This document shows, piece after piece, positions 1 through 25,379 of a stretch of 25,379 nucleotides of DNA (the first letter of the stretch is position 1; every line of letters starts with the position of its first letter). The stretch comes from a virus (lineage: Duplodnaviria > Caudoviricetes), in IMG/VR virus record IMGVR_UViG_3300024494_000023, positions 1-25,379 of that record, one strand, 5' to 3'. A program made the position numbers and the translations under genes. The notes below the pieces were generated by a model. That model had not been told where the DNA came from. It searched no databases and was given only the letters and a program-made list of their open reading frames with translations.

Positions 1-12
1 GTGTCAGAAGTC

Positions 13-477
13 TTACATGAAGACATCAGACAACAAGCAATCAGCATCAGCAAGCTTACACCAACATTCATTTTGTGGTTCCCAGACATATAGTGTAATA
101 GTTTTTTGGTCTTCAGTTACTGCAATCAGAATTGTGTCATGACCACCATCAGAAACAGCATTGACAGGCTTCTTGCCTATCGTCATCCGAACTTCAAATG
201 CACCAGCAGTTACATTTGCTTTTGGATCACGTTTGCGATTGCTGCGAAGAAATTTTGCAATAGCTTCCATTGCAAACTCTTCGCACATCCCCGATCCAGG
301 TTCATAAACAAAGTCATTTGCAAACTTCCACTTACGCCAGAACTCATTCCAGTCATCTTCGATGAAGTCTTTCGAGAAAACAAACACATCAACAGCGCGA
401 ATCATCTGAGGATACTGAACAAAACCATGTCCAGCCTCAAGAATGAGTGCTTTAATTGTATCGACTGTCGTAATCAT
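13..477 (-). CDS. Putative papain/transglutaminase-fold cysteine hydrolase (MOA agglutinin C-terminal-like)
   Basis: Motifs MCEEFA, GHDTILI and YVWEPQ resemble the DCDDFA / HAxN / EPQ pattern of this family. The start overlaps the stop of the upstream lipoprotein gene. Confidence 0.5.
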   Translation of the reverse strand: MITTVDTIKALILEAGHGFVQYPQMIRAVDVFVFSKDFIEDDWNEFWRKWKFANDFVYEPGSGMCEEFAMEAIAKFLRSNRKRDPKANVTAGAFEVRMTIGKKPVNAVSDGGHDTILIAVTEDQKTITLYVWEPQNECWCKLADADCLLSDVFM

Positions 478-650
478 TCGAGAGCTTTCTTATCAAGAGC
501 ATCCAAAATCTCTATCATGCGGGCATCTGGAACCAAGTAACCATCAACAGGAGCTTTGTCACCAACTTTCAAACGCAGAATTTCTTTATTTGCGGGAATT
601 ATTACCAATCTCACGCAGCCTGTCATCGACACGCTTGTTAAGACCAGCAA
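474..650 (-). CDS. Putative o-spanin lipoprotein
   Basis: Hydrophobic signal followed by a lipobox-like SMTG-C. Overlaps the 3' end of the membrane-anchored ORF 586-798. Start uncertain (650 or 695). Confidence 0.5.
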   Translation of the reverse strand: MLVLTSVSMTGCVRLVIIPANKEILRLKVGDKAPVDGYLVPDARMIEILDALDKKALE

Positions 651-798
651 CATCTTCACGACCAACAATCCCGCGAACTTGAACTTGAGCTTCATTTAGA
701 AGTTCTGATTTTGTTTTTGGTGTCTCTATCTTACGCCTTGCCAGCCAAAGCAAAAACGTAAGGATAGAGACAACAAGACCTGCGATAGCTGCTGTCAT
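586..798 (-). CDS. Putative i-spanin-like membrane protein
   Basis: Single N-terminal TM helix (AAIAGLVVSILTFLLWLA) then a basic, helical tail. Coupled to the holin stop. Confidence 0.45.
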   Translation of the reverse strand: MTAAIAGLVVSILTFLLWLARRKIETPKTKSELLNEAQVQVRGIVGREDVAGLNKRVDDRLREIGNNSRK

Positions 799-989
799 TT
801 CTTGTCTGTATCAGCAGGCTTCTCAGCATCCTTCGCGACAATCAAACCCCAACCAGCAGTTAATCCAGCAGCAACGGTAGCCCAATCTGGATTCGTGAGA
901 GAGTTACCATCAAACAATGAATGTAGAACATTACCCACGACAGCAAGGATAGAACCAACACCAGCTACAGTTGTTTTCCAGTTTTTCAT
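795..989 (-). CDS. Putative holin
   Basis: 64 aa, MKNWKTTVAG start typical of small phage holins, two hydrophobic segments and a charged C-terminus. Confidence 0.6.
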   Translation of the reverse strand: MKNWKTTVAGVGSILAVVGNVLHSLFDGNSLTNPDWATVAAGLTAGWGLIVAKDAEKPADTDKK

Positions 990-1003
990 ACTTGTGTTAT
1001 TTG

Positions 1004-1264
1004 TTAATGACCACTACCACCTGAACCGAAATACTTTGCCACTAGAGCACCAACACTACCAGATGCTGCACTTGCCCCCGCGATGAATCCAATAAACTTC
1101 TTCTTGTCTCCTTCAATTGCAGTCACACGGTCAGTGAGCTTCGCATCAGCAGCATCTTTCGCTTTTCTGTAAGCACGAGTCTCACTTATATGGTTCGAAA
1201 GTAGTGTTTTAATTTCTGTAAGTCGAGAGTCAATGCTATTTGGGTTATAGTCTTCTTGGCTCAT
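1004..1264 (-). CDS. Small coiled-coil protein with C-terminal TM segment (lysis-cassette membrane protein)
   Basis: Helical N-terminus and hydrophobic FIGFIAGASAASGSVGALVA. Lies directly upstream of the holin. Confidence 0.5.
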   Translation of the reverse strand: MSQEDYNPNSIDSRLTEIKTLLSNHISETRAYRKAKDAADAKLTDRVTAIEGDKKKFIGFIAGASAASGSVGALVAKYFGSGGSGH

Positions 1265-1318
1265 AATAGCAGTTAGAGTTGCGTGATTTGGTCTAGGTCG
1301 AGGGGCATGTTCTGAAGG

Positions 1319-1996
1319 TTAGTATCTTTCAACGAGAACAAACGATCTTACCGTGATGGGATCAGTGTTGGCGGCGCTTCCGTGGTGGAGCAACACATGC
1401 AAAACATTCGTTGAGGCCAACGTGTTCCAATTCATCACTGATGGAACGACGGTTGACACATATCCTGAAAATGGCCCAACAAACTGGTAATTGAAACCCT
1501 CGTTTTCCATGACGAATGTGATTGGAGTAGTGGCTTGCCAATAAGATGTGGCCGTCAACGCCCCAAACCCTGCAACCACCGTGCCATTAGTGGTGTCCGC
1601 CCGAAATTCCCACCACCAAACAGGCTGCGTCGTGATATTTGTTTTGGATGTCCTGTATCCACACAAAATCTGAGATTTCTCCGACATGAGCGGAGGAAGC
1701 GTGATCGAGGCGTAAATGTTTGTCTCCAGTGTGCTCGGCGTGCCGGTAAAGTAGTTAGATGCACCGACGTAAATCGTTCGGTAACGCGAGCCAACCGTCA
1801 CAAAGTCGCCAACGATGTTCGTCCCGAATACCGTGTTGGTGCTGAACGTGTTTGTTCCGCTGAAAACATTTGTCCCGCTCAACAGCGCCACGTTCGTCGA
1901 ACCTCCAGGAATTACAGTGCCGCTTGGACTTCCCGGTCCTACTGCTGCATTAACACAAGCAGCAGACAACAGTAACAAAATAAGTAGAGATTTCAT
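1319..1996 (-). CDS. Thr/Asn-rich beta protein with signal peptide (putative virion appendage or surface protein)
   Basis: ATG at 1996 abuts the upstream stop at 1998. MKSLLILLLLSAACVNA signal-like N-terminus and GTNxF repeats. Confidence 0.55.
   Translation of the reverse strand: MKSLLILLLLSAACVNAAVGPGSPSGTVIPGGSTNVALLSGTNVFSGTNTFSTNTVFGTNIVGDFVTVGSRYRTIYVGASNYFTGTPSTLETNIYASITLPPLMSEKSQILCGYRTSKTNITTQPVWWWEFRADTTNGTVVAGFGALTATSYWQATTPITFVMENEGFNYQFVGPFSGYVSTVVPSVMNWNTLASTNVLHVLLHHGSAANTDPITVRSFVLVERY
1571..1586 (-). promoter_or_regulatory. Candidate internal sigma54 promoter upstream of the lysis cassette
   Basis: TGGCACGGTGGTTGCA is a full GG-N10-GC consensus in sense orientation, but lies inside coding sequence. 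Confidence 0.4.
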
Positions 1997-1997
1997 A

Positions 1998-2423
1998 TTA
2001 CTGTGTAACAGGACTATATTTTGTGCCATAAGCCAACTTCACATCAGCAGCACCAAGAGTAAGCGTTGTTTCAGTTGTTGAAACAGCAATAACAATTCCA
2101 TCAGAAAACATAAACCCTTCAGCAGGCAAATCCACAAAGAACTGAAAATTAGCAGCAAGGGCAATAATCATGAATGGAGCCGCACCATTTCCAGGAAGGG
2201 CAGCAGCATCGAAAATATGCAGCCACTGAGCAGCACCTTTATTATAGCCAACAAGAGAAACCAGATGAATGCCGGGCATTCCAGCAGCCTTCGAGATAAC
2301 AGCAGAAGAATACCAGCTATTTGAAATTGCAGTCCGAAGGTATGGCGTAACAGGCTGATCATTTGTCACCTTGACATTGATCGGATCACTGCTATTCAGC
2401 GGAGGAGGAAATTGAGGTAGCAT
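1998..2423 (-). CDS. Putative beta-sandwich virion protein
   Basis: Beta-strand pattern (LVGYN...WLHIFD...FSDGIVIAVST). Lies in the structural operon. Confidence 0.5.
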   Translation of the reverse strand: MLPQFPPPLNSSDPINVKVTNDQPVTPYLRTAISNSWYSSAVISKAAGMPGIHLVSLVGYNKGAAQWLHIFDAAALPGNGAAPFMIIALAANFQFFVDLPAEGFMFSDGIVIAVSTTETTLTLGAADVKLAYGTKYSPVTQ

Positions 2424-2525
2424 AGTCTTCTTCGGGTTATCTCACTTGCAACAAGGAAGTTTTGTATTGGTTATCCCCTTACTCCAATTCGGATTGATAT
2501 TAGCTTGGACGCTTAAGCTCAATCC

Positions 2526-3026
2526 TTAATTCAAACGGCGATACGTAACCGTAAGAGTGGCATTCGTAGTGTAGTTCGCGATCAAACCACGAACAGTCTG
2601 GATGTTCACAGACGACGTAGTCGAAGCGCTTGCACCAGCAGAAAACGTTCCCAGCAAAGGCAACGTGTTCGTGTTAGCAGAGTTCGATTGAGTCGTAGTG
2701 AAGTATCCAGTGAACGTATTCGTCTGCAACTTACCAAGCGAGTTGGTAATAACAGACGTAATGTTCGTCGCATACGTGATAGCACTTGTGTAAGCTGCAT
2801 TCGTGTAAGTAGTCGAAGCAGTTGTGTTGTCATACAACTTCACAGTCGTGGGACCAACAGAAGCACCGAGCACAGTCACACTAGTAATCTGAACAGGATA
2901 AGTGAACAGGACACCAGTGCCACCAGCAGTGACATTCGTGCTAAACGTGGATTGGGCATTGGCGCTAAAGCCCATCAAGAGGGCAAGAGCGGCAATCGAA
3001 ACAAACTTAATGAGGGATTTCTTCAT
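2526..3026 (-). CDS. Thr-rich beta protein with Sec-type signal peptide
   Basis: MKKSLIKFVSIAALALLMGFSANA|Q has basic n-region, hydrophobic h-region and an AxA cleavage site. Follows the capsid gene. Confidence 0.6.
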   Translation of the reverse strand: MKKSLIKFVSIAALALLMGFSANAQSTFSTNVTAGGTGVLFTYPVQITSVTVLGASVGPTTVKLYDNTTASTTYTNAAYTSAITYATNITSVITNSLGKLQTNTFTGYFTTTQSNSANTNTLPLLGTFSAGASASTTSSVNIQTVRGLIANYTTNATLTVTYRRLN

Positions 3027-3104
3027 GTTGATTATCAGGATTTGAGTTGTAGTTTTTGTGAATTCTTGGTTAGTTACTTCCCAAGAACACCATTCATTCA
3101 TCAT

Positions 3105-4406
3105 TTACGCGGCAACAGGGTTACGAGCACCACGGAAACGACGGAACAGAATCGGAAGCACACCACGCTTCTGAGTTCCAACAATACCAAGAACAGCATG
3201 AGAGATCAGCTGGAGGTATTCCTTATACTTATTGGTGTCCCAATAAGTTTGATCATTCTCATCAGTGCAAGGAACAGCAACGTTATCAGTCATGATAACG
3301 CGACCATTCCAAGGCATCGAAGAGAAGTTCTTCGGAGGAGCACCAACACGGAGCATGTCATACGGCTTACCACCAGAAACCAAGAACGCAACCTCAAACT
3401 GAGCATTGACGTAAGCAGGATTCGGAATGGTTTCACCATAGTTCTCTGCATCAGGATTCAACTCTTGAGTCTCTGGAGCAGGGAATGAATACGCATCAGG
3501 ATTGCCGGGCTGGAGCGTAGTGTCAAACGCGATACGAAGAGGCATATCTTCGAGCTTACACATGACACGACCAAATAGACTGCCAGTGAAACCAGCAGTG
3601 ATGATGTTCAAATCAATCTGCTTGTAACTCAACAGCCACGGATCATAGATGAACTGGTTGTAGGTATCGCTACCAAGAACAAGACAGAACTTCTGATCCA
3701 GAGGAGAGTTATCACCAGAAGGAAGTGAATTACCCTTGAACGCAGGCATACGCTGATCATCCAAGTGAGAGCACGCGAGATTGATCGCGTTCAAACTCAG
3801 ATTACCGACATTGGCAATGCCAGCGATTGTAGCAGCAAGGTAAGCATTGGTCTTACCAGAAGTGCCAGTGGAGTTACCATCACCTTGAGGAGCCAGATAG
3901 ATACCATCGTTGTTAGTTCCAGCACCATTTGGAATCATCAGATAGCGCGACTGATGGAAAATGTGTGTCCGAGCGAACACATCCATAAACCGCGAAACCT
4001 GCATGTTGATATTCTCAAGAGTGAAGTCAACATGGTCATTCAAGAAATCCTGGAAATTAGGCAAGAAGTTGAAGATCGGCGACTCAAACTTTTGATGACG
4101 CAAGCTAAACGGAGTAGCGCGCTCCCGAACAGCAATGATGTCTTTCTTCGCAGAAGAGCTAAGCGCAACTGGAAATGCAGTTGAACGAAGATGCGGAGAA
4201 AACTCCTTTTGAATAACCTTACCAAGGTTACCCATGTTTTGTTCCCAGTTACGGGAACCTAGCAGCTTGGACCAAACAGCCCAGGTTTTGAGTTGTTCAG
4301 CTTGTTTCTTTTGGAAATAAACCGGGAGCTTATTATAGCGGTCCCGATCCAATTCCGTCCACGACGTGCAAGCGTCGTTATCAATAGAGGGCAATCCAGT
4401 GGGCAT
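3105..4406 (-). CDS. Probable major capsid protein
   Basis: 433 aa. Sits in terminase-portal-scaffold-capsid order and has its own promoter and structured leader. Call rests mainly on synteny and size. Confidence 0.7.
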   Translation of the reverse strand: MPTGLPSIDNDACTSWTELDRDRYNKLPVYFQKKQAEQLKTWAVWSKLLGSRNWEQNMGNLGKVIQKEFSPHLRSTAFPVALSSSAKKDIIAVRERATPFSLRHQKFESPIFNFLPNFQDFLNDHVDFTLENINMQVSRFMDVFARTHIFHQSRYLMIPNGAGTNNDGIYLAPQGDGNSTGTSGKTNAYLAATIAGIANVGNLSLNAINLACSHLDDQRMPAFKGNSLPSGDNSPLDQKFCLVLGSDTYNQFIYDPWLLSYKQIDLNIITAGFTGSLFGRVMCKLEDMPLRIAFDTTLQPGNPDAYSFPAPETQELNPDAENYGETIPNPAYVNAQFEVAFLVSGGKPYDMLRVGAPPKNFSSMPWNGRVIMTDNVAVPCTDENDQTYWDTNKYKEYLQLISHAVLGIVGTQKRGVLPILFRRFRGARNPVAA

Positions 4407-4557
4407 AAACAGTTCGACTTTCTTCTATCTACTTATGCTGGGCGAGACAGAATTAAACCCAGATTGAATCGTTACCGTGATTCAAACAACGCGGGTTGCT
4501 GCCCTGCAACGAAACGTAGCAAATCCACTCGCTGCCCTGCGAACTGTTTAGTAGCAC
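4406..4557 (-). promoter_or_regulatory. Structured 5' leader of the capsid mRNA
   Basis: 11-bp inverted repeat 4406-4416/4540-4550, two hairpins with identical AGGGCA loops (4495-4510, 4529-4542) and a hairpin at 4464-4485. Confidence 0.6.
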
Positions 4558-4567
4558 CTGTAGCTAG

Positions 4568-4584
4568 AGCAATAGCCGTGCCAA
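4568..4584 (-). promoter_or_regulatory. Sigma54 (-24/-12) promoter for the capsid operon
   Basis: TTGGCACGGCTATTGCT matches YTGGCACG-N4-TTGCW exactly. Intergenic and in sense orientation. Confidence 0.8.
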
Positions 4585-4879
4585 ATCATAAATGATTTGT
4601 TCGGCGTGCTGCAACGCCTTGCGGCGTTGCCGCGCACGCCAACTGGCTTCAGCACGCCGCAGTCTTCGCGACCGCTTGCTCGACTCAGCGAGTGTCCCGG
4701 CTTCGGCACGCTCGGGCTAAAGCACACGCAACTTCCAGCGTGCACAACACCCTTGCTTCGAGCCGAACCCTCCGGGACTCCTCGCCCGCAACACTACTCC
4801 TCGCGCCAAAGAACGCATAACCCAACCGGAGGGATTAGCTCACAGTTGGGTTTGTAGCGAGGCTGAATGTTGTGTTGTG

Positions 4880-6040
4880 TTATGTCCCTCGCATGAATTT
4901 ATCAAGCTGCTCGACTGTCATGTTCTCGACATCGGCAGTTCCTTTAGACCCAGATGGTGAGCTAGAGTTTATACTGGACATATTCGGGCCAGCCTTCTTC
5001 GCATCTGCTTTAATTGCAGCCTTTGCGGATAGTTGTTTTGTGAGGGCTTGATTGTTATTGTTCAAGATCTGAATGCAGGCCATCGCTTTCGCAAGGAAAG
5101 GTGAAAGAGGATGATCGCGCATCTCTTCTGGGATAGCGTGAAGAATGTTCTTGATTGTTGCTTGATGAGGAGAGTTTGGATCCTCGAAGAACGGAAAGTA
5201 TTTCTTCTCATAGGATTTGATACCAGACACAATCTCATTCCTGCGCTGTGAATAACTGCCCGCAATTTGCTTCAACTCTTGCTCTGCTTGCGAGCGATAC
5301 TGCGTGGCTAGTGTAAGCTGTTGCAACAGTTGGGCTTTTGCGGCAGGAGTTGCGGGCTGAGCTTTTCCTGCAACGTATTGACCTCTCTCGTTTGTTTCGA
5401 GAGGCTGCCAGTCTTCACCGGATTCACACTTCGCATACTGGTCTTGCCAGAACTTCGATTCAAACTGGAGAGCTTGAACCTCCTGAGCCTTCGACTGAAA
5501 TGCGGGAGCTAGTTCATAAGCCCGCTCGTGGTCGTAAACTGACTTTGGTTCAGCCGTCTTTACTTTGAGTTCTCGCTCTTCTAGTTCTTTACGCTTCTCT
5601 TCGACCTTCTTAAACTCCTGATACTTGGGATACAATGCTTTGTAAGCATCGTTGCTCATTCCTTTGAACAACTTCACTTCATCTTCATTAAGTCCAGTGT
5701 AGTCACGTGCAGAAGACTTCTGAGGTTGAGCTTGAGGCTGAGGCGCAGCGGGGGCAGGAACAGGAACTTCTTCCTCCTCTTCCTTAGCCTTAGGCTTTAG
5801 CGTCGGATCGACATCTGATTCACCCTTGAGAAACTTTTCAAGAGCATCTCCATCAACATCGTCAGGAACAACTTTGACTTTTCCTTCTGGCACTGAGGGT
5901 GTGACCTCTGTCTCAACGACAGGAGCCTCTGCTGCCGGTGCCTCAGCAGCAGGAGTTGGAACTTCAATGACAGGAGGCGTATCAAATACGCTACCCGCGG
6001 GCTGTTCAGTAACTTGTGTTGTGTTTGTTTCTGCGTCCAT
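4880..6040 (-). CDS. Probable capsid scaffolding protein
   Basis: Acidic Pro/Glu-rich disordered N-terminus, coiled-coil middle and short C-terminal helix. Lies between portal and capsid. Start at MDAET (6040). Confidence 0.6.
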   Translation of the reverse strand: MDAETNTTQVTEQPAGSVFDTPPVIEVPTPAAEAPAAEAPVVETEVTPSVPEGKVKVVPDDVDGDALEKFLKGESDVDPTLKPKAKEEEEEVPVPAPAAPQPQAQPQKSSARDYTGLNEDEVKLFKGMSNDAYKALYPKYQEFKKVEEKRKELEERELKVKTAEPKSVYDHERAYELAPAFQSKAQEVQALQFESKFWQDQYAKCESGEDWQPLETNERGQYVAGKAQPATPAAKAQLLQQLTLATQYRSQAEQELKQIAGSYSQRRNEIVSGIKSYEKKYFPFFEDPNSPHQATIKNILHAIPEEMRDHPLSPFLAKAMACIQILNNNNQALTKQLSAKAAIKADAKKAGPNMSSINSSSPSGSKGTADVENMTVEQLDKFMRGT

Positions 6041-6341
6041 AAGCAATAACTTTATCCAGCGTTTTACTCTCCAATAGCATCGCCCTGATCTTCGACGAAG
6101 ACCTAGATTCATCAAGCGTTGCTAAATCTTTTGACTCTGCAATCAGATGTGCAGATTGACGTTCAAGTTCAGTCATGAACTCTTCTGTGAAGCTGTGACC
6201 AAGCCAACTCTGCTGCGATGCAGCAAACGCAACTTCATCAAATGGCTCTGGTTTCTTCTCGAACTCTACATTTGCAGAGCCTCCATTACGAAGGTGTTCA
6301 TCGTAATCCGCTGCCATTTCTTGTAGTGATTTTGTCATCAT
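6006..6341 (-). CDS. Hypothetical protein between portal and scaffold
   Basis: 111 aa, overlapping both neighbouring genes. Confidence 0.6.
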   Translation of the reverse strand: MMTKSLQEMAADYDEHLRNGGSANVEFEKKPEPFDEVAFAASQQSWLGHSFTEEFMTELERQSAHLIAESKDLATLDESRSSSKIRAMLLESKTLDKVIAYGRRNKHNTSY

Positions 6342-8221
6342 GTCTGAGGTTGAGGTTGTTGAGGATTAAGGACAGCTTGAACTTGAGCCTGCAACTGCAT
6401 TAGTTGTTGCTTCTGCTCTGGCGGCAAAGCAGCAAGCTCTTCTGGTCGATTCATCACGAGGTTCTGTAGCAAGTCTGCACAGACAGCGAGAAGTTGTTTA
6501 GCATTCTGATCATCTTGGATTGCAGTAGCCCATTGATCGCCTCCTTCTGGAAAAGCCGTCATCAACATGCTCCGCAAGAACTGACCGGCGGCAGCAGTCT
6601 GTGAGATCACTGGCCAGAACTCCTGCATCTTACGCACACGTTCTGCCCGCTGCACAACATCCACATCGCCCGCAGCTTTCACGTAATACTCACGTCCGAT
6701 AAGGTCCTTATTGTTGGTCATCAAGCCAGTCGCTGGGTCTTGAATCTGCAAGAACTTAATCTTGTCCATCATCGCCAGACTTTGCACAATCATCCAACAA
6801 CGACGATATACAGCACACACCCAAGCCGAATACAATGTAACTTGCACACCACTCAGCAGACCAGCTTGTTGCGAAGCAGCTTGAATTTCTGTGGCAGTCT
6901 TACGAGAGTCTTTACGATTGTTGACAGCGAAATCAACCTGGCCATTCTCGTCAGCGTTTGAAGTATTGAACCATTGCAGAGCACTCAACACAACAGGGTT
7001 TGGATACTCGGAATGGAAGAAGTCAACAGGCTTGTCATACATTGCGCCATGCTGCAACTTCACCGGCAACTGCTTCGGCGGGGCCGATGATCCTTGTTGC
7101 AAGTCAGATTTCACTGCCGCATACACATTGCTCGCCCGCATCATGCCATTGATGAATCCAGATGCAATCGCAGTTTGAGCTTCCTGTGCATACTGATCCA
7201 TGAACACACGACCCTTCGTCGTAAAGATTTGTTGATTCTCTGTCTCGTGATAACGCAGAAGGTAGATTGGATACTGTGTTTCATCATCGTCTACGACGAC
7301 CTCCTTCTGAACAGGCTGCATCATTTGTGAAGGCAATCCAGTCATTGGATCAGTCATCACAGTCTCCTGCATCTCAGTCACAACTTCAATATGCTGCCTA
7401 CCTAAGTAGAGTTTCTCAGGCTTCTTGATCCAATCATTGCACGCACTTGTCGATCCAATCACTGTGCTCGAATCACAACGCCACGCAACATACACAACAC
7501 CATTCTCACGGAAAAAGCATTTCCAGACGCGATAGTTCTTCAGTCCAGCACGAGAAGAGTCTTTATCTGCTGAGATGAGCATCTCAACCTGTGCACCGTC
7601 AAAACCAAACTCAAGGACAAACTTCTTCAGTTGTTGTGCATTCAGATCGTAACCACGACAAACATAGGATGCCAACTGCAAATCAAGACACTCGATAGGG
7701 AACAACAACTTGTCATGACTGACATGCTCAATGCCGACATTCAATGGCTTTGTCTCATCGAGAACAACTTCAACGGAATCCCATCCGTGAGTCTGCGCTC
7801 CATCAGTAGCTTTGAACATCGGAATCTCCCATTCAGGAAATCGCATGCCCTCAGTAAACGCTTGTTCGAGGGCTTCTTCTCCTTTCTGTGCGGTATCCCA
7901 CATCCCGTGGCGTTCCCTAAAAATCAACGACCTGCGGGATTGTGTAAGGAATGCGATATACGACGGCTGCTCACGGCGTATGTTCTTATCTGCGACACGC
8001 TGCGGTGTGATGATTTCGTCATCCTTGATGACACCAGCAGAACGCATCTTCTTCACATCAATATCAATGTAACGCAAAGTCCGACGCACACGCGTCTGGA
8101 TGAACTCCCCATTCCAGTCTTTCAGAAGCTCCTCGAACTGCGTCGAAAAGAAAGCATAATCCGAATACGTCCTTTCGGCTGGTTCGGCGGGTGTTAGTTG
8201 TGGATCAATTACTGTAGTCAT
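6338..8221 (-). CDS. Portal protein
   Basis: 627 aa directly after TerL. KTATEI motif typical of podovirus-like portals and a Gln-rich C-terminal helix. Confidence 0.75.
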   Translation of the reverse strand: MTTVIDPQLTPAEPAERTYSDYAFFSTQFEELLKDWNGEFIQTRVRRTLRYIDIDVKKMRSAGVIKDDEIITPQRVADKNIRREQPSYIAFLTQSRRSLIFRERHGMWDTAQKGEEALEQAFTEGMRFPEWEIPMFKATDGAQTHGWDSVEVVLDETKPLNVGIEHVSHDKLLFPIECLDLQLASYVCRGYDLNAQQLKKFVLEFGFDGAQVEMLISADKDSSRAGLKNYRVWKCFFRENGVVYVAWRCDSSTVIGSTSACNDWIKKPEKLYLGRQHIEVVTEMQETVMTDPMTGLPSQMMQPVQKEVVVDDDETQYPIYLLRYHETENQQIFTTKGRVFMDQYAQEAQTAIASGFINGMMRASNVYAAVKSDLQQGSSAPPKQLPVKLQHGAMYDKPVDFFHSEYPNPVVLSALQWFNTSNADENGQVDFAVNNRKDSRKTATEIQAASQQAGLLSGVQVTLYSAWVCAVYRRCWMIVQSLAMMDKIKFLQIQDPATGLMTNNKDLIGREYYVKAAGDVDVVQRAERVRKMQEFWPVISQTAAAGQFLRSMLMTAFPEGGDQWATAIQDDQNAKQLLAVCADLLQNLVMNRPEELAALPPEQKQQLMQLQAQVQAVLNPQQPQPQT

Positions 8222-9989
8222 AAATTTCCTGAATTACGTTGACCAAATTCGGAGCTTGAGCCTCTTTAGGCTTTACAAACTCCGCAATGAAATCTGCTGA
8301 TTCTTTAGGTTTGCTTATTGTGAATTCGATAAGCTCCTTACTTGTCAAAGCATGAGATGCGCCTGTCACTTTTGTGGATTCTATGTCTACGACATCGCCT
8401 TTTGCAACAGCTTCTTGGAAGTTCTCGATTGTTAATCCTGTGAACGCAAGAACCATTGCATCTGCACGGTCAGGAGATTTATAGCCCTCAGATCGCATCT
8501 CCAATTTCGTTTGCATCCGAATCTTGCCGGTGCGCTTCGAGCGATCGTATTTACGAGTGGAGAGTTGTTCCACCAACAGATGATCTTCTTTCGGCAGAAT
8601 GAGGTAGCACTCTTCGACAAGACGAGCTATCAAGAACCACAGCTCAGTTCCACGGTTATCGAACTCTGCTGTATTATATGCACGAGCTTGATTCAGAACC
8701 CGATTGACATTGACCCAACCTTTGTCTCGCAAGAGAGGCCAGACAGCACGACCAACACCAGAATCGTCGATGTAGATATTTGTTGAATCGAGAGCGATTC
8801 CATGCTTCCTCAGGAATGTGTCGATTTCTGTCACGATAACTGTGATGTCATCTGAACAGAACGTATGCTGCGCAAGTCGTTTGTTTCCTTGCCAAAGCGA
8901 CAGGACACTTTCGTCTCCTCCTGTTGACATTGCGATATCGATTCCGACACGCTTCTGCCACCGCTTTCCAATCCAGCTAGTGGTTTTCTCAACACATTTA
9001 TTTACCCACAGTTGTGAGATAATAAATTGCCCGCCGAGTTGCGTGAATAATGCGAGATGCTTCGACCGGAATATTGCACTGTTCTCGCCGTAACGAAGTC
9101 GATCCTCTTCGATGTCTTTCGGGTTTTTGTGGGAGCAATCGTAAGACGTAACTCTCGTGAACTTGTAACCAAGCCGTTCATGATTCGTGCAGCTGTAATG
9201 GAAATGTCCAGTCGGCTCGCCGGGCGTAGAGACTTCTAGCCAGTAATTGTATCCTGTGCATCTCGTCAACGCTTCGAAGATTTCGTCATGAATCGACTTC
9301 GCCTCATTCGTTATCACAGCCATCTCAGACCACGATTCCAGTGGATGATAACCTTCTGCTTTACCAGGTTCATCCGTCGCAAACAATCGAACTTCACTTC
9401 CAGTGTCATTGCATTTAATGAAACGTTTGATAACTTTGAAGCACTCTCGCCCGACGAGCTTGTTAAATTTCAGCGCGAGAGCACTGATATAATTCTCCGT
9501 CTGCGCAGTTAGCTGCACACCGGATGACGACGTGATCACCGTCAACGCCCGCTTGCGCGTCAAACAAAACCAAACCACGAAGGGCGCAATAACAAACGCA
9601 TCTTTCCCTGATCCGTTACAAGCGCAAAGACAGAGTTTAAATGTGTCATGTTGCGTCGGTTTCGCAGACGCAATCTGGTGGCTAATGTTTAGTTGCCAGT
9701 TGTGGAGCGTTACTTCCGGATTGAAGAGTTGTGCTATTTCGGCGGGCTCGACAAAGTCGTAGACTTGAAGATCGGAGGCATCGACGATTGGATCAGCAGG
9801 AACTGATGACGGAGCGTCATCACGGCTAACGGCCGATTCGCCCGCTATAGCGGGTTGTTCTCTCTCATCACGTTCACGTTCACGCCTCTCCGCTCGACTT
9901 TCAACTCCACGAATAGCTGAATCGACGCAGCGATCCTCGTAGGATTCACTGCGTCTTTTCAACTCTTCTAATGCTTCCTCTGGTGTCAC
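8205..9989 (-). CDS. terL: Terminase large subunit
   Basis: Walker A CNGSGKD, EGYH, Walker B-like ITNEA, STPG, and RNase H-fold motifs GIDIA, IDDSGVG and SPDRADA. Confidence 0.9.
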   Translation of the reverse strand: MTPEEALEELKRRSESYEDRCVDSAIRGVESRAERRERERDEREQPAIAGESAVSRDDAPSSVPADPIVDASDLQVYDFVEPAEIAQLFNPEVTLHNWQLNISHQIASAKPTQHDTFKLCLCACNGSGKDAFVIAPFVVWFCLTRKRALTVITSSSGVQLTAQTENYISALALKFNKLVGRECFKVIKRFIKCNDTGSEVRLFATDEPGKAEGYHPLESWSEMAVITNEAKSIHDEIFEALTRCTGYNYWLEVSTPGEPTGHFHYSCTNHERLGYKFTRVTSYDCSHKNPKDIEEDRLRYGENSAIFRSKHLALFTQLGGQFIISQLWVNKCVEKTTSWIGKRWQKRVGIDIAMSTGGDESVLSLWQGNKRLAQHTFCSDDITVIVTEIDTFLRKHGIALDSTNIYIDDSGVGRAVWPLLRDKGWVNVNRVLNQARAYNTAEFDNRGTELWFLIARLVEECYLILPKEDHLLVEQLSTRKYDRSKRTGKIRMQTKLEMRSEGYKSPDRADAMVLAFTGLTIENFQEAVAKGDVVDIESTKVTGASHALTSKELIEFTISKPKESADFIAEFVKPKEAQAPNLVNVIQEIYDYSN

Positions 9990-9990
9990 T

Positions 9991-10425
9991 TTAACGTTTC
10001 ATGAACCGCTTCGCTTGGTTGATAGTAAGAGGAGGCAAGGACTTCTTTGCTGGTGAATCACCAGAAGGAAGAACAGGAACTTCTGGTTTCGGAGAGTTTC
10101 CGAAGATTTGGCCAGAGGTTGATTTCTCTGCGAGAATTGCTGCGTTCACAATAGGACCGGAAACTGATTCAACAGGTTGAGGATTTGAAACGGATTCATC
10201 ACTCGCCACAACAAGCTCGTTCATCTTCGGAGCTTCTGCGGGCTTATCGACTGTTTCCGTCGTTTCCTCAAACCTTCCACAGCAAGTTGTAGCGTTTGTC
10301 ATTGGAAACTTCGATTCGCCAGTCATCACCAACTGTGGCGGATTCGCACGACAATTAGCTTGTTGCGCTTCACTTCGTTTATGTGGAGTGAACCAGTGGA
10401 CACAATTACGACATGATTTGTTCAT
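9991..10425 (-). CDS. Hypothetical Cys-rich metal-binding protein
   Basis: CRNC...C...CCGRF N-terminal domain and a low-complexity tail. Confidence 0.6.
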   Translation of the reverse strand: MNKSCRNCVHWFTPHKRSEAQQANCRANPPQLVMTGESKFPMTNATTCCGRFEETTETVDKPAEAPKMNELVVASDESVSNPQPVESVSGPIVNAAILAEKSTSGQIFGNSPKPEVPVLPSGDSPAKKSLPPLTINQAKRFMKR

Positions 10426-10430
10426 ATTTC

Positions 10431-10679
10431 TTATTCGTTACAGGCAATTCCAGCATTAGCCCACATGACAGCTTCTTGCAATTTGGTCAGAGCCAAAGAT
10501 TGTTCTCGACTTGGTTTCGAGTTTTGACAAATGAGAAGTGCAAAATTTCTTGCATTGTCTCGTAACGTAACGTATCTCGCTTGCTGTCCCTCTTTTGGAG
10601 GATGATACGAGAAACGATTGTTGATATCCGCCAAAAGCTTGGCGTCCATTGACTCTACTACAGTTGCTTTATCACTCAT
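10431..10679 (-). CDS. Acb2/Tad1-like helical hairpin protein (candidate anti-defence)
   Basis: FSYHPP...SREQSLALTKLQEAVMWANAGIA, recognised from memory as the family signature. Confidence 0.65.
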   Translation of the reverse strand: MSDKATVVESMDAKLLADINNRFSYHPPKEGQQARYVTLRDNARNFALLICQNSKPSREQSLALTKLQEAVMWANAGIACNE

Positions 10680-10690
10680 ATTTCATTCAG

Positions 10691-11197
10691 TTATTTCGCC
10701 AACACCATTTCCATTGCAGATTCACTTGCGGTGCTTTTCTCGCCCGCTGAAGCAGCCTTCACTTCACCCACATCAATCACACCGCCATTCATTCGCGATT
10801 TCGCCAGTTGTTCTCTGCTACGTCGCAAAGCTTCGTTTAATTGCAAAACGCCAATCCCAAGTTGCTGCATGTTTCGCAACCCTTTCACAGCCGCATCATT
10901 CCGTCCCTTATATTCATCCATGATGAATTTCGCAGCCCTAAATTTGACGCTCTCTTCTGGCGAATCCAGAAGTTGCTCCATCGTTTCTGCGGCCCGTTTT
11001 GCCACAGCGTTCTCGAAGAAATTCTTCTCCTCGACCTTGCCCTGCTTCAATTCAACACGATACGCGCAACTAGTCTGCGCCAACGACATGCGCACAGCAT
11101 CAGCATCAAGACCCATGTCATCGGCAATGTCCTGCACGGACATTTCCAAATCCTCGTATCTCGTCTTAATCTCTATGTCTGCTGCACTGTTTAGCAT
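10691..11197 (-). CDS. Putative terminase small subunit
   Basis: N-terminal HTH-like SVQDIADDMGLDADAVRMSL and helical oligomerisation-like region. Lies at the head of the packaging operon. Confidence 0.5.
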   Translation of the reverse strand: MLNSAADIEIKTRYEDLEMSVQDIADDMGLDADAVRMSLAQTSCAYRVELKQGKVEEKNFFENAVAKRAAETMEQLLDSPEESVKFRAAKFIMDEYKGRNDAAVKGLRNMQQLGIGVLQLNEALRRSREQLAKSRMNGGVIDVGEVKAASAGEKSTASESAMEMVLAK

Positions 11198-11212
11198 AGC
11201 CTTCTCAATCCG

Positions 11213-11296
11213 CTACACAATCTCCAACACCTTCCACATCTTCGTTCCTCGCACAATCTTCCAAACATCTTCGCTGAATTCGTTTTTATTTCTCAT
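11213..11296 (-). CDS. Possible 27-aa leader ORF
   Basis: MRNKNEFSEDVWKIVRGTKMWKVLEIV, preceded by TAAGGT, between the sigma54 promoter and the TerS-like gene. Confidence 0.3.
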   Translation of the reverse strand: MRNKNEFSEDVWKIVRGTKMWKVLEIV

Positions 11297-11313
11297 ACTT
11301 ACCTTACTCTCAT

Positions 11314-11330
11314 CGCAACATCTATGCCAG
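11314..11330 (-). promoter_or_regulatory. Sigma54 promoter for the terminase/portal operon
   Basis: CTGGCATAGATGTTGCG has GG-N10-GC spacing with TTGC. Intergenic, at the head of the late arm. Confidence 0.75.
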
Positions 11331-11495
11331 AGCACATATTGATTTACTGTATCTGCACGACGTATCATTTATATGGAGTCAGAATTCAGATTTTGAAGTA
11401 TCAAATTTGTGAGAGTGTGAGTGTGTGAAAAATCGATTTCCACTTCTGGGGTGGTGGGTCACTTTGCATTGCAGAGTTCTTTGTGGCACAGAGTG

Positions 11496-11521
11496 AAAGT
11501 GTTAAAGTAAAGTGTTAAAGT
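11496..11521. repeat. Tandem 13-bp repeat x2
   Basis: AAAGTGTTAAAGT occurs twice in the divergent intergenic region. Confidence 0.8.
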
Positions 11522-11746
11522 AACGCTACCAAGGAAAGTTAGGTGAGACTAACATTATTAGTGTGTGCTGAAAAGTGAGACGATTTCCTGAAAGGGGTGT
11601 CAGTTTGCTCTTTTCCAGCCCGCTACGGTTCGCGCGTCACGGCTTTGCCGTGTGTCAGCCGCCAGCCACTAGCCTTTTGTGTCGTCCGTAGGTATTGCTT
11701 CGCTTTCGTGTCTGGCATGGTGCCGGGTGCGATTATCAGTAACACT

Positions 11747-12205
11747 ATGCAAACTACCACCACACAAGAGCCACAGTCTACCACCACAGTCAAACTCTCG
11801 CCTGCTGTTGAAGCTGGCAAGTTCAATGGACACTTGGCTTCATTCGCACTTGGCGCGTTCAATTATTTGCTCGCGTTCAAAGTTTCGCGTGAAGTCGCAC
11901 ACAAGATTGCCATGGACTACGCTTCCGACATCGGACGTGGCATGTCAGAGAATCTTGAAATCGTGTCAGCCGTTGGCAAAGCCAAAAAGAATGGCGAGTC
12001 TGTTGTTTCGTTCAGTGGGAAAACTCACGCCGTAACGCAGACATTCTCCATGAGCCTCATTCGCGTATGCATTCTCATCGAGAAATGTCACGATGAAAAG
12101 TTCTTTGGCAAGCGCCCCGAATTGGACAGCCTCCCGCTGTCCGCAAACTTGGCCGATTACTTGGCCGAAGCTAAAGCATGGGCGTCACGGCAAACGTGGA
12201 AGTAG
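11747..12205 (+). CDS. Hypothetical protein
   Basis: Likely start MQTTTT at 11747. Followed by a strong terminator. Confidence 0.65.
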   Translation: MQTTTTQEPQSTTTVKLSPAVEAGKFNGHLASFALGAFNYLLAFKVSREVAHKIAMDYASDIGRGMSENLEIVSAVGKAKKNGESVVSFSGKTHAVTQTFSMSLIRVCILIEKCHDEKFFGKRPELDSLPLSANLADYLAEAKAWASRQTWK

Positions 12206-12219
12206 GTTGTGAGCAGGTC

Positions 12220-12265
12220 ACCGGACGTGTATCTTTCGAGATATGCGTCCGGTCTTTCCCTTTTT
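12220..12265 (+). terminator. Intrinsic terminator
   Basis: 15-bp stem ACCGGACGTGTATCT/AGATATGCGTCCGGT with TTCG loop and a pyrimidine/T tail. Confidence 0.7.
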
Positions 12266-12334
12266 CGGTAAAATCTAGAGGTTTGCAGAGCGTCTTTAAC
12301 TTAATAGGTTAATTATGTGAGCAGACTAGGTAAC

Positions 12335-12507
12335 AACATACGTTAGCGTGACAGGCAAACAACGTAATGTTGCGAGGCGCCAGCATACTTTAGCTAGGCT
12401 AAATCCTGTGTCGTGCATACGAGCGCGACTAGTGGTTGATTAGGTTAACGGAAAAAGCGGTGGATTTATCCATTGCTCTCCTAACTCAACGCTAACGGTG
12501 ATATGTT
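12335..12507 (+). ncRNA. Putative multibranch structured RNA
   Basis: Closing stem CGTTAGCGT/ACGCTAACG plus AACATA/TATGTT, with nested stems. G-U pairs favour the plus strand. Confidence 0.45.
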
Positions 12508-12627
12508 TGTTTCTCTCTGGAAAGTGGCTACGCTTCTGGTTGTGTGCCGTCTGGAGAGACACAAGAGTTTTCGTGCATCTAGCGAAGGCTCTTGTGTCTT
12601 TCTACAAAAGTTGAGAACAAACAACTT

Positions 12628-12837
12628 ATGGCTTCAAAACACTACACTCCAACAAAAAATTCGCGGGATTTGCGGCGGGCCGGGGACGAACTTCGAGCGG
12701 CGCGGCGCTCTTTTCGTGAGGCGACGTTTGGGCTTGCTCCGTCGAAACGCGAATCACGCGCGGGGCGCAGGGCTCGCAAGCAAGATATGCGCGAGTTTTG
12801 GCGCGTGAAGTTTCAGTATAATCCAGAAGTGCTATAA
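12628..12837 (+). CDS. Small Arg-rich protein
   Basis: MASKHY...RAARRSFRE...RAGRRARKQ, preceded by an A/C-rich leader like other genes in this arm. Confidence 0.55.
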   Translation: MASKHYTPTKNSRDLRRAGDELRAARRSFREATFGLAPSKRESRAGRRARKQDMREFWRVKFQYNPEVL

Positions 12838-12865
12838 TACTTAGGAATACGCGCAAGCTATTTTG

Positions 12866-12969
12866 TAAATCAATATGGAAAGTCGATAATCGACTTCGGT
12901 AGGGCTTTTTATATACTTTTATATATATAATATATTAAATGATACAGTAAGACATTATCCATATTGATT
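12866..12969. other. AT-rich element bounded by inverted repeats (candidate origin or protein-binding region)
   Basis: AATCAATATGGA ... TCCATATTGATT flanks an AAGTCGAT/ATCGACTT dyad and a nearly pure A/T tract (12906-12940). Confidence 0.4.
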
Positions 12970-13072
12970 AAGATGATGAGAGTGTGTATTGATTTGTGAG
13001 ATTGGTGTGAGCTTTGGCTAGTCTAGGAGTCCTAAACCCTAGAATGAGAAGTGCTAGAATGGCACTTGCAGA

Positions 13073-13105
13073 GCGTAGGCTGCATAAACCTACGCATTTT
13101 TATTT
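13073..13105 (+). terminator. Intrinsic terminator candidate
   Basis: GCGTAGG/CCTACGC stem followed by ATTTTTATTT. Confidence 0.5.
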
Positions 13106-13234
13106 ACTCATGAAAAAGAAACCTAACTCTGACAAGAGTTGGCCCTTCGAGGGCTTGAAAGCTTTCGGGAAGTTACGTTTGCAACTTGCGAGGGAGTTTA
13201 GCCCGCCAATCAGCGGAACATTGGCAAATTCGCA

Positions 13235-13250
13235 TGGCATGATGCCTGCA
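13235..13250 (+). promoter_or_regulatory. Candidate sigma54 promoter
   Basis: TGGCATGATGCCTGCA has GG-N10-GC spacing with one mismatch in the -12 box. Confidence 0.45.
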
Positions 13251-13325
13251 ACTGTCGTTATCATGCGTGGAGTGAGTTCGCACGCGATTGTGTTTGGGAT
13301 GAATTGATAAGAGGATGAATTGATT

Positions 13326-13472
13326 ATGAACAATCCAATTTGGAATTTCGTTGTGGCTCCATATCGCGGTAAATCTCGTTACGCGAAATGGCAGCAATTT
13401 TGCAATGACGCCGCAATTCTCTTTTGCGGCCTGATAGGCTTTGGCCTATTGTTCGTTGTGGCGTGTTGGTAA
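13326..13472 (+). CDS. Small putative membrane protein
   Basis: 48 aa, upstream GAGGA, C-terminal hydrophobic helix. Confidence 0.4.
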   Translation: MNNPIWNFVVAPYRGKSRYAKWQQFCNDAAILFCGLIGFGLLFVVACW

Positions 13473-13481
13473 TCGCAAGAA

Positions 13482-13678
13482 TTTAACTAGCAATGAATCC
13501 ACTCATTAGCTGCTAGACTCCTTGATGAGCGCAGCAAAAGGATATGTAAAGGCTAGTGAAAAGAAACCTAGAACAAACTCTGAGAGTAATAATCGCGCAA
13601 TGCTGACTCTCGTGTCCGCGGACAATCAAAGAGATTCTAGTTGAGGTTAGCGGCATCACCAATAACATAAGATGCCGC
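13482..13678 (+). ncRNA. Putative structured RNA
   Basis: Stems TTTAACTAG/CTAGTTGAG, GCTGC/GCAGC, GAGAGT/ACTCTC and GCGGCATC/GATGCCGC in an ORF-free gap. Confidence 0.35.
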
Positions 13679-13688
13679 AATTTAATTT

Positions 13689-14249
13689 ATGCAAACCTTC
13701 CTCCCATATCCTGACTTTCGTGAATCTGCTCGTGTGCTTGACAACAAACGGTTAGGAAAGCAACGAGTCGAATGTTTGCAAATACTGCAAACGTTAGCGA
13801 AAGGGCCATATCAGAAGCGTATCTGTGATGCTTTAGGGTATGATGATGGATTTGCTCCTTGTAGCGACAAGGAGTTCGTTTCCCTACCAAAATACTATAA
13901 ACGCCGCACTCCATGGTATAATCATCCAGCATGCAGGATGTGGAGAGGTAAGGAGCACGCTTTAGCTTTATATGGCTGTCACATCTGTTTTGAATGGCGT
14001 AAGCGTGGATTTCAAGACAATGTCATACAGAAGATTTGTGGAATGATGCAGTGGACTAATAACCTTGAGATAGCTTTACGCACGCTTTCTTTTGATCCAC
14101 AATATCCAAAATACGATTATCCTTTGTGGCTCGGAAATAAAGAATTCCACGCCTCGCATCGGAGCAATTTGCTGCGCAAAGATTTCGCGTGGTATAATCA
14201 ATTTGGATGGACTGAGCCAACAACGTTAGAATACGTTTGGCCGGTTTAA
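13689..14249 (+). CDS. Pyrimidine-dimer DNA glycosylase/DenV-like protein (MSMEG_6728 family)
   Basis: MQTFLPYPDF...LDNKRLGKQRVECLQIL...HPACRMWRG...HASHRSNLLRKD signature. Confidence 0.85.
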   Translation: MQTFLPYPDFRESARVLDNKRLGKQRVECLQILQTLAKGPYQKRICDALGYDDGFAPCSDKEFVSLPKYYKRRTPWYNHPACRMWRGKEHALALYGCHICFEWRKRGFQDNVIQKICGMMQWTNNLEIALRTLSFDPQYPKYDYPLWLGNKEFHASHRSNLLRKDFAWYNQFGWTEPTTLEYVWPV

Positions 14250-14258
14250 TTAACTTTA

Positions 14259-14447
14259 TTTCACCAGACAAGCCCGGCGCGGACGGGCCAGGCAATGAAC
14301 AAAAGCGAACTAGACATGAAATTATCAATCATGTCGCGGATGTAGCTGCCTATTGCATCGTAAGTCAGCGAAAGCACACTGAATTGATAACTCAGAAAAG
14401 ATGCCGTAGATGATGCAAGCCAGAAATACGCACTGGCTCTGGTGAAA
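14259..14447 (+). ncRNA. Putative multibranch structured RNA
   Basis: Perfect 10-bp closing stem TTTCACCAGA/TCTGGTGAAA enclosing at least four helices. Confidence 0.5.
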
Positions 14448-14452
14448 CTCTT

Positions 14453-14593
14453 TTAGAATGAGCGCGTGGCGGAATGTAAAGACGCAAGAAACAGCGTAAG
14501 CCATAGAATCACGATTGAAAAACATCGGTCAACCTATGCCGAAATGTTCTGACAATAGTCATGCAGGTTCAAATCCTGCCGCGCTCATTCTAA
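14453..14593 (+). ncRNA. tRNA-like RNA 1 with replaced anticodon arm
   Basis: Acceptor GAGCGCG/CGCGCTC extended to 14 bp, D arm TGGCGGAATGTAAAGACGC, variable arm GAC-AATA-GTC, T arm GCAGG-TTCAAAT-CCTGC. No canonical anticodon loop and no CCA. Confidence 0.75.
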
Positions 14594-14599
14594 TTCTTT

Positions 14600-14713
14600 T
14601 GTGAAACACAGTGGCGGAATTGGTAGACGCTAACTGTGTAAGAGAAACCTTAGCCAATGGCGAGGAAACGCAAAAATTTCTCATACAGGTTCAAATCCTG
14701 TCTGTGTTTCACA
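14600..14713 (+). ncRNA. tRNA-like RNA 2 with replaced anticodon arm
   Basis: Acceptor AACACAG/CTGTGTT extended to 12 bp, Leu-type D arm TGGCGGAATTGGTAGACGC, T arm ACAGG-TTCAAAT-CCTGT. No canonical anticodon loop and no CCA. Confidence 0.75.
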
Positions 14714-14723
14714 TCTTCTTTCT

Positions 14724-14999
14724 ATGCCCTCAACATCAAATCACACTTGTAACATCTGTCGCAATCCCATCGAACCAGCACGTGTTGAACTCAACCTTCA
14801 CATCTGTTTCACATGTGCAGAACGAACTGTGCAACGAGTCAAAGGCGATATGAACTATCAACACAAGACAGCGCCAACGCTGATGGTCATGTCACCAGCG
14901 GAACATGCCAACTACAGGCGTTATGTTCCGTATGGCAAATACACAGGCCGTGGCAGTGGAACTCATGTGATGTCACGACCGGTGACTTCTTTGAAGTGA
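14724..14999 (+). CDS. DksA/TraR-type C4 zinc-finger protein
   Basis: CNICRNPIEPARVELNLHICFTCAE matches CxxCxxxIxxxR...CxxC. Confidence 0.7.
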   Translation: MPSTSNHTCNICRNPIEPARVELNLHICFTCAERTVQRVKGDMNYQHKTAPTLMVMSPAEHANYRRYVPYGKYTGRGSGTHVMSRPVTSLK

Positions 15000-15184
15000 C
15001 GACTAACGAATTTATCAATCATCCGAAACGGTCTGGCTAGAACCATCGGGTCTGGATGATTGAAACCCGGCCTTGCGTTTGCAAGTGTCCGGGGTAATTT
15101 TAATGGCTTTGAATTAAAAGCAAGAGTTCATCCTGTGGTAAAGGCCAAGCTTGCTTACTTCAATTTGTTAAACGAATACCCACT

Positions 15185-15439
15185 ATGAAATCAGCAGAAG
15201 ATTGGTATGATAATAATGACGCTACAACACGAGATGGTGTTATAGCTATACTCAAACAAATCCAACTCGACGCAATGCGCGAAGGGATGAAGAGGGCGGC
15301 GGATATTGCAAACATGAAAGGCTGTGGAATCATAACGCGACACGCAGTGAATGGTCCGTTTGATGCCTACATGTTTCGAGGAGACATTAGGCAGGAAATC
15401 CTCTCCGCCGCAGAACAGCTAACCGAGAAAGACCTATGA
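15185..15439 (+). CDS. Hypothetical phage protein
   Basis: 84-aa ORF in the co-oriented early cluster. Confidence 0.6.
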   Translation: MKSAEDWYDNNDATTRDGVIAILKQIQLDAMREGMKRAADIANMKGCGIITRHAVNGPFDAYMFRGDIRQEILSAAEQLTEKDL

Positions 15440-15545
15440 CTTCCCAATGGACGCTAGATTCAGTCGCTGACATTGGAGAACCTTTCTACGGAACATCAAT
15501 GAGCCGTAAAGGTGCCGTATTATTTCAACTCCAAGAATTATTTAT

Positions 15546-15731
15546 ATGACTACTATCACATTCAAAGCCACTCAATATTCCGGTGGAGTCTCTTATGTTC
15601 CAGTTTCATTAGAAGATGAATACCTAATGCAACACTGTCTCGACACTAACCATGCATCTATCAACCACGGCGGAATGGAGAAACTAAAAATCGTAGCCGA
15701 AGCACACGGCTGGAAAGTGGAGATTGTATGA
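15546..15731 (+). CDS. Hypothetical protein
   Basis: 61-aa co-oriented ORF. Confidence 0.5.
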   Translation: MTTITFKATQYSGGVSYVPVSLEDEYLMQHCLDTNHASINHGGMEKLKIVAEAHGWKVEIV

Positions 15732-15765
15732 ACCTGAAACTCATTATGCTGAAGAAGGATAACCT

Positions 15766-16092
15766 ATGACAACCAACGAAATTAACATTGCGATTGCGGA
15801 GGCGTGTGGGTGGGAGCCACTACCGGAAGGTTGCTTTCATCCTGACAACCCGATTGGCCAGCGTCTACCCAACTACACCACCGACCTAAACGCGATGCAT
15901 GAGGCGGAGAAGGTGCTATCAGTCAAAGAAGAACTGATAAGGCAGTGCTACCTAGATAACCTATGCATAGCTACCAATGGTGAATCCGCTGAAATGGATG
16001 GCAGCTATCAAGAAGTGTGGAATATGTGTCACGCCACCGCCCGTCAACGCGCCGAAGCATTCTTGCGGACAATTGGTAAATGGAAGGAATAA
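15766..16092 (+). CDS. Phage ABA-sandwich-like protein
   Basis: INIAIAEACGW...PNYTTDLNAMHEAE...ATARQRAEAFL pattern. Confidence 0.6.
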   Translation: MTTNEINIAIAEACGWEPLPEGCFHPDNPIGQRLPNYTTDLNAMHEAEKVLSVKEELIRQCYLDNLCIATNGESAEMDGSYQEVWNMCHATARQRAEAFLRTIGKWKE

Positions 16093-16096
16093 GATT

Positions 16097-16648
16097 ATGA
16101 GCGACACAAAGACACCAGAGACGGATTGGGTGATTAAGAATTGTAACGGCTGGCACCACGTTCCTGCTGAAAAGGCAAGAGAACTCGAAATTGAACGCAA
16201 CGCGTTGATTGATGAGCGTGACAAATTGAAGGCCGACGCGGCGGCGATGCAGGAGGCGTTGGAGCAATATGCTCGGCCTGACTTCTACTTGTTCCTGCTT
16301 AGTCCAATGGGCCAAAAAAATGACCCATGCTCCAAAGCCGCTGCCGCCCTATCCGTCAACGCTGGGCGCGAGTTGCTGGGCGAGTTGAAACGGTTGCGAA
16401 CAGAGCTTGCCGAAATGACCACCATTGCAGAAAAAGCGCGCACTCGTGAACTTGAACAGTTGGACGAACTTTCCACACTTCGCACCGACCTCGCCAAAGC
16501 GCATGCGCAGTGTGCGAAGCTAAGGAGCGAGGTTGAGAGGGCGTGGCGCGAAGGTTTTATTGACGGGGACTTTGGTGAAGCAAGCGCAGATGATTGCTGG
16601 AATCAAAGCCGCGCCCGCAAAGTAGCAACCGGAGAATTAAACAAATAA
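16097..16648 (+). CDS. Coiled-coil hypothetical phage protein
   Basis: Start MSDTKTPETD just after the upstream stop, with heptad-rich segments. Confidence 0.6.
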   Translation: MSDTKTPETDWVIKNCNGWHHVPAEKARELEIERNALIDERDKLKADAAAMQEALEQYARPDFYLFLLSPMGQKNDPCSKAAAALSVNAGRELLGELKRLRTELAEMTTIAEKARTRELEQLDELSTLRTDLAKAHAQCAKLRSEVERAWREGFIDGDFGEASADDCWNQSRARKVATGELNK

Positions 16649-16654
16649 CACACT

Positions 16655-16846
16655 ATGCCATATCCACTAACATCCATCATCGAAGTTCGTGAATCTTCTG
16701 CTTCATCCATCACTGGCATTGCACGTCAACCAATGTTTCCTCTCGATCGAATCAGAATCGAAGAGAAGACATATGAAGTGCGAGAGATGACTAGTGAAGG
16801 AATGAAAGAAGGAACTGTAAGATTTGTAGCAACTCGTGTCAGTTAA
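16655..16846 (+). CDS. Hypothetical protein
   Basis: 63-aa ORF packed in the operon. Confidence 0.5.
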   Translation: MPYPLTSIIEVRESSASSITGIARQPMFPLDRIRIEEKTYEVREMTSEGMKEGTVRFVATRVS

Positions 16847-16869
16847 ACAACAAACAAAACAAAAGCAGT

Positions 16870-17076
16870 ATGAATATATCAATAAACATTCCAGTCTCAC
16901 ACACCACTACACCAGAACTTCCTGTCGAAAGTCCTATTCGATACGAGACTGAATCTAAGAGCAAAGGAAACAATAAGAAACACAACCGCAAGTTCCCCGG
17001 TCCATCTCTTCAAGAGCAGCGTGACTTCTTGAATGGATTCAATCGTGAGGAATACTACAAGAAATACGTGCGTTAA
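16870..17076 (+). CDS. Hypothetical protein
   Basis: 68-aa ORF with an A-rich leader. Confidence 0.5.
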   Translation: MNISINIPVSHTTTPELPVESPIRYETESKSKGNNKKHNRKFPGPSLQEQRDFLNGFNREEYYKKYVR

Positions 17077-17077
17077 C

Positions 17078-17272
17078 ATGAGAACTGCCTTCTCTAGTCG
17101 AGTCGATAGACGAACAGCACAAAGTAACGGAGAACTTGGTGCTCCATCAGCACTCTCCAAACGAGGTGCAGTCGCTGCTGCTAAACGAGAAATTGATGCA
17201 GCTGTGAAACGAATCATACCAGTGAATCCACTAGCCCGCAGAACAAGGGCACAAAGAGGATTGAAGGACTGA
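17078..17272 (+). CDS. Small basic hypothetical protein
   Basis: ATG 1 nt after the upstream stop, Arg/Ala-rich. Confidence 0.5.
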   Translation: MRTAFSSRVDRRTAQSNGELGAPSALSKRGAVAAAKREIDAAVKRIIPVNPLARRTRAQRGLKD

Positions 17273-17423
17273 CTAACAAATCCTCTCACATCGCTGGCAT
17301 ACCACCAGCTAAGACTAATACTTGAGAATTTGAAGACATGTTATGTAGTTCTGGACGCTTGCATAACTGTCTTCTAACACAAACAAAACTAATAAGCGAC
17401 CAGAGATAAATGAAAGAACAACA

Positions 17424-17906
17424 ATGAGCGAAGCTACTAATACACAAACTCCTGCTGAAGCACAGTCTCCTGAGTCTGAAGTCAGCGATCCGTTTGCTGG
17501 ATTCCACGGCACTCGTAACGGTGTCAAGGTTCCTCTGCAACAGAAGTTCGTCCTCAAGGGAACGAACAAGGGCACGCCGTATGTCACGCTGAACTTCAAC
17601 GCGCTGGATGACAGTGCATTGATCACGGCTGCTGGCATTCCGCTTGTGCGAAACCTGATCGAAGCTCACTTCAATGTGGCTGGTCGTAATAACACTGAGA
17701 ACCTTCTCGGTGAGAAATACACCAGTCTCGAAGGGCTGGATATGGAGCAAGTGCAAGCGTGGGCGGATGGTATCGTCGAAGAGCGTGTGCCAACTTCTCA
17801 GTTGCGCAAGCGTTTCTTCGAGTTGATGATGAAGGCGACCACGACTCAGGAAGAGGACGAGGAAGCGTTCGAGATTCGTGCGGAGTTGCGCCGTCGGACG
17901 AAGTAG
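17424..17906 (+). CDS. Hypothetical protein
   Basis: 160 aa, A-rich leader, followed by a terminator-like hairpin. Confidence 0.7.
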   Translation: MSEATNTQTPAEAQSPESEVSDPFAGFHGTRNGVKVPLQQKFVLKGTNKGTPYVTLNFNALDDSALITAAGIPLVRNLIEAHFNVAGRNNTENLLGEKYTSLEGLDMEQVQAWADGIVEERVPTSQLRKRFFELMMKATTTQEEDEEAFEIRAELRRRTK

Positions 17907-17945
17907 AGTGTTACGATAACAATCACAAGTTGTTGAGTAATCGAG

Positions 17946-17990
17946 TGGCCGTTGGACTTCACAAGAGTTCAGCGGCCATTTCATTTACTT
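17946..17990 (+). terminator. Intrinsic terminator candidate
   Basis: 13-bp stem TGGCCGTTGGACT/AGTTCAGCGGCCA followed by TTTCATTT. Confidence 0.55.
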
Positions 17991-17996
17991 CACAGA

Positions 17997-18013
17997 TTGG
18001 CATGGCAAATGCT
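17997..18013 (+). promoter_or_regulatory. Candidate sigma54 promoter for the helicase-ligase-activator operon
   Basis: TTGGCATGGCAAATGCT has GG-N10-GC spacing. Intergenic, directly after a terminator and about 40 nt before the ATG at 18052. Confidence 0.6.
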
Positions 18014-18051
18014 ACAGTGAATGGATACAACCAACGATACTGCAAATAAAT

Positions 18052-18504
18052 ATGGAATCCAATACAGCTAATCAATCTATGTGTTCGGTGTCTATCAAAC
18101 TTCTGCTCGACTTGATGACGAGAGCAAACCCGATGAGCGAGCGAGAAGAAGTGGATGGTATGGATCACGAACTTGTTAGGTCGTTGCGTGATGCTGACCC
18201 AGACGAGTTACATCACGTCGTGCACGTGACAAAACGAGGAGTGATTTGTATCTATCGAAAGGCGGAGTGGCATCGTTCATTTGCGAAAACTCTCGCTGAT
18301 GAAGAACGCAAAGCGAAGTTGTTAGAAGATGAGCTAGCGTATCAACATGCGAAGAGTGTTGTGATGCAGTTCTTTCTTGAAGTATTTCCGGGAAATAAAG
18401 CGCAGGCTGAGAAGATGTTCATGCCGATGTGCAATAATCCGAAAGCTCTAATCGAGAAAGCTCGAAAGATTGAGATGGCTAAATTGATGGAGAAAGGATC
18501 GTGA
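18052..18504 (+). CDS. Hypothetical protein
   Basis: 150-aa ORF, first gene of the operon. Confidence 0.65.
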   Translation: MESNTANQSMCSVSIKLLLDLMTRANPMSEREEVDGMDHELVRSLRDADPDELHHVVHVTKRGVICIYRKAEWHRSFAKTLADEERKAKLLEDELAYQHAKSVVMQFFLEVFPGNKAQAEKMFMPMCNNPKALIEKARKIEMAKLMEKGS

Positions 18505-18510
18505 ATAATT

Positions 18511-18951
18511 ATGAGTGATGCAACATGGGAAGAGGAGTTCTATCCGATTGATGCGAGTGAGTGGAATGGTAATGCGAAAGATTCACTGCACAACCAGATA
18601 GGTGCAACGAAACACTCTCTGCAAAAGTGGAAGGGATTGCGAAAAGAGAATTTGGAGAAGCATAAACTAGAAGAAGCACCTATAAGTGTGTCTTCTTCCA
18701 CTTGTGCTCTGTGTCAACTTGCTGACATAGAAGACAGAGGAGACTGTGACACGTGTCCATTGTTTCGTTGTCGTGGTGATGTTAGTTGTGATAATGAAAC
18801 TGAAAATGAATGTCACAGTCCTTATCGTGCTTATGTTGACGATTCTCCATCCGATCCAGAACCAATGATCCGCGAACTCGAATGCACACTCGAAATGCTT
18901 GAGAAAGAATTGAAAGATGAGCAATCCAAATACTCCTCCGAAACCAAATAA
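18511..18951 (+). CDS. Cys-rich hypothetical protein
   Basis: CALC...CDTCPL...C motif set. Confidence 0.65.
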   Translation: MSDATWEEEFYPIDASEWNGNAKDSLHNQIGATKHSLQKWKGLRKENLEKHKLEEAPISVSSSTCALCQLADIEDRGDCDTCPLFRCRGDVSCDNETENECHSPYRAYVDDSPSDPEPMIRELECTLEMLEKELKDEQSKYSSETK

Positions 18952-19957
18952 ACCAGCAGGCTGGCACAGTCAACGCACGTTCGGAGCACAGACTGAAGCC
19001 GCCAAGTTAGCGTTCCTGCAAAAGCAATATGAGGGCACTGCACAACGAGTGCGCTTCATGCATAGGCTTGGCAAGGCGCAAGATTTATTCACAATCTGTG
19101 ACTCACTAGGTGTTGATAGAGCAGGGCGTGAGAACAGAATTGTAACGCATGATGAACTTACTGCACTAATCCTGCAAGGACGTGAGTTACTTAGTGCGAA
19201 ACCGAAAGTTGCAGAGCAACCAAAGGTTGTTGCGACTGAACAACCGAAGCCTGCTGAGGTCAAACCAACTGCACCTGCACCACCAGTAGCTCAGCCCACA
19301 GAAGAACACGTTGAGCAAGACATCGTTCTCGATCTTCCAGAACTAGAGAAGAATCCCAAGGTTATTCCATTCGGATTCCAGATTCGTAAAGCGAAAGAGC
19401 TTGTTCGTAATCTGCATGTGCATAAGCATCGTGCTAATCTTCTACTCGCAGGCACTGGATTTGGAAAGACTTACATCCTAAGTGCAGTGATCGCAGCACT
19501 CAAACGTGTAGGATACTTCGATGACTGCCGTTCAATGTGGCCAGTGTTGTATGTGACGAAGGCTTCGATTGTTGAGCAGACTGTTCGTGTGTTGAATGAT
19601 CAGTTCGGTGTGGATGAAGAGACATGCATGGTCACGAACATCGAGCAACTGCGGGCTAAGCTAGGCAAGATGTTCATTCATGAGCAGACTTGTGTAGTGA
19701 GTGGGCAGGAGCATACGATATTTACGTGGCGTCCACGTAACATTCCTCGTCTAGTGATTTGGGATGAGTCTCAAATTCTGAAAAATGTTGACTCAACTCA
19801 ATCGCGGATAGCTCAAGCATTGAATGACATAACGGAGTTGTCACACGGAGTGGAAGCGAATAAGGTGACGCAGATATTCTCTAGCGCGACTCCGTTTATG
19901 CGAGTGTGTGAAGCAAAGTGTTTCTGTGTAGCAACGCGGGCTGAGATGGGAGACTAG
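18917..19957 (+). CDS. SF2 helicase, N-terminal ATPase half
   Basis: Motif Q (FQ), I GTGFGKT, II IWDESQ and III SATP. Ends shortly after motif III. Confidence 0.85.
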   Translation: MSNPNTPPKPNKPAGWHSQRTFGAQTEAAKLAFLQKQYEGTAQRVRFMHRLGKAQDLFTICDSLGVDRAGRENRIVTHDELTALILQGRELLSAKPKVAEQPKVVATEQPKPAEVKPTAPAPPVAQPTEEHVEQDIVLDLPELEKNPKVIPFGFQIRKAKELVRNLHVHKHRANLLLAGTGFGKTYILSAVIAALKRVGYFDDCRSMWPVLYVTKASIVEQTVRVLNDQFGVDEETCMVTNIEQLRAKLGKMFIHEQTCVVSGQEHTIFTWRPRNIPRLVIWDESQILKNVDSTQSRIAQALNDITELSHGVEANKVTQIFSSATPFMRVCEAKCFCVATRAEMGD

Positions 19958-19963
19958 GAATTT

Positions 19964-20212
19964 ATGCCAAGAATACCACTACATCTACAAAAGAAGCGAG
20001 GACCGAAGCCTAAGCTGAAGATGTGTTATTGCGGTAGACCATTGTTTAGAATGAAGCACAACTGTCCTGTTTGTGAGGTGTGCGACAAGCTTGAGTCCGC
20101 TGGAGAACAGAAACGACACACGTCAGGCATACGTCGTCGTGTTGGATTACAACTTGCAGTAGAACCTTACGGTTGGTATGATGGTGGAGTGAATGGGAGA
20201 TATAATATATGA
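19964..20212 (+). CDS. Small basic zinc-finger-like protein between the helicase halves
   Basis: KKRGPKPK basic patch and CYC...CPVCEVC. Its stop overlaps the next start (ATGA). Confidence 0.6.
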   Translation: MPRIPLHLQKKRGPKPKLKMCYCGRPLFRMKHNCPVCEVCDKLESAGEQKRHTSGIRRRVGLQLAVEPYGWYDGGVNGRYNI

Positions 20213-21426
20213 AAGGTCACCTAACAAATGCAGTCTGGCCCACGTGGTCAGCAACAATCGCAGCGCCCGCAAGTGTGGACGAATACGACCCACCCGCGAT
20301 GGAGCGTTTAATCAAACTGATGAAGCCTTACATTATTGACATCAAGGGTGTCAAGGCTAAGTTCCCAGCACGCAATCGTGTCAAGCTCATTGAGTTTCGC
20401 ACGGACAAACAGCGTGAACAATACAAACTCACATGGGAGAAGTATGAACGTGAGATGGAATTGATTCGCGGCGGCATGAAAGAACTCGGTCGATTCCAAG
20501 AGCTTGTAGCGATGATGAAGTTCTCGCAGAGTGCAGAACTAATTCGTCACGAAGAGGTTGCTGACATGGCAGATGACATCTGCAAACGAGGCAAGGCTGC
20601 TGTCGTAGCATACAAGTTCAAGGAATCTATTGCTGCGACAATCAAAGTGCTGATGAACAAGCACGGATACAAACGCAATGACATCAGTATTATATGGGGT
20701 GGCATGGGAGGCATGTTCACGAGCGATGGCAAGGTGAAACTCAAGGAGAAGAAGATTCCTGAACGCACATTCAATCTGTTCCAGCCCGAAGACTTGGAGT
20801 TGTTCAAGTCGCTGAACGTGCGTCTTATAGTCACGTCGAACGAAGACGAGAACAAAGTCGTGAAGACTGTGGATTTGTCTCAAGAGATGGACGATCGTGA
20901 GAAGCTCACGAAAGCAGGACTGAAGTCTATCACTGCCGATGATCTTCAGAACATGAAGCTCGGAACGCAATCGAAGGCACAGCGTCAGGATGAGATTGAT
21001 AGATTCCAAGATGGCAAGAGTAAGATTTGTTTGTTCACATTCAAAGCTGGTGGTGTAGGCTTAAGCTTGCATCATTCGAAGCCTGAGTTGTTGCCACGTG
21101 AAAGTATCATTGCGCCATGCTACAGTGCGATTGAACTTGTGCAGGGTTTAGGAAGAGCACCACGACTTACGTCGCTGAGCGAGACAATTCAGACAATGAT
21201 CTTCTTCAAAGGAACAATAGAAGAACATATCGCTGACAAGGTGTCACAGAAGTTGCGCTGTCTTCGTGAAGTTGTGCGTCAACGTGAGTCATGGGAAGAT
21301 TGTATTGTCGAAGCGGCACAGACACATCGTGTGTCGTTTGATAGCAATGGCGAGAAGATAACGGAGATCGTCGATGACTCTGGTGGATCAGATGTGGATG
21401 AAGAGGAAGAGGAGGGAGAGGAATAA
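20209..21426 (+). CDS. SF2 helicase, C-terminal half
   Basis: RQDEIDRFQ, motif V AGGVGLSL, motif VI QGLGRAPR, GTIEE and an acidic tail. Confidence 0.85.
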   Translation: MKGHLTNAVWPTWSATIAAPASVDEYDPPAMERLIKLMKPYIIDIKGVKAKFPARNRVKLIEFRTDKQREQYKLTWEKYEREMELIRGGMKELGRFQELVAMMKFSQSAELIRHEEVADMADDICKRGKAAVVAYKFKESIAATIKVLMNKHGYKRNDISIIWGGMGGMFTSDGKVKLKEKKIPERTFNLFQPEDLELFKSLNVRLIVTSNEDENKVVKTVDLSQEMDDREKLTKAGLKSITADDLQNMKLGTQSKAQRQDEIDRFQDGKSKICLFTFKAGGVGLSLHHSKPELLPRESIIAPCYSAIELVQGLGRAPRLTSLSETIQTMIFFKGTIEEHIADKVSQKLRCLREVVRQRESWEDCIVEAAQTHRVSFDSNGEKITEIVDDSGGSDVDEEEEEGEE

Positions 21427-21429
21427 CAT

Positions 21430-22341
21430 ATGAACATCACACGACCAATGAGGGCAGTTACGATGTCATCGCTTGATGACATCAAGTTTCCTGTCTATGT
21501 TTCGTATAAGCTCGATGGCATACGTTGCATCAAAGTTGCAGGCAGAGCTTTGTCGAAGTCGATGAAGCCAATCGTTAACGCACAACTGCGTGCGTTGATT
21601 GAAGTGCCAGAGATTCCAGATGGATTTGATGGTGAACTGTGGGCTGAAGGAATGACGTTTCAAGAGATTGAATCCATCGTGATGACAGAGGATGCAGATG
21701 TGAAAGGATTGAAGTGGTATGTGTTTGATTGGGCTAGTCCTTTTCCTTTTGACTCTAGATACAGAGCCTTAATAGAAGAGATGCGAAGTGGTCATTGCTC
21801 ATCTACACAATGGATAGACTATATGAAATGTCTTCTGATCCATGACAAAAATGGATTGAAAGAGTCTTTTAATATATCGCTGTCTGTTGGAGGAGAAGGC
21901 CTCATCATCCGTAATCCTCACGCTCCATACAAATGTGGTCAATCCACAATGACGAAGCAAGAGCTAGTCAAATGGAAACCAATGGTAACTGGTAAAGCTA
22001 TTGTTCTGTGTGCAGTCGAAGAGATGAAGAACAACAATCCTGCATTCAACTCTGAACTTGGATTAGCGAAAAGGTCACACAAGAAAGTGAACAAGGTTCC
22101 TGCTGGCACACTGGGTTCGTTGCTAGTTCGTGACCTTGATTCAGGTATCGTCTTCAACATTGGAACAGGATTCGACGACGAACAAAAAGCTCTGCTGTGG
22201 GCTAGACGTGACACACTGTCTGGCACGATAGTCGAATACGAATCACAAAAGTGTGGAGTGAAAGAAGCGCCCCGCTGCCCTGTCTTCAAACGATTCCGTA
22301 ACAGAAACGATATATGCGCGTCATTGACCTCAGGAAAGTAA
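21430..22341 (+). CDS. ATP-dependent DNA ligase
   Basis: Motif I KLDGIR, FDGEL, YVFD, EGLIIR and LVKWK, then an OB domain with IGTGF and PRCPVF. Confidence 0.92.
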   Translation: MNITRPMRAVTMSSLDDIKFPVYVSYKLDGIRCIKVAGRALSKSMKPIVNAQLRALIEVPEIPDGFDGELWAEGMTFQEIESIVMTEDADVKGLKWYVFDWASPFPFDSRYRALIEEMRSGHCSSTQWIDYMKCLLIHDKNGLKESFNISLSVGGEGLIIRNPHAPYKCGQSTMTKQELVKWKPMVTGKAIVLCAVEEMKNNNPAFNSELGLAKRSHKKVNKVPAGTLGSLLVRDLDSGIVFNIGTGFDDEQKALLWARRDTLSGTIVEYESQKCGVKEAPRCPVFKRFRNRNDICASLTSGK

Positions 22342-22634
22342 GCATCGCCACCTCATGCTGGGAGAACAACTATGGCATGAGAGTTGAGAAGAAGCCAGAG
22401 CAGCCGACATTTCTTGGTGCTCGTATGCACGAGAAGCGTCCACTACAACAAGCAGACACATGGACATTCTGTGTGATCTTCGAGTTTGGTTCACGAAGGA
22501 CAGAAACATTCTACGGAACGCGCGCTATCAGTCTTTGGTCCGCATGGAAAGCAAAACAATTCGGAGAAAGTCAACCACGTCGCAAACAACCACGTCAATC
22601 ACTTAAACATAAGCAACAGCTAGAACTCCTATGA
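22314..22634 (+). CDS. Hypothetical protein
   Basis: 106 aa, overlapping both neighbours. Confidence 0.55.
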   Translation: MRVIDLRKVSIATSCWENNYGMRVEKKPEQPTFLGARMHEKRPLQQADTWTFCVIFEFGSRRTETFYGTRAISLWSAWKAKQFGESQPRRKQPRQSLKHKQQLELL

Positions 22635-23509
22635 CACCAGAACAAAAAGCAGAAGAGATGCGCAAGTTCAGAGAGCAACTTCGTGCATCATCCGGTAAAG
22701 AACGTATCAACATCTTCAAGGCTGCCAATGTTATCAATGAACATGAGGCCCGCAAGATGACCTTGCAAATCCCGAAGGCTCCGCCTGCTCCTGCAACTGT
22801 GCAGCCCGGTCAGCCTTCAATGACATGGCTTGACAGATTCATCACACAAGACCCTGCTCTAGTTGAGATGAAAGAACATGTCAAGAAACTTGCACCATTG
22901 CAACATCCTGTTCTCATTCATGGTGAGAGCGGAACGGGTAAAGAACTCATTGCCCGCGCTATGCATAATACACGACATGGCAAGTTCGTCGCTGTGAACT
23001 GCGCTGCTATCAGTGAGAATCTCATCGAGTCTGAACTGTTCGGTCATGCCAAGGGTTCATTCACTGGTGCTTACACTGATAAGATAGGATTGCTTCAAGA
23101 TGCGCGCGATGGCACAATCTTCCTTGATGAGATTGGCGACTTGCCGAAAGCAATGCAACCAAAGTTATTGCGAGCTATTCAGAACAAGACAGTTCGTCGT
23201 GTTGGTTCAACACAAGACGAAGAGATTTCCTGTCGATTCATTAGTGCTACACACAAACATCTGTGGACTGCCGTCAATGATGGTGAGTTCCGTATGGATT
23301 TGTATTTCCGTCTTGCTGTGTTCGAAGTAGAAATCAAACCAATGCGTGAGCGTTGTCTCGAAGATTTCATCCTACTTGCAAAGGCTTATGGTGGAACAGA
23401 AGAGGATGCTCAATATTTGCATGACAATCGAGCACAACTGAGAGGTAACATTCGACAAATGCAGCACTGGTTTCTACGTAAGCAAGTGCTCGGTATCAAT
23501 TCATTGTGA
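22631..23509 (+). CDS. Sigma54-interacting AAA+ activator (bEBP) lacking HTH and sensor domains
   Basis: Walker A GESGTGKE, FVAVNCAA, ESELFGH-x-KGSFTGA, Walker B FLDEIG, QPKLLR, FRMDLYFRL and GNIRQ. The protein ends 16 aa after GNIRQ. Confidence 0.93.
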   Translation: MTPEQKAEEMRKFREQLRASSGKERINIFKAANVINEHEARKMTLQIPKAPPAPATVQPGQPSMTWLDRFITQDPALVEMKEHVKKLAPLQHPVLIHGESGTGKELIARAMHNTRHGKFVAVNCAAISENLIESELFGHAKGSFTGAYTDKIGLLQDARDGTIFLDEIGDLPKAMQPKLLRAIQNKTVRRVGSTQDEEISCRFISATHKHLWTAVNDGEFRMDLYFRLAVFEVEIKPMRERCLEDFILLAKAYGGTEEDAQYLHDNRAQLRGNIRQMQHWFLRKQVLGINSL

Positions 23510-23529
23510 TATATGAACACATATCAATG

Positions 23530-23545
23530 TGGCATACAACTTGCT
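23530..23545 (+). promoter_or_regulatory. Sigma54 promoter downstream of the activator gene
   Basis: TGGCATACAACTTGCT is a full consensus match in the gap between the activator stop and the ATG at 23562. Confidence 0.7.
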
Positions 23546-23561
23546 AATAAGGATTTACGAT

Positions 23562-24209
23562 ATGAGTGATGCTATTACTACAACGTCCTTCTTAGACGGC
23601 AACCTTCCAGAGGATAAACAGAGAGGAACAATAACGCCCAAGCCTCATAATCGGGAGCGATACACTGGCGGCACACGTCCTACATATTACAAGGCAGAGT
23701 ATGGTCGTGCGATTCTTCCTCATCTTGTGAAGATGATTGAGAAGAAGACTGATATTGAATTCGCCCCCACTCATGGTGAAAAGTTGACGACGGTTTATCA
23801 GCGTGTGCAACAGTCGTTCACTTACGCTGTGGATAATCTCGATGTCGGAGGTCAACTGGAATCTCTTCGTGCGAAAGTTGTCTTGCGAAAGACACCGAGG
23901 GCTATCGTGTTGTGTTTCAAAGAGAATGCGATGAACTATGGGCGACAACAATCTGTGTTGCGTGAAGCTCTTGTGCGTCATGATGCGTTCGCAGTTCGTG
24001 ATGTTGTCACTGTTGAGTGGCGACCAATGCTGAACACGTTCATGGAGAACAGTGACAAGAAGGAGTTGAAGATTACGGATGGGATTTTTCTTGCGCCTGA
24101 GGATCAAGAGACTGTGAAAGCTCTTGTTGCGTCTGCGGAGATGATGAATGATCCGATGGAACTTGTGACGTTAGATGCTTACGTGCTGCATATTAGGAGG
24201 AAGTCGTAA
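23562..24209 (+). CDS. Hypothetical protein
   Basis: Likely start MSDAIT at 23562, since the GTG at 23529 overlaps the promoter motif. Confidence 0.65.
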   Translation: MSDAITTTSFLDGNLPEDKQRGTITPKPHNRERYTGGTRPTYYKAEYGRAILPHLVKMIEKKTDIEFAPTHGEKLTTVYQRVQQSFTYAVDNLDVGGQLESLRAKVVLRKTPRAIVLCFKENAMNYGRQQSVLREALVRHDAFAVRDVVTVEWRPMLNTFMENSDKKELKITDGIFLAPEDQETVKALVASAEMMNDPMELVTLDAYVLHIRRKS

Positions 24210-24210
24210 C

Positions 24211-24489
24211 ATGACAATCGAACAACTTCTTGATCTACCTGCATCTGGACTCGAAGCAATTCCAGATGATCAACTCGTGAAGATGCTTGAACCTTACTTC
24301 AAGTTCACGCGTCCTGACACAAGTAGAGGAACTGGAATGTTGCTACCAAAGACAGGAGTCAGCAGTAAGATGAAGTCGGCGGCAGTGAAACAAGAACAAG
24401 GAATGAAAGCTGTGTTGAAGAATCTCGACTTTGGAACATTGACTGACGAGAAGATGATGGCGTTGCGTAAGATGATGCATGGTAAATAA
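24211..24489 (+). CDS. Hypothetical protein
   Basis: ATG 1 nt after the upstream stop (MTIEQLL...). Confidence 0.6.
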   Translation: MTIEQLLDLPASGLEAIPDDQLVKMLEPYFKFTRPDTSRGTGMLLPKTGVSSKMKSAAVKQEQGMKAVLKNLDFGTLTDEKMMALRKMMHGK

Positions 24490-24493
24490 AGAT

Positions 24494-25379
24494 ATGCCAA
24501 AGAAAATCATAATGCTTAACTCTTCCGCTTTGCGGAAGTCTGCCTGCAAACGCAGGTTGAACTATGTCCTCGAAGGATATAGCAACAAACTTGTTCCGAA
24601 CGATATCGTGTTCGGTTCTTGCTTTCATGATTTTGTCGCTGAGTATCGCGTGAACGGTCAGAATGTCACAGCAGCAACGCAGAAGGGCTGGTCTTATCGT
24701 GATGGTGTGAAGAACCTCTACACGAAATATCGCAAGGAATTCCTAGATGACTTCAATTACTTCCGAACTGTCTGCATGATGTGGGCAATGGAAGATTCGA
24801 AGTGGCAGACGTTGTGGATCGAGAACATGCCGCTGGTGGAAATTCCTTGGGCTGTTCCTTACTGGAGTGGTGAACACATCGAAGTCATCTTGTGTGGAAC
24901 GATTGATGATGTGTGTATGTCGCGCGAGAATCCAGAAGTGCTTGCTGTCCGTGACTACAAAACAACATCAGCTTACAAGGTCGAAGAATACTTCAACAAG
25001 TATCGCATGTCTGTGCAGTTGATGTATTACTACGTTGGACTAACTGAAGCGTGTAAGTTGAAACCGGATTCGCAACTCGCAAAGCTCTGGTTGAATGCGC
25101 CCGCGAAAGGTGCATTTATTGAAGGCGTCTTCATCGACAAAGATCCGTCGAAAGTGAAGTATCAAACGTCAGACTTCTTCACATTCTCTGATGATAAGAT
25201 TGCTGAGTTTCACATGCAACTCGGAGAGTTGTGCCAGAGACTAGACAAGCCAGAAGGATATGAGTTCCCACGAGAGGGCCTGATAAATGCTGCATGTGAG
25301 TCCGATGGTTATGGCAGAGCTTGTGAATTCTTCGAGGCTTGTGCAGCAAAGACTCGTGAAAACCATGACATCTATATGC
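24494..25379 (+). CDS. PD-(D/E)XK Cas4/RecB-like exonuclease (3' truncated by window)
   Basis: Manual translation gives NSSAL..C, FGSCFH, GTIDD, DYKT, QLMYY and C-terminal AC...C..FEAC (Fe-S-type Cys set). Absent from the ORF track because no stop falls in the window. Confidence 0.85.
   Translation, partial: MPKKIIMLNSSALRKSACKRRLNYVLEGYSNKLVPNDIVFGSCFHDFVAEYRVNGQNVTAATQKGWSYRDGVKNLYTKYRKEFLDDFNYFRTVCMMWAMEDSKWQTLWIENMPLVEIPWAVPYWSGEHIEVILCGTIDDVCMSRENPEVLAVRDYKTTSAYKVEEYFNKYRMSVQLMYYYVGLTEACKLKPDSQLAKLWLNAPAKGAFIEGVFIDKDPSKVKYQTSDFFTFSDDKIAEFHMQLGELCQRLDKPEGYEFPREGLINAACESDGYGRACEFFEACAAKTRENHDIYM

Follow-up and report, generated by a model that had tools for sequence, protein, structure and literature searches.

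Phages are known to govern their middle and late genes through RNA polymerases of their own, sigma-70-family factors, activators and antiterminators. Sigma-54 holoenzyme forms a closed complex that persists until ATP is hydrolysed by a bEBP. Among the bEBPs, the group 5 members FlgR of Helicobacter and CtcC of Chlamydia possess no DNA-binding domain and act independently of enhancers (Table 1 of PMC7175178), and FleT of Rhodobacter sphaeroides is described in the available text of PMC7175178 and PMC3162934 as devoid of both the regulatory and the DNA-binding domain. DctD250, which consists of the AAA+ domain only, needs no enhancer to activate a variety of sigma-54 promoters, its activity being about 10-fold lower than that of the cognate enhancer-bound activator (PMC3844500, available text). 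On the phage side, promoter P015 of Pseudomonas phage YuA has been assigned to sigma-54 (10.1101/2023.10.13.562163). Htm (Gp204) of Mosigvirus AV110, a phage AAA+ protein with a bEBP-like structure and no HTH, is hypothesised to act on sigma-54 polymerase and is reported to reshape host transcription, as far as the available text goes (10.64898/2026.10.06.757011).

The phage genome studied here encodes a protein of this kind and carries sites resembling sigma-54 promoters. In our reading, to which we assign a probability of about 0.8, the phage activator would open complexes of host sigma-54 RNA polymerase at -24/-12 sites ahead of middle and late operons, probably needing no enhancer to do so. 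The window, i.e. the whole analysed stretch of 25,379 nt, is contained in a 48,330-bp record that is 99% complete (G001). The genome has two arms. The + strand arm begins at about position 11,600 of the window and comprises small genes, a split helicase, an ATP-dependent ligase, the activator and a PD-(D/E)XK nuclease; outside the window it continues with a Sak4-like protein, parts of a DNA polymerase and a primase. The other arm leads from a probable small terminase via an Acb2/Tad1-like gene and the large terminase to a putative portal, scaffold and major capsid protein. The last three labels were deduced from position, size and conservation and have no library match; for the putative capsid gene, Pfam, PHROG and GenBank phages yielded none. 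A scan of the window ORFs together with another 15 ORF segments of G001 detected neither an RNA polymerase nor a sigma factor, and no sigma-54 domain was found in G001. Coordinates are collected in Table 1.

Some traits of the gene content are recorded for completeness. The helicase is present as two ORFs (window 18917-19957 and 20209-21426, +) with an 82-aa ORF between them, and many relatives have a single ORF of 714-774 aa; the DNA polymerase is likewise distributed over two or three ORFs (517, 180 and 342 aa; G001 43531-46796, L005). The late arm ends with a 2432-aa ORF (G001 34412-41710, L005) that has no PHROG match and is likely an ejected virion protein. The Acb2/Tad1-like anti-defence gene (window 10431-10679, -; PF24729, E 1e-18), situated between the small and the large terminase, occurs in only 3 of 28 records. 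A pyrimidine dimer DNA glycosylase-like gene (window 13689-14249, +) matches PF03013 with E 1e-21. Two tRNA-like elements (window 14453-14593 and 14606-14712, +) have D-arm-like and T-arm-like repeats in common; the first is closed by a perfect 14-bp inverted repeat, and neither is matched by ARAGORN or Rfam.

Table 1. Features discussed in the text. Positions refer to the window unless a locus is named.
Feature	Position	Strand	Remarks
Doubtful promoter inside 236-aa ORF 1319-2029, 322 nt before holin-like gene	1572..1586	-	exact consensus match
Putative major capsid protein, 433 aa	3105..4406	-	conserved in 22/23 clade records
Tandem RNA hairpins with AGGGCA loops, each preceded by UGCU	4495..4556	-	starts at predicted +2 of capsid transcript
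-24/-12 site before putative major capsid gene	4569..4583	-	exact; predicted +1 4557
Large terminase	8205..9989	-	phrog_2, E 3e-25
Probable small terminase, first gene past 11315 site	10691..11197	-	phrog_2538, E 0.008 (weak); homologue in 21 records
-24/-12 site heading late arm (small terminase, Acb2-like gene, large terminase, putative portal, scaffold)	11315..11329	-	exact; predicted +1 11303
Candidate extended -10 early promoter TGCTATAAT	12830..12838	+	near copy 13052-13060; weak family-wide support
Weaker -24/-12 candidate, early arm	13235..13249	+	15.3 bits; exact TGGCAY-N6-TGC
-24/-12 site before 160-aa gene 17424-17906	17295..17309	+	15.2 bits; predicted +1 17321
Terminator-like hairpin directly before 17998 site	17943..17981	+	17-pair stem, T-rich tail, -28.3 kcal/mol
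-24/-12 site heading 18052-23509 cluster (split helicase, ligase, activator)	17998..18012	+	19.5 bits; predicted +1 18024
Putative minimal sigma-54 activator (bEBP AAA+ domain, shortened lid, ~65-aa helical N-terminus), 292 aa	22631..23509	+	PF00158
-24/-12 site 20 nt past activator stop, facing replication operon	23530..23544	+	exact; 21.6 bits; predicted +1 23556
215-aa protein, first gene past 23530 site	23562..24209	+	homologue in 22/23 clade records
Phage sigma-54, example	L365:3387-4676	+	
Phage sigma-54, example	L361:15469-16764	-	

The activator matches PF00158 with an E-value of 1.2e-62 (residues 71-233) and carries Walker A GESGTGKE (98-105), N123, the loop GSFTGA (142-147), Walker B FLDE (164-167), R221/R227 and GNIR (272-275). 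We take N123 to be the switch asparagine, R221 and R227 the arginine fingers and R275 the sensor II arginine. The motifs agree with the GK(D/E) rule for the Walker A of bEBPs (PMC7175178, section 4), and serine at position 2 of the GAFTGA loop is a listed natural variant in the available text of PMC7175178 and PMC3162934. Walker A GKE/D, N123, G(S/A)FTGA, Walker B DE, R227 and R275 are shared by 21/21 aligned clade members, R221 by 18. The protein ends only 17 residues past R275, and neither in it nor across the 21 clade members did Pfam report an HTH_8, receiver or lid family match. Its predicted structure (mean pLDDT 90) comprises three N-terminal helices (3-45), a low-confidence Pro-rich linker (51-60) and the AAA+ fold; superposition with the AAA+ domain of FleQ gives a target TM of 0.82 and an rmsd of 1.8, the lid being shortened, a trait that we count against sigma-54 activation. 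A preliminary description of this DNA, made from its letters, had seen a bEBP AAA+ protein with all catalytic motifs including GSFTGA, without HTH and with a helical, Pro-rich N-terminus of about 65 aa; Pfam, alignment and model bear this out.

With its PF00158 domain and clade-6 AAA+ fold, L1 loop and catalytic residues the protein belongs among the AAA+ domains of bEBPs. It lacks the C-terminal Fis-type HTH of the canonical NtrC/PspF-type members (groups 1-4) and, having three short helices at its N-terminus, also the receiver of group 5; in architecture only, it resembles FleT (type Ic) in that regulatory and DNA-binding domains are both absent. As a bEBP it would form hexamers, hydrolyse ATP and remodel sigma-54 holoenzyme. 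The gene is under purifying selection (dN 0.16 versus dS 1.48 against the 78%-identical gene of G002). The N-terminus varies within the clade and is nearly missing in G018-G020. In a quick tree of 84 AAA+ cores, which did not include FleT, a branch with SH-aLRT 99 groups 21 of 22 phage proteins with 19 short metagenomic homologues, the activator of G022 forming a long branch outside this grouping.

The motif TGGCAY-N5-TTGC occurs four times in the window, each time in the sense of the next gene, versus a mean of 0.22 and a maximum of 1 in dinucleotide shuffles, none of 100 of which reached four; the looser TGGCAY-N6-TGC occurs six times (0.58 expected). No further exact match was found in G001 outside the window. 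These are the four sites of the preliminary description, whose estimate of about 0.1 expected occurrences was slightly low and whose manual list missed three + strand sites, 17998-18012, 17295-17309 and 13235-13249. It had placed three of the four between genes at operon heads, which holds for 11315 and 23530; the third, 4569-4583, lies inside the late cluster, between putative scaffold and capsid. The 23530 site faces the genes for the nuclease, annealing protein, DNA polymerase and primase. A counterpart of the 17998-18012 site is present in G002, and in 8/8 homologues of the 17424 gene a site is located 99-175 nt ahead of the gene. Since sites head the terminase, helicase-ligase-activator and replication operons, the predicted regulon is middle plus late and not late-only. 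Packaging and capsid genes, named as targets from the start, retain conserved sites; the replication and activator-cluster sites go beyond the late genes proposed, and the suggested extension to lysis found no support. The site at 1572-1586, tried as a conserved lysis promoter, scores below 10 bits with the family matrix, is absent in G002 and has in G003 only a weak match inside an unrelated gene. As the 17998 site heads the activator's own cluster after a terminator-like hairpin, the programme would feed back on the activator.

Conservation across relatives argues for a promoter function. In 37 activator-bearing records the strict pattern matched 82 times, versus 11 matches with a reversed control. 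A site before the capsid gene is found in 20/22 genomes with at most one mismatch and in the other two with two mismatches; corresponding sites precede the scaffold gene in 1/22, the portal gene in 0/21 and the large terminase gene (terL) in 0/19. Among 79 capsid-selected loci, which include near-duplicates (one further locus was too short), TGGCAY-N7-GC lies within 400 nt upstream in 72, never antisense and never within the gene. After pruning by hand to 52 loci, TGGCAY is present in 50 and GC stands at the sigma-54 offset in 49 of these 50, at any other offset in at most one. The preliminary description had suggested a matrix scan of relatives for co-occurrence of activator and -24/-12 motif, and the outcome is affirmative: a matrix derived from 35 other loci gave 147 matches in the 23 clade genomes versus 24.4 in shuffled sequence (107 intergenic, 27 sense within ORFs, 13 antisense). 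The two Akkermansia phages with the nearest GenBank terminases had 0 and 1 matrix matches. Downstream of the activator, a site lies within 400 nt in 19/23 genomes and in 12/23 scorable cases among 30 further loci. The small-terminase gene (terS) has one within 500 nt in 10/21 genomes and within 3 kb in 16/21, and a divergent site marks the start of the other arm in 5/7. The 400 nt ahead of the activator ORF are free of such sites in all genomes (0/23). In G009, G010, G018 and G020 the late-arm site precedes an ORF of 1052-1173 aa placed ahead of the small terminase.

The sites show the TGGCAC-like -24 and TGC -12 elements of sigma-54 promoters in sense orientation upstream of gene starts, and their bipartite GG-N10-GC arrangement with fixed spacing equals the published sigma-54 consensus (PMC12316311, available text). 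They likely act as sigma-54 promoters, with transcription predicted to start about 12 nt past the GC. Several observations count against such a programme: the site downstream of the activator is missing in 4/23 and 11/23 cases, G022 combines its long-branch activator with only two matrix matches, and one subclade (7/79 loci: L204, L208, L210-L213 and L234) has lost the capsid site while keeping leader hairpins and activator. The expectation that relatives with the ATPase keep the motifs thus stands for the capsid site in 72/79 loci and fails in this subclade, though its genomes still have three or four sites each elsewhere.

Within an uncultured clade of tailed phages with genomes of about 50 kb, the activator belongs to the core genes. 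An activator-based scan yielded 106 viral loci; from the best 80 of these 106, 28 records were fetched, 23 of which contain the clade core genes and underlie the family counts. Left out were G023, G024, G028, G029 and G030, which encode long bEBPs of 412-532 aa and none of the core genes. Of these five, G023, G028 and G030 are unrelated viral or proviral records whose bEBPs of 498-519 aa, presumably RtcR-like, are each accompanied by a sigma-54 site just downstream. When records were selected by capsid instead, a PF00158 domain was present in 38/41, and in 35/35 of those at least 90% complete; selection by terminase gave 13/15 and, for near-complete records, 7/7, one of them also in the capsid-selected set. 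The capsid alignment was built from activator-positive genomes, and the counts therefore show fixation within the clade and not a contrast with a sister group; no activator-less sister clade was found among the capsid (best 80 of 107) or terminase (best 80 of 201) matches on which these selections drew. GenBank records labelled phage gave 66 bEBP matches, none covering 80%, and the 60 listed look like host-derived contigs. One 41-kb GenBank record labelled phage contains an unannotated bEBP match (L392, MT121960.1 22580-23197) that could be viral or host.

One branch of the clade encodes sigma-54 itself, and this strengthens the core inference. PF04552 is matched at about E 1e-51 in 6/45 clade genomes (G049, G050, G052, G053, G054 and G070), and PF00309, PF04963 and PF04552 are all over the cut-off in the three tested (G049, G050 and G054). 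In the four cases examined, the ORFs have 429-431 aa and lie just upstream of the helicase-activator cluster. A viral scan for this protein found 16 loci, and in 15/15 with upstream DNA a sense -24/-12 site stands 48-60 nt before the start codon, with no antisense match. At least 120 related database clusters of any origin exist, the best 120 being 72-99% identical and residing on contigs of up to 74 kb. GenBank phage records contain sigma-54 matches at 26-36% only, which look host-derived. In the available text of PMC7693777 a Pectobacterium phage protein is called a putative sigma-54 from an HHpred match at E 0.67. Capsid sites of the sigma-54 branch have A at -14 in 5/5 cases versus 2/48 others; because the sister genome G051, without sigma-54, has A as well, this may reflect lineage and not specificity.

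How the activator reaches its promoters can be judged from the capsid sites. Within 250 nt upstream of 50 such sites no common 7-mer occurred in more than 11/50 and no spaced palindrome in more than 4/50; many of the sites lie only 5-14 nt past the scaffold stop codon, and HTH_8 was not found anywhere in five genomes scanned. These features and the analogy with DctD250 suggest that activation probably takes place without an enhancer, from solution. FleT needs a partner, FleQ, and a partner is therefore possible for the phage activator also. An arrangement of this type, in which promoters and activator stay as described and a separate protein, for instance the 215-aa neighbour or a host bEBP in a hetero-oligomer, tethers or gates the ATPase, we regard as unlikely. 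It would fit the presence of the 215-aa gene near the activator in 22/23 clade records and the weak winged-helix likeness of its N-terminal part (Z 5.1); the variable helical N-terminus of the activator could bind a partner, and an enhancer-bound activator is about 10-fold stronger than a free one (PMC3844500, available text). Yet Z-scores under 8 are common by chance, no family or fold could be assigned to the 215-aa protein (best Z 5.9), the activator's N-terminus is dispensed with almost entirely in three genomes, and the 50 capsid sites offer no conserved upstream element and frequently leave few nucleotides after the preceding stop codon.

We give still less credence to the notion that host bEBPs fire the phage promoters, or that sigma-54 closed complexes serve as repressors or roadblocks, with the phage ATPase mainly reprogramming or titrating host sigma-54 transcription. 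Phage YuA, with a sigma-54-like promoter (10.1101/2023.10.13.562163, available text) and no bEBP match in our GenBank search, sets a precedent for the former, and the host effect reported for Htm (10.64898/2026.10.06.757011, available text) for the latter. However, the sites lie in sense orientation between genes, at gene heads and behind a terminator, and no enhancer that a host bEBP could use is apparent. Activator gene and sites also co-occur throughout the clade, one branch of which has a sigma-54 gene of its own immediately ahead of the helicase-activator cluster. That some other DNA-binding protein of the phage uses the motif as its operator, the ATPase serving replication or packaging and the sigma-54 resemblance being incidental, is hardly credible to us: the ATPase gene does lie among replication genes and the promoter role of the sites is read from sequence, but a bipartite, non-palindromic motif of fixed spacing identical to the published consensus (PMC12316311, available text) is not what such an operator predicts, nor are an invariant GxFTGA loop and phage sigma-54 genes behind the same motif.

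The capsid transcript begins with a conspicuous leader. All eight stem pairs of its hairpins covary, with changes on both sides and 100% pairing, in 12 hand-picked aligned leaders, and 28 of 32 genome-wide matches to the hairpin pattern fall into capsid leaders; Rfam has no match. The upstream UGCU can pair with the AGGGCA loop, and the variants TGAC/GTCA and GGCT/AGCC fit a pseudoknot, these columns hardly varying in the aligned set. Units of pseudoknot type number 73 versus 27 in reverse complements and 6-15 in shuffles, and formation of pseudoknots is thus possible. In 19/50 leaders the first unit begins at predicted +1 to +5, a position that indirectly supports the predicted start site. 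An interpretation as CsrA site or boxA/boxB, judged against consensus sequences, was set aside given a loop without GGA and the lack of an Rfam match. Some capsid leaders (L203, L224, L231 and L237) end with a terminator-like hairpin followed by a T run.

The early trigger is a weak point of the model: sigma-70 -35/-10 matches are not enriched in the early arm (22 forward, 20 reverse, 18 shuffled), and extended -10 elements gave 7 versus 1 with a strict and 41 versus 25 with a relaxed pattern. Regarding the host, the best GenBank matches of the large terminase are Akkermansia phages (28-31%), which weakly points to phages of Verrucomicrobiota. One capsid contig was binned in a MAG named 'Proteobacteria bacterium' that has rpoN, but the contigs concerned are short phage fragments (8.0 and 1.5 kb). 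Use of host sigma-54 by the branch without its own sigma-54 gene is assumed.

In the mechanism that we put forward, the first activator would be made by the host housekeeping polymerase or with the help of a host bEBP. Accumulating activator would oligomerise and fire the 17295 and 17998 sites, which would transcribe its own gene in a positive feedback; the sites at 23530 (replication), 11315-11329 (packaging) and 4569-4583 (boosting capsid expression) would then follow, late timing resulting from activator level and genome copy number. As a side effect, host sigma-54 genes would be switched on. On a broader view, the clade would run nearly all of its post-entry transcription as a self-amplifying sigma-54 circuit, which one branch would have completed with a sigma-54 of its own, borrowing only core polymerase and possibly shifting its -12 preference; we consider this probable, if with clearly less assurance than the opening of host complexes as such.

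If true, phages would have one more fundamental way of controlling their genes, next to polymerases of their own, sigma-70-family factors and antiterminators. The clade to whose core genes the activator belongs is widespread, the sites predict start positions exactly enough for testing, and reporter constructs in E. coli would allow the system to be studied without growing the phage. Hosts of the clade are predicted to encode sigma-54, and loss of rpoN should confer resistance except to the branch with its own sigma-54. Furthermore, both the natural HTH-less, lid-shortened activators and the phage sigma-54 proteins might be developed into minimal or orthogonal expression tools.

The components are familiar from bacteria, and their use as a phage programme appears undescribed: our literature search, whose coverage left out most subscription papers, found no phage with a GAFTGA-type activator and a sigma-54 regulon of its own. 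Late transcription of T4 depends on the sigma factor gp55 and the clamp gp45 (PMC2988020, available text). These are a sigma-70-family factor and a sliding clamp, not sigma-54 and an ATP-driven bEBP. What the two systems would have in common is that the phage itself supplies the means to activate a closed polymerase complex at genes expressed after the early ones. For YuA, the available text of 10.1101/2023.10.13.562163 reports one promoter and no phage activator, and none turned up in the GenBank phage search; this differs from a genome-wide regulon. Htm has, according to the available text of 10.64898/2026.10.06.757011, no GAFTGA loop and DD in Walker B and is treated as a host modulator, phage sigma-54 promoters not being described. 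The preliminary description had likened the phage protein to FlgR and CtcC, a comparison that is apt for the missing HTH and not for the receiver, which both proteins keep under kinase control (PMC7175178, available text) and which has no match in 21 phage members. FleT and the engineered DctD250 are closer. Like the phage activator, FleT consists of the AAA+ activator domain only, without receiver or HTH (PMC7175178, PMC3162934, available text); it is a cellular flagellar regulator, whereas the phage activator has a shortened lid, forms its own branch in the quick tree without FleT and finds its putative sites on its own genome. With DctD250 it shares the isolated AAA+ domain, which in DctD250 activates without an enhancer (PMC3844500, available text) and in the phage is inferred to do so. 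DctD250 is a laboratory truncation, and the phage family looks like its natural counterpart.
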